This document shows positions 1 to 64,000 of a DNA stretch of 64,000 nucleotides, piece by piece (the stretch's first letter is position 1; each line of letters opens with the position of its first letter). Under the pieces are notes generated by a model, which saw only the letters and a list, made by a program, of their open reading frames with translations, had not been told where the DNA came from and did no database searches. Origin of the DNA: an uncultured Gemmatimonadales bacterium (GTDB lineage Bacteria > Gemmatimonadota > Gemmatimonadetes > Gemmatimonadales > GWC2-71-9); NCBI GenBank assembly GCA_963795085.1, contig CAWCFX010000006.1:1-64000 (forward strand), in the 5' to 3' direction. The position numbers were made by a program, and so were the translations under genes.

Positions 1-1830
1 GACCTTCTTCGCCGTGCTCCCGGTCGAAAGCACCTGCATGTCCCGGCTGCCGTCCCGATAGACGGTCACACCCTTGCAGTCCAGGTGATAGGCCAGCCGG
101 TAGATCTCCTCGACGTACTCCTCGGTCGCGTCGAAGGCGAAGTTGCAGGTCTTGCTGATGGCGCTGTCGTTGTTCTCCTGGAACGCCGCCTGGGTCTTGA
201 TGTGCCACTCGGGCTTGATGTGGTTGGCGGTGACGAAGACCCGCTGCCACTTCGCCGGCACCTCGGGATAGTTGATATGCCCCGTCTCCGCGATCCGCTT
301 CATCAGGTCCTCGGAGTACCACCCCTCGGCCTTGGCAATCGCCACGAAGTCCTCGTTGACGTCCGGCATCAGGCTGCCGGCCTGGTTCCGCATGAAGGCC
401 ACGGCGAAGAGCGGCTCGATGCCGCTGGAACACCCGGCGATGATGCTGATGGTGCCGGTCGGCGCCACGGTGGTGACGTTGCAGTTCCGGAGCTTGCGCA
501 TGGGGCGGATCCGCTCGCCGGCCGGGCCCCGGGCGCAGGTCGCGTCCGGCCCCCAGATGCTCCGCTCCCACTCGGGGAAGACCCCCCGCTGGGTCGCCAG
601 CCGCTCGCTCTCCACCTTGCCCTCTTCGTCCACGAACCGCTGGATCCGGCGGCCCAGGTCCACGCCCTCCTCGGAGTCGTAGGGAATGCCCAGCTTCACC
701 AGCACGTCGGCATAGCCCATCACGCCGAGCCCGATGCGGCGGATCCGCCGGGCCAGGTCGGTGATCTCGGGCAGCGGATAGCTGTTGGCGTCAATCACGT
801 TCTCGAGGAAATGGGTGCAGAGATGCACCACCCGGCGGAGGTGGTCCCAGTCAATCCGGTCCTCCGGCTTTTGACCCTCCTGCCCCCTGGCCCCCATGCC
901 CTCTTTGACAAACAACCCCAGGTTGATGGACCCGAGATTGCACACGTCGTAGGGCAGCAGCGGCTGCTCGCCGCAGGGGTTGGTCGCCTCGTACTCGCCC
1001 AGCTGGGGGACCGGGTTGTAGTAGTTCGCCTTGTCGATGAAGAACACCCCCGGCTCGCCGGTCTTCCAGGCGCCGTGGATGATCCGCTCCCAGACCTGCC
1101 GGGCCCGGAGCTGCCCCACCACCTTCTTGCTGGACGGGTGGATCAGGTCGTACTCGGCGTCCTGCTCCACCGCCTCCATGAAGGCGTCGGTGACCCCGAC
1201 CGAGATGTTGAAGTTGGTGACCTTGGTCGTGTCGTCCTTGCAGGTGATGAAATCCATGATGTCCGGGTGGTCCACCCGGAGGATGCCCATGTTGGCGCCC
1301 CGGCGGGTGCCGCCCTGCTTGACCACGTCGGTGGAGGCGTCGAACAGGGTCATGAAGCTGACCGGGCCGGAGGCCACCCCCATGGTGCTCCGGACGATGT
1401 CGTTCTTGGGCCGGAGCCGGCTGAAGCCGAACCCGGTGCCGCCCCCCGACTGGTGGACCAGGGCCATGGAGCGCAGGGTGTCGTAGATGCCGCTCTTTCC
1501 ATTGGAGAGGGCATCGTCCACCGGCAACACGAAACAGGCCGAGAGCTGCCCCAGGGGGCGGCCGGCGTTCATGAGGGTGGGGGAGTTGGGCATCCAGTAC
1601 CGCTGGGCCATCAGCTTGTAGAAGGCCAGGGCCAGCTCGCTGACCGCCCCGTCGCTCGCCCCGTAGGCCTTGTCCGGCGCCGCAATCACCGTCGCCACCC
1701 GCCAAAAGAGGTCTTCCGGCTTCTCGACAGGCTTGCCGGTTTCGTCTTTGATGAGGTACCGCTTTTCGAGCACGGTGACAGCGTTGGCCGAAAGCTGGGT
1801 AGCCTCTCGTGGCGGAGACGAGTGGGTCAT
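1..1830 (-). CDS. nrdJ: Vitamin B12-dependent (class II) ribonucleotide reductase; 3' end runs off the window
   Basis: Not in the ORF track; translated by hand from ATG at 1830: MTHSSPPREATQLSANAVTVLEKRYL..., with MPNSPTLMNAG, GGGTG, QGGTRRGANM, ATNPCGEQPLLPYDVCNLGSINL (thiyl-radical Cys), RRIGLGVMG, TVAPTGTISII and KGVTVYRDGSR. Confidence 0.95.
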   Translation of the reverse strand, partial: MTHSSPPREATQLSANAVTVLEKRYLIKDETGKPVEKPEDLFWRVATVIAAPDKAYGASDGAVSELALAFYKLMAQRYWMPNSPTLMNAGRPLGQLSACFVLPVDDALSNGKSGIYDTLRSMALVHQSGGGTGFGFSRLRPKNDIVRSTMGVASGPVSFMTLFDASTDVVKQGGTRRGANMGILRVDHPDIMDFITCKDDTTKVTNFNISVGVTDAFMEAVEQDAEYDLIHPSSKKVVGQLRARQVWERIIHGAWKTGEPGVFFIDKANYYNPVPQLGEYEATNPCGEQPLLPYDVCNLGSINLGLFVKEGMGARGQEGQKPEDRIDWDHLRRVVHLCTHFLENVIDANSYPLPEITDLARRIRRIGLGVMGYADVLVKLGIPYDSEEGVDLGRRIQRFVDEEGKVESERLATQRGVFPEWERSIWGPDATCARGPAGERIRPMRKLRNCNVTTVAPTGTISIIAGCSSGIEPLFAVAFMRNQAGSLMPDVNEDFVAIAKAEGWYSEDLMKRIAETGHINYPEVPAKWQRVFVTANHIKPEWHIKTQAAFQENNDSAISKTCNFAFDATEEYVEEIYRLAYHLDCKGVTVYRDGSRDMQVLSTGSTAKKV

Positions 1831-2094
1831 GAGACGGGCCTTTACAGTTGAGTAGAGGTGGCGTTTGCTGGGGTTCACCGGCCGCGATTCCCATCCCGAA
1901 TGCCAGGCCAGGCATCCCATGGGCACATTGCCGTCAGGGGGATGGCGGCAACGTGGTCGCGCAGGTGGAGGGGTAAGTTAGCCCAATGCGATGGGCATTC
2001 AATACACGAGAAAAGCCCGCAACCACGCCACGAACCGGTGTTCACATCACAAATCTTCCCAAGCGGAAATATAACAGGGTGGGACGGCTGGGGC

Positions 2095-4716
2095 TTAAGG
2101 GGCCAACGGAGGAACCACGGTCAGCGTCGGCAGGGAGGTCGTCACCGGGAGCCCGTCCAGGACCACCTCGATCGCCACGGCCGTGCCGGCCCCGGTCGCG
2201 GTGAGCCACACGGCGTAGCTCCCGTTCCCCAGGTTCTCGACCGGCCCGAAGGTCCCGGTGCTGGTGCCGCCTCCGAGAGAGAACCCGATCGCCACGGTCC
2301 GGTCGCCGCTGACGAGGGATCGTCCACTGGCGTCCCTTCCCTCCAGGGTCACGAGGAGCGAGTCCCCCACGACCACCGAGGCGGCCGGCGCGGTCACCAG
2401 GGACTGGTCCGGCGAGATGGTGCCGGCCACGACCTCCACGCTCGGCGGCGCGGTGGCCACCGGGGTGCCTTCGATGCTCGCGGTGACCGGGTCGGGCACA
2501 CCCGGCTCCACCAGGGTGGCGGTATAGACGGCAATGTACCGTCCGTTGCCCAGGTAGGTGGTCGGGCCCAGGGTGCCGTGGGGGGTTGCCCCGTGGATGG
2601 CGAGGGTGACCTGGCGGCCCCCGGTGACGAGGCTGTTGCCGGCGGCGTCCCGGGCCTGGAGCGTCGCGGTGGCGTGACCGCCGGAGTCCACCTGGGCGGG
2701 GAGGATGGTGACCGATGAGGTCTGGGGCGAGATATCGCCGGGGACGACGGTCAGCCGGGCCGGCGGACGGCTGAGCGGTACACCGTCAACCGAGGCGGAG
2801 ACGCTGGTCGCAGTGCCCGCGACCTGGCCGGTGAAGATGGCGGTGTAGCTGCCGTCGCCCTGATCGGCAACCGGGCCGAGCGACCCGGTGCTGGTCCCGC
2901 CAGCCACGCTGACCACCACCTGGTGCGGCAGGGTGACGGGACACCCGACGCCATCCCGCACCCGCACCGTGACAGTGGTGCTGACGCCGGACGGCAGGAT
3001 GGAATCGTTGACGGCGAGGTCCGAGGCGATCACCGAGACCGGCCCCGCCACGCAGCTGACCGAGATGGCCGGCCGGGTGGCCAGGAGCACGCCGTCCAGC
3101 CGGGCGGTCAGGGTGTCGGGCGTGCCCGCCGAATCGGCCACGTACCATGCGCTGTAGCGGCCGTCGTCCTGGTCGGCCACCGTCCCGATGCGGCCGACAC
3201 TGGTTCCTGGGCCGCCCACCCGGCCGAACAGCACGCTGCGCCCCCCCTGCCCCACCGGGTTGCCGAAGCCGTCCCGCACCTCGAGCAGCAGCCGGGCCGA
3301 GTCACCCAGCGTCAGCGTGGCGGGGAAGACGGAGAAGATGGTCGAGTCCACGGCATGGGGACCCGGGATCACCGTGATGGTCGGCAGGTGGGAGACGCCC
3401 AGCGAGTCGAGCATCTGGACCTGGCTGCTGTCGTTGATGATGGCGCCAATAGTGGTGGGAGACCCGGCGGCCTGTCCGGTGAACGGGGCCGAATAGGTTC
3501 CGTCGCCGTGGTCGGTGGCGGCGCCGATGGTCCCGGTGCTGCTTCCGCCGTCGGTGGTTGTCGTGAACACCACCGACAGCCCGCCACCGCTTGCCGGCAC
3601 GCTGTCCGCGTCCCGTACCACCAGCGTGAGGAGCGCGGATCCGCCGGCGGCCACGGTATCGGCCGACACGGCGATGGAGGAGTGCTGGGGCGAGATCCCG
3701 GACTGGTGGACGGTGATGGTCGGCCCGCCCATCACCGGCCTCCCGTCGAGGGTGGCGCTGATGGCGATGGCTCCCCCCGCGGCGGTCGCGGTGAAGTTCG
3801 CGGTATAGCTGCCATCGTCGTGGTCCACCGTGCTGTCAATGGTGCCCTGCCCGGCGCCCGGGCTGGCCAGGGCGGTGAAGACCACCGTCTCCCCGCCGCT
3901 GGTCCGGGCCACCCCTGCCGAATCCACCACCCGGAGCGTCAACGTCACGTCGCCGCCGATGGACACGGTGTCCGACGATACTTCGAGGTAGGAGGAATCG
4001 GGCGAGACGCCGGCGGCCACCGTCACGGTGGGCAGCGCCGTCGCGACCGGCACACCGTCCACCGTGGCGCTCACCGTGACCGGGGTGCCCCGGGCCGTGG
4101 CGGTGAAGACGGCGCTGTAGCGGCCATCCCCGTGGTCGGTCGTCGGGCCCAGGGTGCCGGCGCTGGTCCCCCCGCTCACGCCGAAGGCGACCAGCCGGCC
4201 TCCGCCGATCAGGTGGTTCCCCTGGGCGTCCCGGGTGACCAGCTCGACGGTGGCCGTGGCGCTGACGAGAATGGTGGCGGGGGTGACGCGGACCGTGGAG
4301 ACGACCGGGGAGACCGGCCCTGGCAGTACCTGCACGGTGGGAAGCGGGGTGGTCACCGGGGTGCCGTCCACCAGGGCGTTCACCGTGGCGGGGGTGCCCG
4401 CGGTGATCCCGGTGAAGAGGGCGCTGTAGCTGCCATCGGCGTGGTCGGTCACGACGCCGACGGTGCCGGCGCTGGTCCCCCCGCTCACCGCGAACCCGAC
4501 CGCCAACCCGCCCCCGCGCAGCCGCTCCCCGAACGCATCGTAGGCCACCAGGGTCAGCACGTTGCCCGCGCCGGCCAGCACAGTCGGGGAGGACACGCTC
4601 ACCACCGAGTGCGCCACCGAGACCGGCGCCCGGCTCGGCGCCAGCGCGTCGCTGCCGCAGGCGGCCACCACGGCGGCGAGCACCACGGCCAGCCGGTGGC
4701 CCGGCCGTGTCATCAT
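2095..4716 (-). CDS. Lipoprotein with about 8 invasin-type Ig-like repeats
   Basis: Lipobox LAAVVAAC; eight ~100-aa T/V/S/G-rich repeats, each with a D-x-G-D-G-x-Y-x-A-like motif; ATGA overlap with the upstream gene. Confidence 0.85.
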   Translation of the reverse strand: MMTRPGHRLAVVLAAVVAACGSDALAPSRAPVSVAHSVVSVSSPTVLAGAGNVLTLVAYDAFGERLRGGGLAVGFAVSGGTSAGTVGVVTDHADGSYSALFTGITAGTPATVNALVDGTPVTTPLPTVQVLPGPVSPVVSTVRVTPATILVSATATVELVTRDAQGNHLIGGGRLVAFGVSGGTSAGTLGPTTDHGDGRYSAVFTATARGTPVTVSATVDGVPVATALPTVTVAAGVSPDSSYLEVSSDTVSIGGDVTLTLRVVDSAGVARTSGGETVVFTALASPGAGQGTIDSTVDHDDGSYTANFTATAAGGAIAISATLDGRPVMGGPTITVHQSGISPQHSSIAVSADTVAAGGSALLTLVVRDADSVPASGGGLSVVFTTTTDGGSSTGTIGAATDHGDGTYSAPFTGQAAGSPTTIGAIINDSSQVQMLDSLGVSHLPTITVIPGPHAVDSTIFSVFPATLTLGDSARLLLEVRDGFGNPVGQGGRSVLFGRVGGPGTSVGRIGTVADQDDGRYSAWYVADSAGTPDTLTARLDGVLLATRPAISVSCVAGPVSVIASDLAVNDSILPSGVSTTVTVRVRDGVGCPVTLPHQVVVSVAGGTSTGSLGPVADQGDGSYTAIFTGQVAGTATSVSASVDGVPLSRPPARLTVVPGDISPQTSSVTILPAQVDSGGHATATLQARDAAGNSLVTGGRQVTLAIHGATPHGTLGPTTYLGNGRYIAVYTATLVEPGVPDPVTASIEGTPVATAPPSVEVVAGTISPDQSLVTAPAASVVVGDSLLVTLEGRDASGRSLVSGDRTVAIGFSLGGGTSTGTFGPVENLGNGSYAVWLTATGAGTAVAIEVVLDGLPVTTSLPTLTVVPPLAP

Positions 4717-7700
4717 CGCGGGCAGCTCACGGCAAAGGCGGTGGTGACGGCACCGCTGCCGGCGGGAAGCGTCACCGTGCGCGGGTTGGGAGCCGTCACG
4801 CTGCAGCGCGGGTCCACCGATTCCAGGGTGACGGTGTAGTCTCCCGCCGTGAGCGCGGGAAACCGGACGCTGGCGTTAGGCGCGAGCGGTTGCGTGAGCC
4901 GGGTGGCCCCCTGCTCCACCACGACCGAATAGGGCGACTGCGGAACGCGTCCCCCGGTCGCGGCCTCGATGACCAGGTCCACCAGCGGAGACGGGAGCGT
5001 CGACGCCTGTGCGGGGAGGCTGGCCGGGCCCTCCAGGCCGGCGCCGTTCACCGCGGTCACGGTGTAGGTGTAGGTGGTGCCGGGTTGCAGGCCGGTGTCG
5101 CTGAAGCCGGCCGTGGGGGAGGTTCCGGCCAGCACCCCGTTGCGATAGACCTGGTAGCGCTGGATGCCGCTTTCCGGGTCTGCCGCGGCGGACCAGGTGA
5201 GATCGATCCGGGAACTGCTCAGCACGGTCGCCGCGAGGTCCGCGGGCGCGGTGGGCGGCGTGCCGTCCAGCGTCGTCGCCGCGACCGCCGCACTCAGCGG
5301 GCTCTCGAGGCCGGACCCGTTGACCGCGGAGACCTGGTAGGAGTAGGTCGTGCTGTGGGTGAGTCCCAGGTCGGCCAAGGCGAGCGAGGTGGCGGTCCCG
5401 GCCAGGCTGCCGTCACGATAGACCCGGTATTGGGCCACGCCGCTCTCCGGGTCAGAGGCCGCCAGCCACGAGAGATTGACCCGGCTGCCGCTCACCGGCA
5501 CCGCGGAGAGCCCGGTCGGCACCGACGGCGCCGTCGCGTCCAGGGTGCGCACGGTGAGCGGGCTGCTCCTGGCGCCCTCGACCCCCACCTGGTTGATGGT
5601 GGAGATCCGATAGCTATAGGTGGTGAACGGCGCCAGGCCGGTATCGCTGAACCCGGTCCCGGTGGTGGAGTCGTGCAGCACGTTATTGCGGTAAATCCGG
5701 TACTCGCGGACGACGCTGTCGGGACCGGCTGGATTCCACGCCAGGTCAATCCTGCTGGTTTCGACCAGCGTGGTGCGGACACCGGCGGGCGGCGGCGGCG
5801 CCGGGCAGGTGACCACGAAGCTGACCAGGGTCGAGTCCGATCCGCTCACCAGGCGGGTGATCGCGGCGGGAGCGATGCAACTGGTCTCCACGTCGGCCAG
5901 GCGGATGAGATGACTGCCCGGAAGGATACCGGCGATACCCCGGGTCTGGTTGATGCCCAGCGGCAGGGTGTCCGCCGTGCCGTCGGCGTTCTCGACGACC
6001 ACGAGGTACCCGTCCACGTCGGTACCCGGTCCCGTGGTGGTGGCCCGGACATGAAGCCGCTCGACGCACTGGACGGTGAAATCGGTGACCGCCGTGTCGC
6101 CGGGGAAGACCGTCACCACGCGGCCGAAGGCGGCCGACTCCCGGCACCGGTTGGGCGCGCCGCCCAGGTTGACGGTGTAGCGCCCCGGCGCGCTGCTCGC
6201 GTTATAGAGCGGGACCACGTCGGGGACCACGCTGCTGTCGTTGGCGCCCACACTCCCGGGTGGAGCCAGGATCGAGTCCATCGCGGCGGCCGGGATGATC
6301 GCCGGCTGATAGCTGAGCGCGGCGGCGGCCGGCGCCGGGCTGGGATCGGGATCGGCGGTGCTGGCGCGGATCCGAATACCTCCCAGCGGGACACAGACCA
6401 GGGCGAAGCCGGCGACCACCGTGTCCCCCGACTGGATCACCACCTGCTTGCTGGCGGGGCGGGCCACCGCGCAGTTGCGGCGCCCCGGCTCCAGGCTCAC
6501 CCGGGTGAGCCCGCTGGCGTTGTTGATGCGGTTCTGGGGGATGAAGTCTTCCAGCACGGTGTCCGGCCGCGCGCTGGTAATCACCACGCTGTCCGGCCGA
6601 TCGCCCCGCCCGACCCCGACCGTGTCCAGCCGGGTGACGATGGCGAGGTTCCGCGCCGGGCGGTTGGGCCCGGTCGTGGTGACGCTGAGGCCGAGGTCGC
6701 CCAGCGGGATGCAATCCACCTGGAAGAGGGTATCCGCCGGCGCGCCGCCGCGGGCAATGAACAGGCCGGAGCCGATGGCGACGGTGACGGGGTTGGGATT
6801 GGTCACCGCGCAGTTGCCGGCCACAGCGGTCAGCCGGAGCTGGTGGGGCGCGCCCGGGCCGGAGCGGATATCCACCAGGGTGACCGAGTCGTTGGCGGCC
6901 ACGGTGGCGTCTTGGGTCGAGGTGGCGTGGTTCCGTCCCAGGAAGGCTTCCTTGGGGCCGGTCACCGGGTCCCACGCGGGCCGGAGCTGGAGGCCGAACT
7001 GGGCCGGGATATCCTCTCCGGTCGCCAGGGTGCGGACCGTCAGCGGCCCATCACTCCAGAGCTGGACGAACCGCCACGGCCGGATGATGGGAATCGCCAC
7101 GCCGAACGACAGCAGGTCCTTGCGACCCAGCAGGGAGAGCTTGGCCCCCAGGTTGAGGTTCATGCCGAGGTCCACCCGGGTCTCCCAGTCCCAGGCGTTC
7201 CGCACCCCGTTGGCAAACCCGATGACCGTGGTGGCGGCGGCCTCCGCATAGGGTTCCAGGTTGACGAACGGCCCGACGACGCCGTAAAACTCCACGCTGA
7301 ACTCGGGGACCACCGCGATCTTGAGCGACACCGTGCCTTCGGCGCCGGTAAAGACCGGGGCGGTCGCGTCGAAGTTGAAAGAGGCGCCGGCCACCGGCCG
7401 CCAACCCGGCCCATTCTGCCAGCGGACCCCCGCCTGCACCCCGAAGCCGGTGTGCAGGCTTCCGGTGAAGACCGCGCTGGCGCTCACCGTGGGGGTGATC
7501 TCGAGCTTGATCTTCTTGGTGATCAGGGCGATGAGCGGCATGGGGCCGATGAAGGTGGCGTACGGCCGCTGCTGGATCACGAACGTCACGCTCTCTTTTT
7601 TCAGCGGCACAAAGCCTTTGGTGACCGCCACCTGGAGCTTGACTTCGTAGGTATTGATGTTGAGACCGAGATCCCCGCGGAAGATGGTATGATGATTCTG

Positions 7701-8597
7701 CAGCTGGAACGCGCGGAACGAGCCCCCGATATCCACCCGGGGTGCAAACACGACCTCGCCGTCCTTGATGGTGAACGTCAGGGAGCCCTGCACCGGGACA
7801 TTGGTGTCGGGGGCGATCTGGAACTGAATCTGGAGGTCGTTCAGCGAACAGCAGCCGCCATGGCTGTTGAGGGTGGCGCCGGGCGCCAGGTAGGTCGTCT
7901 TCCAGGGGCCCCACCAGGTTCCGCCTGGCTGGGCGGTGCCGCTCTCTTCCTCGCTGAAGGAAGTGCTGCTGAACCCGCCCTCCCGCACCGCTTCCTCGAC
8001 ATAGGCGATCGAGGTCTCGACCCTGAGCTGGGTGCCGACGGTGGTGACCTGCTCCACCCGTCGGATGTACCCGCCGCCCTCGGCGCCCACCAGGATGGAG
8101 CCGATCTCGAAGTCCGGGGGAGGGCCGCGGATGACCTCGAACACGTAGAGCCCGGTCGAATCATTGCGCTCGACGAGCGAGACTCTCGCCGAATCGAGGA
8201 CCACGGTACACTCGCAGAGGACCGACGTCAGCACCAGGATGTCGGTGGTGCTCCGCCTGCCGTCCGCGGTCGCGATGATGGTGGTGGCGCCGACCGAATC
8301 GGCGGTGAGCAGGCCGTCGGGCCCGATGGTGGCCACCGCCGGCGTCGTGCTGCTCCAGCTGACCGGCCGCCCCGGCAGCACCCTCCCATTGGCATCCATG
8401 ACCTGCGCGGTAAGCCGGAGCGTGTCTCCCGGAGCCAGCGTGGTGCGGAGGGCGGTGACCACCACCGAGGCGACGCCGCCCGGCAGGGGTCCCGGTTCGG
8501 TCGGTGAATCCGAGAGGCAGGCAGCACAAGCCACCGACGTCACCAGGGAGGTGAGCCGGCCTTTGAGAAGGGAGGGCCTCGGGTATCTCGCTGCCAT
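4713..8597 (-). CDS. Large surface protein: N-terminal Ig-like (Big_2) domain, unassigned middle region, three FN3 repeats
   Basis: Likely lipobox VACAAC; VSWSSTTPAVATI Ig motif; three FN3 repeats (IDLAW...TGLxPxTTYxYxVxAVN); start at ATG 8597 is uncertain. Confidence 0.8.
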   Translation of the reverse strand: MAARYPRPSLLKGRLTSLVTSVACAACLSDSPTEPGPLPGGVASVVVTALRTTLAPGDTLRLTAQVMDANGRVLPGRPVSWSSTTPAVATIGPDGLLTADSVGATTIIATADGRRSTTDILVLTSVLCECTVVLDSARVSLVERNDSTGLYVFEVIRGPPPDFEIGSILVGAEGGGYIRRVEQVTTVGTQLRVETSIAYVEEAVREGGFSSTSFSEEESGTAQPGGTWWGPWKTTYLAPGATLNSHGGCCSLNDLQIQFQIAPDTNVPVQGSLTFTIKDGEVVFAPRVDIGGSFRAFQLQNHHTIFRGDLGLNINTYEVKLQVAVTKGFVPLKKESVTFVIQQRPYATFIGPMPLIALITKKIKLEITPTVSASAVFTGSLHTGFGVQAGVRWQNGPGWRPVAGASFNFDATAPVFTGAEGTVSLKIAVVPEFSVEFYGVVGPFVNLEPYAEAAATTVIGFANGVRNAWDWETRVDLGMNLNLGAKLSLLGRKDLLSFGVAIPIIRPWRFVQLWSDGPLTVRTLATGEDIPAQFGLQLRPAWDPVTGPKEAFLGRNHATSTQDATVAANDSVTLVDIRSGPGAPHQLRLTAVAGNCAVTNPNPVTVAIGSGLFIARGGAPADTLFQVDCIPLGDLGLSVTTTGPNRPARNLAIVTRLDTVGVGRGDRPDSVVITSARPDTVLEDFIPQNRINNASGLTRVSLEPGRRNCAVARPASKQVVIQSGDTVVAGFALVCVPLGGIRIRASTADPDPSPAPAAAALSYQPAIIPAAAMDSILAPPGSVGANDSSVVPDVVPLYNASSAPGRYTVNLGGAPNRCRESAAFGRVVTVFPGDTAVTDFTVQCVERLHVRATTTGPGTDVDGYLVVVENADGTADTLPLGINQTRGIAGILPGSHLIRLADVETSCIAPAAITRLVSGSDSTLVSFVVTCPAPPPPAGVRTTLVETSRIDLAWNPAGPDSVVREYRIYRNNVLHDSTTGTGFSDTGLAPFTTYSYRISTINQVGVEGARSSPLTVRTLDATAPSVPTGLSAVPVSGSRVNLSWLAASDPESGVAQYRVYRDGSLAGTATSLALADLGLTHSTTYSYQVSAVNGSGLESPLSAAVAATTLDGTPPTAPADLAATVLSSSRIDLTWSAAADPESGIQRYQVYRNGVLAGTSPTAGFSDTGLQPGTTYTYTVTAVNGAGLEGPASLPAQASTLPSPLVDLVIEAATGGRVPQSPYSVVVEQGATRLTQPLAPNASVRFPALTAGDYTVTLESVDPRCSVTAPNPRTVTLPAGSGAVTTAFAVSCPR

Positions 8598-8797
8598 TCG
8601 CGCCCCGCCGGGCGACAACGACGGATTCCCCCGCTGCGTGGGCGGGAATCAGTGTTGCGGCCAGTATCGGGGATTACCCTAGAGAACATCTTGCCTGCCC
8701 GGGAAGGCCGCAAGATGTGCAGCGGCGCAACAGGCATCAGGTGCAGTTATGGGGGGCTCCGGCAAATGCGAGAGCGCCTGAATGATTGCGGGACGGG

Positions 8798-10702
8798 TTA
8801 CCCCACCTGGGCCAGCAGCTCCTGGACCTTCTCGACGATGCCCCGCGGGGCAAAGGGTTTCTGCAGGAACGTCTCCCCCCGCCCGATCAGCCCCCGCTTG
8901 ACCACCTCGTCACTGGTGTACCCGCTGATGAAGAGAATCGGGATGTCGGGCCAGCGGGCCCGGACCTGTTCGGCCAGCTCGCGGCCATTCATGCGGGGCA
9001 TGACGATGTCGGTGACCACGACACTGACCTCGCCACCCCGGGTCTCCATCTGCTCCAGCGCCATCCGGCCGTCCTGCGCCTCGATGACCTGGTAGCCCGC
9101 CTCCCGCAGGCTGCGGCTCAGCAGCGTCAGCACGATGGGCTCGTCCTCCACCACCAGGACGGTGCCGGAGGCCCGCCCGGCCTCCGGGTGGCTGGTGCGG
9201 GCGGGGGTAGCCGTGACCTCCGCCACCTCGGGCAACTGCACGATGAACCGGGTCCCCCGCCCCACCTGGCTCTCGACCCAGATGTACCCGTCCGACTGCT
9301 TCACCATCCCGTACACGGTGGCCAGGCCAAGGCCAGTGCCTTCCCCCACCCCCTTGGTGGTGAAGAAGGGCTCAAAGACATGCTGGAGGGTATCCGGGTC
9401 CATCCCCAGCCCGGTATCACCCAGCGTGAGTTCGACGTAGGGGCCGGTCCGGATCATCACGTCTCCGTGGCGGGCGCGGGCGGCCTCGTCCAGCACCACG
9501 TTGCGGGTGGTGATCTCGAAGCGCCCCTCGCCCGGCATCGCGTCCCGGGCGTTGAGCGCCAGGTTGAGCAGCACCTGCTCCAGCCCCAGCGGGTCCACCG
9601 CGACCCAGGGCCGTTCCGCCGCCAGGTCCAGGACCACCACCTTGTCGGCGCCGAGGAGCCGCGCGATGGTAGGCTGCGCCTCGCGCAGGAGAGTATGCAG
9701 GTCCACCGTCTGGGGGTTGATGACCTGGCGGCGGCTGAAGGTGAGCAGCTGCCGGGCCACCTCGGCCGACCGGGAGGCGGCCTTGTGAATGCCCTCGATG
9801 TCGGCCCGCCGGGGGTCGTCCAGCGCGACGCCGCGGAGGGCGAACTCGGCATAGGACAGGATCGCCGTCATCATGTTGTTGATCTCGTGCGCCACGCCGC
9901 CCGCCAGCCGTCCGGTGGTCTCCATCTGGAGCGCCCGCCGGGCCCGCTCGTCCACCAGCCGTTCCCGGGTGAGATCGGTCACCACCAGCACGGCGCCGTC
10001 CCCTCCCGCGGATTCCACGCGGATCGGCGCGGTGCTGATCCGGAGAGTCCGGCCGTTGATCTCCAGCCGCACGGCCCGCGGCTGCTCGATCCCCTCGACG
10101 CCAACCGCGTGGGCCAGGGGGGCGAGGCCGGGCACCATCTCCCACAGCGGCTGCCCATCCTGCCCGGCCCCGGTCTCCATCAATTCTTCGAAGGCCCGGT
10201 TGCAGCGCTGGATCCGGCCCTCGTGGTCCACCAGGCAGACTCCTTCGCCAATCGCGTCGAACGTGGCCTGCCACTGCCCCGCCGCGACCCGCACCGCGCG
10301 CTCGGCGGTACGGGCCCGGAGCAACGACCGCACCGTGGCGATCATGACCACGGGCTCGATCGGATGGGTGAGGTATCCGTCGGCGCCGTTGTCCAGTCCC
10401 CGCGCCATGCTCTCGGAATCGGTGAAGCTGGCGGAGATATGGAGGATGGGAACGCCGGCCGTGCGGGGATCGGCCTTGACCTGGCGGGCGACCTCGAACC
10501 CGTTCATGTCCGGCATCCGGACATCGAGGATCAGCAGGTCGGGCAGCAGTTCGCGCGTGCGGGCCAGGGCCCCGCCGCCGTTGTCGGCCTCCTCGACCGC
10601 GTAGCCGTGGGCCTTGAGATGGCGCACCACCGCATAGCGGTTGGCCTCGGTATCGTCGGCGACCAGCAGCAGCGGCTGCTCGCGCGGGGGAGACTCAGGC
10701 AT
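8798..10702 (-). CDS. Hybrid sensor histidine kinase (REC-PAS-HisKA-HATPase-REC)
   Basis: LLVADD...LDVRMPD receiver; GVAHEINN H-box; NLALNARDAM; FEPFFTTK...GTGLGL; C-terminal VVEDE...TDIVMP receiver. Confidence 0.93.
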   Translation of the reverse strand: MPESPPREQPLLLVADDTEANRYAVVRHLKAHGYAVEEADNGGGALARTRELLPDLLILDVRMPDMNGFEVARQVKADPRTAGVPILHISASFTDSESMARGLDNGADGYLTHPIEPVVMIATVRSLLRARTAERAVRVAAGQWQATFDAIGEGVCLVDHEGRIQRCNRAFEELMETGAGQDGQPLWEMVPGLAPLAHAVGVEGIEQPRAVRLEINGRTLRISTAPIRVESAGGDGAVLVVTDLTRERLVDERARRALQMETTGRLAGGVAHEINNMMTAILSYAEFALRGVALDDPRRADIEGIHKAASRSAEVARQLLTFSRRQVINPQTVDLHTLLREAQPTIARLLGADKVVVLDLAAERPWVAVDPLGLEQVLLNLALNARDAMPGEGRFEITTRNVVLDEAARARHGDVMIRTGPYVELTLGDTGLGMDPDTLQHVFEPFFTTKGVGEGTGLGLATVYGMVKQSDGYIWVESQVGRGTRFIVQLPEVAEVTATPARTSHPEAGRASGTVLVVEDEPIVLTLLSRSLREAGYQVIEAQDGRMALEQMETRGGEVSVVVTDIVMPRMNGRELAEQVRARWPDIPILFISGYTSDEVVKRGLIGRGETFLQKPFAPRGIVEKVQELLAQVG

Positions 10703-12116
10703 GGCTGACCGAACGCTTCCCTGCGGCGGTACGTTCGATGACGGGGGGATCCGGGTCGTCCGGCACCGGGGGCCGGTACACCCGCGGCACCTGGAGAGTG
10801 AAGGTGGAACCCTCGCCCGGGACGCTGGTCGCGGTCAGGGTCCCGCCCAGCAGCGCCGCGAGCCGCCGGGAGAGGGGAAGCCCCAGGCCGGAGCCTACCG
10901 CCTTGCCCTGGAGGCTGTGTTCCACCTGGGAATACTCCTCGAAGACCCGCTCGAGGTCGCCGGCGGCGATGCCGATCCCGGTATCCGTCACCCGGAACTC
11001 TACCATGTCGGACCCGGGATCGTGCCGCAGGCTGACCCGGACCTCCCCCGCGGGGGTGAACTTGATGCTGTTGCTGACCAGGTTCCGCAGCACCTGGGAG
11101 ACCTTGCCCTCGTCGCTCTGCATGGCCAGCCCCGGCTCCGAGTGGTCCACCACCAGCGCCACCGCGTCGGAAGTGATCAGCGGCCGCAGCATGCCGCGGA
11201 GCCCCGCCAGCATGTCATCCACCTGGAACTCCGCGGTGCGCACCACGCTCTTGCCGGCCTCGATCCGGGCCAGGTCCAGCAGGTCGTTCACCATGTTGCT
11301 GAGGGTGCCGGCGGCCCGGGAGATCATGGTGACCTGCCGCTCCTGTTCCGGCCCGAGGTCGCCATCCATGCGCTGCAGCAGGAGCCGGCTCAGGTTGAGA
11401 ATGGCATTGAGCGGGGTGCGCAGCTCGTGACTGATGTTGGACAGGAAGTGCGTCTTGAGTTCGCTGGCCTTCCCCAGCTGCAGGGCCCGGTCGTCCAGCT
11501 CGGCGTAGAGCGCCAGCACCCCGCGGTTGGTTTCGTGCAGTTCGCTGTTGAGGCGCTCGACTTCGACCTGCCGCGCGCGGAGCCCGTCCAGCGCCAGCAG
11601 CAGCTCGTGGTTCTGCGCCTGGAGTTCGCCGAAGGGATCGTCCGGGCTGCTGGCCAGGAGCACCCGGGTCATCTCGACCACCTCCTCCCGGGAGGGGGCC
11701 GCGCCCGCCGGCAGCGTTTTCGCCAGGGTGACCTCGGTCCCGCCGGCGGCGCCGGGCCCGATGTCGAACCGGTCCACCAGCCGCCGCGCGCCGAGGATGC
11801 CCAGTCCCATGCCGGTGGAGGACTGGTAGCGGCCCTCGAAGATCTCGGTGAGGCGCGGGATGCCGGGTCCCTCGTCGCTGATCCGGACCTGGAGGGAGGA
11901 CGGGTGGCCGGTGGTGAGCCCGAAGGCGACCTGCCCGCCGCCGGCGTACTCGAAGGCGTTCCGGGCGATCTCGGAGACCGCGGTGGCCAGCCGGGTCTGG
12001 TCCTGGGTGTCGAAGCCCAGCAGGCCGGCCAGCTGGCGGGCCCGCTGCCGCACCAGGACGACATCCCGCTCGTGGCGGATGTCCGCGCGGAGAAGGACCC
12101 TTTCGCCCGGATTCAC
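10695..12116 (-). CDS. Histidine kinase with N-terminal RsbT-like ATPase domain
   Basis: N-terminal TAVSEIARNA...DEGPGI...GMGLG; SHELRTPL H-box; NLVSNSIKFT, DTGIGI, GSGLGL. Confidence 0.92.
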   Translation of the reverse strand: MNPGERVLLRADIRHERDVVLVRQRARQLAGLLGFDTQDQTRLATAVSEIARNAFEYAGGGQVAFGLTTGHPSSLQVRISDEGPGIPRLTEIFEGRYQSSTGMGLGILGARRLVDRFDIGPGAAGGTEVTLAKTLPAGAAPSREEVVEMTRVLLASSPDDPFGELQAQNHELLLALDGLRARQVEVERLNSELHETNRGVLALYAELDDRALQLGKASELKTHFLSNISHELRTPLNAILNLSRLLLQRMDGDLGPEQERQVTMISRAAGTLSNMVNDLLDLARIEAGKSVVRTAEFQVDDMLAGLRGMLRPLITSDAVALVVDHSEPGLAMQSDEGKVSQVLRNLVSNSIKFTPAGEVRVSLRHDPGSDMVEFRVTDTGIGIAAGDLERVFEEYSQVEHSLQGKAVGSGLGLPLSRRLAALLGGTLTATSVPGEGSTFTLQVPRVYRPPVPDDPDPPVIERTAAGKRSVSHA

Positions 12117-13228
12117 CTGGCCCCCGGCCCCCGGGGAACCGCCGCCGGCCCGCTTCCCGGCCGGTACACCAGGATGCTGCTGTCGTCCCGGCCGCGGACG
12201 GCGTCGCGGTAGATGACGCCGGCCACGATGGCGGTGTCCCGGCGAAGCAGGCCGGGATAGGGATCCAGTTTCCAGCGGGCGGTCAGGCCATCGGAATGGA
12301 GAATGACCAGGGCATCGGGGGGGAGCGGGTAGTCGAACTCCTGGACCCGCCGCACCTGGTGGCCCAGGATGCCGCCGTGGGAGACCATCGCCCGCACCCG
12401 GTCGTCGGTGACAATCCAGCCGGCGATGTTCCCCACCCCGGCAAACCGCACCGTGCCGCGGGAGCGGTCCACCAGCGCGACGGCGGCGGCGGCCCCGCGA
12501 GTACTTCGCAGCCCGCCGTGCACCCGGTCGAGGATGTCGCCGGGCGCAGCCGTCGGGTGGCTATCGAAGATGCGAACCGCCTCCCGGGAGGCTTCCGCCG
12601 CGCTGGCTCCGTGGCCCAGGCCATCCACCGCGAAGAGCGACATGCAGACGCCGCTCACCCCGTAGCTCAAGCTGTCGCCGCACACGGTCTCTGCCGGGTG
12701 CGGAAGGCAGATGCCGCCGATGGCGGGTCCCGGTGAGGCGGGTCGAACCGCCGGGGGCGAGAAAACCCTGGCCAGGACCACCGTGCCCTCGGCTTCGGTG
12801 GAGAAGACGTCGAAGGTGGAGGCGAGCCGGCTGACCGCGCCGAGCCCGTTGCCCATGGTCCCGCCGGTGGAAAATCCATCGCGCAGGCACTCGGCCACGT
12901 TGGCCATGCCGGGGCCACGGTCGAGGGCGAGCAGTTCGACGCCGGCCGGCTGGCCCGGCGAGCCCAGCGAGCGGGCGATCAACTGGCCATGGCTGGCGTG
13001 GCGGACCGCGTTGGTGGCCATCTCGGTGGCCAGGATCCCGAGGGTGCTCTGTTCGTCGGGGCCCAGGCCGGCCCGGGCCCCGACGGCGGCGGCCATCCGG
13101 CGCGCCTCGCCGATCCGGCTGACCTCGTCCAGCGGGACGGCGAAGGAGCAGCGCGGATCGCCGTCCCGGCCGGGTACCTGTTCAACGCCAGCGAATGACA
13201 CGAATGCGGGTTCCTTTCCCGGGCTCAC
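12113..13228 (-). CDS. Anti-sigma-type ATPase fused to a SpoIIE/PP2C phosphatase (RsbX-like)
   Basis: TEMATNAVRHA...DRGPGM...GNGLG, then CGD, DGLGHG, HSDGL, DDSS; start uncertain (GTG 13228 or GTG 13201). Confidence 0.88.
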   Translation of the reverse strand: MSPGKEPAFVSFAGVEQVPGRDGDPRCSFAVPLDEVSRIGEARRMAAAVGARAGLGPDEQSTLGILATEMATNAVRHASHGQLIARSLGSPGQPAGVELLALDRGPGMANVAECLRDGFSTGGTMGNGLGAVSRLASTFDVFSTEAEGTVVLARVFSPPAVRPASPGPAIGGICLPHPAETVCGDSLSYGVSGVCMSLFAVDGLGHGASAAEASREAVRIFDSHPTAAPGDILDRVHGGLRSTRGAAAAVALVDRSRGTVRFAGVGNIAGWIVTDDRVRAMVSHGGILGHQVRRVQEFDYPLPPDALVILHSDGLTARWKLDPYPGLLRRDTAIVAGVIYRDAVRGRDDSSILVYRPGSGPAAVPRGPGAR

Positions 13229-13586
13229 TCTCGAGGTAGAAATCGTTCATGAGACGCCGGGCGCCGCCCAGCCCCAGGCCGAGGCCGTCCCCGGTGGTAT
13301 AGCCGTCCTTGAGGGCCAGTGCCACGTCCGGAATGCCCGGTCCCTGGTCCTCGAAGGTGAGCCGGACGCCCCGGCGGGCGCCTTCTTCGATGGACTCGAC
13401 CAGCGCGGCCCCTCCGCGTCCGTAGTCGAGGGTGTTGCGGGCCAACTCGCTGGCGGCGGTCACCGCCTTGGTCTGGTCCACCAGGTTGAATCCCAGCGCC
13501 ACACAGTGACTTCGCACCATCTGCCGGACCGTCACGATATCGCCCGTCGCCTGGATCGGTACCCGGTCATGTTGCAGAACTTGCAT
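13182..13586 (-). CDS. rsbT: Stressosome Ser/Thr kinase RsbT
   Basis: TAASELARNT, DQGPGIPD..LALKDGYTTG.GLGLGL.GARRL; directly follows rsbS. Confidence 0.95.
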   Translation of the reverse strand: MQVLQHDRVPIQATGDIVTVRQMVRSHCVALGFNLVDQTKAVTAASELARNTLDYGRGGAALVESIEEGARRGVRLTFEDQGPGIPDVALALKDGYTTGDGLGLGLGGARRLMNDFYLESEPGKGTRIRVIRWR

Positions 13587-13989
13587 CCGAGTCCTTTGCG
13601 CCGAGCAGTTCCTCCACAGACAGGCCCCGGTCCTGGTCCAGGTCGGCGCGCAGCAACGCCATGCCCCGCTCCACCGAGAGCGCGGTCCGAACGCCGTCCA
13701 GCGCCAGGCCCAGCTCGACCAGCGTGATGGCCACGGCGGGCTGCATCCCGGTGACCACCGTCTGCGCGTCGAGGATCCGGGCCATGCCGGCGATGTTGGC
13801 GATCATCCGGCCCATGAAGGAATCCACCATTTCCAGGGCGGAGATATCGATCAGCACGCCCCGGGCGCCGGTCTGGGCGACCCGGCTGGTGAGATCGTCC
13901 TGCAGCTGGAGAGCGAGCCGGTCGTGCATGTCCACCTGGATGGTGACCAGGAGGAAATCGCCCATCTTGAGAATGGGAATCCGTTCCAT
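13567..13989 (-). CDS. rsbS: Stressosome STAS protein RsbS
   Basis: RIPILK...GVLIDISALEMVDSF (phospho-Ser site)...GMQPAVAITLVELG. Confidence 0.95.
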   Translation of the reverse strand: MERIPILKMGDFLLVTIQVDMHDRLALQLQDDLTSRVAQTGARGVLIDISALEMVDSFMGRMIANIAGMARILDAQTVVTGMQPAVAITLVELGLALDGVRTALSVERGMALLRADLDQDRGLSVEELLGAKDSDASSAT

Positions 13990-13992
13990 GGC

Positions 13993-14862
13993 TCAGCCCC
14001 TCGGCGCGGCGCCGCCGCGCCCCGAGGCGCCCACCCGCTTCAGGGCCAGCCGGAAGGCATCGGCGAGCGTCGCCTTGGTGGCGATGTCGGAGAGGTTCAC
14101 GCCGAGGTGGACGATGGTGGCGGCGATCTGGGGACGGATGCCGCTGATGATGCAGTCGGCGCCCATCAGGCGGGCGGCGGTGACGGTCTTGATCAGGTGC
14201 TGCGCCACCAGGGTGTCCACCGTGGGCACGCCGGTGATGTCAATGATGGCAACCTCGGCGCCGGTCTCCACGATCCGCTGCAGCAGCGTTTCCATCACCA
14301 CCTGGGTGCGGCTGCTGTCCAGGGTGCCGATCATGGGGAGCGCGAGGATGCCTTCCCAGAGCTTCACGACCGGGGTGGAGAGTTCCAGCATGTCCTCCTG
14401 CTGCCGGTTGATGACCCGCTCCCGGGCCTCGAGGTAGGCATCCGTGGTGAGCAGGCCCAGCGTGTCCAGCAGCACCGAGACCCGCCACAGTTCATCGGCC
14501 AGGCGACCCGCGTCGGCGCCGACGGCCACCCGGACGGCGTCGAAGAGCGGCTGCTTGAGCGAAAGGACAAAGGTCGCGGTCTCCGACGGCGTAAACCCCT
14601 GGGAGCCCCGCGACTGGGAGACCCGGACGAGGTAGTCACGCGCCGGCTGCCACGCCGGATGATCGAGGTTGTCCACCCCCCCGGCCCGGACGCCGATGGC
14701 CACCTGCTCCAGCAGCACCTTGGACTGCTCCCGCACCTCGGCCTCGGAGATCAGGTCGGGGCGGAGAGTGGAGGCATCGAGCTGACGGCCCAGCCACGCC
14801 TGGAGAATGTCGGCCTGCTGCTTCTGCAGGATCATCGGCAGAACAGAGTTGTCGGGAGACAT
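13993..14862 (-). CDS. rsbR: Stressosome protein RsbR (helical N-domain plus STAS)
   Basis: ELSTPVVKLW.GILALPMIGTLDS.R, IDITGVPTVDT, SGIRPQIA; N-domain RGSQGFTPSETA. Confidence 0.95.
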   Translation of the reverse strand: MSPDNSVLPMILQKQQADILQAWLGRQLDASTLRPDLISEAEVREQSKVLLEQVAIGVRAGGVDNLDHPAWQPARDYLVRVSQSRGSQGFTPSETATFVLSLKQPLFDAVRVAVGADAGRLADELWRVSVLLDTLGLLTTDAYLEARERVINRQQEDMLELSTPVVKLWEGILALPMIGTLDSSRTQVVMETLLQRIVETGAEVAIIDITGVPTVDTLVAQHLIKTVTAARLMGADCIISGIRPQIAATIVHLGVNLSDIATKATLADAFRLALKRVGASGRGGAAPRG

Positions 14863-15164
14863 CGCTGGCCCTTGATGGCGGGAAGGTGGGTGATGGTCAC
14901 CAGGGACGATACCCGGGCGGTCCCGGGTCGCAAGTCCCCAAATCTAGAGCAGGGGAGCGGATTCTGCTTGTGATCCAGGTTCCGCCGAGGTTAGGAGAAT
15001 TATAGAGTATCAGGCGGTCGTCGGGATCCCGGGGGCGGGCGGTTCCCAGAGGGGCTTCCTCGGTGGTCGTGGGCGGCTGGGCGGCAGTCCGTGGGCCTCC
15101 GCGCCGGCGGTGAGAGACCGGCCCTGGGCCACGGATCGCGACGGCATCACAGATACCCGCCGGT

Positions 15165-16703
15165 TCAGGGCCGCCCCCCCGCCAGCACCCGCTCGACGCG
15201 GGTGCGGAGCGTTCCCGCGGCCGCCTCGCTCAGCGTCGAATCACTGGCGATGAGCCGATTCGCCTCGCGCGCTGCACCGAGCGCTTCGTCGAGGCGGCCG
15301 GCGGTTTTCAAGGCTTCGGCGAGATTCACCCGCGCCCGTGGGGAGGCCGGAAATCCGCGCGCGACGATGCCGTAGAGGATCGCCGCATCGGCCGGTCGAC
15401 GGCTTGATGTGAGCAATGCCAGCCGGGAGAGGCCGGACTCGGTAAACGGCACCACCGGCGGCTCCCGCTGCGCCAGGCGGCGCGCCACGGAATCGGCGCG
15501 CAGGACATTCGACTCCGCGAGCCGGAAAAACTCGTCGGCCGCCGGTACGTCCAGCGTGGGGGCGCGATAGGTCACGACCACGCCGGGGATCCGCGCCAGT
15601 GAGTCGCTCCAGGCAGTCCCCGCCGCGGGGCCGGGGGTGCCGGCCGTGAGCTGGGCCCTGAAGAAGTCTCCCACGGCCCGATTGCCAAGGGTGAGGATGT
15701 CGCGGAGCTCGCGGGGCGCATGGGGATCCGCCACGCGGTAGGACGCGAAGTCCCCATGCGATGAGCCGTGAACCACCAGCTGCCACCGCGGCGCCGCGGC
15801 CATGGCGTCGAAAAACCCCGCCGCCGGCGCCCAACCAGCACCGGGGATCGTTTCGCTGACCTCGACGGCGAGATATGCCGCGCGAAAGCCGATGGAATCG
15901 TAGCCGGGGATCGCGCGGACGATATCCTGGCCGGCGACGCGGCCTTCCCATCCGTCGAACACGGCCACGGCGCGGACCGCGCGGCTCCGGAACGCGAAGG
16001 ACAAGGTGGACATGCCGCTGCTGCTGTAGGCCAGCACGCCGACCCGGCCCGCATCGGCGTTGGCCAGGCCTCGCGCCACGCCCAGCGCAAAGCCCAGGTC
16101 GTCGGTGTCGGCGGCAATGCTGCCTGGATTGGGCGTGAACGCCATGCTGCGAATCGTCCGCAGATCCTTCTGGTCGGTTCCGATCACCACGAATCCGTGG
16201 CTGGCGAGATACTCGGCGGTGGTCGGAAAATGATCGGGCGCTCCCGGCGACAGGAGTATCACGGGAAAGCGTCCGGCCACTGGGGCGGCGGCGCGCCGCG
16301 CCTCGAGTATTGTGCCCAGCAGCGCGTCTGCCGCGGCATCGCCATCCGGCGCACCAGGCGCCGCCCCGGCCCGGATACGGCCAACGAAGCGCGCGTACGC
16401 CAGCGTATCGGCGAACGCATACGTGTCCCCCCGGCGGGGCGCGTCCAGGACGAGTTCCCGCAGTACCAGCGGACGTCCGGTGCCTCGACGCGCCGGGTAC
16501 CACACGAACATCCGCATCGGCCTGGCCTCCATGGTCCCGCTCATGGAGGGGAAGCTTCGGGTGACGTCAACGGTGTCGATGGCCCGGTACCCGACGGCAT
16601 GCGGCCCGGGGCGCAGATCGGCCCAGAGGGGAGTTTGCGCGCGGGCGACGGCCGGCGCGACGAACACTGCGCCGCACAAGGCGGCGCGCAGCAGAGTCCT
16701 CAC
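15165..16703 (-). CDS. Secreted alpha/beta hydrolase-fold protein with C-terminal TPR-like helices
   Basis: GTG start with GGAGG upstream and a signal peptide; GPHAVG, VWYPA, GRFPVILLSPG, LASHGFVV; elbow AYSSSG; C-terminal VNLAEAL...LDEA. Confidence 0.75.
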   Translation of the reverse strand: MRTLLRAALCGAVFVAPAVARAQTPLWADLRPGPHAVGYRAIDTVDVTRSFPSMSGTMEARPMRMFVWYPARRGTGRPLVLRELVLDAPRRGDTYAFADTLAYARFVGRIRAGAAPGAPDGDAAADALLGTILEARRAAAPVAGRFPVILLSPGAPDHFPTTAEYLASHGFVVIGTDQKDLRTIRSMAFTPNPGSIAADTDDLGFALGVARGLANADAGRVGVLAYSSSGMSTLSFAFRSRAVRAVAVFDGWEGRVAGQDIVRAIPGYDSIGFRAAYLAVEVSETIPGAGWAPAAGFFDAMAAAPRWQLVVHGSSHGDFASYRVADPHAPRELRDILTLGNRAVGDFFRAQLTAGTPGPAAGTAWSDSLARIPGVVVTYRAPTLDVPAADEFFRLAESNVLRADSVARRLAQREPPVVPFTESGLSRLALLTSSRRPADAAILYGIVARGFPASPRARVNLAEALKTAGRLDEALGAAREANRLIASDSTLSEAAAGTLRTRVERVLAGGRP

Positions 16704-16861
16704 GGGTCCCTCCGGGTAACGGTATCTGCGAGGCGCTGCTGTGTGGGCCAGACCGAGGTCCGGAACGCCCCTGCCGGGCATTACCGGCCCGGGAGGTTTT
16801 TCGCACCTGATCTACGGAGGGAGGGCGCGGCAGGGTTTCAAGAATTCAATCCTTCCCCGGG

Positions 16862-17377
16862 TCACTCGATGGCACCGTTCCCGCGATTCCCGTACTTCCC
16901 TTCCCGGTATTCTCTGGCCCGCTCGACGTAGTGCTCCCAGGTGCCCCGGATCCGGCCCGCCAGCTCGGCATCCACCTGGCGCACGATGCGGCCCGGGACT
17001 CCCATCACCAGCGAGCCCGGTGGCACCCGCATCCCCTCGGGCACCACCGCCCCCGCGGCGATGACGCTGCCGGTGCCCACGTGGACACCATTCAGCAGCA
17101 CGCTCCCCATCCCGATCAGGCACTCGTCCTCGATGGTACAGCCATGCACGATGGCCCGGTGGCCGATACCGACCCGCTTCCCGATGGTACAGGGAAACCC
17201 GGTATCCACGTGGACCACGGTGCCGTCCTGGATGTTGGTCTGGCTTCCCACCACGATCGGCGCCACGTCCCCCCGGAGCACCGAGGTGAACCAGACGCTC
17301 GACTCGGCGCCCAGGGTGACGTCGCCGAGGACCACGGCGCCGGGCGCGATGAAGGCGGAGGGATGGATGGAAGGCAT
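16862..17377 (-). CDS. Gamma carbonic anhydrase family (YrdA/PaaY-like)
   Basis: Hexapeptide repeats; LRGD, TNIQDG.VVH, GHRAIVHGC. Confidence 0.93.
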   Translation of the reverse strand: MPSIHPSAFIAPGAVVLGDVTLGAESSVWFTSVLRGDVAPIVVGSQTNIQDGTVVHVDTGFPCTIGKRVGIGHRAIVHGCTIEDECLIGMGSVLLNGVHVGTGSVIAAGAVVPEGMRVPPGSLVMGVPGRIVRQVDAELAGRIRGTWEHYVERAREYREGKYGNRGNGAIE

Positions 17378-17435
17378 GGGGCGATGGGTCTCCTGTCCTC
17401 GGGTATGCTGGCAGCAACATCCGCCAGGGTCATGC

Positions 17436-17553
17436 TTCGAGGCGCCTTAACGCACCTTGACCGGTGTGCGGCGGTGGCATCCAGCCAGGACAGACTTCGA
17501 GGCGCTCTCATTTTGCTCTGCGCTCATTGCGTTCATGCGCTTTGTAAGCCGAC
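17436..17553. repeat. Remnant of the GxxExxY-associated inverted-repeat family
   Basis: TTCGAGGCGCCTTAACGC at 17436 is identical to the sequence at 35348; a second TTCGAGGCGC lies at 17496, followed by degenerate CTCTGCG/TGCG motifs. Confidence 0.7.
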
Positions 17554-17585
17554 CGGCTCAGGTCTCCACGCCCGCACCCCAGTCG

Positions 17586-19514
17586 CTACTCTCTCTCGGG
17601 GGGAAAGGCCATCTGGGTCCACCCCACCACGGCCCTGCCGTCACGGGTGGCCGGCCGCCACTCCATGGTGGCGGCGTACTGCCGGGCCAGCCGCTCGAAG
17701 GCGGCGTCGTTGCTGGGGTTGAATGGCCGCACCTCGAGGGTCTTTCCTTCCGCCGAGACCTCGATGAGCAGGACACTGGACCGCGGAATGCCTTCGATGT
17801 CTGCCGTCAGCGGCACGAAGGGAGCCTTGACCGGCCGGGGCCGCTGGTCGAAGCACTGCTGGTTCTGGTTGTAGCCGGCGACCGGCTCGTCGCAGCTGAC
17901 CGCAGCGGCGGGCGGTGTCGTTGGCCGGCGGGGCTGGGCGCGCGGCGGCGGGGCCGTTCCGCCCAGCGGAATAAGATTGGGCGTGACGTCGAGGGTGGCG
18001 CCGGGCGGGACGTCGAAGGTGTCGGCGAAGAAGTGGTGGCGGGGCGCCGTGATGGCGAGGACATGCCGTCCCGCCGGCAGCCGGATGGCCGCGCTGGTGA
18101 TCGGCTGTTCATCCACCATGACCCGGGTGCCGCGGGGCAGCCCGTTGAGCCGGATGCCGCCGCTGTCGGCAGGGACCGCCGGGGATCCCGGCGTCGAGTC
18201 CGGGGCGGCAACCGTGACCTGGGTATCGCCGGGGGCGGTGGCGAAGACCGGTACATCCGAGAGGTTGGCGATGGAATCGGGGATGGCGATCGGCCCCACC
18301 GTCCGGCTGTCCCGCGGGGCGGATTCCGCGGCCGGGGGACGCACGGCCCTGGGCATCCCGATGTAATAGTAGGCGGCCGCCGCGGCGACGCCGCCCAGCA
18401 GGAGCAGCATGGTCCAGAAGACGGCGGGGTTGCCGGATGGCTGCCGCCGCACCACGGGACGGCGGCTCCCCGCCGGACGGTCGGCCGGGCCCGCCGGTGC
18501 CGGGATGGTGGGCTGGCTCGGCGGTCCCGCCGCGCCGGTGGGGCGCGCCCCGAGGCCCGATCCGCGTAGCGTCCCCGCTACCACCTGCCCCTCCAGCGCC
18601 GCGATCATCTCCTCGCAGCTCTGGAACCGGTCGCCGGGAACCTTCTGCAGCATCCGCCGGATGACCTCGAAGATCCGCCGCTCATCCGGCGATTCCAGGC
18701 TGGGCACCGGAATCGGCTCCATGATGTGCTTGTAGCCGATGGCGAAACTGTCCTCCCCGTCGTAGGGCACCTTGCCGGTGAGGCAGAGGTAGGCGACGAC
18801 GCCGAGGCTGTAGATGTCGCTCCGGCCATCGGTGTTCTGGGCCCGGGCCTGTTCCGGGCTCATGTAGTGGGGCGTCCCGATAGACATGCCGGTGCCGGTG
18901 AGTTTCTGACCGGTGGCCGCCTTGGCGATGCCGAAGTCCGCCACCAGGCAGACCCCGTGCTCGTCGAACATGATGTTGTCGGGCTTGATGTCCCGGTGCA
19001 CGATGCCGCGGGTAGCGGCATGGCCCAGGGCCCCGCCGGCCTCCACCAGCAGGCGGCGGATCTCCGGCGGGGTGAGCCTGCCCCGGGCGTGCAGCAGGTG
19101 GGACAACGACTGGCCTCGCAGGAACTTCATCACGAAATAGGTGACGCGTCCCGCTTTGCCGACCCGGTAGATGGGGATGATGTTGGGATGCTCGAGCCCA
19201 GCCGCCGTCCGCGCTTCCCGCTGGAAGCGCTCGACAAACTCGGCGTCAAAGGCGAGTGAGAACGGAAGAACCTTGATCGCGACTTCGCGCTCGAGATGGA
19301 GGTCGCGGGCCCGGTACACGATGGCCATGCCACCGCGGCCCAGCTCCTCCAGGATCTCGTATTCCGCGGCCAGCGCCTCGCCTACGATGTCGCGCTCGGT
19401 GACTTCGGCGCTGGCAATGGCCTTGACCGGCGTGGTCGGGGCGAGATCCTGGCCGCAGTGGGTACAGACTTTCGCGGTGTCGTCGAGTTTGGTTCCGCAG
19501 CGGGAGCAGAACAT
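17586..19514 (-). CDS. Hanks-type Ser/Thr kinase: zinc ribbon, kinase, TM, PEGA-like and TonB-C-like C-terminus
   Basis: MFCSRCG...CTHCG; LGRGGMAIVY, VAIK, HRDIKPDN, DFGIAK, GTPHYMSPEQ; TM VFWTMLLLLGGVAAAAAYYYI. Confidence 0.92.
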   Translation of the reverse strand: MFCSRCGTKLDDTAKVCTHCGQDLAPTTPVKAIASAEVTERDIVGEALAAEYEILEELGRGGMAIVYRARDLHLEREVAIKVLPFSLAFDAEFVERFQREARTAAGLEHPNIIPIYRVGKAGRVTYFVMKFLRGQSLSHLLHARGRLTPPEIRRLLVEAGGALGHAATRGIVHRDIKPDNIMFDEHGVCLVADFGIAKAATGQKLTGTGMSIGTPHYMSPEQARAQNTDGRSDIYSLGVVAYLCLTGKVPYDGEDSFAIGYKHIMEPIPVPSLESPDERRIFEVIRRMLQKVPGDRFQSCEEMIAALEGQVVAGTLRGSGLGARPTGAAGPPSQPTIPAPAGPADRPAGSRRPVVRRQPSGNPAVFWTMLLLLGGVAAAAAYYYIGMPRAVRPPAAESAPRDSRTVGPIAIPDSIANLSDVPVFATAPGDTQVTVAAPDSTPGSPAVPADSGGIRLNGLPRGTRVMVDEQPITSAAIRLPAGRHVLAITAPRHHFFADTFDVPPGATLDVTPNLIPLGGTAPPPRAQPRRPTTPPAAAVSCDEPVAGYNQNQQCFDQRPRPVKAPFVPLTADIEGIPRSSVLLIEVSAEGKTLEVRPFNPSNDAAFERLARQYAATMEWRPATRDGRAVVGWTQMAFPPERE

Positions 19515-19550
19515 GGACGAAGCTAGGTAGTGAGAGATGCGGAGGTCAAG

Positions 19551-19676
19551 GGATTGAGGGAATTGTGGAATTGAGGGAATGTTGGAATTGAGGGAATTGA
19601 GGGAATGTTGGAATTGAGGGAATTGAGGGAATGTTGGAATTGAGGGAATTGAGGGAATGTTGGAATTGAGGGAATT
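19551..19676 (+). repeat. Tandem array of GGAATTGAG / GGAATGTT units (26-bp higher-order unit)
   Basis: Read directly: repeated GGAATGTT-GGAATTGAG-GGAATTGAG, ending at the stop codon of the four-helix-bundle gene. Confidence 0.95.
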
Positions 19677-20074
19677 TACTCCCTTCCTTCCTCCCGCCTC
19701 TGGTTTTGTCGGGCTGTCGCGCGAGTCGCCGTAAATATCGCGACCAGTTGCCCGGCCTCCGACAACGCTGAATCCAGGGCGGTGCCGGACAGGGTCCCCA
19801 AGTCTCTGGCGAACTCCAGCCAGAACTGCGACTCGTCAGCCTCCTCGAGGACCACGCCGATCTTGGAGATGAATTCCTTGCGGGACCTGGCCCGGCACGC
19901 CGCACGGTAGTTGGCTGCGACGGAAGTGCTCGAACGGATGAGCTGTCCAGCGACGTGTCTTCCGGATATGCTGGCCGGGGCGGACTCGCAAAGCCGGGTC
20001 GAATTCAGGGCAAAGTCCAAGGTGCGCTTGCGCATTGCGAGCTGCTTTTGCAGCGGACCGTCTGACGATCGCAT
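19676..20074 (-). CDS. Four helix bundle protein (23S rRNA IVS protein / TIGR02436-like)
   Basis: RTLDFA...QLIRSSTSVAANYRAACRARSRKEFISKIGVVLEEADESQFWLE; start is ATG 20074 or ATG 20035. Confidence 0.92.
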   Translation of the reverse strand: MRSSDGPLQKQLAMRKRTLDFALNSTRLCESAPASISGRHVAGQLIRSSTSVAANYRAACRARSRKEFISKIGVVLEEADESQFWLEFARDLGTLSGTALDSALSEAGQLVAIFTATRATARQNQRREEGRE

Positions 20075-20133
20075 GAACCAAACATGGGGAAGAAAGCTGA
20101 GAAATCATCATCCGAAAACCGCGAATCGGACCA

Positions 20134-20253
20134 AATTCCCTCAATTCCAACATTCCCTCAATTCCAACATTCCCTCAATTCCCAAATTCCCTCAATTCCA
20201 CCATTCCCTCAATTCCCACATTCCCTCAATTCCCCACATTCCCTCAATTCCCC
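20134..20253 (-). repeat. Tandem array of ~17-bp ATTCCCTCAATTCCAAC units, inverted relative to the 19551 array
   Basis: About 7 units; the reverse complement reads GGAATTGAG-GGAATGTT; overlaps the stop codon of the GWxTD gene. Confidence 0.95.
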
Positions 20254-22406
20254 ACCACCGTAAACCCCCGTTCCTGCCGCGCCCTTCTCCCGTCGGGCCC
20301 CGTCACCACGATCTCCAGCGTGTAGGCTCCCACGCCGAGCCGTTCCAGGTCAATGACCCGCCGGTTGCGGGTGACGTCGCTGCCGGCCGGGTCGGTAAAC
20401 CCGAGGGTCAGCTCCGCCCGGCTTCGCCGCTCCCGCTTCACCGCCAGCTGGGTGGTGTAGGTGGTCCCCGGCCGCAGCCCGTACACCTCGTAGTACAGCT
20501 CCATTTTCGACCCCTGCCGGAAGGTGCGCAGCGGGTTGAAGAACACGGTGTCCTCCGGCACCGGGTTCCAGGTCAGCGAGGATGCCCGGTTGCCCAGCAC
20601 CAGGTCGCTCAGCACCAGGGAGTCGCCGCCGAACCCGAAGCGGCCCACGATGACCGAGCCGGTGGGAAAGACGCCGCCGGTGGTCTCGCCCTGCTGCAGC
20701 GCGAGCCGGAACACCCGGACGCCCGCCGGGATGGTCATCGTCTCCCGGCCCGCGAGGAACTGGCCGGGCGGAATCGGCCCCCGCACGATGTAACGCCGGG
20801 TCGTGTCCATGGTCCCGATGAGTTCGCCGGCGAGGCTGGTGACCAGCACCCGGGTACGCAGCGTGTAACTGGTCTCCCCGTTGGCGGTCTCCGGCCGCAG
20901 CGAGTCGCCCGGAATAGCGTAGGTGAAGTGCACCAGCGATCCGCCTTCCCCCCGGCCGACCGCGAGCACCTGGGCCGCGGCGGGAAGTTTCCGCGGGAAG
21001 GTGAGTTCGTGCCGGTCGGTGGTGGTGCCTTCCTTGATGTCGTCAAAGCCCCGGGACTCCTGGTCCACCCGGAACCGGGCCATGCTGTTCGGGCCGGCGT
21101 TGACCAGCCGCGCGTACTCCGGCCCCCACTTGAACACCGGCGACACCCACAGGGTCTCCGGGGAACAGATGTCCAGCACGCTGGCCTCGAGCCGATATTC
21201 CCGGGCCGCGGTGGTGCCGATCGCCGCAAAGTGAAAGTGGAGGTCGCCGTCGCCGCGGGCATAGCGCCAGCTCACGCTGCAGAAGCCGGGATAGTCCACC
21301 CGTTCGGACGGTTCGCCGTGGCGGATGTAGATCTCGCCCCGGGCATCGTAGTCCCGTTGGGCCGAGCGATAGTCCTCGAAGGGGTCGCCGCCCTGGCTCT
21401 GGTGCACCGTGGAGCGGCGCTTGCCCGGCGGGCGCCGGAAGTAGCGATGGGCGTAGAAGAGCCGGCGATAGTGCTCGGCCAGCCGCTCTCCCGGGACCCT
21501 CATGTCGGCACGGTCCCGCCGGGTCCAGAACCGGCGGAGAAACGATGCCCTGCCGCCGGCGCCGGCGGCATCGTAGGCCCGGACCCCGGAATCGCCGGCG
21601 ATGAGCGCGAAGTCCCGGCGCAGTCCCCCGGTCACCATCGTGTCGTCCAGCGCGGCGAGCGCGTAGTACTCCCGCTGGGCATCGAGGCGCCCCATCGCGA
21701 GCAGGGTCCGCATCAGCTCGAACCGGCCCACCGCCTGCTTGCCCCCGCGCGCCAGGTAGAGCCGGTAGGCGGCCGCCGCGGAGTCGGCGTAGCCCATGTC
21801 CCGCTCCAGGTTGCCCCGCGCCAGGATGAACTCGGGGACCTGCCCCGCCGCGGTGCCCGCGGCGCGGCGGACCATGGACAGCGCCTCCTCCGGCTCGGCA
21901 TTGAAGTGTTGTCGGGAGACGACCGAGACCAGCGCGGTCAGCCCGGGCACGAACGCCGAATCGACCGTGGCGGAGCGGCGCAGCGCCGCCGCGGCCAGCG
22001 TCATGGGGTCGGAACCGAACATCGCCTGGAACCGGGCCCGGAGCCCGTAGGTGGTATCGGCGCCGGCCGCCTCGGTCTCGCCCAGTCCGAGCCAGGGATA
22101 GGGCCAGTCGGGTTTGAGCTCGGCCGCCCACTCGAACTCCGAGCCGGCGTCGTCGTAGCGCAGGGTGCTGCCCAGCTGGCCCAGCCGGAGCGCCAGGAAA
22201 CCGAGCCGGAGGTGCAGCAGGGGGTTGTCCCGGTCCCGCCTGGCGGCCGCGATCAGGTCCCGCTCCAGCACGACCAGCGGGATGCTGTCGGTGACCCGGG
22301 CCAGGGAATCGCGGAACCGCTCGAGATCGGCGCGCTGGGCGCTGTCCTGGCTGTGAAGAGGGGAAACCACACTAAGAAGGAGAGCGCCGACCAGGAAGCG
22401 GGTCAT
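20244..22406 (-). CDS. GWxTD domain-containing secreted protein (paralog 2)
   Basis: Signal peptide MTRFLVGALLL; FLRRFWTRRD...EHYRRLFYA...DARGEIYIRHGEP; TPR-like N-terminus, Ig-like C-terminus. Confidence 0.82.
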   Translation of the reverse strand: MTRFLVGALLLSVVSPLHSQDSAQRADLERFRDSLARVTDSIPLVVLERDLIAAARRDRDNPLLHLRLGFLALRLGQLGSTLRYDDAGSEFEWAAELKPDWPYPWLGLGETEAAGADTTYGLRARFQAMFGSDPMTLAAAALRRSATVDSAFVPGLTALVSVVSRQHFNAEPEEALSMVRRAAGTAAGQVPEFILARGNLERDMGYADSAAAAYRLYLARGGKQAVGRFELMRTLLAMGRLDAQREYYALAALDDTMVTGGLRRDFALIAGDSGVRAYDAAGAGGRASFLRRFWTRRDRADMRVPGERLAEHYRRLFYAHRYFRRPPGKRRSTVHQSQGGDPFEDYRSAQRDYDARGEIYIRHGEPSERVDYPGFCSVSWRYARGDGDLHFHFAAIGTTAAREYRLEASVLDICSPETLWVSPVFKWGPEYARLVNAGPNSMARFRVDQESRGFDDIKEGTTTDRHELTFPRKLPAAAQVLAVGRGEGGSLVHFTYAIPGDSLRPETANGETSYTLRTRVLVTSLAGELIGTMDTTRRYIVRGPIPPGQFLAGRETMTIPAGVRVFRLALQQGETTGGVFPTGSVIVGRFGFGGDSLVLSDLVLGNRASSLTWNPVPEDTVFFNPLRTFRQGSKMELYYEVYGLRPGTTYTTQLAVKRERRSRAELTLGFTDPAGSDVTRNRRVIDLERLGVGAYTLEIVVTGPDGRRARQERGFTVVGN

Positions 22407-22675
22407 CGACCAGCCGGAACTACAAAGCACGAAAGAAAGGGAAACGCGGGCCGACAATTTGCATTCTTACCTCGATTCGTCCATGAATCCCTAACTGCTC
22501 GAGCTACAACTTGAAATTCCGGCCTCGACTCTTATCCCTACACAGGCAACCGCGTGAACCATAAACGACGAAAGAAAAAGAACAACTTTGGAGAGGCAAT
22601 AGAGCGGCGGGTTTTTCTTCTTCTTTCCCACTTTGTCGTACCAGTGTTTTTGTCCATCCAGCAGGCATGCCCCCA

Positions 22676-24904
22676 CTACTCTTTTTCCTTGCTCACCTGG
22701 AAGGCCGCCCGCCGCTCGGCCCGTTTCCCATCCGCCGTGGTGATGATCAGGGTCAGCGTGTAATCGCCCTGGCGCACCCGTTCGAGCTTGATCGCCCGGT
22801 TGACGCGGGTGACCGTCCCCTGGCTCTTCTCCTCGTACTTGAGCGCGATGGCGGCCCGGCCGCCCTGCGGGCGTCCGACCCGGAGCTCCACGTCGTACGG
22901 GGTGCCGGCGGGGAGGCCGTACACCTCGTAGTACAGCTCCATGTCGGCGTTCTGCCGGTACACGCCGGTCGGGTTGAAGAACACGGTGTCCCCCGCCTCG
23001 CGCACCCAGCGCAGGTTGGCGTGCCGGGCCCCCAGCACCACCGAGCTGACCGTAAAGGACGCGCCATCGAAGCTGCCCACGTCGATCGTGGACGTCGGCA
23101 TCACGATGCCGGCCTGCTCGGTCTGGTCCACCGCGATCCGGTAGCTGAGCGTCCCCGCCGGCACGGCCAGGCTCATCCGGTCCACCAGGTTTTCGCCCTG
23201 GGGAATCTGGACCTGGCTCAGGAACATCTTGATGGTGTCCAGCGCGGCGACCACGTTGCCCTGCTGGTCCAGCACCGAGACCCGGAGCCGCACCGGGTAC
23301 ACGAACCCGGCCGGGTTGGGCACCGGTTTGAGGGTCGCGCCCGGCACCGCCCAGGTCACCTGCAGCAGGTTGCCGTCGGCGCTCCGGCCCACCGCCATCA
23401 CGTCGGTGCGGGCCCGGAGATTCTGGGCGAAGCGCAGCTGGTAGCTGTCGGAGGTGGTGCCCTGGGCGATGCTCTTCTGACCCATGCGGCGTTCTTCGCC
23501 GGTCATCATGATCCGCCCGGCCCGGCCCACGCCCTGCAGCCGGCTGTAGATCGGGTCGATCCGTTCCCGCGACTCCAGCAGCCGGGTCACCTCCAGCCCG
23601 CCCAGGCTGTCGCCGGCCTGGAACCGGACCGCGTTGGCATAGCCCAGCACGTCATAGAGCGACTCGATCAGCTTGTAGTCCTGCACGTCCTCCCGGGCGA
23701 CGAAGTGGAACACCAGGTTGCCGTCGATGCGGGCGTACTTCCAGGTCTCGTTCAGCTCGATGTTGGGAATGCCCAGGGTGGCCCGCTCGGTGGGCTCGCC
23801 GTGGCGGATGTAGATCAGGCCCCGGTCGTCGAACTCGGTGCTGTTGGAGCGGTAACGTTCCGCGATATCGTAGTGACGCTTGGTGCTCACCAGCGAGAAG
23901 TTGCGCTGGGCGTAATGCACTCGGCGGTAGTGCTCGGTCAGCCGCTCGTGATCGCCCCGGAGGTCAAGCCGGTCGCGGGCAGTCCAGAATTTCCCGAGGA
24001 ACGCGGCCCGGTCGGCCCCCGAGACCAGGTCGAATTGCGCCATGGTGCTGTCCGGCGCGATGTACAGGAGGTCCTTCCGATACTCGGCGATCCCGATGGA
24101 GTCGTCCAGCGCGGCGCCCTGGTAGTAGGCCTCGGAACCGGTCCGCGCCCCCGCCACGAACTGGGCCCGGGCCAGCTCGATCAGGCCCAGGGACCGGTTG
24201 ATGTTGCCGGCGCCGAGGTAGCGCTGGAAGGACATGACCGCCGTGTCCACGCTCCCTACCTGCCGCTCCACCCGCCCCCGCCACAGCAGCACGTCGGGAT
24301 TGCGCCCGGCCACGGTCGTGGACGCGATGCGAAGGGCTTCCCGCGCGAGATCCAGCTTGATGTTGACCCGCTGTTTGAGTGCGGTATTGGCCAGCTCCAC
24401 CAGGCCGCGCACGAAGGTGGGATCCACCTCGGCGGCCCGCGCAAAGGCCAGCGCGCCCTTGGTCATGTGGTCCTTGCCGAACATGTTCTGCAGCCCCGCC
24501 ACCAGCGCGATCTGCGGCTCGCCGATGCCCAGCTCGGCGAAGCCCAGCCCGTACCACCCGTAGGGCCAGTCCGGTTGGAGCTCGGTGGCCCAGTTGAACT
24601 CGCTGGCCGCGTCTTCGTAGCGTCGCTCCAGGCCCAGGTCGCCCAGCCGCAGGTTCACGAAACCAACCCGGATGTGGCCGAGGGCGTCCGTCCGGTTGGC
24701 CTTGGCCTCGTTCACCAGCCGACCTTCCAGGGCCAGCAGCGCAGTCGTATCGGTGATGCCCTGGAGCGAATCGCGGAAACTCTCGATCGCGGCCCGGTCC
24801 GCGGGAGCCTGGGCGCCAGCGGGGACGGGTGCCACGAGGGACGACAGGAGGCCGCCCACCAGGGAGAGGATGAGGCCGGAAGGACGAAGGCGGGAATGGA
24901 GCAT
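22676..24904 (-). CDS. GWxTD domain-containing secreted protein (paralog 1)
   Basis: Signal peptide; FLGKFWTARD...EHYRRVHYA...DDRGLIYIRHGEP...NETWKY; aligns along its length with 20244-22406. Confidence 0.85.
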   Translation of the reverse strand: MLHSRLRPSGLILSLVGGLLSSLVAPVPAGAQAPADRAAIESFRDSLQGITDTTALLALEGRLVNEAKANRTDALGHIRVGFVNLRLGDLGLERRYEDAASEFNWATELQPDWPYGWYGLGFAELGIGEPQIALVAGLQNMFGKDHMTKGALAFARAAEVDPTFVRGLVELANTALKQRVNIKLDLAREALRIASTTVAGRNPDVLLWRGRVERQVGSVDTAVMSFQRYLGAGNINRSLGLIELARAQFVAGARTGSEAYYQGAALDDSIGIAEYRKDLLYIAPDSTMAQFDLVSGADRAAFLGKFWTARDRLDLRGDHERLTEHYRRVHYAQRNFSLVSTKRHYDIAERYRSNSTEFDDRGLIYIRHGEPTERATLGIPNIELNETWKYARIDGNLVFHFVAREDVQDYKLIESLYDVLGYANAVRFQAGDSLGGLEVTRLLESRERIDPIYSRLQGVGRAGRIMMTGEERRMGQKSIAQGTTSDSYQLRFAQNLRARTDVMAVGRSADGNLLQVTWAVPGATLKPVPNPAGFVYPVRLRVSVLDQQGNVVAALDTIKMFLSQVQIPQGENLVDRMSLAVPAGTLSYRIAVDQTEQAGIVMPTSTIDVGSFDGASFTVSSVVLGARHANLRWVREAGDTVFFNPTGVYRQNADMELYYEVYGLPAGTPYDVELRVGRPQGGRAAIALKYEEKSQGTVTRVNRAIKLERVRQGDYTLTLIITTADGKRAERRAAFQVSKEKE

Positions 24905-24910
24905 TGGGTG

Positions 24911-27730
24911 TCAGAACTCCGAGTCGAAGCCGAGACCAAGGCGCACGGTTCCCCGCCGGGTGGCGGTACCGTCGCTGAGGGCGAGGGCCGCCCCCGTTCG
25001 GAGCCGGAGCGGCACATCGTATAAGACGACCAAGTCCCAGGTAACTTCCACGCCGGCGCTATGAATCCAGCCGGGACGGCCTGAAAATGGGGGTTCCCAC
25101 GCCCGGCCATGGTCATAGAAGAGTCGGAGACTGACCCGGTCAACGCCATAGGGCAAGTCCCAGAAGGGCTCCACCACCAGGGCGATGGGGATCCGGAGCT
25201 CCGCGCTGCCCACCGCCACGGTGCCGCCCCGGAGCTCCCCGGCTTCGAAGCCGCGTACCGGGAAGGCCCGCCCCGAGCCGACGACGATCCCCGGCAGGGG
25301 CTGGTACGTGATGCCGGACGCGCCCCCAACGCCGAAGGTTTCCCGATCCGGCCCCGACGAGGTGGCCGCGCTCACCCGTCCGGCAAGCACCGGATGGGCG
25401 AATCCGCCCAGCCCCTTGAGCGCCTGGTAGAGCGCCAGCCGGCCCCGCCACTCGTCGGACCCGCCCTCCCGGTCCAGCCGCCACCGCCGGCGGTACCGGA
25501 GGGACATGGTCGCACCATCCTCGTCGCTGATGGCGAGGGGCGGCCGCAAGGTGCGGCCTGCGGCGATGCCGACGCTGGCCGCACCATAGCTGGGGTTGAT
25601 GAAGTCCAGGTCCGGGTCGCTGCTGAAATGGTCTTCCTCGAAGTCCGCCGCCACCCGCAAGGTGAACGCCCGGTACCAGCGCCGCCCGGTGGAGTTGAAT
25701 CCGATCTCCGCGTCCCGCTCCCGGCTTACCACCGGCAGCGTATCCGGCGCGAAGACGACCAGCCCGGCATCGCCGTGGTCCTGGCCGAGGTACAGGTCCA
25801 CGGAGTGGCTGGCCCAGCGGCGATAGGTGAAGTAGAGCGAGGCGTCGAGCCGGCCGCCTTCGAATCCCCCGGCGAGCCGGGTCGAGTAGGCCAGCCGGCC
25901 AAGCGGGTCGCTGCCCGAAGTAAAGCCGCCGATGAAAAGACCGGCGGCGCCCTTGTCCACCAGGTACGGGATGAAATAGTGGGGGCGGAGGGCCGGCCAC
26001 GCCGCGTATCCGGTCGCCCTGACGGGCGTGGGGGAGGCCACCTCGGGAAGCGGCCGCTCCAGCACCCCGGGCCCCATGTCCTGCGCCGCCGGCCCGGTGG
26101 GCCAGGGAGTGCGCCGGACGGCCCAGCCATCCGCTTCCATCGAAGAGAAATAGAGCCAGCCCCCGTGGACCCCGGGCTGCCGGGCGCCGTAGGGTTCATC
26201 GGTCAGCTTTACCGGCTCGCCGTCGAGCGCCGTGAGATAGACCTGGGGCAATCCGCTCCGGTCGCTGACGTAGAGCAGCGTGTCATCCGTGACCCAGTTC
26301 GGGTCGGCGAGTACTTCGTTGGCCTGGCCGATGGTGAAGACATTGCCGGCCGAGTCGCCCTGGAGCCGGAGATGGTAAAACCCCCGGTAGTGCCAGGCCG
26401 CGGCCAGCCGGCCGGCGGGACTGATCGCGGGCGACGCGAACGACCCGGCCAGGCGCTGCTCGGTACGCGGACGAATCGAGTCGCCCCCCACCTGCACCAG
26501 CCGGTTGCCCTCGGGGCCCAGCTGCACCGCCACGATCTGGCCGGCGGCCACCGCGAGATCGGTCAGCCGCTGGCCGTGGGTGAGCCGCTGCCACCGCCCC
26601 CCGGCCAGCCGGTAGAGATCAGAGCGGTAGGTGGCCGAATTTTCCAGCTCGAGCCGGGTGGCGTAGAGCGTGTCGCCGGCCCAGGCCAGATCGACGCCGC
26701 CGGTGGTGAGATGGTGCTCCAGCCGGCCGTCGGCGCGGCGGATGACGATCTGGGGCGCCGCGTCTTCGCTCGCCTCGAACCAGGCCACGGCTCCGTCGCG
26801 GGAGACGGCGGGGGCGGGCGGCAGCCGCATCCCGCGGGCGATTACCTCGGAGCGCGACGGCGGCCGGTCGGCAACCTGGCGGCGGTAGTCATCGGCCAGG
26901 TCCTGCCAGAGGCTGTCCCGACGGAACCCGGTCGCCAACCGGAGCGGCCGGCCGGTACGGGTGGGAACCCACTGGCCCGAGGTCCGTTCGACCAGCCGCG
27001 AGACGGCAGAGTCTCCCCCGGCCACGGCGAGCCGCTCGAAGAACCGGGAGCCGAACGCGTAGGGGGCGACGCCGTCGGGCCAGTGCTCGGAGATGTAGGT
27101 CGCCTCGTTGGGCCGCGGCCACCGGCCCCCGCCGGCGCTGGACAAGAGCACCTCGGTGTGCAGGCTGCCATACACCCGGCCCCGGCCGGTGAGGTGGCTC
27201 TCGTACCAGGTGGCGATCCCTTCGGTGACCCAGGAGGGCTGATACAGGTTGGGAAAGGCGCCGGGCACCCGGCCCAGCACCGACTGCACCAGCCGCCAGG
27301 GTCCCTTCACCCGGTCCAGGTGGAAGATGTGGGTCAGCTCGTGGACGATGACGGTGCGGAGCCAGTCGTCGTAGTTCTGGAGGTCCGGCTCGGCGGTGGG
27401 TGGTGCCAGCAGCAGGGTGATCCGGTTGCTGGGAAAGATGCTGGCGGCGCCGTTGGAGAAGTCGGCGGCATCGCTCAGCACGATATCCACGTCCTGCCGC
27501 GGGGGGACCAGTTCCCGGGAGAGAAGCGTGTAGGCCCGCTCGGCTTCCCTCGCGGCATGCTGCGCGACCGAGTCGTAGCCGGCGCGGAAGTGGAGGCGGA
27601 AGTGCTCGGTGTGAAGGGTGCGCCAGGAACCGGCCGGGTTGACCTGGGCCGGGAGGGGAGCGCCGAAGACAACGACAACCAGGAACAGCCAGAATATTCG
27701 GGTCAGTTTTCGTCCTTTACTTGCGGGCAT
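24911..27730 (-). CDS. Outer-membrane protein: zincin-like HExxH domain, beta-propeller, Omp85/BamA-like barrel
   Basis: Signal peptide; WRTLHTEHF, VHELTHIFH, WVTEGIA; YVSDRSGLPQVY (PD40-like); VRGF...SAELRIP; C-terminal Phe. Confidence 0.75.
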   Translation of the reverse strand: MPASKGRKLTRIFWLFLVVVVFGAPLPAQVNPAGSWRTLHTEHFRLHFRAGYDSVAQHAAREAERAYTLLSRELVPPRQDVDIVLSDAADFSNGAASIFPSNRITLLLAPPTAEPDLQNYDDWLRTVIVHELTHIFHLDRVKGPWRLVQSVLGRVPGAFPNLYQPSWVTEGIATWYESHLTGRGRVYGSLHTEVLLSSAGGGRWPRPNEATYISEHWPDGVAPYAFGSRFFERLAVAGGDSAVSRLVERTSGQWVPTRTGRPLRLATGFRRDSLWQDLADDYRRQVADRPPSRSEVIARGMRLPPAPAVSRDGAVAWFEASEDAAPQIVIRRADGRLEHHLTTGGVDLAWAGDTLYATRLELENSATYRSDLYRLAGGRWQRLTHGQRLTDLAVAAGQIVAVQLGPEGNRLVQVGGDSIRPRTEQRLAGSFASPAISPAGRLAAAWHYRGFYHLRLQGDSAGNVFTIGQANEVLADPNWVTDDTLLYVSDRSGLPQVYLTALDGEPVKLTDEPYGARQPGVHGGWLYFSSMEADGWAVRRTPWPTGPAAQDMGPGVLERPLPEVASPTPVRATGYAAWPALRPHYFIPYLVDKGAAGLFIGGFTSGSDPLGRLAYSTRLAGGFEGGRLDASLYFTYRRWASHSVDLYLGQDHGDAGLVVFAPDTLPVVSRERDAEIGFNSTGRRWYRAFTLRVAADFEEDHFSSDPDLDFINPSYGAASVGIAAGRTLRPPLAISDEDGATMSLRYRRRWRLDREGGSDEWRGRLALYQALKGLGGFAHPVLAGRVSAATSSGPDRETFGVGGASGITYQPLPGIVVGSGRAFPVRGFEAGELRGGTVAVGSAELRIPIALVVEPFWDLPYGVDRVSLRLFYDHGRAWEPPFSGRPGWIHSAGVEVTWDLVVLYDVPLRLRTGAALALSDGTATRRGTVRLGLGFDSEF

Positions 27731-27751
27731 CAGGCCACGACGCACCGCATA

Positions 27752-27882
27752 TTCCGAGGCGCTTTAACGCAGAGAGCGCAGAATGAACTGAGAGAAGGCG
27801 GAAACCAGGAACAGGTCCTTAGTTGTTGAACTGCGACCTTGTTGTTCAACTGGGCGTATCTCCGCGTTAATGTGCCTCGGAA
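27752..27882. mobile_element. MITE-like element, copy 1, with GxxExxY-type terminal inverted repeats
   Basis: Left TTCCGAGGCGCTTTAACGC; right GCGTTAATGTGCCTCGGAA; internal GTTGAAC...GTTCAAC inverted pair; no credible gene. Confidence 0.6.
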
Positions 27883-27948
27883 CCAGAATCCATTCCGACC
27901 TTCAACACCCAGCCCGGTTGCGGGCGTCAGGCCCCGACGCACCGCCTA

Positions 27949-28081
27949 TTCCGAGGCGCTTTAACGCAGAGAACACAGAAATGAACCGCGAGAACGCGGA
28001 AACCATGAACTAGTCCTTAGTTGTTGAACTGCGGCCTCGTTGTTCAACTCAGCGTCTCTCCGCGTTAATGTAGCCTCGGAA
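27949..28081. mobile_element. MITE-like element, copy 2
   Basis: Left TTCCGAGGCGCTTTAACGC; right GCGTTAATGTAGCCTCGGAA; same internal inverted pair. Confidence 0.6.
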
Positions 28082-28119
28082 CCGGAATCCATTCCGTCAT
28101 TCAACACCCAGCCCGGTAC

Positions 28120-30087
28120 CTACCGCTTCGCCCGTGCCCGCAAGAACTCCTTCACCCCCTCGAACACCCCAACCGCGTACAACCGCTGCCCCTCGGGCTG
28201 CCGCAACGCTGCCTCCTGGTCCGGCAGCATCATGAACAGCCCCTCGGTGAGAATGGCCGGCATCCAGGTGGGCCGCACGAGGGCCAGGTCGCCGCGGCCC
28301 ACGCCCAGGTCCCGGAGCCCCAGCTGCTCCACCAGGGCGCGCTGGACCGCCATGGCCAGCGGGATACTGCGCGGGTGATTGTAGTACACGCTGGTGCCGT
28401 TGTTGGTGAAGGGGTTCACTCCGTCCGGCAGCGCGTTGTTGTGGATCGAGACCAGCAGGTCGGCGTCCACGCTGTCCGCCAGCCGGACCCGGGGCCAGAG
28501 TTCCACCGGGGTATCGGTGGTGCGGGTCATGATGACCTCCGCGCCGGCGGCGGCCAGCAGGTCGCGAAGAATGTGGCTCACCGCCAGGTTCGCCTCCGCC
28601 TCCCGCAACCCGGTGGGACCGGTGGCGCCAACCGGCGGGTGCCCGGCGTCCACCACGATTCGGCGGCCGGCCAGCGGGTTGGCGGGATCCACGCGCGGCG
28701 GGCGGCGGATCTCCAGGATCAGGTCATTCCGCTGCCACCGGGTCCGGAACCCCCACACCGGCTCGGCCAGGTCAAAATCCACCGTCACCTCGTCGGCCGC
28801 CGGCTGGTCCCATGCAATGCTCTTGATGTAGGGGTCAGTGCCGCCGTAGCGGATCCAGTTGACGTCGCCGGCCGCGCTCTGCAGGCGCAGCCGGATCCGG
28901 CGCTCGTCTTCGATTACCTGGAAGGGAATCCGCTGGCTCAGCGGCAGCCGGAAGATGAACCGGTCGCCGGCGGGCGTGAGCGTGGCCGAACCCACCACGG
29001 CGCGGAGCGGCGGCAGGCCCGGGGGCAGCGGCTGCGCATCTTCCGCACTGATCCAGCTGCTGCTGGCCGCGGAGAGCCGGAGGCGCAGGTCGCCGTTCAC
29101 CCGGCCAGAGACCTGGGCCCGGGTGCCGGTGGGGAAGAACCACTGGTAGGTACCGCCGGGGAGCGCGCGGCCCACCGTGATTCCGTCGGTGAAACCGGTG
29201 TGGGCGGTGTCGTCGTCCAGCTGCACCAGGATCGGAAGGGTGTCGAGCAGCCGGAGCCGGATCGGCCAGGTCGCTCGCACGGTATCGGACCCCAGGACCG
29301 CTTCCACGCTGGGGAATGCGGTGGAATCAGACCCGGAGTCGCCGGCGGTTCCAACGGCGGGCCCCGGATCGGGGCCCAGACGGGTCCCCCGGATGCTGGC
29401 AGTGTATCGGTCGGCCCGGATCGGGCTGGCCAGGTTGCCGGTGTCGCGGTCGAAGGCCCGGATCCCCCAGGCCACGTCGCCGTAGCGGGGGTCGGTGACC
29501 ATCGGGATCCGGCTCCCGCCAGGAAGGACGATGGACACCGAGGCACCTTCCGAGGCCCGGACGGAGACGGCTATGTACTCGTCGGCCGGCCACCAGATCC
29601 GGCCCCGGGGACTCGTGGACGCCGAGTCCAGCCAGAGCGGACCGCCGGGGGCCATCCGGGCGGGACGCTTCAGTTCGAGTGTGGAGGTCTTCTGTTCGGC
29701 GCCGCGGGAGGCCACCAGCTCGAACCGCATGAGGGTATCCCGGGGAAACTCGATCCAGGCCAGCCAGGCGCCGTTGGGCCACACGGTGACGGTCTGCCCG
29801 TTGATCGTGAGCGCCGCGTCGCCGCTGCCCACCGACCCGAACATGAAGCTCGAATCACCGGTCTCTATCCGGGAACCGGCCGGAGGATAGATCACCCGGA
29901 TGGCCAGCGGACCCACGACCACCGGGACGGGCGGAAGCTTCCCACTGCTCCGAAAGGACGAATCGGCCACCCAAGCGGCGGGGGGATCACTGACCGGGCG
30001 GACCTCCACCCGGCCGGGGCCCCCGCCCGGGGCGCAGCCCAAAGCCAGGAGGCCCAGGCCAACGGCGAGGATGCGGACCTGTTTCAT
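28120..30087 (-). CDS. N-acetylmuramoyl-L-alanine amidase (Amidase_3), lipoprotein
   Basis: Lipobox LALGC; IVVDAGH...E...VIMTR...VSIHNNA...PAILTE. Confidence 0.9.
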   Translation of the reverse strand: MKQVRILAVGLGLLALGCAPGGGPGRVEVRPVSDPPAAWVADSSFRSSGKLPPVPVVVGPLAIRVIYPPAGSRIETGDSSFMFGSVGSGDAALTINGQTVTVWPNGAWLAWIEFPRDTLMRFELVASRGAEQKTSTLELKRPARMAPGGPLWLDSASTSPRGRIWWPADEYIAVSVRASEGASVSIVLPGGSRIPMVTDPRYGDVAWGIRAFDRDTGNLASPIRADRYTASIRGTRLGPDPGPAVGTAGDSGSDSTAFPSVEAVLGSDTVRATWPIRLRLLDTLPILVQLDDDTAHTGFTDGITVGRALPGGTYQWFFPTGTRAQVSGRVNGDLRLRLSAASSSWISAEDAQPLPPGLPPLRAVVGSATLTPAGDRFIFRLPLSQRIPFQVIEDERRIRLRLQSAAGDVNWIRYGGTDPYIKSIAWDQPAADEVTVDFDLAEPVWGFRTRWQRNDLILEIRRPPRVDPANPLAGRRIVVDAGHPPVGATGPTGLREAEANLAVSHILRDLLAAAGAEVIMTRTTDTPVELWPRVRLADSVDADLLVSIHNNALPDGVNPFTNNGTSVYYNHPRSIPLAMAVQRALVEQLGLRDLGVGRGDLALVRPTWMPAILTEGLFMMLPDQEAALRQPEGQRLYAVGVFEGVKEFLRARAKR

Positions 30088-30130
30088 GCGTCCCAAGGTA
30101 CAATAGGACTAGGACTTACGCCAAGCGGGC

Positions 30131-31203
30131 ATGTTGACGCTCACTCTCGCTCCCCGTACATTTGCGGGGACTCCAAGCGCCAAAACGAGTATTACAGAGA
30201 CGAGTCCTGAGGCGAAGCACTCAGCACTCAGCCTCAATACTCAGCACGACAATTCAGCACGCTTCGCTCGGCACTTTCCCTTCCCTGGAGGCTTTACGGC
30301 CGAAACCAGCAATCCCGGAGCCGTCCCGCCGACTCGCACCCAGCGGGCGTCGGACTCCGACCAGCGCTGTCCGACCTGCGCGGCGCCGATCGTGCCGAAC
30401 TTGCCGTTCTGCGGCACCTGCGGCACCCGGGTGGCGCCGGAAAAGAACGGGGTCGCCTGCACGACCTGCGGCCTGCGAAATCCGCCCGATCTCAAGTTCT
30501 GTCCCGGCTGCGGAGCGGCACTGGCGTTCGAGGGAGGCACCTCGGCCCGGATCATGGCCCCGTTGACCGTGAAGCTGACCCTGCTCGACCGGGGCGGGAG
30601 CACCCTCAAGGAATTCCCGCTCTCCCGTCCCGTCACCAGCCTGGGACGCCAGGGCGCCGACCTCACCTTCGCCGAGGATCCCTACCTCTCGCCGCTGCAC
30701 GCCCAGATCATCAACGCCAACGGTCAGGTGCGGGTGCGCGACCTGGGCAGCCGGAACGGGACCTGGCTGTTCATTGACCAGCCCCACCGGCTGACCGACG
30801 CGGACGCGATCCTGATCGGCGGGCAGATCTATCGCTTCCGCCGCCTCGGCTATCCCGGCCCTCGCCCACCCGAACAGGACGCCACCCGGCGGATGGGCAG
30901 CCTGATTCCCGGCGCCGACATCGCCTCGCTCACCCAGCTTCGGAGCGATGGCAGCGCCCGGGACGTGGTCCACCTTTCACCGGGACGCACGGTGACGCTC
31001 GGCCGGGAGCAGGGCGACTGGCAGTTCCCCTACGATCCCTCCATGAGTTCGCTCCACGCCTCGGTGCGGAGCGAGGACGCCGACTTCGTCATCACCGACA
31101 TGGGCAGCCGGAACGGGATCGCCATCGCGATCCGGGGTGAGCCGCTGCTGCGGAGCGGATCCCGCATCCTGATCGGGGATGAACTGCTGAAGGTGGAGTT
31201 TTC

Positions 31204-31207
<4 letters not shown>
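30131..31207 (+). CDS. Double zinc ribbon plus two FHA domains; true start uncertain, probably downstream of 30131
   Basis: CPTC/CGTC/CTTC/CPGC; LGR...SPLHA...DLGSRNGT and LGR...SSLHA...DMGSRNG. Confidence 0.88.
30134..30162 (+). promoter_or_regulatory. Sigma70-type promoter for the FHA/kinase operon
   Basis: TTGACG-N17-TACATT. Confidence 0.6.
30216..30260 (+). repeat. Degenerate CAGCACT heptamer run
   Basis: AGCACT CAGCACT CAGCCT CAATACT CAGCAC...TCAGCAC; same unit as 52134-52182. Confidence 0.6.
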
Positions 31208-32851
<1,644 letters not shown>

Positions 32852-32880
<29 letters not shown>

Positions 32881-33904
32881 TGAGGACCACGTGCCCAACG
32901 GCCCCGTCCGCGTAACCGTCTTCGGCAAGACCGACCTTGGCCGCACCCGCGACCACAACGAGGACACTTTCCTCGTGGCCGACCTGACCCAGGGGAACGC
33001 CAGCCTGCAGCCCGAGGTGCGGGATCACGTGGTGGGCCCGCGCGGCTCCCTCTTCATGGTGGCCGACGGCATGGGCGGCGCCGCCGCCGGCGAGGTGGCC
33101 AGCGCCATGGCCACGGATGTTATCCTCACCCACCTCCGGGAGACCTGGGCCAAGGATCCCGATGCGACTTCCCAGCGCTTCGCGTTCCGGCTCAAGGAAG
33201 CGGTGGAGCTGGCCAACGCCAAGATCCACGCCCACTCGAAAGAACATCCCGAAGTCCGCGGCATGGGGACCACCGTGACGGTGGCCGGCATCCTGAACCA
33301 CGAGCTCTACCTGGCCCAGGTGGGGGACAGCCGGGCCTATCTCATCCGCCGGGGCCAGGCCATCCAGCTCACCAAGGACCAGTCGCTGATGCAGCGGCTG
33401 GTGGAAGCCGGGGAACTGACCGAGGAAGAGGCCGAACAGAGCGAGCGGCGCAATATCATCCTGCAGGCGCTGGGACCGGAGGCCAGGGTCAAGGTGGACC
33501 TCACCTACCAGCCGCTCTCCCAGGGCGACACCGTGGTGCTTTGCAGCGACGGGCTCTCCGGCCAGGTGAAGAAGGACGAGATCGCCGAGCTGGTGCGGAG
33601 CAACACCGACCTGGTGAGCCTCTGTTCCCGGCTGATCGATACGGCCAACAGCCGGGGCGGCCCCGACAATATTACCGCCGTGGTGGCGCGGTTCGAGGGC
33701 GACGGACTCAACGATCCCCGCACCGCCGACGAGGTGGGCTACCAGGTCTATCCCCTGAGCGAGGGCGAGGCCACCACCCAGCCGGTGCCGATCTACACCG
33801 GGAGTCCGGCCCCGGTCTCCCAGAAGCACCAGAAACGCCTGCTGCTCCTCGCGGTGGTGGGCGGACTGCTGGCCCTCGCGGCCTTTCTGCTGCTGAACCG
33901 GTGA
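32852..33904 (+). CDS. PP2C-family Ser/Thr phosphatase (Stp1-like) with C-terminal TM
   Basis: TDLGRTRDHNED, VADGMGG, GMGTT, VGDSRAY, CSDGL, GGPDNIT. Confidence 0.95.
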
Positions 33905-35310
33905 GAATCGCCTTTACCTTCGGCGGCGGCGCCCGGGCGGGCCACACCGAAGAGTTCAGCCAGCCCTTCGTGCAGATCGGCCGGCACCCCCACTGCGACC
34001 TCCGCTTCGATCCCGACCGGGATCTCGACGTCTCCAGCCGCCACGCCACCGTGCTGCTGCAGGGCGAGATGTTCACCCTCCGCGACCTGGGCAGCACCAA
34101 CGGCACCTTCCTGAACGGGAAGCGGATCACCGCCGACCATGTCATCACCAGCGGCGACGAGATCCAGTTCGGCAAGCAGGGTCCCCGCGTCACGGTGCAG
34201 GTCCTCCGGCAGCAGCGCACCGGAGCGGGGCAGACGCTGCCGGAGCCGGCGGTGGAAACCCCGGCCCCGCCGGCCCCCAGGATCGAGCGGTCGGTGCGGC
34301 GCACCCCGCCGGGCCAGACCACGACCCGCATCAAGGTGGAAGTGGCCCGGCAGACCGCGACCCTGCGGCGGACCACGGTTATCCTGCTGGGGCTGCTCTT
34401 CGTGCTGGCGGCGGCCTATCTCTGGCAGAGCATCACCGCCTCCCGGCGGATCGACCAGGAACGGGCCGACCTGCTCCGCATGGCCGACAGCCTCGCCGCG
34501 GCCTACCAGGCGGTGCAGGCCAACGTAGCCTCGCTGCAGGGCGCTCTCGACTCGGCGCAGGCGGAGACCGCGCGGCTCCGGGCCCGGATCGGCCAGGGCG
34601 GGGACGCCTCCGAGTTGAGCGAGCTGCGGGCCCAGCTGCAGCTCGCCCAGCGGCGGCAGGCCAGCATCTCGGTGGCCGCCTCCTTCGACCCCGCCCCCAT
34701 CAACCGGGCCAACCGGGACGGCATCGCGGTCGTCATCGTGGAGTTCAACGACGGCAGCGTCCGCACCGGGTCGGGATTCGCGGTGCGCTCGGCCAACGAC
34801 CAGGTCCTGCTGCTGACCAACCGCCACGTGGTGACCGGCCCCGACGGCAACCCGCCCCGGCGGATCGGCGCGATCTTCAACGGGTCCAGCCAGAACTTCC
34901 CCACCACCCTGGTGGCCACCCACCCCGATGCGCGGGTGGACGTCGCCCTCCTCAACGTGCCGCTCCGGGGCGGCGTGGAGACGGTCATCTCCATCGCCGC
35001 CACCGTGGTGCCCGAGGAAGGCGACCCGGTGGCGATCATCGGGTTCCCGCTCGGGCTCGACATGGCGATGGGCGGCGAATGGCAGCGGGTGGGGGTGTCC
35101 ACGTCACTCAATACCGGGACCATGAGCAAGGTGCTCGACAACCAGCTGGTCCTGACCGGCTACGGCGCGGCCGGAATGAGCGGCAGCCCGATCTTCAATG
35201 CCCGGGGCCAGGTGATCGGGATCGTGTACGGCGGCCAGCGGGACAGCCAGGGCCGGGTGGTGCTGGGCGTGCCAATCCGGTTTGCGCGGGAGGTGCTGGC
35301 CGGGAGGTAG
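33901..35310 (+). CDS. FHA domain - TM - coiled coil - trypsin-like serine protease
   Basis: GTG at 33901 (GTGA overlap); IGR...SSRHA...DLGSTNGT; TM; triad TNRHVV / VDVALL / GMSGSP. Confidence 0.88.
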   Translation: MRIAFTFGGGARAGHTEEFSQPFVQIGRHPHCDLRFDPDRDLDVSSRHATVLLQGEMFTLRDLGSTNGTFLNGKRITADHVITSGDEIQFGKQGPRVTVQVLRQQRTGAGQTLPEPAVETPAPPAPRIERSVRRTPPGQTTTRIKVEVARQTATLRRTTVILLGLLFVLAAAYLWQSITASRRIDQERADLLRMADSLAAAYQAVQANVASLQGALDSAQAETARLRARIGQGGDASELSELRAQLQLAQRRQASISVAASFDPAPINRANRDGIAVVIVEFNDGSVRTGSGFAVRSANDQVLLLTNRHVVTGPDGNPPRRIGAIFNGSSQNFPTTLVATHPDARVDVALLNVPLRGGVETVISIAATVVPEEGDPVAIIGFPLGLDMAMGGEWQRVGVSTSLNTGTMSKVLDNQLVLTGYGAAGMSGSPIFNARGQVIGIVYGGQRDSQGRVVLGVPIRFAREVLAGR

Positions 35311-35347
35311 CGGGTTTGCGTGCAGCCAGGTCGTCCAGGCCTGGAGG

Positions 35348-35890
35348 TTCGAGGCGCCTTAACGCCGAGAACTCAAGTGGCGATCGAGTTACCGTGGCTC
35401 ACCCATCGTTAGGGACCGCGGCAGATCTGGGGACGGCGGGCGGAGTGGAAACCACCGGTCCTTGGTAGTTATTGACTCTCCTGACAATCCCATTCTTAAG
35501 CATGACCTCGTGAAAATTAATAAGTAATCCTACCTGACGACCGCTGAGGCGCAGGTGTGAGAGAAGCTGTGCCTTGTGAACCGGGAGGATCTTCTCCTGT
35601 GCCTTGATCTCAACGATAACCTGATCCGCGACCAGCAGGTCTATCCGATACCCTATCTCAAGCCTGACGCCGTCATACACAAGGGGAAGGCCGACCTGAC
35701 GGGCAACCGCTAGGTCCGCTTTCTCCAGTTCGTGAACGAGGCATGCTTCGTAGGAATTCTCCAGCACTCCGGGACCCAGCCTGGAATGGACCCGAATAGC
35801 ACACCCAATAATCGTGGTCGTGATTTCATCTGGCTCCATCCTGCGTTCTCTGTCTGGCATTCTGCGTGCCCTGCGTTAGAGCGCCTCGAA
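35348..35890. mobile_element. Candidate element: GxxExxY gene between ~20-bp terminal inverted repeats
   Basis: Left TTCGAGGCGCCTTAACGCCG (35348); right CTGCGTTAGAGCGCCTCGAA (35871-35890, reverse complement TTCGAGGCGCTCTAACGCAG); interior visibly lower in GC than the flanks. Confidence 0.55.
35399..35839 (-). CDS. GxxExxY protein (PD-(D/E)XK nuclease-like family)
   Basis: IIGCAIRVHSRLGPGVLENSYE...RIDLLV...IVEIKA...AQLLSHLRL...GLLINF. Confidence 0.95.
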   Translation of the reverse strand: MEPDEITTTIIGCAIRVHSRLGPGVLENSYEACLVHELEKADLAVARQVGLPLVYDGVRLEIGYRIDLLVADQVIVEIKAQEKILPVHKAQLLSHLRLSGRQVGLLINFHEVMLKNGIVRRVNNYQGPVVSTPPAVPRSAAVPNDG

Positions 35891-35966
35891 ACCCGACACA
35901 CTCTAGGTGCCAGCCGCGCGGACACTACTATCGGAAAAATGAGAGCCGGCCCGAATTCACGCGAAC

Positions 35967-37592
35967 CTATTTCAGCAGCACCCAGCCCAACCCCAGCATC
36001 CCCCCCAGAATCACCACCACCCACACCAGCCACCGCCCCCCGTCCCGCGCCAGGTTGTCCAGCGGCGTGAGCCCGGTGCGTTCCCGCACCGGTCGCCACC
36101 ACCCTCCGGGCCGGATCCGGGCATAGAACCGGTCCAGCACCGCCTCCCGCTCCGGCCGCGTCAGGAAGGTCACCGGCAGCCAGATCGCCATGGTCCCGAA
36201 GGTGGTGAACGAAAGCCGCAGGCCCCAGCTCCACGGGTGCAGGCTCGCATATATCGCCAGCACCACGCCCACCAGCATCGCCACGATCTCGGTCCACGCG
36301 TTGATCCGCCACCAGAACCAGCGCAGCAGCAGCACGATGCCGGTCCCGCTTCCGATCAGCACCAGGAACCGGAACACCTGGCCCACGCTCTCCATGAAGA
36401 ACGAGAGCGCCGCCGCGGCCAGGGTGATGCCGACCGAGGCCCAGCGCGCCGCCCGGAGCAGGCGGACTTCATCCTTTTCGCCGGTGAACCGCCCGTAGAG
36501 ATCATGGACGAGATAGCTGGCGCCCCAGTTCACCTGGGTGGACACGGTGGACATGAACGCAGCCACCAGGCTCGCGAAGACCAGGCCGAGGAGTCCGGCG
36601 GGAAGGTAGCGCACCATCATGAGGGGGTAGGCCATCTCCGGGTCTTCCAGCCCGGGCATGACCAGCAGGGCGGCGAGGCCCACCAGCACCCAGGGCCAGG
36701 TTCGTACGACGTAGTTGAGGATGTTGAACGCGTGGGCCGCCTTGGCCGCCTCCTTCTCGTTGGCGGTGGAGGCCAGCCGCTGCACGAACATGCCGCCGCC
36801 GTCACTGTTCCGGTACGCCCACCACTGGACCCCGATGTAGCCCAGGAAGGTGAGCATGGGGACCATCGCCTCGGGCCCGGTCGGCACCAGGTCCAGCCGG
36901 GCGCCCTCTCCCTGGGCCCGGAGGGCGTCGGTCATCGCCCCGAGCCCGCCCACTTCGTTCAGGGCATACACCATCACGATGAGCGCACCCGCCATGGCCA
37001 GGATGTACTGGATGAAATCGGTCGCCACCACGCCCCAGAGCCCGGACGCCGCGGTATAGATGAGGGTGATCAACACGATGGGGAGAATGGCCCAGAGCCG
37101 GGGGTCGCCGGGCAGCGCCGGCAGGCTGTCCAGGATGCCCAGTGCCAGGACCACTTTGCGCATGGCCAGCATGCCATAGCCGATGCCGATGCAGTTGAGC
37201 GGCACCGCCAGCAGGAAGGCCCGGCTGGCGCGCAGCACCGCGGCGGGGCGCCCGCCATACCGCAGCTCGGTGAACTCCATGTCGGTCAGCACCTGGGCCC
37301 GCCGCCACAGCTTGGCCAGCAGCACCGCGAGCAGCACGTGGGCAAAGGCGAAGCTCCACCACTCCCAGTTGCCCGCGACCCCCGCCTGCGCCACCCGCCC
37401 CGCGATGTAGAGCGGGGTGTCCACGTTGAAGGTGGCCGCCGCCATGGACGTCGCCGCCAGCCACCACGGGATCGCCCGGCCGCCCACGAAAAACTCGGCC
37501 AGGTTGCGGCTGCCCCGCCGGGCCACGTACAGCCCGAGGAACAGCGACCCGCCGAGGTAGAGCGCGACGATCAGCCAGTCGAGGAGAGCCAT
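35967..37592 (-). CDS. Sodium:solute symporter family transporter
   Basis: Many TM segments; FFVGGR.IPWW, SGLWGVVATD.IQ, AAFMST. Confidence 0.92.
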   Translation of the reverse strand: MALLDWLIVALYLGGSLFLGLYVARRGSRNLAEFFVGGRAIPWWLAATSMAAATFNVDTPLYIAGRVAQAGVAGNWEWWSFAFAHVLLAVLLAKLWRRAQVLTDMEFTELRYGGRPAAVLRASRAFLLAVPLNCIGIGYGMLAMRKVVLALGILDSLPALPGDPRLWAILPIVLITLIYTAASGLWGVVATDFIQYILAMAGALIVMVYALNEVGGLGAMTDALRAQGEGARLDLVPTGPEAMVPMLTFLGYIGVQWWAYRNSDGGGMFVQRLASTANEKEAAKAAHAFNILNYVVRTWPWVLVGLAALLVMPGLEDPEMAYPLMMVRYLPAGLLGLVFASLVAAFMSTVSTQVNWGASYLVHDLYGRFTGEKDEVRLLRAARWASVGITLAAAALSFFMESVGQVFRFLVLIGSGTGIVLLLRWFWWRINAWTEIVAMLVGVVLAIYASLHPWSWGLRLSFTTFGTMAIWLPVTFLTRPEREAVLDRFYARIRPGGWWRPVRERTGLTPLDNLARDGGRWLVWVVVILGGMLGLGWVLLK

Positions 37593-37664
37593 CAGCGGTT
37601 AACCATCAGTCCATCATCGCCCGGTGCAGGTGCGGAGGGACACGCCGACATTCGCGCATGCTGG

Positions 37665-39098
37665 CTAGTGCCCCGCCAGTAATTCCCGGCACATCCCGGC
37701 CACCGCCGCCTGCATCAGCCGCTGCCGGTGCCAGGCCCCCAGGATCGGTGCCGCGCCGGGAATGGTGCCGGCCAGGCGAGGGTGGCCGAAGAGAACCACC
37801 AGTCCCGCGCCGGGGACCGCCTCCGCGATCCGGCGCTGCGCCGCCTCGCTCAAGCCCGCGCGCGACTTCCAGCCCCGTGGCTCCGCGAAGATCAGCACGA
37901 CCCGGGTACCGCCCTTTTCCAGCCTGACCCCCGCCTCCAGCAGCATCCCGGGGACCAGCACCTCCGGGCTCGGCGCATACGGCCCGCCGATATCGTCGTC
38001 AATGAGGACCAGTTCGAGCGGGGCCGAAAGGGAAGGCCGGGCGCCCCGGAGCCACCCGTCCTGCAGCAGTCGCCGCGCGATGCCGGCGGAGTCGCCGGTG
38101 GGCGGCGCACCCTCCACTGGACGATGGGCCTGTACCAGCGCCGCATCGTACCGGGCCAGGGACGCGATCACCCGCTCCGGCGCCAGCAGCCCTGCTTCCA
38201 CGTCGCGGCGAAGCCCCGCTACCACCTCCGCGGTGTCCCGCGGATAGAGCAGCAGGTCCACGCCGGCCCGCACGATTTCGCCCGCTGCCTCCGCTTCCCG
38301 CCCCCGCCGGGCGCCTTCCATGATCATCGCATCGGTCACGACCAGGCCGTCGAAGCCGGTGGCGCGGAGCCGGGCCAGGAGGGGGGCGGAGAACGTCGCG
38401 GGGAGCCCGGAACGGTCCAGCGCCGGAAAACTGACATGGGCGGTCATGATGGACGCGACACCGGCTTCGATGGCCGCGCGGAAAGGAATTTCGTCCAGGA
38501 CCATCTGGTCGGGCGGTGCCTCCACCCGCGGCAGCCCGGCGTGCGAATCGGTGGTGGTACGGCCGTGCCCGGGATAATGCTTGGCGCAGGCCAGCGCGCC
38601 CGCCGCCTGGCAGCTGGTTACCCAGGTCTTGACCCATTTCGCCACCAGCCAGGGATCCGCCCCGAAAGACCGGCTCTGGACAATGGGATTCTCGGGCTCG
38701 AGGTCGAGATCCGCCACCGGCGCAAAGACCCAGTTGATGCCGATTTTCCGCGATTCGGCGGCGGTCGTGGCCGCCGCGGCCCGGATGACATCGGCATCAC
38801 CCAGCGAGCCCAGCGCGCCGGGCGGAGGAAACTCGGTGAGGCCTTCTACCTGCTGGCCGGCACCGCGCTCCAGGTCGGCGCCCACCAGCAGCGCCCGGCC
38901 GGCATGGGCCGCTGCGCCGGAGACGAACCGCTCGACCCCCACCGGCGTGCCGCCGAAGAGAATGAAGCCGCCCACCCCCAGGTCGAGCGCCGACCGGGCC
39001 GCGTCCCACTCGTGGGAGAAACCGCTGCCCTCGCGCCAGCGCACCGCGGGCAGCACCAGGCGGGCGACCTCGGTGGAGCGGGTTGGGGAGGAAGTCAC
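37665..39098 (-). CDS. nagZ: GH3 beta-N-acetylhexosaminidase
   Basis: GTG 39098 overlapping the anmK stop; ADLERG, FAPVAD, RSFG, KHYPGHG...DSH, IMTAHV, VTDAM. Confidence 0.88.
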   Translation of the reverse strand: MTSSPTRSTEVARLVLPAVRWREGSGFSHEWDAARSALDLGVGGFILFGGTPVGVERFVSGAAAHAGRALLVGADLERGAGQQVEGLTEFPPPGALGSLGDADVIRAAAATTAAESRKIGINWVFAPVADLDLEPENPIVQSRSFGADPWLVAKWVKTWVTSCQAAGALACAKHYPGHGRTTTDSHAGLPRVEAPPDQMVLDEIPFRAAIEAGVASIMTAHVSFPALDRSGLPATFSAPLLARLRATGFDGLVVTDAMIMEGARRGREAEAAGEIVRAGVDLLLYPRDTAEVVAGLRRDVEAGLLAPERVIASLARYDAALVQAHRPVEGAPPTGDSAGIARRLLQDGWLRGARPSLSAPLELVLIDDDIGGPYAPSPEVLVPGMLLEAGVRLEKGGTRVVLIFAEPRGWKSRAGLSEAAQRRIAEAVPGAGLVVLFGHPRLAGTIPGAAPILGAWHRQRLMQAAVAGMCRELLAGH

Positions 39099-40216
39099 GC
39101 CGGCGTCACCGAGCCCAGCAGGCGGAAACCGCGGGCCCCGGTTGCCGCGGGAAGGTTCCCGGGCTGACCGTCCAGCACCAGGTAACCGAGCAGCGCAAAG
39201 GCGACGGCTTCCTTGGCGTCGCCGTCGAAGTGCACCTCGTCGAAGCGCTTGAGATCGGCGGGCTTTCCCCACAGCCCGCCGAGGTGGCGGCGCAGCGCCT
39301 CCATCAGGACCGGGTGATGGCATCCGCCCCCGGATACCACGACCTCCGGCGTGCCCGGCACCCAGCGGGCGATGGCATCGCCCACGCTGCGCGCGGTCAG
39401 CTCGACGGCCGTGGCGACGCCGCTGGGGCCGGGCACCCGGGCATAGAGCATCCGGGCAAAGGGCTGGCCGAACCGTTCCCGCCCGGTGCTCTTGGGCGGA
39501 GGCGCCGCGAAGAATGAATCGGAGAGCAGCGACCGGAGCACCGTTTCGTCCGGGGTGCCTCGGCTGCTGAGATAGCCGTCAGTGTCGTAGGGCAGGCTGG
39601 GGTCGGCCTGCCGGGCCATGTCGTCGATGACCGACATGCCGGGGCCAATATCGAAAGCAAAGGCGCCTTCCAGCCGCCCTCGCTGCTCGACATAGGTGAG
39701 ATTGGCCATGCCGCCGAGATTGAGCAGGACGCGAGCATGGTCGGGAGCGCCGAAAAGCAGCACATCGGCCATCGGCACCAGCGGTGCCCCCTGCCCGCCT
39801 GCGGCCACATCGCGGGCGCGAAAGCCGCTCACCACCCGGACCCCGAAGCGCTCCGCCAGCAGCGCGGGTTCGCCCAGCTGCCAGGTCACCAGGGGCGGCT
39901 CGTGCCAGACGGTCTGCCCGGAATAGGCAATAAAGGAAAGCTCGGCCGGCCGGAGCCCTCCCTCGGCCAGCACCATCTCCACCGCCTGCGCCGCCCACTC
40001 GGCAAGGTGGACACCCAGCAGCGCGAACTCCCGGGCCGGCAGGGCGCCGGCCAGCGCGTGCTGGATCTCCTCTCGCTCCGCCGATGAATAGGGGCGGCAC
40101 ACATACTTCACCAGTTCACAATTGCCCGCGCCCTCGATTCGCACCAGCGCGGCGTCCACCCCGTCGATGGACGTCCCCGACATGAGACCAACGGCCAGGA
40201 CCGGTCGGCCGCTCAC
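39095..40216 (-). CDS. anmK: Anhydro-N-acetylmuramic acid kinase
   Basis: GLMSGTSIDGVD, GQTVWH, DVAAGGQGAPLVP, NLGGMAN, PPKSTGRERF, KEAVAFA. Confidence 0.96.
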   Translation of the reverse strand: MSGRPVLAVGLMSGTSIDGVDAALVRIEGAGNCELVKYVCRPYSSAEREEIQHALAGALPAREFALLGVHLAEWAAQAVEMVLAEGGLRPAELSFIAYSGQTVWHEPPLVTWQLGEPALLAERFGVRVVSGFRARDVAAGGQGAPLVPMADVLLFGAPDHARVLLNLGGMANLTYVEQRGRLEGAFAFDIGPGMSVIDDMARQADPSLPYDTDGYLSSRGTPDETVLRSLLSDSFFAAPPPKSTGRERFGQPFARMLYARVPGPSGVATAVELTARSVGDAIARWVPGTPEVVVSGGGCHHPVLMEALRRHLGGLWGKPADLKRFDEVHFDGDAKEAVAFALLGYLVLDGQPGNLPAATGARGFRLLGSVTPA

Positions 40217-41133
40217 GGGGTCGTCCGGGGTTGCGGCGGGTCCCCTACCACCGGGCGGAGCCGCCCGTCATGCTCGGCCAGCAGCCGCTCCGCCTCTCCT
40301 TTCGGGACGCCTTTCCGGACCATCACGATCGCCAGCTTCACGCTGCCCCCGGCCCGCTCGATTGCCTGGCGTGCCGCCTCCCGGTCCACGCCGGCGGTTT
40401 CCATCACGATGCGCTGCCCCCGGTCCACCAGCTTCTCGCTCCAGGCCTGGAGATCCACCATGAGGTTCCCGTACACCTTCCCCAGCCGGATCATGGCGCC
40501 GGTGGTGAGCATGTTGAGCGCCAGCTTGGTGGCGGTCCCCGCCTTCATCCGGGTGGACCCGGTGACCACCTCGGGCCCGACAAGGAGGGTGATGCAGACG
40601 TCGCAGGTCTCCCGGAGCAGCGCTGGCGGCTCGCTGCAGGAGATGAAGACGGTACCGGCTCCCAGCGCCTGGGCCCGGCCCAGCGCGGCCCGTACATACG
40701 GCGTGGTTCCGCTGGCCGCGATACCCACCACCACGTCGTCGGACGACACCCTTCGGCCGTCCATCTCGGCAATGCCCGCATTCACATCGTCCTCGGCGCC
40801 TTCGGCCGGCTTGACCAGCGCCGGGAGTCCGCCGGCGATGATGCCGACGACCATCTCCGGCGGGGTCCGGAAGGTGGGTGGGCACTCGGACGCATCGAGG
40901 ACGCCGAGGCGCCCGCTGGTGCCGGCGCCGACATACAACAGGCGGCCGCCCCGCCGGAACGCCTGCTCGATCAAATCGATCGCGCCGGCAATCTCCACCC
41001 GGGCCCGGGCCACCGCGGCCGGGACCAGGGCGTCTTCCGCCGCGATGATATCCACGATCTCCAGGGCCGACCGGCGGTCAATGTCGCTGCTGGCGGGATT
41101 GCGCTGCTCGGTCAGCCGGGAATCCAGTTGCAT
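40213..41133 (-). CDS. murQ: N-acetylmuramic acid 6-phosphate etherase
   Basis: TEQRNP, GAGTSGRLGVLDASECPPTF, EGAED, GPEVVTGSTRMKAGTA, GNLMVD. Confidence 0.97.
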   Translation of the reverse strand: MQLDSRLTEQRNPASSDIDRRSALEIVDIIAAEDALVPAAVARARVEIAGAIDLIEQAFRRGGRLLYVGAGTSGRLGVLDASECPPTFRTPPEMVVGIIAGGLPALVKPAEGAEDDVNAGIAEMDGRRVSSDDVVVGIAASGTTPYVRAALGRAQALGAGTVFISCSEPPALLRETCDVCITLLVGPEVVTGSTRMKAGTATKLALNMLTTGAMIRLGKVYGNLMVDLQAWSEKLVDRGQRIVMETAGVDREAARQAIERAGGSVKLAIVMVRKGVPKGEAERLLAEHDGRLRPVVGDPPQPRTTP

Positions 41134-41290
41134 GCGGGCCGGGGAAACGGTGGGAAGGCAGTGGGCAAGGGTCGGGGTCGGGGCGGAGCCTCGGGTGCAA
41201 GTCCCCCCTGCCCCTCGGCCCCCGGGTTTCGTAAATTGAATCCCGTCCCCCCCAGCACGGCAACCTTTCCCCCGCGAGGAATGCGTGAGA

Positions 41291-43012
41291 ATGCACCCCC
41301 TGGGCCTGGTCACGGCCGGCCTCGTTCTCGTCACTGCCTGTACCAACGCCGCCACCCAGGCCCAGGGTCCCGACCGGGGCACCAACCCGGCATGGACCTA
41401 CGCCGGCAAGAGCATCGTCACCGAGGCGCCGCTCGCCATGGTGGTCTCCGCGAATGTGATCGCCAGCGAGGTCGGCCGCGACATTCTCAAGCAGGGTGGC
41501 AATGCGGTGGATGCGGCGGTGGCGGTGGGTATGGCGCTGGCCGTGGTGCACCCGGAGGCCGGGAATATCGGCGGCGGCGGGTTCATGACGATCCGCCTGA
41601 ACGACACCGTCTATACGATCGACTATCGCGAGAAGGCGCCCCAGGCCGCTTCGCGGGACATGTACCTCAACCTCCGCGGGAACCCCAGCGACCTGAGCGC
41701 CGTCGGGCACCTCTCGGTCGGCGTCCCCGGGGCGGTCGCCGGCATGGCGGAAGCCCACCGCCGGTTGGGCAAGCTGACCTGGGCGCGGGTGCTGGCCCCG
41801 GCGATCCGGCTGGCCAACGAGGGGTTCATTATTGACGACTACCGGAGCCGTTCCCTCGATGGAGCGTGGGAACAGCTCTACATATTCCCGGCCTCCCGCG
41901 AATATTTCTTTCCGACCGGTCGCGCCCCCACCCCGGGTACGCGCTTCGTCCAGCGGGACCTCGGCCGCACCCTGCAGGCCATCTCGGACAGCGGTCCGGC
42001 CGGGTTCTACCGCGGCCGGGTGGCGGATCTCATCGTCGCCGAGATGCAGCGGGGCGGCGGCCTTATCACGCATGAAGACCTGGCCGCGTACCGGGCCGAG
42101 TGGCGGGACCCGGTGCGTCTCACCTATCGGGGCTATACCATCTATTCCATGCCGCCCGCCTCCTCGGGAGGCGTCACCATGGGCATGATTCTCAACATCA
42201 TGGAAGGGTACGGCACCCTGCCGCCGTTCGGGTCTGCGGCCCTGCTGCACCGGGAAGCCGAGGCAATGCGCCAGGCCTTCATCCATCGGAACAGCACCCT
42301 GGGCGACCCTGACTTCGTCGAGATGCCGCTGGACCGTCTCCTCTCCAAGGCGTACGCCGATACTCTCCGGAAAGGAACCAACCTCACCCGGGCTAACCCG
42401 ACCCCGGACTTCGACGCCGGTGCCCCGGGCGGCAACTCCACCACCCACTATTCCGTGGTGGATGCCGAGGGCAACACCGTCAGTTGCACCACCACCCTCA
42501 ACAACAGCTATGGCAGCGGCGTGTCGGTCGCCGGCGGGGGCTTTCTCCTGAACGACGAAATGGACGACTTCGCCTCGGCCCCCGGCAAGCCCAACATGTA
42601 CGGCCTGGTCCAGGGCGAGGCCAATGCCATCGCCCCGGGCAAACGGATGCTCTCAGCCATGACACCGAGCATCGTGCTGGACTCCGCCGGCAAGCTGTTC
42701 CTGGTGGTGGGTACGCCGGGTGGTCCCACCATCATTACCCAGGTCTATCACATCATCTCCAACGTGATTGACCACCGCATGCCGCTGGCCGACGCCGTCG
42801 CCGCCCCGCGGATGCACCACCAGGCCCTGCCCGACGAAATCCGGCTGGAGACCAACGGATTTCAGCCCGCCACCCTGGAACAACTCAAGGCCATGGGACA
42901 TACACTCACATTCCGGGGCCGCTGGGGGGACGTAGAAGCCATCATCCGGACACCCGCCGGCTGGCAGGGAGTCAGTGACCCGCGGCTGGGCGGAGGCGGG
43001 GCAGGATACTGA
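41291..43012 (+). CDS. ggt: Gamma-glutamyltransferase (lipoprotein)
   Basis: Lipobox LVTAC; GGNAVDAA, GGGGF, DYRE, TTHYSVVD (nucleophile Thr), NDEMDDF, PGKRMLSAM, GGPTI, PRMHHQ. Confidence 0.96.
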   Translation: MHPLGLVTAGLVLVTACTNAATQAQGPDRGTNPAWTYAGKSIVTEAPLAMVVSANVIASEVGRDILKQGGNAVDAAVAVGMALAVVHPEAGNIGGGGFMTIRLNDTVYTIDYREKAPQAASRDMYLNLRGNPSDLSAVGHLSVGVPGAVAGMAEAHRRLGKLTWARVLAPAIRLANEGFIIDDYRSRSLDGAWEQLYIFPASREYFFPTGRAPTPGTRFVQRDLGRTLQAISDSGPAGFYRGRVADLIVAEMQRGGGLITHEDLAAYRAEWRDPVRLTYRGYTIYSMPPASSGGVTMGMILNIMEGYGTLPPFGSAALLHREAEAMRQAFIHRNSTLGDPDFVEMPLDRLLSKAYADTLRKGTNLTRANPTPDFDAGAPGGNSTTHYSVVDAEGNTVSCTTTLNNSYGSGVSVAGGGFLLNDEMDDFASAPGKPNMYGLVQGEANAIAPGKRMLSAMTPSIVLDSAGKLFLVVGTPGGPTIITQVYHIISNVIDHRMPLADAVAAPRMHHQALPDEIRLETNGFQPATLEQLKAMGHTLTFRGRWGDVEAIIRTPAGWQGVSDPRLGGGGAGY

Positions 43013-43026
43013 TAAGGGGGGAGGAC

Positions 43027-43065
43027 GTGAGAAGTGAGAAGTGAGAAGTGAGAAGTGAGAAGTGA
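43027..43065 (+). repeat. (GTGAGAA)x5 plus a partial unit
   Basis: Read directly, just downstream of the ggt stop. Confidence 0.95.
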
Positions 43066-43082
43066 ACCAATTTCGATGTGCG

Positions 43083-43113
43083 GGGTACCAGTCCTTCAGC
43101 TGGTACCCTTTTT
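43083..43113 (+). terminator. Intrinsic terminator after ggt
   Basis: GGGTACCAG-loop-CTGGTACCC followed by TTTTT. Confidence 0.8.
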
Positions 43114-43124
43114 CATTGCGAGCG

Positions 43125-43637
43125 ATGAAGGAATCTGTCTTCCGTACCTCCGTGGACGTACCGCGGGGCCGCGCCGAGGTGTTTGCGTTCTTCGCCGAGG
43201 CGGGGAACCTGGAACGAATCACGCCACCGGAGCTTCGTTTCCGGATCCTGACCCCTGAACCGGTCGAAATCCGGGCGGGGGCACTCATTGATTATCGCCT
43301 TCGGCTTTACGGCATCCCGATCCGCTGGCGGACGCTGATTGCCGCTTGGGATCCGCCCTCGAGTTTCGTGGACCAGCAGGTGCGGGGACCCTACGCACAG
43401 TGGGTGCACACCCATACTTTCTGCGACTTGCCAGACGGGGGTACCCGGATCAGCGACGAGGTACGGTACCGGCTGCCATTCGGGCCGCTGGGGTGGCTGG
43501 CGTACCCCCTGGTCCGCGGCCAGGTCACGCGAATCTTTTCCTACCGAAAATCCCGGGTCACCAGGCTGCTGGGACTACCCGGCCCTCCGGACACGGTCAG
43601 GGGCGGGAGCATCGAAACCGGATGCCCCCGCCCCTGA
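43125..43637 (+). CDS. SRPBCC family protein
   Basis: VFAFF...NLERITPP...W.TLI...[19 protein letters not shown]...DEVRY.LPFG...IFSYR. Confidence 0.9.
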
Positions 43638-43682
43638 CCATCTTCCCCTTGCCCCCTTGCCCCCCTGACCCTCTTGCCCCCT
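43631..43682 (+). repeat. Degenerate CCCCTTGC-type octamer run between convergent genes
   Basis: cccctgaccatcttccccttgcccccttgcccccctgaccctcttgccccct. Confidence 0.65.
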
Positions 43683-43683
43683 T

Positions 43684-44447
43684 TTAGAGCGTCAGGGCCT
43701 CGGTCAGCTTGAGCACGATCCGGGCGCCAGCCGGCACCACGACATCGCGGTCGGCCGTTTCCATGGCGACCCCGGTGCCCACCGCGGCACCGACGACGCC
43801 GCCGATGATGGCGCCCTTCTTGTTGCCGCTCAGCACCCGGCCCGCGATGGCGCCGGCTGCGGCGCCGGCCCCGACCTTGGCCGCATCACCGGCCGTCACG
43901 CCCCGACCCTCCAGCCGGTGTTCCACCGACTCGATGCTGGCATTCAGCGTATAGGATTTTCCTCCAACTTCGATGGTCGCGGGCATCAGGACGATTTTGC
44001 CGTCAGCCTGGCCCTTGTTCTCCGCCGGCTCGATCTGCGAGACCGTAAGGCGGACCACTGAACCCGCGGGGATGACCACGCGGCCGCGGCTGTCCGAGAT
44101 ATCGCTGGCCACCGTCGCCATCAGCGTCTCGCCGGCCTTGTTGGTCCGGGACGAGATCTGCGTGGTGGTATTGGCATTGATGGTAGTGCCGGCCGCCAGG
44201 CTTCGGCCGGCGGGCGGGGCCGGCGTCGAGGGGGTCGTCTGCCGCGGGGTCGTCGGCCGGGCGTGGACGGGGTGCTCGTGGTCGGCGGAGGATTGGTGGG
44301 GCGGTCGTTCAGCGCGGCGCTGGAATCCGCCGGGGACATCTGGAGGTCGCGGCTCAGGCTATCAGCCATCGCCTGGTCGCTCCGGTCCCGACCGCATGCG
44401 GCGACCGCAATGATTCCAAGAATTGCCAGCGGGGTACGAAGCAGCAT
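43684..44447 (-). pseudogene. Glycine-zipper lipoprotein split by a single-base frameshift (or a sequencing error)
   Basis: ATG 44447 with AAGGAGG and lipobox VAAC; both halves match paralog 44918-45751; one extra base at the G-run 44259-44261 joins the frames. Confidence 0.8.
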
Positions 44448-44545
44448 CCTCTCCTCCTTGAGTTGTCGTCTGTCGCGAAGTCGAATCATATCCATCGCAC
44501 CGTTCCCGGCAAGGCCATGTGTGACGGGGGTCACACACCGCCGGG

Positions 44546-44782
44546 TTAGACCCGGTCGTCGAGGCCCTTCACTCCTGCCTCTTCCGCGCAGTGCGCGCAA
44601 CAGAAGAAGGTTCCGTCATCTTCCATCCCGTGGCCGATGATCCGGCAGTTGCAATGGCTGCAGGTGGGGGCGAGGCGGTGGATGGCGCACTCGAAGGAGT
44701 CGAAGGTGTGGGACTTGCCCTCGTAGGTGCGCACGGTGAATGCCTTGTCGTAGTCATTCCCGCAAACTTCACATTTCGCCAT
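44546..44782 (-). CDS. Small Cys/His-rich prokaryotic metallothionein-like protein
   Basis: CEVCGNDYDKAF...FDSFECAIH.LAP.CSHCNCRIIGHG...FCCAHCA; AGGAG upstream. Confidence 0.85.
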   Translation of the reverse strand: MAKCEVCGNDYDKAFTVRTYEGKSHTFDSFECAIHRLAPTCSHCNCRIIGHGMEDDGTFFCCAHCAEEAGVKGLDDRV

Positions 44783-44868
44783 CGGTTGCTCCTGCCGGGG
44801 TTAGGGCCCAGGTCCAGCCTCTACGGTGCGCCCCCGGGCGGTGAAAGGATGTGACACCCACCACAAAG

Positions 44869-44896
44869 GAAAAGCGGCTGCCCGAAGGCAGCCGCT
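44869..44896 (-). terminator. Intrinsic terminator after the lipoprotein gene
   Basis: Minus strand AGCGGCTGCC-TTCG-GGCAGCCGCT followed by TTT (cUUCGg tetraloop). Confidence 0.8.
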
Positions 44897-44917
44897 GGCC
44901 CCACCCTGGGAGCGGGC

Positions 44918-45751
44918 CTAGTTGCTGGACACCACCAGTTCCTGGTTGAGCGTAAAGGTGATGGCGGCTCCCGGCGCCACCACGACATCCCGGTCGGCGG
45001 TCTCCACCGCGACCCCGGTTCCCACGGCGGCACCCACCACCCCGCCGATGACCGTGCCCTTCTTGCCGCCCAGGATCCGCCCCGCGATCGCGCCGGCCGC
45101 TGCGCCGGCGCCGACCTTGGCTGCATCGCCGGTGGTGACGCCCCGGCCCCGCAGCGTGTGCTGGACCGCGGTGCTCGCCCCGCCGATGGGATACTCCCGG
45201 CCCCGCACCGTGACCGAGGCCAGGCGCAGGTTGATGGTGCCCCGGGTAGCGCTCTTGTTCTCGGCCGGCGCCAGCGCCGTAATCGTGAACTGCGCGGTAG
45301 AGCCGGCGGGGATGATCACCCGCCCATTCTCATCGCGGACGTCGTCCGAGATCCGGGCGGTCACCGTTTCTCCCACCTTGTTGCGCTGGGAGGTAATCGA
45401 GTCGGTCGCGGCGGCGCTGATGACGGTCCCCGAGGGGAGCACCAGCGGGGCCGCGGCCACCGGCGGGCGGGCCGGACCGGGATCGCTCACCACGGGGGTC
45501 GGCTGCTGGGCCTGGGGCCGGGGGGTCGTGACCCGGGGCGTCTGCCGCGGAGCCGGCGTCGTAACCGGCGGGGTGGTGACCGGGGCCGGCGGGTTCGCGG
45601 GTGGCGCGTCGTTCAGCGCCACGGTGGATTCGGCCGGTGCCAGCTCGAGGTCCCGGCCCAGGCTGTCGGCCACGGCGTTCTCGGCCCGGTCCCGTCCCGC
45701 GCAACCGGCCAGGAATGTGAGTGCTGCCACGGCCAGGATACTGATTCGCAT
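44918..45751 (-). CDS. Lipoprotein with Pro/Thr linker and glycine-zipper C-domain
   Basis: Lipobox LAGC; KVGAGAAAGAIAGRILGGKKGTVIGGVVGAAVGTG. Confidence 0.85.
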   Translation of the reverse strand: MRISILAVAALTFLAGCAGRDRAENAVADSLGRDLELAPAESTVALNDAPPANPPAPVTTPPVTTPAPRQTPRVTTPRPQAQQPTPVVSDPGPARPPVAAAPLVLPSGTVISAAATDSITSQRNKVGETVTARISDDVRDENGRVIIPAGSTAQFTITALAPAENKSATRGTINLRLASVTVRGREYPIGGASTAVQHTLRGRGVTTGDAAKVGAGAAAGAIAGRILGGKKGTVIGGVVGAAVGTGVAVETADRDVVVAPGAAITFTLNQELVVSSN

Positions 45752-45815
45752 GGTTATCTCCCTCAGAGGATCACTTGCCCGGGTGTGCTCACCCGGTGAC
45801 ATTACCGACCTGTAT

Positions 45816-47597
45816 ATGCGTCAACTTCGAACGGTGCTCCCTTTTGCCCGTCCCTACGCGGGAATATACCTCGCCGGGCTGGGCTTGACCGTGTTCTCCA
45901 ACGTCCTTTCAACTCTTGGGCCACAATTCCTGCGCCGGGGCGTGGAGGCGCTGGAGCGGGGCGATCCCTTCAGCGCCGTCCAGACCGCGGTCCTGATCAT
46001 GGTGGGGCTGGCCCTGGTGGCGGGCGCCGCCCGCTACGGCATGCGCCAGCTGCTCAACAGCGTAAGCCGCCGGGTCGAATACGACATGCGGAACGTGCTG
46101 TACCGACATCTCCAGGGCCTGCCGGCCGAGTTCTACGACCGGTCCACCACCGGCGATCTCATGGCCCGCTCCACCAACGACCTGCTCAACGTCCGCATGG
46201 TGGCGGGACCCGCCGTCATGTATCTGGTGGATACCATCACCCGCTCCATGCTGGTGATCCCCTTCATGCTGGCGATCAGCCCCCGGCTGACGCTGTTCGC
46301 CCTGCTTCCCCTGGTGGCGTTGCCCCCGGTGATGGTCTATTTCGGCCAGGCGATTCACCGTCGCACCACCGCCATCCAGGCCCAGTTCAGCGCCCTGACC
46401 GATTTCGTGCACGAGAACCTTTCGGGCGTGCGAATCGTGCGGGCGTACCGGCAGGAGGCGGCGGAAACCGACCAGTTCACCAGACTAAACGCCGAGTACG
46501 TCACTCGCAACATCGCCCTGGCGCGCACCTATGGCGCCTTCATGCCGGTGATGGGACTGATCGGGGGACTGGGCGGGCTCGCGGTGCTCTACATCGGCGG
46601 CCGCCAGGTGATGCTGGGCAACATCACCGCCGGCGCGTACATCGCGTTCGGCGTGTACCTGGTGACCCTGATCTGGCCGATGATCGCGCTGGGATGGGTG
46701 GTCAACCTGGTTCAGCGGGGCGCCGCCTCGATGGGACGCATCAACCAGTTGCTGGACGAACGCTCGGCCCTGGAGCCGACGCCGGTGCAGGCGCGACCGC
46801 TTTCGGCCGGGGCGGCGAGTCTCCCCGGGGCCCGCAGCATCGCCTTTGAAGGCGTCTGGTTCCAGTATCCCAACGCACGGGACCGCGGCTGGGTCCTCCA
46901 GGACGTCTCCTTCACCGTGGCCGCCGGCCAGTCGCTCGCCATCGTGGGCCCGACCGGCTCCGGCAAGTCCACCCTGGCCGATCTCATCGTCCGCACCTAC
47001 GACCCGGACCGCGGCCGGGTCCTCCTGGACGGGGTGGACGTGAAAGGGCTGGGTCTCGCCCAACTGCGCCAGGAGGTCGGCTTCGTCCCCCAGGAAACCT
47101 TCCTGTTCAGCGACACGATTCGCGAGAACATCCTTTTCGGCGCCCCGGACGACGGCCGGCTGGAAACGGCGGCGGCTACCGCCCAGCTCGCGGACACCCT
47201 GAAAGAACTGAGCGCCGGCGCGGACACCATGCTGGGGGAGCGGGGAATCAATCTTTCCGGCGGGCAGAAACAGCGCACCGCCATCGCCCGGGCGCTGGCC
47301 AAGTCGCCGCCGGTTTTTGTCCTGGATGATGCGTTGAGCGCGGTGGACGCCCAGACCGAAACCCGGATTCTGCGGAGTCTCCGGGGCGCCCTGGCGGGAC
47401 GTACCAGTATCATCATATCCCACCGGCTGGCGGCGGTCCGCGATGCCGACTGGATCCTGGTCCTGGATGGGGGGGTGATCGTCGAGCAGGGAAACCACCA
47501 GGACCTGGTCCAGCGGGACGGGCGGTACTGGGAATTGCTGAGCCGGCAGCAGCTCGAAGAAGAAATCGAGACCGGAGAGTCCCCGGTCCAGGTCTAG
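45816..47597 (+). CDS. ABC exporter, fused TMD-NBD (MdlA-like)
   Basis: ATG 45816; TGDLMAR.TNDL, GPTGSGKST, LSGGQKQR, VLDD, ISHRL. Confidence 0.95.
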   Translation: MRQLRTVLPFARPYAGIYLAGLGLTVFSNVLSTLGPQFLRRGVEALERGDPFSAVQTAVLIMVGLALVAGAARYGMRQLLNSVSRRVEYDMRNVLYRHLQGLPAEFYDRSTTGDLMARSTNDLLNVRMVAGPAVMYLVDTITRSMLVIPFMLAISPRLTLFALLPLVALPPVMVYFGQAIHRRTTAIQAQFSALTDFVHENLSGVRIVRAYRQEAAETDQFTRLNAEYVTRNIALARTYGAFMPVMGLIGGLGGLAVLYIGGRQVMLGNITAGAYIAFGVYLVTLIWPMIALGWVVNLVQRGAASMGRINQLLDERSALEPTPVQARPLSAGAASLPGARSIAFEGVWFQYPNARDRGWVLQDVSFTVAAGQSLAIVGPTGSGKSTLADLIVRTYDPDRGRVLLDGVDVKGLGLAQLRQEVGFVPQETFLFSDTIRENILFGAPDDGRLETAAATAQLADTLKELSAGADTMLGERGINLSGGQKQRTAIARALAKSPPVFVLDDALSAVDAQTETRILRSLRGALAGRTSIIISHRLAAVRDADWILVLDGGVIVEQGNHQDLVQRDGRYWELLSRQQLEEEIETGESPVQV

Positions 47598-47647
47598 CGC
47601 GACCGCCGGGCCGGGGGGTACCTTGCCTGCCCCAGCCACCCCCATCT

Positions 47648-48328
47648 ATGACCACCGCTACCCTGCAGGAGCGCCTGGCCCGGGAGCCCCAACTGCCGCA
47701 GAAGGAAGCGGTGCGAATCGGGGCTCTGCTGGCGCGCGAGGTCGAGCGCCTCAACCGCCAGGGCAAGCGGGCCTGCCCCATCAGCCCCGAATCCGTGATA
47801 CTCCGGGGCCCCGACGTCGCGCTCAACGAGGGGGGCCCGTCCGCCTTTCCGGCACCGGAGGAAGTGGCGGGTCAACCGGTGGATGAGCGGACTGATGTGT
47901 ACCGGCTGGGCGCGCTCATGTACCAAATGCTCACCGGGAGCCCGCCGCCGGTACCGGAAGCGCCGGCCAAGATTGCCACGGCTCCCCGTCTGCGGCCCCC
48001 TGCCTCCGTACCCTCAGTCCACGCGATCCGCCGCGATGTGAACCGGGCGCTCGACGCGGCCATATCCCGCGCGCTCGCTCGCAATCCCCGTGACCGGTTT
48101 GCCCGCGCCGGCCATTTCGCCGAAATTCTCGATGACGCCCTGAGCGGCCGGCTGGACCACCAGCCCCATTCCGACCGGCCCTCGCAGATGATGATCGTGG
48201 ATTCCTGGGAATTCCAGGAGGAGGAAAAACGGGCGGAGCGCAAGCTGAAGCGCCGGGCCACGGACCGCTGGGCCCTCCTGTTCCTCCTCGCCCTGGCCGC
48301 CATCCTGGGATTCGTCTTACTGCGGTAG
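47648..48328 (+). CDS. Degenerate kinase C-lobe-only membrane protein (pseudokinase)
   Basis: APEE...DERTDVYRLGALMYQMLTG.PP...RALARNPRDRF retained; no Gly-rich loop, AxK, HRD or DFG; C-terminal TM. Confidence 0.72.
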   Translation: MTTATLQERLAREPQLPQKEAVRIGALLAREVERLNRQGKRACPISPESVILRGPDVALNEGGPSAFPAPEEVAGQPVDERTDVYRLGALMYQMLTGSPPPVPEAPAKIATAPRLRPPASVPSVHAIRRDVNRALDAAISRALARNPRDRFARAGHFAEILDDALSGRLDHQPHSDRPSQMMIVDSWEFQEEEKRAERKLKRRATDRWALLFLLALAAILGFVLLR

Positions 48329-48434
48329 CGGTACGCTCACCTCAACGGCATGATCCTCGCAAGACAGTTCGCCCGCCGGCAGGGCCGCGGGCATGACCCG
48401 GCATCGTCGCAGTAAACCCTTACAATAGAATACT

Positions 48435-49397
48435 TTGGACTTTAATCCGTGGCTGGTCATCGGGTTTGGATTGGGCGTCGGCATCCTGGTCGGCATGACC
48501 GGGATCGGGGGGGGCGCGCTCATGACCCCCCTCCTGGTGCTGTTCGTCGGAACCCCGCCGGTGACCGCAGTGGGCACCGACCTGGCCTACGGCGCTGTGA
48601 CCAAGACGGTGGGCGGCTACAAGCACTGGCGGCAGGGGACCATCGACTTCGGCCTTTCCTGGTGGATGGCGATCGGGTCGGTGCCCTCGGCGATCGGCGG
48701 GGTTTACGTCGTTGGCATCCTGCAGGAACACCTCGGCGGGAAGGAGTTCGAGCGCTTCATGCTCTACCTCCTCGCCGGCGCCATCGCCTTCACCGGCGCG
48801 ATGACCCTGATCCGGGCCATCTTTCTGAAGCAGTTAATCGCCCGGGAGCGGGATACCGTCAAGATGGAAGCCCGGCACAAGGTCGCCGCCGTGCTGCTCG
48901 GCCTGTCAGTGGGATTCGTCCTCGGCATCACCTCCGCCGGGAGCGGCTCGCTGATCGCGCTGGGGCTGATCATGATATTCCGGCTCTCGCCTTACCGGGT
49001 GGTCGGCACCGACATTTTCCACGCGGCGATTCTGCTGTGGGCGGCCGCGATCGCGCACGTCGTGGCGGGGAACGTGGATTACCCGCTCGCCGGCACCATC
49101 CTGGTCGGCTCGGTGCCCGGCGTCTGGCTGGGCAGCACGCTCTCGGTCCGGCTCCCGGCGGGGACCCTCCGCACCGTGCTGGGCGTGGTGCTGATCGGCG
49201 CGGCCATGGGCCTGGGATCCAAGGCGGGGCTGCCCATCTCTCCGGCCGCCATCGCCAGCGTGCCGCTCGTGCTGGCCGTCATCATTCTGTGGAGCCGCTT
49301 CCGCGACCGGGTGCCCCGCGCCATCGCCGACACCGAGGCCGGGGAGCCGGGCCAGCCGCGCATCCACCGGGAGCGGAAGCCCCCCGGGGGGCACTGA
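48435..49397 (+). CDS. Sulfite exporter TauE/SafE family membrane protein
   Basis: VGMTGIGGGALMTP, AVGTDL, GITSAGSG, VVGTD; TTG start. Confidence 0.9.
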   Translation: MDFNPWLVIGFGLGVGILVGMTGIGGGALMTPLLVLFVGTPPVTAVGTDLAYGAVTKTVGGYKHWRQGTIDFGLSWWMAIGSVPSAIGGVYVVGILQEHLGGKEFERFMLYLLAGAIAFTGAMTLIRAIFLKQLIARERDTVKMEARHKVAAVLLGLSVGFVLGITSAGSGSLIALGLIMIFRLSPYRVVGTDIFHAAILLWAAAIAHVVAGNVDYPLAGTILVGSVPGVWLGSTLSVRLPAGTLRTVLGVVLIGAAMGLGSKAGLPISPAAIASVPLVLAVIILWSRFRDRVPRAIADTEAGEPGQPRIHRERKPPGGH

Positions 49398-49406
49398 CGC
49401 CCGGCC

Positions 49407-51176
49407 TCACATGCCGTAGTACAGCTTGAGCACGACCAGCATCGTCACGATCACCCCCACTGTGAGCGGCGCGCCCAGCCGGGAATAATCGCTGAACCGG
49501 TATCCGCCGGGCCCGTACACCATCGTGTTGGTCTGGTAGCCGATCGGTGTCAGGAACGAGGTCGAGGCCATCACGGCCACGATGAGGGCAAAGACGCGGG
49601 GATCCTGGTTCAGCTGTTCGGCGCTGGCGTACGCGATCGGGAACATGATGGCCGCGGCCGCGTTGTTGGTGATCAGTTCGGTCACCAGGCTGGTGGCCAG
49701 GATGATCCCGAGGGCCACGCCCAGCGTCCCCATGCCCGCGAACACCGCCAGCACCCCGCCGGCCACCTGGTCCGCGAGGCCGGAGCCTTCCATCGCCGCG
49801 CCCAGTCCGAATGACGCAGCGATCACCACGATCACATCGAGGTCCACGGCGTTCCGGGCATCGGTCGCCGTCAGCACGCCGGCGGCGATCAGCGCCACGG
49901 CGCCGAGGAGCGACGCCTGCAGCATGGGCAGGAGGTTCAATCCCGCCACCAGAACGATCCCAATGGTCACCAGGCCGACGATCCAGGCCTTTTTCGTGAC
50001 ACCCGGCGGGGTGCCTCCCAGGGTGGAAATGAGCAGGAAGTCGGTCCGGTCCCGCCAGCGACCCCGGAACCCAGGGTCGGCCAGCAGCACCAGGGTGTCC
50101 CCCACCCGCAGTTCCACCTGGCCCAGCTTGGCGTTGATGCGATGGCCGGCCCGGTGAATGGCGACCACCGCCGCCTGGTACCGGCTGCGGAAGTCCACCT
50201 CCTTGAGCGTCCGGCCCACCAGCGGCGAGGCCACCCCCACGACAGCTTCCAGGAAGGTGTGGCGGGCGGTATCGAACGGGAGCAGGTGCGTCTGCTCGGT
50301 GGAGACCAGGCCCCGCATCGCCTGGAGGTCAACGATCTGGTCCACCTTGCCGACGAAGCACAGCTGATCGCCCCCCTTGAGGATCATCGTCGAAGCCACC
50401 GGCGCGAGGCTGTCGCCGTCCCGCACCACCTCGACCAGGAATACCCCCTGCAGGTGGCGCAGGCCGCCCTCTTCGATCGCGCGTCCATCGAGCGGGCCGC
50501 CGGTCTCGACCAGCATGGTCACGGTGAATTCCCGGGCAACCTCCTGGAGGTCGTGGTTGGCGGGCCGCCGGTCCGGGAGCAGCCGCGAAGCGGTAAGCAG
50601 CAGGATGATGATCCCGACCACCGCCACCGGCAGCCCGATCGGGGTGATCTCGAAGAGGCCCATCGGCGGGACGCCGTGCGCTTCCAGCAGGCCGGACACC
50701 ACCAGGTTGGTGGAGGTTCCCATGACCGTGACCGCGCCGCCGAGGATCACCGCATAGGAGAGCGGCAGGAGGTAACGGGAAGGCGACCGCCCCGAACGTT
50801 CCGCCCAGTCGATGATCGGAGAGATCATCATGGCCACGAGCGGGGTGTTGTTGAGAAAGGCCGAGGCGCCCGCCGAGGCGGGCAGGAGACGGGCCAGGCT
50901 GCCCCGTTCACCCCGTTTCTCGCCCAGCAGGAATCCGAGGATCGGTTGCAGCAGGTTGGTCTTTTCCACCGCGCGGGCCAGCACGTACAGCGCCGCCACC
51001 GTGATCGGCGCGGAATTGCCGAACCCGGCGAAGGCCTGGGCCGGCGTGATGACCCCGACGACGAGGAGCAGGATGGTCGCCCCCAGCATGATGCTCGCGG
51101 GGGAATACGTCTCTCGTACCAGCAGGACCAGGGTCAGCAGCGTGACCGCCAGCGTGACCCATCCTTGCCATTCCAT
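49407..51176 (-). CDS. SLC13-family permease with two TrkA-C domains
   Basis: SAFLNNTP, GTSTNL, central RCK-C repeats, ITNNAAA, SFLTPIGYQTNTMVYGPGGY. Confidence 0.92.
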   Translation of the reverse strand: MEWQGWVTLAVTLLTLVLLVRETYSPASIMLGATILLLVVGVITPAQAFAGFGNSAPITVAALYVLARAVEKTNLLQPILGFLLGEKRGERGSLARLLPASAGASAFLNNTPLVAMMISPIIDWAERSGRSPSRYLLPLSYAVILGGAVTVMGTSTNLVVSGLLEAHGVPPMGLFEITPIGLPVAVVGIIILLLTASRLLPDRRPANHDLQEVAREFTVTMLVETGGPLDGRAIEEGGLRHLQGVFLVEVVRDGDSLAPVASTMILKGGDQLCFVGKVDQIVDLQAMRGLVSTEQTHLLPFDTARHTFLEAVVGVASPLVGRTLKEVDFRSRYQAAVVAIHRAGHRINAKLGQVELRVGDTLVLLADPGFRGRWRDRTDFLLISTLGGTPPGVTKKAWIVGLVTIGIVLVAGLNLLPMLQASLLGAVALIAAGVLTATDARNAVDLDVIVVIAASFGLGAAMEGSGLADQVAGGVLAVFAGMGTLGVALGIILATSLVTELITNNAAAAIMFPIAYASAEQLNQDPRVFALIVAVMASTSFLTPIGYQTNTMVYGPGGYRFSDYSRLGAPLTVGVIVTMLVVLKLYYGM

Positions 51177-51215
51177 GCGAGAATCCCGGGGTTGAAGGTG
51201 GCGTCCGGCCCGCGC

Positions 51216-51944
51216 CTACAGCTGGGACTTGAGAAAGCCCGGGGTGAGTTGCTGCAGCCATCCCGCCAGCCGGGTAAAGCTGCCGGTGACCATGAGGATA
51301 CCCACGATGATCAGCAGGATGCCGCTGATCCGCTGGACCAGGGGCAGGTACTTCCGAAACTTCTGGAACCAGATGAAGAACCGGTCCAGCATGAGGGCGG
51401 CCAGCAGAAAGGGGATCGCCAGCCCCAGCGAATAGACGGAAAGCAGGAGGACGCCCCGGGAGAGATCGCCCTCGGTCGCCGCCAGGCCGAGCACCGAGCC
51501 CAGAATAGGGCCGATACAGGGCGTCCACCCGGCGCCGAAGGCCATGCCCACCAGCGCCGAGCCGAGGAAGCCAACCGGCTTGTCCTCCAGGTGGAAGCGC
51601 TTTTCCTGCTTGAGAAAGCGGAAGGAAAAGACATCGAGCGTGACCAGCCCGAACAGAATGATCAGGACCCCGCCGATCCGCTGGATCCACTCGCGGTGGA
51701 AATTGAGGGCCCGGCCCAGCGCGGTGGCGCTGGCGCCAAGCAGAATGAAGACCAGCGAGAACCCGAGGACGAAGAGCAGCGCATGCACCAGCGCCAGGTG
51801 CCGCCGGCTGGACACCTCGTTGGCGGTCATCCCGGTAAGGAAGCCGATATAGGACGGCACCAGCGGCAGGACGCAGGGACTGAGAAAACTCAGCAACCCG
51901 GCACCCAGCGCCACCAGCAGGCTGACCGACTGGCCGTCACCCAC
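51216..51944 (-). CDS. ccdA: Cytochrome c biogenesis protein CcdA
   Basis: GLLSFLSPCVLPLVPSY; FGAGWTPCIGPIL; YSLGLAIPF. Confidence 0.93.
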   Translation of the reverse strand: MGDGQSVSLLVALGAGLLSFLSPCVLPLVPSYIGFLTGMTANEVSSRRHLALVHALLFVLGFSLVFILLGASATALGRALNFHREWIQRIGGVLIILFGLVTLDVFSFRFLKQEKRFHLEDKPVGFLGSALVGMAFGAGWTPCIGPILGSVLGLAATEGDLSRGVLLLSVYSLGLAIPFLLAALMLDRFFIWFQKFRKYLPLVQRISGILLIIVGILMVTGSFTRLAGWLQQLTPGFLKSQL

Positions 51945-51957
51945 GAGAAGCGTCCGG

Positions 51958-52046
51958 AGTGCAGAGTACAGAGGGCAGAGGGCAGAGGGCAGAGTGCAGG
52001 GTGCAGAGTACAGGGTGCAGCGTGCAGCGTGCAGAGTGCAGAGTAC
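51958..52046 (+). repeat. 12 degenerate AGTGCAG heptamers
   Basis: Read directly (AGTGCAG, AGTACAG, AGGGCAG, GGTGCAG and CGTGCAG variants). Confidence 0.93.
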
Positions 52047-52115
52047 TCAGTTCCGGCAGCTCGGATCTTTGCATATCACCTCGTGACTCGGTAGTCAACT
52101 GGATGGGGAGTTCAC

Positions 52116-52187
52116 CTGCACTCTGCCTCGGCTCAGCACTCAGCACTCAGCACTCAGCACTCAGCACTCAGCACTCAGTACTCGGCA
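52116..52187 (+). repeat. (CAGCACT)x6 plus degenerate units, near-inverted to the 51958 array
   Basis: Six perfect units at 52134-52175; reverse complement AGTGCTG; CTGCACTCTGC at 52116 is an exact inverse of part of the left array. Confidence 0.93.
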
Positions 52188-52189
52188 AT

Positions 52190-52666
52190 CTAGTTGCGCA
52201 ATGAACCGAGTTCCCGCCCCTGGCATTCGTGGCAGACCCCGAATACCTCCACCCGGTGGTGCTGGTGCTGAAAGCGGTGTTCGTCGGCGATCACCGGCAG
52301 CATGCGTTCCAGCTGGGGATTGGAGAACTCGAGGACCTTGCCGCAGCGGGTGCAGATGAGGTGCTCGTGGCGGCCCGGCCCCGCGACCGGCTCGTACCGC
52401 TTGAACCCTTCGCCGAAATCATGGGCCTTGGCCAGGCCGCTTTCGACCAGCACGTCAAGCACCCGGTAGACGGTGGCCGTCGCGACCCGGGTCCCCCGCT
52501 CCTTCAGCCGCCGCACCATGGCCTCCGCCGACAGGTGGTCGTCGGAGTGGAACAGGGTTTCGGCGACCAGTTCCCGCTGCCGGGTGACCGGCTGGCGGTG
52601 ATCGCGAAGGTAGCGGCGGAAGCGCTCGAGGAGGGCGGCGCCCTCATCCCGGGTGAGTCGCGCCAT
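52190..52666 (-). CDS. Fur family transcriptional regulator
   Basis: TRQR...HLSAE...ATVYRVL...HEHLICTRCG...GVCHEC. Confidence 0.95.
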   Translation of the reverse strand: MARLTRDEGAALLERFRRYLRDHRQPVTRQRELVAETLFHSDDHLSAEAMVRRLKERGTRVATATVYRVLDVLVESGLAKAHDFGEGFKRYEPVAGPGRHEHLICTRCGKVLEFSNPQLERMLPVIADEHRFQHQHHRVEVFGVCHECQGRELGSLRN

Positions 52667-53036
52667 CGGCCACCGCGGGGAACCACTCGTCCGGGGCGAT
52701 GCGGGTGGGCATTTCCTCGTCGGCCCGCTTTTCCACCCCCTTGATCAACTCTTCCAGGGTCTCGACCGGCCCGCTGCCGACCTCCGCGACCGTGCCGCTC
52801 CACTTGCCGCGCTCCTTGCCCTTGATGGTGTGGACGTAGCGTGCGGTGTAGATGCGCCGGCGATCTCCCTCGACCCGGGAGAGAATCGCGGTACCCCACT
52901 CCCGCGCCTCCTGGCGGATGGCGCGGAACACCCACACGCCGTCCACTTCGGATGGCGGCAGCTCGGCGGCCACGGCCACCGCCAGCCGGGCCCAGCCTTC
53001 CCCCGTGGGGATCCTCAGGTCTGTTTGCGTTCCCAC
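52644..53036 (-). CDS. Hypothetical protein
   Basis: Fills the gap between TIGR00300 and Fur and overlaps both; protein-like composition. Confidence 0.7.
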   Translation of the reverse strand: MGTQTDLRIPTGEGWARLAVAVAAELPPSEVDGVWVFRAIRQEAREWGTAILSRVEGDRRRIYTARYVHTIKGKERGKWSGTVAEVGSGPVETLEELIKGVEKRADEEMPTRIAPDEWFPAVADGATHPG

Positions 53037-54109
53037 TGTTCCGTGTAGAAGCGAAGGACGTGCATGAAATCCTGGGCGTTGGTGACGACCCCGTAGGCCT
53101 GGTGGGTACCCCGGTCCTTGAGCTTGTTCACCACGAACTCGGTCTGGTCCACGCAGATGGTCATGAGCGGCGTGGGGACGCCATCGTAGTGGGTGTGAAA
53201 CGCCGGCAGCATGTTCCCCACCGCGATGGCGTGCAGCGCGGACGCGACCAGGATGGCGCCGGTCGCGCGGACCGTCAGTTCCCGCATGGCATCCTGGGCG
53301 TCCAGCGAGCCACTGTGCACACCCGGCAACGGGCCGTCATCGCGGATCGATCCGGCCAGCACGTAGGGAACCTGGTGCACGGTAAGCGCGTGCATGATGC
53401 CGCTCGTGATGAGCCCGCTCGTGACGGCGGCCTCGATGGAGCCGGCGGCCCGCACCCTGTTGATGGCCCGCATGTGAAGGCCGTGGCCGCCCGTGGTGGG
53501 CTGGCCGGTGTTGGTCATGCCCAGCGTAGTACCGAAAATGGCGGCTTCGATATCGTGCACGGCCACCGCGTTGCCGGCCAGCACGGCATGAACGTAGCCG
53601 TTCTTGATGAACCACTCCAGGTCGCTCCGGGCCCGCGAATGCACCAGCGCGGGTCCGGCCACCCAGACCAGGAACCCGCCTTTGCGCTTCTCTTCGCCCA
53701 GCCGCGCCGCCAGTTCCTCGTAGTTGACCGGCCGCTCCCGGCTCACCTCGGTGGACATGAACCGGAACTCGTTGGCGCTGTGCGACCCCGCCAGGAATCC
53801 CTCGGCGTGGACAAAGATGCCCTCGCTGCCGTCTTCGGCCTCGCCCATGGCGACCAGGTCACCCCGCCGGAGCCGCCGGGGCTCGATGGTTTCGAGCGCG
53901 GCACCGCGCCGGACCACCACACAATCCATGCGGGGACGGCTCGGCATCAACCACTGTGATCCAACCTTGATGTAGGTAGGAAGGTTGGAGGTCGAGAAGA
54001 ACCCCTCGGGAAGGACACCGTCGGCCGGCAATGGGGCGAAGGCGGCTTCCGGCGCCGCGGCGAAGGGCGGCTTGGTAAAGTCCGGCGCAGAATAGGTTTG
54101 GCTGGTCAT
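53015..54109 (-). CDS. TIGR00300 family protein (ArgZ/AgrE C-terminal ornithine cyclodeaminase-like domain)
   Basis: DGVLPEGFFSTSNLPT, RMDC, FRFM...VSRE, GPALVH, AGNAVAVHDIE, LAGSIRDDGPLP, LHAIAVGN, KLKDRG. Confidence 0.88.
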   Translation of the reverse strand: MTSQTYSAPDFTKPPFAAAPEAAFAPLPADGVLPEGFFSTSNLPTYIKVGSQWLMPSRPRMDCVVVRRGAALETIEPRRLRRGDLVAMGEAEDGSEGIFVHAEGFLAGSHSANEFRFMSTEVSRERPVNYEELAARLGEEKRKGGFLVWVAGPALVHSRARSDLEWFIKNGYVHAVLAGNAVAVHDIEAAIFGTTLGMTNTGQPTTGGHGLHMRAINRVRAAGSIEAAVTSGLITSGIMHALTVHQVPYVLAGSIRDDGPLPGVHSGSLDAQDAMRELTVRATGAILVASALHAIAVGNMLPAFHTHYDGVPTPLMTICVDQTEFVVNKLKDRGTHQAYGVVTNAQDFMHVLRFYTEQWERKQT

Positions 54110-54169
54110 AGGCAGGCCGGAAAGGTAGGCGCATCGGGTGCGGATGGGAATGCGCCCTTATGATTCAGG

Positions 54170-56239
54170 ATGCGAGTTTCCCCGCTTCTGCTGGCCCTGG
54201 CGATCCTCCCCGCACCGGCCCGGGGCCAGCAACCGGCGCCGGCCCGCCCGGACAGCGCCGTCACCCTCCCCCCGCTCAACGTCACGGTGACCCGGGTCCC
54301 CGCTGGCCTGGCCACGGTCCCCATGGCCATCACGGTGCTGGACCGTTCGGACCTGGGGCCGGCCCGCGCCAACCTCACGGTGGACGATGTGCTGGCCGCC
54401 GTTCCCGGTCTCTACCTGGCCAACCGGTATAACTACTCGCTGGACCAGCGGGTCTCGATCCGGGGCTTCGGCAGCCGGTCCAATTTCGGGCTGCGCGGGG
54501 TGAAGGTCCTCCTGGACGGGGTGCCCCAGACCCTGCCGGACGGACAGGGGCAGCTCACCAACGTGGACTTCGGCACCATCCAGCGGGTGGAGGTGCTGCG
54601 CGGATCCAGTTCGTCGCTCTACGGCAACGCTTCCGGCGGAGTCATCGCACTGGAAACCAGCCGCCCGGGAGCTGGGGCGTCCCGCGCCGAGGCGCGGGCG
54701 GAGGCGGGCGCCTTCGGGCTGGTGCGGTGGGCCGGGCGGGCGGATTTCCGGCGCGGGCTGCTGGGGGGAACCCTCGGCGTTTCCCGGTTTTCGCTGGACG
54801 GGTTCCGGCGGCACAGCGCGGCGGAGGCGGTGCAGGCGCATGGCGCGTTGGAGTACGTGATGTCCGGGCACGGCACCCTCACCGTCCGCGCCGGGTATGC
54901 CGATGCGCCGCGCGCGGACAACCCCGGGGCCCTGACGCCGGCAGAGTTCGCGGCCGACCGGGAAGCGGCGGCGCCCAACAACGTGGCGCGCCGCGCGGGC
55001 AAGGAAGTGTCCCAGCAACAGGCATCGGTGAGCTACCGCCACGATGGCGACAGCGGAACCCGGACCGAGGTCACGGTCTTTGGGCTTCGGCGCGATCTCC
55101 GGAACCCGCTGGCGACCAATGTCTTCATCACGCTGGACCGGTGGGCCGGGGGTCTTCGCTTCGCGACCACCCGGTACGTTCGAAGCCCGGCCTTGCGGGT
55201 GACGGCCGGCGCCGACCTGCAGGCCATGCGGGATGACCGGATGAACTCGGTGGCCAGTACCGGCCGGCCCACCGACACCCTGCTCCTCGACCAGCGCGAG
55301 TCGGTGACGGAGATCGGCCCGTTCCTGCATCTCGTGTGGCAGGCCGGCCCCCGGTGGCAACTCGCCGGCGGCATCCGCTACGACCGGGTCTCGTTCACCG
55401 TGCGCGATCACTTCCTGGCCGATAGCGTGGACAACAGCGGGAACCGGACCATGTCGGCCGTGAGCGGCCACGCCGGGGCCAGCCTGGCCGGATGGGACGC
55501 GCTGGTTCCCTACGTCAACATGGCGACCTCGTTTGAAACTCCGACTACCACCGAACTGGTCAACCAGCCGGGAGGCTCGGGCGGGTTCAATGACGCGGTG
55601 GGACCCCAGCGCGCCCTGAGCTACGAGGCCGGAGTCCGGGGACGGGCGGGACGGGTCCTTGAATACTCGATAGCGGCCTTCCGCTCCCGCATCGACAACG
55701 CCCTGGTGCCGTTCAGCGAAGTGGGCGGGCGCGCGTACTTCACCAACGCCGGGCGGCTGGACCAGAATGGCGTCGAGATCGGCGTTCGGCTGGCTCGCGG
55801 GGCCGCCTGGAACCTCGCGGCGGCCTATACCCTGGCCGCCTACCGGTTCGACCGCTACCGCATCACCACCGGTACCGCCGTGGATACCCTCGACGGCAAC
55901 CGGCTGGCGGGAGTGCCCCGGCACCACCTGCGATTGATCGCGACCGGATCGCCGCTACCCGGGCTCCGGCTCGAGTTGGAGCAGCAACTCACCTCCCGCC
56001 TCTACGCGGACGACCGCAACACCATCGAGGCCCCGGGCTGGGGCGCCGGGGTGACGACGATCCGGGGCGCCATGGAGGTCCAGGCCGGGGCGATTTCGCT
56101 GCTACCGTTCTTTGGAATTCACAACCTGTTCAATCGCGAGTATGTCTCGTCGGTTACCGTCAACGGGTTCGGCGGCCGGGTCTTTGAGCCGGGGCCCGGG
56201 CGCAACGGGTACGCGGGCCTGGCCATCCGCTACCGGTAA
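54170..56239 (+). CDS. TonB-dependent receptor (YncD-like)
   Basis: Signal peptide; VTVTR TonB box; VPGL...SIRGFG...DGVP..PDGQG...RVEVLRGSSSSLYGNASGGVI; FETPT; NLFNREY...PGPGR. Confidence 0.92.
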   Translation: MRVSPLLLALAILPAPARGQQPAPARPDSAVTLPPLNVTVTRVPAGLATVPMAITVLDRSDLGPARANLTVDDVLAAVPGLYLANRYNYSLDQRVSIRGFGSRSNFGLRGVKVLLDGVPQTLPDGQGQLTNVDFGTIQRVEVLRGSSSSLYGNASGGVIALETSRPGAGASRAEARAEAGAFGLVRWAGRADFRRGLLGGTLGVSRFSLDGFRRHSAAEAVQAHGALEYVMSGHGTLTVRAGYADAPRADNPGALTPAEFAADREAAAPNNVARRAGKEVSQQQASVSYRHDGDSGTRTEVTVFGLRRDLRNPLATNVFITLDRWAGGLRFATTRYVRSPALRVTAGADLQAMRDDRMNSVASTGRPTDTLLLDQRESVTEIGPFLHLVWQAGPRWQLAGGIRYDRVSFTVRDHFLADSVDNSGNRTMSAVSGHAGASLAGWDALVPYVNMATSFETPTTTELVNQPGGSGGFNDAVGPQRALSYEAGVRGRAGRVLEYSIAAFRSRIDNALVPFSEVGGRAYFTNAGRLDQNGVEIGVRLARGAAWNLAAAYTLAAYRFDRYRITTGTAVDTLDGNRLAGVPRHHLRLIATGSPLPGLRLELEQQLTSRLYADDRNTIEAPGWGAGVTTIRGAMEVQAGAISLLPFFGIHNLFNREYVSSVTVNGFGGRVFEPGPGRNGYAGLAIRYR

Positions 56240-56248
56240 GTGCCGGCA

Positions 56249-57166
56249 TCACTCTTCCAGCACCGCCGCAACCCCGACGCGATAGAACGCGGAGAAATCC
56301 CGCACGAAGACCAGCTCGCACCCATCCGGCGTGAAGACAAAGAAGTTGTCGGTCCCGGGAGAGTTAACCCCGCCGCCCGCCAGGCGGGGTGAGCTCCATC
56401 CCCCCGGGTGGCGGCGGGAGACCCAGAGTTCGGCTGGTCCCCGGCGACCCGCGGAGTCCAGGGGCGAGATGTCGAGCAGAGCGAAGCTGCCGTCGGGGGC
56501 CAGAATTCCGCCCCATACATGGTACGCCGGGTTCCAGTCTCGCCAGCGCGCAAGTGTCGTGTCCAGCGCGGCCGCGGTGAAGGTCCGCCCGTTCCAGCCA
56601 GCCTGGAACGCCTCCGAGGTCGTCCAATCGGGCGAGATGCGCCGGTAGGTCAGCCGTCCACCGGTCCCGACATTCAGGCCGGAGTGATACCTGCCCCGCT
56701 GGTTCAACTGGGGCAGGTATTCGGGATCCGACCATCCGCTGCCCCGCCGGCGGGCCAGCCAGATTCCGGCGTTCGGCGTGGCCGAAGTATCCCCCGGTGC
56801 CCTGCGGTAGGAGGAGAAGACCAGGCCCTGGTTGTCCGGGGTGACCGCCGGGTAGAGATCCGAATACTCGCCCCCCAGGTGGACGCGGCTCGGGGCGGAC
56901 CAGCTGGCTCCTTCCCGCCTCACCACAAAGATCCGGTAATCCTCGCCCCGACCGTCCGGATCCATCTTCCTGAAATAGTAGAACTCGCTGCCATCCGGGC
57001 TGAAGGTCCCCCGAAAGATCCGGCCGGAATCGGTCAATGCGGGAAGAAAAGGAATGGCGTGCCGGGGTGCGGAACAATCCTGTTGCGCCAGGGCCGAGCC
57101 GGGCGCGACCGCCAGAGCCAGTACGGCCGCCCAGAAAGGGCGGACATAAGTGGTCGCCTGAAGCAA
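56249..57166 (-). CDS. Secreted PD40/TolB-like beta-propeller protein
   Basis: Signal peptide; repeated FSPDG / VTPDN / LAPDG / FTPDG blades with WSxP linkers. Confidence 0.8.
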   Translation of the reverse strand: MLQATTYVRPFWAAVLALAVAPGSALAQQDCSAPRHAIPFLPALTDSGRIFRGTFSPDGSEFYYFRKMDPDGRGEDYRIFVVRREGASWSAPSRVHLGGEYSDLYPAVTPDNQGLVFSSYRRAPGDTSATPNAGIWLARRRGSGWSDPEYLPQLNQRGRYHSGLNVGTGGRLTYRRISPDWTTSEAFQAGWNGRTFTAAALDTTLARWRDWNPAYHVWGGILAPDGSFALLDISPLDSAGRRGPAELWVSRRHPGGWSSPRLAGGGVNSPGTDNFFVFTPDGCELVFVRDFSAFYRVGVAAVLEE

Positions 57167-57369
57167 GGGAATCCTCCCGAAGGGCGGGGTGGGTTGTGAT
57201 GGACCAGCGTTGGCCGGACGAACCCGCGTCTCTCAACGTTTCAGCTGCGGTGAAACGTCCGGGACGCATTCGCGCCGAACGGAACCGGGAAGTGTCGGTG
57301 ACCGTACAGGTCTGCAACCTTTCCGGCCAATCCTGTGTCCAACGCCATATCCCTTCCCCGGCGGCTTCC

Positions 57370-59907
57370 ATGACGGCACTCCTCGGCATCCTGCTGGCCA
57401 TGCAGGCTCAGGCCCAGGGTCAGTTGACGGTTCCCTCCCCTTCAATTTCCAACAGCGTCCGCGCCACCGCGGCCAGCGAGGCCCCGGTGCTCGACGGGCT
57501 GGCGAATGAAGCCCTGTGGCAGCGCGCCCCGGTGATCGGGCAGTTCCGGGAGGCGCGGCCAACGGAGGATGCCGACCCCCGGGTGCGTACCGAGGCCCGG
57601 GTCGCGTACGATCCGCACTATCTCTATGTATTTGTCCGCGCCTTTGACCACCCCGACAGTCTCACCAGCCTGCTCTCCCGCCGCGACGACCAGACCGCGT
57701 CCGACCAGATCATCGTCATGATCGACAGCTATCACGACCGCCGTACCGGCTACGAGTTCGTGGTCAACCCGGCCGGCGTCAAGGTGGACTACGCGATCTA
57801 CAACGACGGCCAGGAGGACGATGCCTGGGACTCCATCTGGGACGTCGCCACCCGGGTGGACTCGCTGGGCTGGACGGCGGAGTACCGGATCCCGTTTTCC
57901 CAGTTGCGCTTCTCGCCGGCGGACGAGGTCACCTTCGGGTTCATGATCTGGCGATCGGTGCAGCGGCACACCTCCCAGAATACCTGGCCGCTCTACCGCC
58001 AGTCGCGCTCCGGGTTCGTGAGCCAGTTCGGAGAACTGACCGGGCTGGTGGGTCTGGCCCGCCCCAAGCGCGCCGAGATCACGCCGTATGTCCTGACCCG
58101 GAACGAACCCCGGTATGGAAGCGGTGAGATCACCCGGCACCAGCACGTGACCCTGGGCGGCGATCTCAAGTACGCGGTGGCCTCGAACCTGACCCTCAAC
58201 GCCACCATCAATCCCGACTTCGGCCAGGTCGAAGCCGACCCGGCCCAGCTCAACCTCTCGGCCTTCGAGACATTCTTCAGTGAGCGGCGCCCATTCTTCG
58301 TGGAGGGAGCCGGCACCTTCGACTTCCGGGTCAACTGTTTCATCGTGGTGGACTGCCAGACTGGAGAAGCACTGTTCTATTCCCGCCGCATCGGGCGCTC
58401 GCCGGAACTGGGCTACCTCTACGGCGATGCATCCTCGCCGGCGTCGTCCACCATCCTCGGCGCCGCCAAGTTGTCCGGCCGGCTCGCCAACGGGTTGTCG
58501 GTCGGGTTCCTGGACGCGGTCACCGACCGGATCGGGGGCGTTGGAGAAGCCACGATCGAACCGCCCACCAACTATGCGGTACTCCGCGCCAACCAGGACT
58601 ACGCCCAGGGCAGCGGGAGCGTGGGCGTGATGCTGACAGGGGTGAACCGGTCACTGGACCAGTGGACCGAGGACTACATGCACCGGGATGCCTACAGCGG
58701 CGGCATCGACGCCCGCCGGCGGCTGGGCCGGTTCGAATTCTCCGGGTCGGTCATGGGCAGCCGGGTGAGCGGGAGCCCCGAGGCGGTGGCGCTGACCCAG
58801 CGCGACCCGGTGCACTACTTCCAGCGGCCGGACGACAACCTGGCGTTCGATCCCACCCGCACCGCGCTGTCTGGCTTCGCGGGCGAACTGCGCTTCGGCA
58901 AGGTCGGCGGCACCCGCACCCGGTTCGAGACCGGCTATGCCCGCCGCTCGGCGGGGTTCGAGATCAACGATATCGGGTTCCTCAACCAGTCCGACCAGCA
59001 GACCTGGACCAACTGGTTCAACCTGCGGTGGAACGAGCCCAATGGCGTGTTCCAGCGCCTGTTCTGGAACTTCAACTGGTGGCAATACTGGACGCTCGAG
59101 GGGCTGCCGACCGACCGGGCCTTCAATACGAATGTTCATACCCAGTTCAACAACCGGTGGTGGCTGCACGCGGGCGGGACCGTGCAGATCGGGCAGACCT
59201 TCTGCGACCGGAATTGCACCCGCGGCGGGCCCGCGGTACGGACCGAGCCGTTCATCGCCCCCTGGGCCGGCATCGAGGGGGACAGCCGGCGGGCTCTGAA
59301 CCCTTCGTTCTGGGTCAACTTTTCGCGCAGCGATGAGGGCCGCAGCCAGTCCATCAACCTCAACCCGTCGGTCCGCTACAATGCGTCAGACCGGCTCAGC
59401 ACATCGCTCAGCCTGAATTTCCGCCGGAACCGGGACGATACCCAGTGGTACGGCAACTTCACCGACAGCACCGGGGCGGTGCGCCATACCCTGGCCCACC
59501 TCGAGCAGAAACAGGTCGGTATTACCTGGCGGATCAACTACACGTTCACCCCCGAGGCGACGCTCCAGTTCTATGCCAACCCGTTCGTCTCCAAGGGGAC
59601 GTTCAGCGACATTCGCGAAGTCGTCAACCCGCGGGCCCGGTCCTATGAGGACCGGTTCCAGCCCTACGACGATCCGGCCGTCAGCGCCAACCCGGGTGGA
59701 TTCAATTCGAAGCAATTTCGGTCCAACATGGTGTTTCGCTGGGAATACCGCCCCGGCTCCACCCTGTTCCTGGTCTGGAGCCAGGGCCGCGGGGCACGGG
59801 ACAACCTGGAAGGCGACCGGTCCTTCGGCGGGGACTTCAACGACCTGTTCGGAGCCCGGGCGGACGACCAGTTTCTGGTGAAGGTGTCGTACTGGTTGAA
59901 TCGGTGA
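57370..59907 (+). CDS. CBM9-like plus DUF5916 outer-membrane protein
   Basis: PVLDG...W, TEARVAYD, GWTAEYRIPFSQLRF, INPDFGQVEADP, ERRPFFVEG, FYSRRIG, FRWEYRPGSTLFLVW, KVSYW. Confidence 0.88.
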   Translation: MTALLGILLAMQAQAQGQLTVPSPSISNSVRATAASEAPVLDGLANEALWQRAPVIGQFREARPTEDADPRVRTEARVAYDPHYLYVFVRAFDHPDSLTSLLSRRDDQTASDQIIVMIDSYHDRRTGYEFVVNPAGVKVDYAIYNDGQEDDAWDSIWDVATRVDSLGWTAEYRIPFSQLRFSPADEVTFGFMIWRSVQRHTSQNTWPLYRQSRSGFVSQFGELTGLVGLARPKRAEITPYVLTRNEPRYGSGEITRHQHVTLGGDLKYAVASNLTLNATINPDFGQVEADPAQLNLSAFETFFSERRPFFVEGAGTFDFRVNCFIVVDCQTGEALFYSRRIGRSPELGYLYGDASSPASSTILGAAKLSGRLANGLSVGFLDAVTDRIGGVGEATIEPPTNYAVLRANQDYAQGSGSVGVMLTGVNRSLDQWTEDYMHRDAYSGGIDARRRLGRFEFSGSVMGSRVSGSPEAVALTQRDPVHYFQRPDDNLAFDPTRTALSGFAGELRFGKVGGTRTRFETGYARRSAGFEINDIGFLNQSDQQTWTNWFNLRWNEPNGVFQRLFWNFNWWQYWTLEGLPTDRAFNTNVHTQFNNRWWLHAGGTVQIGQTFCDRNCTRGGPAVRTEPFIAPWAGIEGDSRRALNPSFWVNFSRSDEGRSQSINLNPSVRYNASDRLSTSLSLNFRRNRDDTQWYGNFTDSTGAVRHTLAHLEQKQVGITWRINYTFTPEATLQFYANPFVSKGTFSDIREVVNPRARSYEDRFQPYDDPAVSANPGGFNSKQFRSNMVFRWEYRPGSTLFLVWSQGRGARDNLEGDRSFGGDFNDLFGARADDQFLVKVSYWLNR

Positions 59908-59950
59908 GAAGAAGAGAGAGTGAGAAGCGAGAAAGACTGGTGTCAGGGGC

Positions 59951-61312
59951 TCACGGGATCGGAGTCCAGCTCAGGCTCCGGTCCAGAACGTCCAGCGCGA
60001 AGTCCACGTCCGCGGCGGTGATGCACATCGGCGGCTTGATCCGGAGCACGTTGCCGGCGAGCCCGCCCTTCCCCAGCAGCAGGCCCTGCTCCCGGCAGTT
60101 CTCCAGGACCTGCAGCGTATCCGCCGAGGCGGGGGCCCGGGTCTCCCGGTCCTGCACCAACTCCATTCCCAGCATGAGGCCCATTCCCCGGACGTCACCC
60201 ACCTGCGGGTGGCGGTCCTGGAGTGCACGGAATCCCGCCAGCAGCCGCTGTCCCATGACCCGGGCGTTCTCCTGCAGCCCCTCCTCCTCGATCACGTCGA
60301 GCACCGCCAGGCCGGCCGCGGCGGATACCGGGTTGCCGCCAAAGGTGTTGAAATGGATCCGCTGGGCCAGTGACTCGGCGATCTCGCGCCGGGTGGTGAC
60401 CGCGGCCAGCGGGATGCCGTTGCCGATGCCTTTCGCCATCGTCACGATATCGGGCGTCACCCCGAAGGTCTCGAAGCCCCAGTAGTGATCGCCGGTACGG
60501 CCGAAGCCGGTCTGCACCTCGTCCGAGATGCACAGCCCGCCATGTTCCCGGGTCACGGCGTAGGCCTCCTTGAGAAAATTCGGCGCGCCATGAGTCACCC
60601 CGCCGACGCCCTGGATCGGCTCGGCGATAAAGGCGGCGACCTTTCCCGGCGTGGAGAAACGAATCAGTTCCCGGATATCCTGGGCGCTGGCGGTCGCGAT
60701 CTCCGCCGGGGTGCCCTCCACGGGGGAACGGTAGGGATCGGGACAGAGCGCGTGGTGCACACCCCCTGATGGCAGCGGGTATTTCCAGGTGTGATGCGAG
60801 GTGAGGTCCATCGCCGAGGGCGAACCGCCGTGATAGGCGTTCCGGAGGGCGATCACCTCCCGGTGCCCGGTGAACAGCCGGGCCATGGTCACCGCGAGGT
60901 CGTTGGCTTCGCTGCCGCTGTTGACGAAATAGGTGACATCCAGCCCCTCCGGCATCTTCGCGGCGAGTTTCTCGGCTAACCGGGGCAGGTTGGGATGCAG
61001 GTAGATCGTGGTGGCGTGCTGCAGGGTCCGCAGCTGTTCCTCGATGGCGGCCAGGACCCGGGGATGGCAATGGCCGACCGACACGGTGACGATGCCGCCC
61101 AGGAAATCGAGGTAGCGCCGCCCGGTCTCGTCGAACAGGTACTGCATCTTGCCCTCGACGACCATCAGCGGCTGGCGATACAGGGTAAAGACGGCGGGGT
61201 TCACGAACTCGCGCCGGAGGGCCAGGACCTCGTCGCGCGAGGGACCGGTGTAACGCCTGGGGGCGTAGTCGAAAGCCGGCATGGGGACCGGCAGGGTCTT
61301 GAGGTCGGTCAT
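59951..61312 (-). CDS. Class III PLP aminotransferase (AGXT2-like)
   Basis: G.RYLDFLGGIVTVSVGHCHP, NSGSEAND, AYHG, AEPIQG, DEVQTGFGRTG, AKGIGNG, NTFGGNP. Confidence 0.93.
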   Translation of the reverse strand: MTDLKTLPVPMPAFDYAPRRYTGPSRDEVLALRREFVNPAVFTLYRQPLMVVEGKMQYLFDETGRRYLDFLGGIVTVSVGHCHPRVLAAIEEQLRTLQHATTIYLHPNLPRLAEKLAAKMPEGLDVTYFVNSGSEANDLAVTMARLFTGHREVIALRNAYHGGSPSAMDLTSHHTWKYPLPSGGVHHALCPDPYRSPVEGTPAEIATASAQDIRELIRFSTPGKVAAFIAEPIQGVGGVTHGAPNFLKEAYAVTREHGGLCISDEVQTGFGRTGDHYWGFETFGVTPDIVTMAKGIGNGIPLAAVTTRREIAESLAQRIHFNTFGGNPVSAAAGLAVLDVIEEEGLQENARVMGQRLLAGFRALQDRHPQVGDVRGMGLMLGMELVQDRETRAPASADTLQVLENCREQGLLLGKGGLAGNVLRIKPPMCITAADVDFALDVLDRSLSWTPIP

Positions 61313-61319
61313 CCGCTTG

Positions 61320-61919
61320 TCACATGGAAGGGGTGAACATGATATGCGCCTTGGCCGTGCCGGCATTCATGATCCAGGGTCCGCCCGACCCCGGCTCGGC
61401 GGGCAGGCCGGTGGAGGCGGCGGTGGCATCCCTGACGTACACCACGTGCAGGGCCCGGCCCCGGATGGTGCCGGCCGCGGGGTCATAACTGCCGGCCTCG
61501 CCGGTAATCGAATAGAGCGCCGCGGGCCGGGAAGGAAACGATAGTCGCCCCGCCCGAATCTCCCGGAACCGCACGCTGTCCACCTGGTCTCCATCCACTC
61601 CGCTGGACCGTAGTGCGCGGCCCCGCGCCATGAACGGCTCCAGGGCGCGGTGGTAGCACACGGCCTGCACCCGCTGGCGAGACGGGTCGGGCGCCAGGCA
61701 GATCATCGCGCCGGACCCCGGGCGAAGCTCCCGGAGCTTGCCGTCCGCTCCGTACCCCATGACCCTCGCATCGGCCCGGAACGGAACCGGCGCCGGGGTC
61801 ACGGCGACCGCAATCTGCTGTGCTGGCGTAAGGATGAGGCCGGAGCCATCGGCCTGGGCACGCCCGGTCGCGGGCAATGAGACGGTCAGGACCATGGCCA
61901 GGGCAAGACGAGGGGTCAC
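61320..61919 (-). CDS. Secreted hypothetical protein
   Basis: Signal peptide; MICLA...VCYH..LEPFMARGR...GPWIM.AGT..AHIM; co-oriented with the aminotransferase. Confidence 0.75.
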   Translation of the reverse strand: MTPRLALAMVLTVSLPATGRAQADGSGLILTPAQQIAVAVTPAPVPFRADARVMGYGADGKLRELRPGSGAMICLAPDPSRQRVQAVCYHRALEPFMARGRALRSSGVDGDQVDSVRFREIRAGRLSFPSRPAALYSITGEAGSYDPAAGTIRGRALHVVYVRDATAASTGLPAEPGSGGPWIMNAGTAKAHIMFTPSM

Positions 61920-62008
61920 GGGTCAGTTCCGGTTGAGGTATGAAGAAGTGGCGGGACGCATGGAATGGAATCGCTCCAGGTGGGAATGGCAACGCGACTG
62001 AATCTTCC

Positions 62009-62043
62009 TTGACGCGGCGTCCGTCATTACGTACGATATATCG
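62009..62043 (+). promoter_or_regulatory. Sigma70-type promoter with overlapping palindromic operator upstream of PadR
   Basis: TTGACG(62009)-N17-TACGAT(62032); perfect palindrome CGATATATCG at 62034-62043. Confidence 0.7.
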
Positions 62044-62078
62044 GGCGTTATTCCGTACACCAATGAGGCAGATAAAAG

Positions 62079-62651
62079 ATGCGTAACTCCAAGGATGGGT
62101 GGGACTTCAGTGAGTTTTTTGCGGGATTCGGACCTCGCGGCTGGACCGGATCGTGGGGTCCGCCTAGGGGGCGGGGGCGCCGGAACCAGATGTTCGAGTC
62201 CGGAGAGGTCAAGTTCGTGATCCTCCGCCTGCTCAAGGAAAAACCCCGCCACGGCTACGAGGTCATCAAGGCGCTGGAAGAGAAGATGGGCGGCTGCTAC
62301 ACGCCGTCGGCGGGCACGGTGTACCCGACGCTGCAGTTGCTGGAAGACCAGGGCTATATCCGCGCCGAGGAGACGGATGGGAAGAAGGTGTATCACGTCA
62401 CCCCGGAGGGCGAGCAGTTCCTGGAGGAGAACCGGGACGTGCTCGAGGACATCATCGGGCGGGTCCGGGATACCGTGCGGGACTTTACCGGCGGGTCCAT
62501 GGGCCAGGTGCACACGGCGTTCGGCCGCCTGGCCAAGGTGACCTTCATGCGGGCGTACCGGAAGGGTCCCGAGGATCCGGCGCTCAAGCGGGTGGCAGAC
62601 ATCCTGGAGCAGGCCGCCAAAGACATCGAACAGGCCTGGGAGGGCAACTGA
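62079..62651 (+). CDS. PadR family transcriptional regulator
   Basis: ILRLLKEKPRHGYEVIKALEE...PSAGTVYPTLQLLEDQG...KKVYHVTPEG. Confidence 0.95.
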   Translation: MRNSKDGWDFSEFFAGFGPRGWTGSWGPPRGRGRRNQMFESGEVKFVILRLLKEKPRHGYEVIKALEEKMGGCYTPSAGTVYPTLQLLEDQGYIRAEETDGKKVYHVTPEGEQFLEENRDVLEDIIGRVRDTVRDFTGGSMGQVHTAFGRLAKVTFMRAYRKGPEDPALKRVADILEQAAKDIEQAWEGN

Positions 62652-62652
62652 C

Positions 62653-62919
62653 ATGTCATGGCATTTCTGGGTCTGGCCGCTGGTGATGATCTGGTTCTTC
62701 GGCATGCGGCGGGGGTGGGACTTCCGTCCCCGGGGCCGTCGTTATCCCAAGCGGGTGGATGCGCTGCCCGACCCTGTGCTGCTGGCCGAGTTGGACAGCC
62801 AGCGGAACGAGATCGGCGGGCTGGAGGCCCGGATGGCGGAACTGGAGAACCGCCTCGATTTCGCGGAGCGGCTGCTGGCCGGCCAAGGCGCCCGGGGCCG
62901 CGACCCTACCACCCGTTGA
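62653..62919 (+). CDS. Small membrane protein with coiled-coil tail
   Basis: N-terminal Trp-rich TM; LEARMAELENRLDFAERLL; starts 1 nt after the PadR stop. Confidence 0.75.
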   Translation: MSWHFWVWPLVMIWFFGMRRGWDFRPRGRRYPKRVDALPDPVLLAELDSQRNEIGGLEARMAELENRLDFAERLLAGQGARGRDPTTR

Positions 62920-64000
62920 CCCGGTCCCAGACATCCACGATCTCCTGGCCGCCCGCCACCACGTGATACCGGTCGTAGGCCGCGGCGGTCAGGCAGGCGT
63001 GGTTGGGCGCAATCCGGACTCGCCCCCCCACCGGCAGTTGCTCGAAGGGGAGCGCCGCCTCGCCGCGGGCGATGCCATGTTCCTGGTACACCCGCTCGAC
63101 GATGCACTCGCCGTACACCGGCGTGGCATCCATCCCCCAGACAAGCCCGTAGCCTGAGTCCTGGGGGCTCCGCTGGGTGCTGCGGTCCTTGGACAGTGCC
63201 AGCGCGCCGGCATCCAGCAGGACCTGGTTATCTCCTGGCCGCCGCCCGATGACCGAGGCCAGCACGGTCATCGCGATATCGGCCCGGGTGCAGGAGTGGA
63301 TGGCCGCCTGGAACAGGTCCTGGAACATGTACACGCCGGCCCGCACCTCGGTCACCCCGTCGAAGCGGGTGCCGTGCACCGCGGTCGGCGTGGAACCCAC
63401 CGAAACGACATCGCACCCCATACCCGCCGCCCGCAACCGCTCCGCCGCGGTCACTGCCGCGCGGCGCTCCGCCTCTGCGATCCGCTTGACTTCTTCGACC
63501 GAGCCGGCCGCATACGAATGGCCGGCGTGGGTGAGCACACCAGCCAGGTGGCTGCCCAGCGCCCGCCCGATGACCAGTAGCGCGCCGCTCGCCGGATCCA
63601 CGCCGCTGCGCCGCTCGCCCGAGTCCACCTCGATGAGCGCCCGCACCGGCAGCGGGTGGGCGCCGAGGAGGCTCGCGGTCTCCGGGTCATCCGTCAGAAG
63701 CGTGAGCCCGATCCCCTGGCTCACCAGCTCGGCGGCGCGGCGCAGCTTGGCCGGCGTGATGGCGGCCGCCAGGACGAGATCCGTGAATCCGTGCCGGGCG
63801 AAGTATTCAGCCTCCGCCAGCGTCGAAACAGTGATGCCGCCGGCCGCGGCGGCGGTCGCCAGCCCGGCCACCGCCACCGATTTCGCCGTCTTGAGATGGG
63901 GCCGCAGAGCCACGCCGTGGGCCTCCATGCGGGCACGCATGCGGGCCAGGTTTCGCTCCAGGATGCTGCGGTCCAGCACCAGGCAGGGGGTATCGATCTC
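62906..64000 (-). CDS. DSD1 / D-threonine aldolase-like PLP enzyme (alanine racemase fold); 5' end off window
   Basis: DTPCLVLD...LRPHLKTAK, LTHAGHSY, VGSTPT, EVRAGVY, DAGALALSKD, QEHG, PNHAC. Confidence 0.92.
   Translation of the reverse strand, partial: EIDTPCLVLDRSILERNLARMRARMEAHGVALRPHLKTAKSVAVAGLATAAAAGGITVSTLAEAEYFARHGFTDLVLAAAITPAKLRRAAELVSQGIGLTLLTDDPETASLLGAHPLPVRALIEVDSGERRSGVDPASGALLVIGRALGSHLAGVLTHAGHSYAAGSVEEVKRIAEAERRAAVTAAERLRAAGMGCDVVSVGSTPTAVHGTRFDGVTEVRAGVYMFQDLFQAAIHSCTRADIAMTVLASVIGRRPGDNQVLLDAGALALSKDRSTQRSPQDSGYGLVWGMDATPVYGECIVERVYQEHGIARGEAALPFEQLPVGGRVRIAPNHACLTAAAYDRYHVVAGGQEIVDVWDRVNGW

Follow-up and report, generated by a model that had tools for sequence, protein, structure and literature searches.

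The locus lies in a 64,000-nucleotide stretch of a contig from an uncultured Gemmatimonadales bacterium, referred to here as the window. There, a gene for a 132-residue four-helix-bundle (4HB) protein is found between the gene for a GWxTD-domain protein and that for a zinc-ribbon Ser/Thr protein kinase, the latter marking the opposite edge of the site of insertion (Table 1). Arrays of short tandem repeats, detected by TRF, lie on either side of the 4HB ORF. The 3′ arm abuts the 4HB stop codon and reads (CTCAATTCC...)n on the strand of the gene; TRF resolves it into a period of 26, composed of GGAATTGAG, GGAATGTT and GGAATTGAG, in 4.2 copies with a 100% match. The 5′ arm, which is upstream of the gene on that strand, consists of (GGAATTGAG/GGAATGNNG)n with a period of 17/51 and a match of 90–94%. 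An inverted-repeat search paired 19550–19666 with 20152–20268 (117 nt, 73% complementary) and found better sub-arms of 49 nt at 94% within this pair. An earlier, sequence-only reading had described the 4HB gene as enclosed by inverted short tandem arrays; the TRF arrays, the complementary arms and the profile matches given below all agree with that description. Its further proposal, that the arrays could pair into a long stem looping out the gene, is supported by RNA folding: the 726-nt cassette folds at −364.7 kcal/mol compared to −265 ± 9 for 20 shuffled sequences (z = −10.6), and the arrays pair with each other in a predicted stem of about 120 bp.

Table 1. Features of the 4HB cassette, its neighbours and related sites (positions in the window)
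Feature	Position	Strand	Description and evidence
Zinc-ribbon Ser/Thr protein kinase, downstream neighbour	17586..19514	-	PF00069, 7e-45
3′ arm relative to 4HB gene	19553..19676	.	+ strand (GGAATTGAG / GGAATGTT)n; TRF, inverted-repeat search
4HB gene	19676..20074	-	132 aa; TIGR02436 / PF05635, S23p/IVS-protein family, Avd-like fold
Leader, 5′ arm to start codon	20075..20130	-	56 nt; alignment and promoter scan
5′ arm relative to 4HB gene	20131..20251	.	reverse-complement units on + strand; TRF, inverted-repeat search, folding
GWxTD-domain protein, upstream neighbour	20244..22457	-	TIGR04514, 28.6 bits (cut-off 28)
Empty site	37593..37664	.	72-bp spacer between two - strand genes; blastn of L194 flanks and sequences
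Gene-less repeat-class member	51957..52187	.	(GAGTGCA)12.6, 87-nt loop, (CTCAGCA)8; TRF

The upstream array reaches into the neighbouring gene. The last two codons and TGA stop of the GWxTD ORF (20244–20252) lie inside the 5′ arm, and since the ORF ends ...GGG AAT TGA, they derive from the first repeat unit, as had been noticed from the sequence. The leader carries a motif, ...GCGG.T...GATGATG..., that alignment shows to be conserved in the homologous cassettes of genomes G003 and G004; a promoter scan of the leader found no sigma-70-like site. Rfam 15 covariance models gave no match at E ≤ 1 in 19300–20500, PADLOC matched no defence-system family, and the cassette contains no transposase. Contigs from four DNA metagenome runs matched the locus only as short pieces of low depth. 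Some of these are identical to the 4HB gene, but an arm or the whole cassette is spanned by none of them, and joints fall in the kinase gene only.

The cassette is missing from two orthologous sites within the genus, and at both the arrays are absent with the gene. In G003, a genome of the same genus, the kinase and GWxTD genes lie about 230 bp apart with neither cassette nor array, and the GWxTD orthologue ends differently. The other empty site is in the window itself and is orthologous to a site in G004 that holds a homologous 4HB cassette with the unit GTGATTTA; its spacer contains no arrays. From these two sites it is clear that the arrays and the 4HB gene are gained or lost together. The earlier suggestion of a cassette inserted in an operon-like gene run, for which empty sites should be found, is upheld by both sites and by the enrichment of flanking arrays at homologous genes. 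A target-site duplication is not readable at either site because the spacers are too diverged to align, and the contigs of two same-genus genomes end at the spot occupied by this cassette. Three homologous cassettes of one genus are built from different units, GGAATTGAG, GGGATTGT and GTGATTTA, and in each of them the 3′ arm matches. Because the 4HB gene of G004 runs antisense to the genes on both sides of it, read-through cannot be a general route to expression.

The 132-residue protein matches PF05635 at 52.1 bits (cut-off 33.8) and TIGR02436 at 75.2 bits (cut-off 24), and no other Pfam or NCBIfam entry. This family is large, and its structure has been solved twice. The AlphaFold model of the 132-residue protein has four helices and a pLDDT of 98.1. 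Foldseek aligns the model with chains of the solved relatives 2RLD and 2GSC at TM 0.81–0.87 (best 0.85–0.87), and phmmer matches the protein to 2RLD at 1.1e-10. The next structural match is Avd (4DWL/8UBB), at TM 0.75–0.78. The profile matches and this likeness to Avd are in line with the statement of the sequence-only reading that the family is that of the 23S rRNA intervening sequence (IVS) proteins and is related to Avd; PF05635 is itself described as the Avd-like Pfam family (PMC10053308). Intact 4HB homologues are present in G003 and G004, with 64% and 53% amino acid identity, and dN/dS among the homologues is 0.22 where dS was computable. Both 2RLD and 2GSC contain five chains, and the Xanthomonas 4HB protein is described as a homopentamer (PMC4990558); by analogy, the protein of this locus may form a homopentameric ring.

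The association between 4HB genes and arrays was examined at 114 loci, drawn from this genome, from others of its order and from a wide range of phyla. The profile search of genome contigs was built on five closer 4HB sequences, and 80 loci from other phyla were picked on protein similarity alone. The genome itself has six TIGR02436 matches, five of them above the cut-off. Five of the six, including a 35-residue remnant, are flanked by inverted arrays, no two of them built from the same unit (the 13-mer AGAACAGGGCGGT, GGGACAGT, GCAGCGT, GGAATTGAG and ATTGCCG); one locus, L002, has almost no array. Within the order, the family occurs in 26 of 31 genomes and inverted arrays of 7–8-nt units are present at most of the 29 4HB loci retrieved. 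In the set of 114, arrays were two-sided at 55 loci, one-sided at 39 and lacking on both sides at 20, so that 94 have an array on at least one side. Up to 200 bp from the 4HB genes the array density is 2.8–4.5 per kb, compared to about 0.3 per kb at greater distances, and random 150–200-kb samples of six same-order genomes held only 0–4 arrays of at least three copies each. The period was 7, 14, 21 or 28 in 122 of 165 arrays. The enrichment of flanking inverted arrays that was expected at homologous genes is strong: the two sides are reverse-complementary at 44 of the 55 two-sided loci, compared to 0.65% of 1077 shuffled pairs, and direct arrays occur at only two. The association is thus general across phyla and not local to this locus.

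Several properties of the arms recur. G exceeds C in 69 of the 84 left-hand arrays, and C exceeds G in 67 of the 81 on the right. Elsewhere than at this locus the arms are shorter, with a median of 34 nt (interquartile range 31–45), typically four to five heptamers. Complementarity between the arms is kept even though loci differ in the sequence of their unit. Sharing of a unit tracks the protein: it was seen in all three pairs with at least 80% amino acid identity and in less than 1% of pairs below 50%. On named cyanobacterial plasmids, heptamer-flanked 4HB genes are wedged between the genes of operons, and some cyanobacterial cassettes sit inside cas operons. Candidate carriers of such a cassette among harmless bacteria that can be grown in culture are Nostoc sp. 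PCC 7120 (with copies on plasmids), Nostoc punctiforme, Bacteroides thetaiotaomicron (BT_0352), Geobacter metallireducens and Gemmatirosa kalamazoonensis. When duplex energies of the 230-nt flanks were computed, z was below −3 at 54 of 107 loci, and 26 of the 55 loci without two-sided TRF arrays were among these, a hint that some loci lacking arrays have plain stems. The measure carries much noise, since random controls alone reach −100 kcal/mol. With roughly called ORFs, the upstream neighbour shares the strand of the 4HB gene at 80 loci and has the opposite one at 29, a count set aside because such calls are unreliable in GC-rich loci. It is in any case about the usual bacterial level of co-orientation.

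Short-unit arrays form a repeat class dispersed throughout this genome, with 255 arrays in the assembly, and the same unit families recur as about 250 gene-less arrays and hairpins. The unit families of the five 4HB matches account for 173 of the 255; for two others, GAGTGCA (47 arrays) and AAGGGGGC (35 arrays), the assembly contains no 4HB gene. Array bases lie outside called genes in 79% of cases, and arrays are enriched between convergent genes (26% compared to a baseline of 15%). The G-rich arm comes first in 30 of 30 tight hairpins and in 32 of 32 partial ones, so that the G-rich strand runs 5′ to 3′ toward the centre. The gene-less member in the window (Table 1) likewise has its G-rich arm first, and its arms are imperfectly complementary. 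Array pairs with one G-rich and one C-rich member also bracket two other genes, namely an alpha/beta-hydrolase gene at C6:748688–749484 and an SRPBCC-like ORF at 43062–43637 of the window. The three-copy array (GGGTGTA)3 was found in all four genomes of the genus whose 4HB cassettes (L009, L011) use that unit and in none of 27 others. A link at the level of whole genomes between 4HB genes and dispersed arrays was rejected, since genomes with eight, four and two 4HB genes are almost free of such arrays in 200-kb samples.

The arrangement resembles that of the ORF-bearing IVSs of 23S rRNA. In Coxiella burnetii, the IVS is described as holding the S23p ORF in a loop closed by a 28-bp terminal stem that is cut by RNase III in vitro, with two to three tandem GACAGAT heptamers, variable in copy number between strains, ahead of the ORF (PMC4990558). 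ORF-bearing IVSs of Leptospira and others are cited in the same paper. The present locus has the same protein family (S23p, PF05635) in the loop and terminal inverted repeats that form the stem. It differs in lying between GWxTD and kinase genes and not in helix 9, 25 or 45 of 23S rRNA, in having arms made up entirely of tandem units and up to about 120 nt long, and in belonging to unit families dispersed throughout the genome. When the LSU rRNA gene of the genome was compared with 128 4HB loci by blastn, none matched; strict membership of the IVS class therefore fails.

The locus is probably an instance of a small cassette of IVS type that is widespread and found outside rRNA, in which a 4HB ORF occupies the loop of a repeat-built stem. 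A transcript crossing the cassette on either strand would fold into a double-stranded stem of about 30–120 bp. RNase III could then cut the stem, as in IVSs, which would free the loop with its ORF and part the messages on either side. The 4HB protein, as a presumed pentameric nucleic-acid-binding protein, may act on its own repeat arms; four to five heptamers per arm (about 34 nt) would correspond to roughly one unit per subunit. By binding the arms, the protein might control how it is itself expressed or processed, or might help the element to persist and spread. Several observations count against this reading. Arrays are undetectable at 20 of the 114 loci and one-sided at 39, the G004 copy is antisense and the leader here has no recognised promoter. 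The hydrolase and SRPBCC-like genes are bracketed by arrays too, the GAGTGCA and AAGGGGGC families lack a 4HB gene in the assembly, and dispersed arrays are few in the samples of most 4HB-carrying genomes. It also counts against it that, in the argument of the authors of the Coxiella study, the IVS protein is probably not made (PMC4990558).

An alternative is a cognate protein–repeat system resembling REP/RAYT, in which each 4HB paralogue would recognise its own unit as RNA, single-stranded DNA or DNA. The gene-flanking arrays would serve as operator or home site, the gene-less arrays would be regulated, maintained or spread in trans, and the stem would be secondary. The five 4HB matches in different unit families, which cover 173 of the 255 dispersed arrays, and the confinement of (GGGTGTA)3 to one genus (4/4 compared to 0/27) argue for it. 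So do arms of typically four to five heptamers set beside the five chains of 2RLD and 2GSC and the homopentamer described from Xanthomonas (PMC4990558), and the finding that, after these two structures, the model most resembles Avd from entries of the DGR ribonucleoprotein. Paired heptamer and octamer sites of Geobacter metallireducens and the TAACTGA repeats of Beggiatoaceae have, moreover, been proposed to be bound by regulators (PMC2700814, PMC4679880). However, two large unit families have no 4HB gene and L002 is almost without an array, while genomes with several 4HB genes (eight, four and two) are nearly free of dispersed arrays in the 200-kb samples. Unit sharing among close proteins can be explained by common descent of the whole cassette, and a simple binding site would not need strict complementarity of the arms. 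We regard this alternative as rather unlikely.

That there is no functional link at all, with slippage-prone repeats gathering in spacers and 4HB genes bracketed by chance or inserted into hairpins, is very improbable. The intergenic and convergent bias of the 255 arrays and the two unrelated bracketed genes would fit such an account, and polymerase slippage has been offered as the cause of the over-representation of heptamers in prokaryotes (Mrazek 2007, quoted in PMC4679880 and PMC4692102). It is nonetheless largely refuted by the flanking density, the complementarity and the background samples: the association persists across phyla and in genomes almost without other arrays, the empty sites lack arrays as well as the gene, and complementarity far exceeds that of shuffled pairs. 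Equally hard to sustain is a role as a retroelement accessory, in which the 4HB protein would act like Avd with a reverse transcriptase (RT) and the arrays would be products or templates of reverse transcription, by a telomerase-like or rolling-circle process. The likeness to the Avd fold is in its favour, as is the uniform polarity of the 30 tight and 32 partial hairpins, as would follow from extension of the two ends of a break with a single templated unit. Yet the cassette contains no RT, and the absence of an RT nearby, seen in the sequence-only reading, extends to the whole 93%-complete assembly, which has no PF00078 match. A search of 19400–20400 found no pair of long direct repeats of the template/variable type, and a diversity-generating retroelement (DGR) was rejected on these grounds. 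With Avd of DGRs the protein shares the four-helix-bundle fold, at 12–13% identity in the structural alignment.

The cassette may also be set beside other classes of repeat. REP/RAYT systems comprise a small gene flanked by inverted short repeats, with one repeat family per gene copy, and gene-less hairpin pairs in intergenic positions near gene 3′ ends; their central gene is a Y1 (IS200/IS605-like) transposase. The likeness, one repeat inverted around a gene and dispersed without it, is an organisational analogy only: the 4HB protein has no known catalytic motif and is not a Y1 transposase, and its repeats are tandem arrays of 7–13-nt units, not single palindromes. Like MITEs and small non-autonomous transposons, the cassette has terminal inverted sequences, an intergenic position, presence/absence polymorphism and short gene-less copies; unlike them, it has tandem arrays of variable length as termini, with no transposase inside and no readable target-site duplication. 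A CRISPR array was rejected, as the units run head to tail without spacers.

Intergenic tandem units of 7–8 nt are likewise typical of cyanobacterial STRR, Xanthomonas GGGAATC, the Geobacter paired sites and Beggiatoaceae TAACTGA, for none of which, nor for the excess of heptamers in prokaryotes, do we know of an explanation to date. The gene-less arrays of the present genome show similar behaviour. At most of the loci examined here the arrays bracket a 4HB gene, whereas the consulted parts of the literature on those classes tie them to none. In Xanthomonas, GGGAATC forms 70–75 convergent plus/minus pairs that are 89–93% intergenic and fewer between divergent genes (PMC4692102), and in G. metallireducens there are 24, 21 and 8 pairs on opposite strands (PMC2700814); the searched part of the supplement to the latter paper mentions neither ‘S23’ nor ‘helix bundle’. 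A search for (GGGAATC)3 in 401 genomes from the class to which one gammaproteobacterial locus belongs gave no match, in a sample evidently without Xanthomonas-like genomes. In our literature search, no publication connected these arrays with 4HB genes.

A broader proposal, which we put forward tentatively as a possibility with the balance still against it, is that 4HB proteins are the missing partners of prokaryotic short tandem, mostly heptamer, repeats, forming one REP/RAYT-like system around a non-enzymatic ring. A pentamer would recognise roughly five tandem copies of its cognate unit, and the gene would travel inside its inverted array pair as a self-contained element. RNase III would excise such an element from the transcript, which would allow it to reside in operons or in rRNA, and in some genomes it would seed hundreds of gene-less arrays. 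This would unite the ORF-bearing 23S IVSs, STRR, Xanthomonas GGGAATC, the ‘global regulator sites’ of Geobacter and the general heptamer excess.

To our knowledge the PF05635/TIGR02436 family has no known function outside DGRs. The present data tie it to short tandem repeat classes, through inverted arrays that bracket the gene at most of the loci examined across many phyla, are specific to each locus and are gained or lost with the gene. There is also a practical warning: such arrays break short-read assemblies and, because cyanobacterial cassettes sit inside cas operons, we suspect that they can be mistaken for CRISPR-like arrays beside cas genes. Whether the 4HB ring binds its own repeats, and whether RNase III cuts the stem, have become questions for the bench. 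The association may help to explain why short tandem repeats, mostly of seven bases, are so common in bacterial genomes.

The sequence-only reading had placed a four-helix-bundle (4HB) gene between arrays of complementary short units, and this finding is real. The 132-aa open frame scores 52.1 bits with PF05635 (23S rRNA-intervening sequence protein; cut-off 33.8) and 75.2 bits with TIGR02436 (four helix bundle protein; cut-off 24). Both arrays are recovered by Tandem Repeats Finder (TRF), and an inverted-repeat search pairs them as arms of 117 nt with 73% complementarity, containing sub-arms of 49 nt with 94% complementarity. When the 726-nt cassette is folded as RNA, its minimum free energy is -364.7 kcal/mol, compared with -265 +/- 9 over 20 shuffles (z = -10.6); both arrays form one long stem, with the ORF in a closed loop. 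The upstream array also supplies the last codons and stop of the GWxTD gene, as had been claimed. Two adjacent paralogous GWxTD-domain genes lie upstream of the cassette, and a longer repeat elsewhere in the window is unrelated to the short-unit arrays.

Features of the window around the 4HB cassette and other array-associated loci
Feature	Position	Strand	Remarks
4HB gene, 132-aa open frame	19676-20074	minus	PF05635 and TIGR02436 profiles
Tandem array, GGAATTGAG and GGAATGTT units	19553-19676		begins at 4HB stop codon; TRF
Array of reverse-complement units	20131-20251		5' arm on the strand of the 4HB gene; TRF
GWxTD gene	20244-22457	minus	737 aa; ...GGG AAT TGA end inside first repeat unit
GWxTD paralogue	22676-24904	minus	742 aa
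198-bp unit, two copies (89% match)	27721-28117		spacer between minus-strand genes ~24911-27745 and 28120-30096
Second empty site	37593-37664		72-bp spacer, no arrays
(GTGAGAA)5.6	43027-43065		precedes SRPBCC-like ORF
SRPBCC/polyketide-cyclase-like ORF, 191 aa	43062-43637		PF10604 26.9 bits, slightly below cut-off
C-rich CCCCTTGC-type array	43631-43683		follows SRPBCC-like ORF

An AlphaFold model of the protein (16 homologues) has four helices and a mean pLDDT of 98.1. Its best Foldseek matches are 2RLD (Bacteroides thetaiotaomicron BT_0352, 'S23 ribosomal protein family') and 2GSC (Xanthomonas campestris Xcc0516), at TM 0.81-0.87, followed by Avd of the Bordetella phage diversity-generating retroelement (DGR; 4DWL, 8UBB and related entries), at TM 0.75-0.78. 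A sequence search of the PDB matched only 2RLD (1.1e-10), and PADLOC holds no family for the protein. Two further species of the genus have homologous cassettes whose ORFs are intact, with 64% and 53% amino acid identity, and dN/dS is 0.22 between homologous genes in the one pair with unsaturated dS; for these reasons the protein appears to be kept by selection.

The cassette reading is supported by two empty sites. In the same-genus genome G003, orthologous kinase and GWxTD genes (kinase DNA identity 83%) are separated by about 230 bp on a single contig, with neither 4HB gene nor array in the spacer. This site (contig C63, locus L042, ~3822-4053 in contig coordinates) is occupied by another palindromic element (GTCATCCCGAGCGCAGCGAGGGATCTC... 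with its complement) and a single GGGAATTGAAGG beside the kinase start. In two further genomes of the genus, G002 and G004, the assembly breaks at this point, where contigs end. The closest homologues of the 4HB gene within the genus lie elsewhere, on contig C410 of G003 and contig C1 of G004, and the sequences flanking the copy in G004 align with window 39367-37711 and 37583-35973, which bound the second empty site. Arrays and gene are therefore jointly present or jointly absent at two independent sites; because the spacers do not align, a target duplication is unreadable at both. The three homologous cassettes have related but distinct units (GGAATTGAG/GGAATGTT, GGGATTGT and GTGATTTA), each with a matching complement as its 3' arm. 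Over all loci, units are shared by 3/3 pairs of at least 80% protein identity, 2/4 at 70-80%, 7/27 at 60-70% and under 1% below 50%. The comparison shows joint descent of gene and arms; unit sharing is not by itself proof of specific recognition, since close pairs may be orthologous loci. One such unit, as (GGGTGTA)3, from the cassettes at loci L009 and L011, occurs in all four genomes of their genus (28, 13, 6 and 1 matches) and in 0 of 27 other genomes, and its reversed control pattern has no match in the genomes of the order. Another locus (L195, G028:C1:21500-24500) has two tight (GGGTGTA)n/(CTACACC)n hairpins separated by about 420 nt, an interval that contains no 4HB ORF.

TIGR02436 has six matches in the source genome (3.89 Mb, 6 contigs, 93% complete), five above cut-off and one a 35-residue remnant. 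Inverted tandem arrays flank five of the six, the remnant included, with a different unit at each: the 13-mer AGAACAGGGCGGT, GGGACAGT/GGGTCAGT, GCAGCGT, ATTGCCG and, at the window cassette, the GGAATTGAG type. The sixth (locus L002) has just 2.4 copies of AGGACTG upstream. Genome-wide, TRF gives 569 merged arrays, of which 255 fall into seven unit families when grouped by 7-mers: GGAATTGAG (78 arrays), GGGACAGT/GGGTCAGT (63), GAGTGCA (47), AAGGGGGC (35), GCAGCGT (14), ACAGGGCGGT (14) and ATTGCCG (4). By crude gene calls, 79% of array bases lie outside genes, though genes make up 82.5% of the genome. Spacers between convergent genes contain 26% of the arrays and those between divergent genes 8%, each against a baseline of 15%. 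Among same-family array pairs in G-rich-first order that are 400-800 nt apart, five enclose a 4HB gene or remnant. Inverted GGGACAGT-type arrays in the same order at C6:748688-749484 (L200) enclose a 191-aa alpha/beta-hydrolase gene and no 4HB gene, so that other cargo, or chance bracketing, occurs. The arrays around the SRPBCC-like ORF belong to different, non-complementary families. Given these two genes, arrays in this genome are not exclusive to 4HB genes.

The order of the arms is fixed. In all 30 pairs of same-family arrays lying at most 100 nt apart in this genome, the G-rich array comes first and its reverse complement second; among the other 195 arrays, a short reverse-complement partner lies on the same inner side in 32 and on the outer side in none. 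The opposite, C-rich-first order is thus absent from the 30 tight and 32 partial hairpins, on either strand. Stem stability gives no explanation for an order that holds on either strand. It is possible that the order avoids an unpaired C-rich stretch for Rho loading, that it sets purine-rich, Shine-Dalgarno-like units ahead of the ORF, or that array-making is itself directional.

The association extends far beyond this genome. The 4HB family is present in 26 of 31 genomes of the order (30 relatives and the source genome), and most of the 29 relatives' loci carry inverted arrays of locus-specific 7-8-nt units (AGGGTGT, TAGGGGC, GGAAGCG, GGGATTC, GAGACAA and GTTGAAC among others). A wider sample came from a five-sequence profile scan of one genome per species, which recognised 596 of 600 candidate stretches as relatives; the top 80 of these, kept on protein similarity alone, span Acidobacteriota, Planctomycetota, Proteobacteria, Chloroflexota, Bacteroidota, Firmicutes, Nitrospirota, candidate phyla and one archaeon. 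Arrays (TRF, period <=30, score >=40) were counted at 114 loci: five from the source genome, the remnant excluded, the 29 relatives' loci, and these 80; the relative G018, flagged as unpublished, contributes one locus, without arrays, on which no conclusion depends. Up to 200 bp from the gene, array density reaches 2.8-4.5 per kb; farther out it is about 0.3 per kb. Arrays are two-sided at 55 loci, one-sided at 39 and on neither side at 20, a conservative two-sided count, since the window locus itself scored as one-sided (TRF period 51 for its upstream array). At 44 of the 55 two-sided loci the arrays are reverse-complementary (at least 30% of the right array's 6-mers in the left array's reverse complement), against 0.65% of 1077 shuffled pairings; direct-orientation sharing occurs at 2/55. 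The enrichment at homologous genes on which the sequence-only reading hinged is borne out by both measures. Heptamers and their multiples predominate among the 165 arrays (period 7 in 79, 14 in 33, 21 in 9, 28 in 1; period 8 in 12, 16 in 7). Left arrays have G>C in 69/84 cases and right arrays C>G in 67/81. Outside the source genome, the median arm is 34 nt long (IQR 31-45; typically 4-5 heptamers), and the median copy number of period-7 arrays is 4.6.

As outer flanks are mostly coding, random genome samples served as a second control. Samples of 150-200 kb from six genomes of the order, with 0, 0, 8, 4, 2 and 2 4HB genes, hold 0-4 arrays of at least three copies each; in the source genome there are 7.7 arrays per 100 kb. 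The presence of arrays at 4HB genes is a general feature, and the gene-less swarm characterises the source genome and, by the published descriptions in their available parts, a few others. In G248, a genome from a separately sampled class, a reversed control pattern has 8 matches, in CTAAGGG-type heptamer arrays; its lineage is another that has a heptamer family of its own.

A tblastn search of plasmids found the family in 29 records, mostly cyanobacterial by the first word of the organism name (Nostoc 12, Calothrix 4, and others) and annotated as 'four helix bundle protein' or 'S23 ribosomal protein'. Eight stretches were inspected. In Nostoc punctiforme and Trichormus variabilis, (TCAGGAG/TCAGAAT)n stands immediately 5' of the start codon and its reverse complement runs across the stop; Gemmatirosa has 8-mer arrays. 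On a Picosynechococcus plasmid (L131) the gene lies between cas10/cmr2 and cmr3, with (AGGAGATA)n 5' and (ATCTCCTA)n 3', and on a Pseudanabaena plasmid (L128) it lies between cas6 and cas4, with arrays of 14-16 heptamers. Such genes inside cas operons may underlie reported links between the family and CRISPR. Plasmids gamma (L124) and alpha (L125) of Nostoc sp. PCC 7120 encode an identical 4HB protein, with a transposase gene ending just upstream in each. In Geobacter metallireducens, IS elements lie at a fixed distance from paired hepta-/octamer 'global regulator sites', according to the available part of that report (PMC2700814).

Several features bear on what the protein may do. The solved relatives 2RLD and 2GSC have five chains each, the DGR ribonucleoprotein entries matched by Foldseek show Avd as a scaffold that binds RNA, the arms outside the source genome hold about five heptamers, and each array-flanked 4HB copy in the source genome has its own unit family; this suggests that a 4HB ring may bind its own repeats. 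PF05635 is also said to resemble Avd in the consulted part of a published account (PMC10053308). A retroelement mechanism is unlikely for the source-genome cassette, because that genome has no PF00078 match. The arrangement of gene and repeats resembles the REP/RAYT organisation, but the 4HB protein differs in having no known catalytic motif. A simple 'master gene' model, relating 4HB genes to dispersed arrays, meets three difficulties: the abundant GAGTGCA and AAGGGGGC families are without any 4HB gene in the assembly, the 4HB gene at L002 is nearly array-free, and genomes rich in 4HB genes have few dispersed arrays.

The classical papers are Mazel 1990 (reportedly on STRR), Ralph and McClelland 1993, Mrazek 2007 and Lin 2006. 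The available parts of other papers describe GGGAATC heptamers of Xanthomonas in 70-75 convergent pairs and GGGGAYT repeats of Nostoc (PMC4692102), and TAACTGA repeats in Beggiatoaceae, cyanobacteria and Bacteroidetes (PMC4679880). In the open-access literature as consulted, subscription-only papers being outside its scope, no general tie between tandem arrays and 4HB genes was found; as far as found, the association is undescribed so far.

The closest described counterpart of the cassette is the ORF-bearing intervening sequence (IVS) of 23S rRNA. In the available part of Warrier et al. 2016 (PMC4990558), the terminal inverted repeats of the Coxiella IVS pair into a 28-bp stem, within which RNase III cuts in vitro; the loop closed by this stem holds an S23p ORF, with 2-3 tandem GACAGAT heptamers, variable among strains, just 5' of it. 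Earlier work on Leptospira and Salmonella, and an old idea that the ORF serves mobility, are cited there. All parts of such an IVS are present in the cassette save the defining location: the IVS lies in rRNA, whereas the cassette lies between protein genes, and no overlap with a large-subunit rRNA gene was found at any of 128 4HB loci examined. The cassette is therefore placed beside the IVS kind, as a variant and not a member. RNase III processing, binding of the protein to the repeats and a mode of movement make up the mechanism that we infer. The cassette stem would be a substrate of RNase III, and its cutting would allow insertion inside operons or rRNA to be tolerated. The cassette is an ordinary member of an apparently very widespread association of arrays with 4HB genes.

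Follow-up and report, generated by a model that had tools for sequence, protein, structure and literature searches.

A small gene for a GxxExxY protein in the genome of an uncultured Gemmatimonadales bacterium lies between two inverted, bipartite arms, and gene-less pairs of the same arms are dispersed through this genome and are present or absent, site by site, between related genomes. The locus was found in the window, that is, the whole 64,000-nucleotide stretch of DNA that was analysed. We propose that it is a selfish cassette with non-autonomous derivatives and that the GxxExxY protein could be its mover, a reading to which we give a probability of roughly 0.45. The system is real, RAYT-like in its logic, unlike RAYT in its chemistry and undescribed in the literature searched, and its mechanism is inferred.

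From outer box to outer box, the cassette measures about 606 bp (35317-35922). It sits between two convergent neighbours, as the earlier note on this DNA had described, namely an FHA/trypsin gene that ends at 35310 on the plus strand and a sodium:solute symporter gene that ends at 35967 on the minus strand. Its parts are as follows.

35317-35324, plus strand: outer box of the downstream arm (TGCGTGCA), the likely left end of the cassette
35348-35369, plus strand: head of the downstream arm, which reads into the cassette
35399-35839, minus strand: gene for a GxxExxY protein of the predicted PD-(D/E)XK type, 146 aa from the second Met
35840-35890, minus strand: head of the upstream arm with inner CGCAG units, an array that reaches the start codon
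35915-35922, minus strand: outer box of the upstream arm (1 mismatch), the likely right end of the cassette

The 20-mers first described as terminal inverted repeats do lie at 35348-35367 (plus) and 35871-35890 (minus) and are inverted; they are sub-terminal rather than terminal, with the conserved outer box about 31 nt further out. The left outer box starts 6 nt past the stop codon of the FHA/trypsin gene. The full ORF runs from 35860 to 35399 on the minus strand (153 aa from 35860), and the second Met, at 35839, is likely the start codon since the closest homologues begin there. The interior is lower in GC, as had been reported (0.55 for the ORF versus 0.71 and 0.69 in the two neighbours); GC at third positions is 0.61 versus 0.95 in the neighbours, and the codon use of the gene is foreign to the genome. 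A sigma-70 scan gave 0 sites. In this gene-bearing copy the 9-bp inner array behind the downstream head is decayed, and the conserved end of the protein is separated from that head by about 19 codons more than in the rest of the clade, which suggests that the copy may be past its best. Its inverted-arm score is 26, below the family cut-off of 28.

Profile searches bore out the identity of the gene. The ORF scored 131.6 bits against PF13366, its sole Pfam match (cut-off 22), and 137.8 bits against TIGR04256 GxxExxY (cut-off 35). PF13366 is a very large family, at least 7,937 of 8,000 scored candidates passing E 1e-10. A structure model (pLDDT 86.9) had restriction-endonuclease-like proteins as its top structural matches, tied at Z 7.9 (rmsd 3.6, 101 aligned), 7.8 (2.7, 93) and 7.7 (9.2, 112), and it also resembles Cas4, lambda-type exonucleases and Hjc with tied, middling scores of Z up to 7.9. 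Foldseek with the protein model returned 0 matches at E 0.001, a sequence search against solved structures returned 0 matches at E 10, and no transposase or recombinase occurs among the best 50 structural matches listed. Residues E34, Y37, D74, E84, K86 and Q98 are present (numbering from 35860), and the active-site residues are conserved in 95-97 of 97 GxxExxY loci. On the model, the protein is a PF13366 member with a restriction-endonuclease-like fold over its whole ordered length and with the fold and residues of the PD-(D/E)XK superfamily, and is a predicted nuclease by both; assigned to PF13366, it shows no DDE, HUH or serine/tyrosine recombinase fold. The changes Y102H, V88Q and N117H were considered as signs of decay, and this was rejected, as they are traits of the protein clade, with Q88, H102 and H117 as clade markers (same numbering). 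In the available part of PMC3424549, PF13366 stands among families without a known function and is noted for multiple transfers, and in the available part of 10.1101/2021.01.26.428298 GxxExxY is mentioned only beside a reverse transcriptase.

We searched the genome of the window (G000) and those of the congeners G001-G004. The genome-wide scan that the earlier note had suggested gave 23 exact copies of the motif in G000 versus 0 for the reversed pattern, and a matrix gave 37 matches at ≥16 bits versus 0 in the reversed genome. Strong arms, defined as the 33 matches at ≥23 bits, form 12 inward-facing close pairs; 11 of these are gene-less and 1 is gene-bearing, the combination of gene, inverted arms and gene-less derivatives that had been proposed from the window. 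In the gene-less pairs the heads are 115-188 bp apart, while 9 of the 33 arms are unpaired, some being truncated or having a degenerate partner. In the 7 regions for which genes were called, with a crude ORF caller, every arm falls between genes. Within the window, the motif occurs 7 times at ≤2 mismatches versus a shuffle mean of 2.5, a count of 7 being reached in 2 of 100 shuffles, so that the number within the window is not decisive by itself. The gene-less recurrences at 17436, 27752 and 27949 were recovered, and lie in three elements.

27722-27911, no strand assigned: gene-less pair 1, with its left box at 27722, heads at 27753 (plus) and 27881 (minus) and a degenerate right box
27919-28110, no strand assigned: gene-less pair 2, which repeats pair 1 in tandem over 197 bp, starting at the outer box
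17406-17545, no strand assigned: decayed gene-less element with a box, a head cut after TAACGC and a remnant of the opposite arm

The last of these has a second partial head at about 17496, and further motif sites lie at 27864-27878 (minus) and, degenerate, near 28060-28082 (minus). Among the congeners, a close variant of the motif has 16 matches in G003, 34 in G004 and 0 in G001 and G002 at ≤1 mismatch. A viral scan gave 1 match, without box or partner, which we took as chance. Nested elements were also seen: at G000:C1:21039-21435 a pair of the GxxExxY-cassette family encloses a ACAAAGCACGAA-type pair.

Each arm is built, in order, of an outer box TGCG(T/G/C)GCR, a variable spacer, the head and then 9-bp-phased CGC(A/C)GAG units. 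In the aligned arms the box lies 36-40 nt outside the head; many transposon ends start with TG, as it does. At ≤1 mismatch the box was found in 16 of 33 G000 arms and 27 of 34 G003/G004 arms (43 of 67 in total; the 34 come from 15 loci, out of 50 matches). A control window placed another 30 nt to the outside gave 2 of 33 and 1 of 34 (3 of 67), and randomly chosen places gave 167 of 5000. The counts are somewhat circular because the box was derived by eye from the same arms. An independent check on the cassette ends is that similarity among copies ends at the outer box. Two G004 copies 721 bp apart have 100% identical spacers and agree at 2 of 8 bases in the flank outside the box, and the tandem pair of the window has a spacer identity of 0.91 and agrees at 1 of 8; of the 20 similar pairs listed, those that depart from this are copies behind another arm, tandem neighbours and orthologous copies. 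Over the 67 arms, the offset of CGC(A/C)G from the head is +9 (61 counts), +18 (30) or +38/39 (33).

Single arms hold no palindrome, with a mean folding z of 0.06 to -0.21 (43 arms, RNA and DNA parameters, both strands). A hairpin between outer box and head was considered and rejected, there being neither covariation nor a folding signal. Across 26 pairs, complementarity between partner arms versus arms of different pairs was 7.3 versus 8.3 in the spacer, 19.2 versus 19.0 in the head (p 0.05) and 11.2 versus 11.1 in the inner part (p 0.43). That partner spacers are the less alike would be expected if left and right arms are distinct and each copy inherits both, and since the arms are non-palindromic and partners show no covariation, they resemble putative phased binding sites.

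No target-site duplication was detected, in line with the earlier note, the longest shared flank word being 3.29 versus 3.34 in shuffled pairings (p 0.64, 21 pairs); at locus L057 there is a possible 5-bp repeat, offset by 12 nt. By-eye inspection of the spacers as guides matching the flanks revealed nothing. Several half-arms end after TAACGC. A fixed cut site at that place was considered and dropped, given that shorter truncations exist and that such ends could be detected over a narrow range only. Tandem 53-bp modules and half-arms (box, spacer, head) at G000:C6:420897-421004 and at C3:351039, 352653 and 366907 stop soon after TA(A/C)CGC.

Comparison with the congeners confirmed the expectation of empty sites in relatives. 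G002 and G004 lack the cassette at the orthologous site, where the flanking genes are adjacent with a short unalignable spacer between them and yield no exact breakpoints for the gene-bearing copy; in G001 a gene-less pair of another repeat family lies behind the left gene. G000 gene-less pairs were not found at 4 orthologous congener sites (9 alignments), in 2 of which a different repeat family occupies the same place. In the reverse direction, 7 sites of G003 and G004 could be aligned to G000. Three of them are insertions of about 190-265 bp at places where stop and start codons overlap in G000, one has another family in G000, one is without an arm in G000, and the last two are a single site common to G003 and G004, without G000. 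From one site to the next, either G000 or a congener may be the genome that has the gene-less pair. Fixed inverted ends and presence or absence at orthologous sites, the marks of IS/MITE-type elements, were both observed at 72-79% genome identity. At L057 the flank homology stops exactly at the left box; the other empty-site junctions have 10-35 extra bases, and at this genome identity their exact junction base is not readable. The three insertions at overlapping codons are L057, L290 and L272, and L057 carries a purine-rich, ribosome-site-like stretch between its right box and the start codon. Local clusters of copies occur, and some of these copies have common flanks. The same intergenic places also hold different repeat families (window 17436, 27753 and 35310 versus L313, L314 and L023, and likewise L278 versus G000:C1:155731-156185), which suggests shared hot spots or shared tolerance.

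To relate proteins to arms, we collected 110 GxxExxY loci, 30 from relatives and 80 from the genome collection, and dropped 13 for short flanks or a partial or missing match. Flanking inverted repeats scored ≥28 in 63 of the remaining 97 loci versus 3 of 351 shifted controls; direct repeats reached the same score in 23 of 97, and two rows in the set gave identical arms. The commonest arm is roughly TTTAACC(A/G)CAGAG followed by 9-bp units, and the GAGGCGC head is particular to the protein clade of the window gene. The earlier note had held that its proposal should fall if other GxxExxY loci lacked the motif. The three other GxxExxY genes of G000 literally do lack the clade head, and the proposal survives because every paralogue is flanked by inward-facing arms particular to it. 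Of the 4 GxxExxY genes of G000, 3 are accompanied by gene-less copies of the respective arms and 1 is without; the two paralogue arm families with such copies comprise 7 arms and about 99 matches (23 in the control), respectively. The larger, ACAAAGCACGAA-type family flanks the GxxExxY gene at G000:C1:823891-824220 (23 matches being in the reversed genome), and a gene-less pair of this type is seen in the window at 22410 and 22648.

For loci of the genus, arm similarity rises with protein identity (rho 0.38, p 0.0005, 27 of 30 loci), in a set of non-independent kin that includes orthologous loci and one wrongly picked arm. At 18 loci the closest protein lies between unrelated or untestable flanks; closest protein and closest arm coincide in 10 of these, and in 9 of the 10 at which the protein identity is ≥62%. 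The downstream arm is often read through by the gene among the best 120 protein matches, giving the tail SALKRLE or SAVKRP as the translation of the arm's reverse strand, and a head read-through tail is carried by 17 of 20 long-tailed Q88 proteins versus 2 of 33 long-tailed proteins without Q88. In another GxxExxY clade (P0058, P0061, P0067, P0083 and others) the tails are TTESTEFHG, which looks like the sense translation of the arm right behind the gene.

Head and clade gene are both present in G000 and in G004, where the clade gene stands at another locus (67% to P0002); the cognate genes of the two genomes share just 66% identity and could have arrived independently. A search of 400 further genomes of the phylum (G001-G004 excluded) found neither the head nor the close clade (best 59%), and the close clade is absent from the metagenome loci, among the at least 80 listed, which were left out of all counts. 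The congeners have 0 to 15 GxxExxY matches each, with 11 in G003 and 15 in G004, most of which carry a different arm family. The clade and arm data show that gene and arms travel together; recognition is not implied by co-travel itself, and simple co-travel would give the association of clade and arm too.

A second gene of the window is packaged in a comparable way.

19676-20074, minus strand: four-helix-bundle gene (PF05635), in a cassette region at 19545-20250

Long inverted arrays built of GAATTGAGG-type units lie on both sides of this gene, which does not belong to a nuclease family. Its packaging is of the same kind as that of the GxxExxY cassette, whereas fold and repeat unit differ, so that the packaging is not tied to one fold. 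No description of PF05635 genes in inverted short-repeat arrays as a mobile system was found in the literature searched.

Fixed ends, phased sites, a clade-matched nuclease and gene-less copies of variable presence at gene junctions are best explained, in our view, by a selfish cassette. The case is built on the anatomy of the arms, their ends, presence and absence between genomes, the association of clade and arm, the intact active-site residues and the nuclease fold; binding, cutting and the role of the GxxExxY protein, rather than another factor, as mover are inferred. The protein would bind phased sites of its own arms on double-stranded DNA, with the outer box at about -37 and further sites at +9, +18 and +38/39 relative to the head, and would cut or nick at or near the outer boxes. 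Recombination or repair by the host would then place a copy of the stretch from box to box at another gene junction, in most cases close by and without target-site duplication, and gene-less units of about 180-200 bp, which retain both arms, would be moved in trans. With an arm sequence of its own for each protein clade, several families could coexist in one genome. Some observations speak against the protein as mover. The four-helix-bundle gene shows that such packaging can hold another fold, and the empty-site junctions have their extra bases. G003 has its 16 arm matches, but no clade gene was found there (best 55-56%; the assembly is 81% complete). Further, 1 of the 4 G000 families has no gene-less copy, copies cluster locally, and one pair is common to G003 and G004 at an orthologous site. 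No strand-transfer activity is known, either, for a lone 146-aa PD-(D/E)XK domain.

The arms alone could be the mobile unit and the nuclease its cargo, with another trans-acting factor (a host recombinase, a transposase or a repair pathway) moving any content. The similar packaging of the four-helix-bundle gene in the same window, the G003 arms just mentioned and the pair that encloses a pair of another family all fit such a scheme, as does the occurrence of Y1 transposase genes in all 5 congeners searched, one of them 3 kb from the largest arm cluster. In contrast, the head was found at 0 of 17 Y1 loci, with a best score of 3.5 bits versus 33 and 38 at the GxxExxY gene, and the arms lack a palindrome for an HUH enzyme (mean folding z about 0, 43 arms). 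The near-complete retention of the active-site residues (95-97 of 97 loci) also speaks against cargo, and in the annotated regions the head pairs of this arm family closely enclose no second gene family. We consider this explanation unlikely. The Y1 gene near the cluster, G000:C3:370563-370910 (L358), has its own repeats, unrelated to the cassette head.

The arms might also serve autoregulation or a host role, nearer to the picture of a domesticated RAYT, in which the protein binds and perhaps nicks them, the gene arrives by ordinary horizontal transfer and the gene-less spread is a by-product of local duplication and repair. Consistent with this, the upstream array reaches the start codon, the copies form local clusters, tandem units and truncated half-arms, and several other GxxExxY cassettes are common to G003 and G004 with homologous flanks; matches are also rare on plasmids (8 of 72,556 records) and number 0 in 50,697 phage records. 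Yet isolated gene junctions, empty in congeners, hold single pairs, and the flanks just outside the box are unrelated between copies whose spacers are identical, which is not expected from plain tandem duplication. On balance such a role seems about as unlikely as the cargo reading. A function in RNA, where inward-facing pairs could make a long stem (a terminator, a stabiliser or a processed-out, IVS-like stem) and the protein would act on RNA, is improbable: the annotated arms are all intergenic and PF05635 takes its name from 23S rRNA intervening sequences, but complementarity is no higher within pairs than between arms taken from different pairs, Rfam gave 0 matches at E up to 1 over window positions 15000-38000, and spacings fixed at 9 and 20-21 bp suit a double helix.

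The selfish cassette recalls several known systems. The earlier note had likened it to an IS/MITE or RAYT/REP pair, and the likeness holds for the layout; it does not extend to the enzymology, for there is no HUH enzyme, no palindrome, no target-site duplication and no known transposase. In REPtrons and TIRtrons, according to the available parts of PMC3733652 and PMC5581495, RAYT or TIRYT tyrosine (HUH) transposase genes are flanked by REPs or long TIRs. On that description they share with the cassette one gene between inverted arms, intergenic gene-less dimers or clusters (here 11 gene-less close pairs and 33 arms) and several gene-arm families per genome. Unlike them, the cassette encodes a predicted PD-(D/E)XK protein rather than HUH/Y1, the only gene enclosed between its arms being of PF13366; its single arms are non-palindromic and bipartite with a 9-bp-phased array, and its gene family is multicopy and patchy (0 to 15 per congener). 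With IS/MITE systems, as the available part of PMC3733652 presents them, it has in common a gene-bearing element, short gene-less derivatives with the same inverted ends and presence or absence between relatives, but it lacks a target-site duplication and a DDE transposase match. Its arms are also imperfect, its spacer is variable, and there are no near-identical distant gene-bearing copies.

The fold itself has precedents in mobility. TnsA acts together with a DDE partner, a homing endonuclease converts a single fixed allelic site, and XisH assists a recombinase. The cassette, unlike these, is one small gene with many unrelated sites and gene-less copies; in place of the single allelic site of a homing endonuclease, clade genes stand at different loci in G000 and G004 and gene-less pairs are dispersed. 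Tn7 TnsA, the homing endonucleases I-Ssp6803I and I-Bth0305I, and XisH are given in the available part of PMC3424549 as PD-(D/E)XK proteins in mobile DNA, so the same fold is used for mobility there. PMC11855218, in the part available, deals with an HNH insertion and does not apply, and that of PMC4679880 concerns direct heptamer repeats. No description of the pairing of a GxxExxY gene with such arms was found in the literature searched, which lay mostly outside subscription journals and comprised texts without their supplements. New from this locus are the outer box as the end of the unit, the lack of covariation between partner arms, and the tail read-through that marks the linkage of clade and arm.

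The locus makes the question of PF13366 function directly testable, since it offers one protein and a cognate arm with a defined outer end, together with paralogous arms as specificity controls, Q88, H102 and H117 as candidate specificity residues, and natural empty sites. The GxxExxY loci of G003 and G004 are a compact set for specificity tests. Should the protein move the arms, mobility would have a mechanism not described before, and the family would be a natural library of small sequence-specific nucleases, each with its matched target; should it not, another mover of intergenic units without target-site duplication must exist. More broadly, and tentatively, with chances that we place short of even, GxxExxY genes may define a cross-phylum class of mobile elements, in which a single small PD-(D/E)XK nuclease would read the phased sites of clade-specific bipartite ends and drive box-to-box copying without target-site duplication, with a MITE-like load of gene-less copies. 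Should that be true, PF13366 would gain a function, a large class of intergenic 8-9-bp repeats would be explained, and mobility chemistry would extend beyond the DDE, HUH, serine and tyrosine enzymes.
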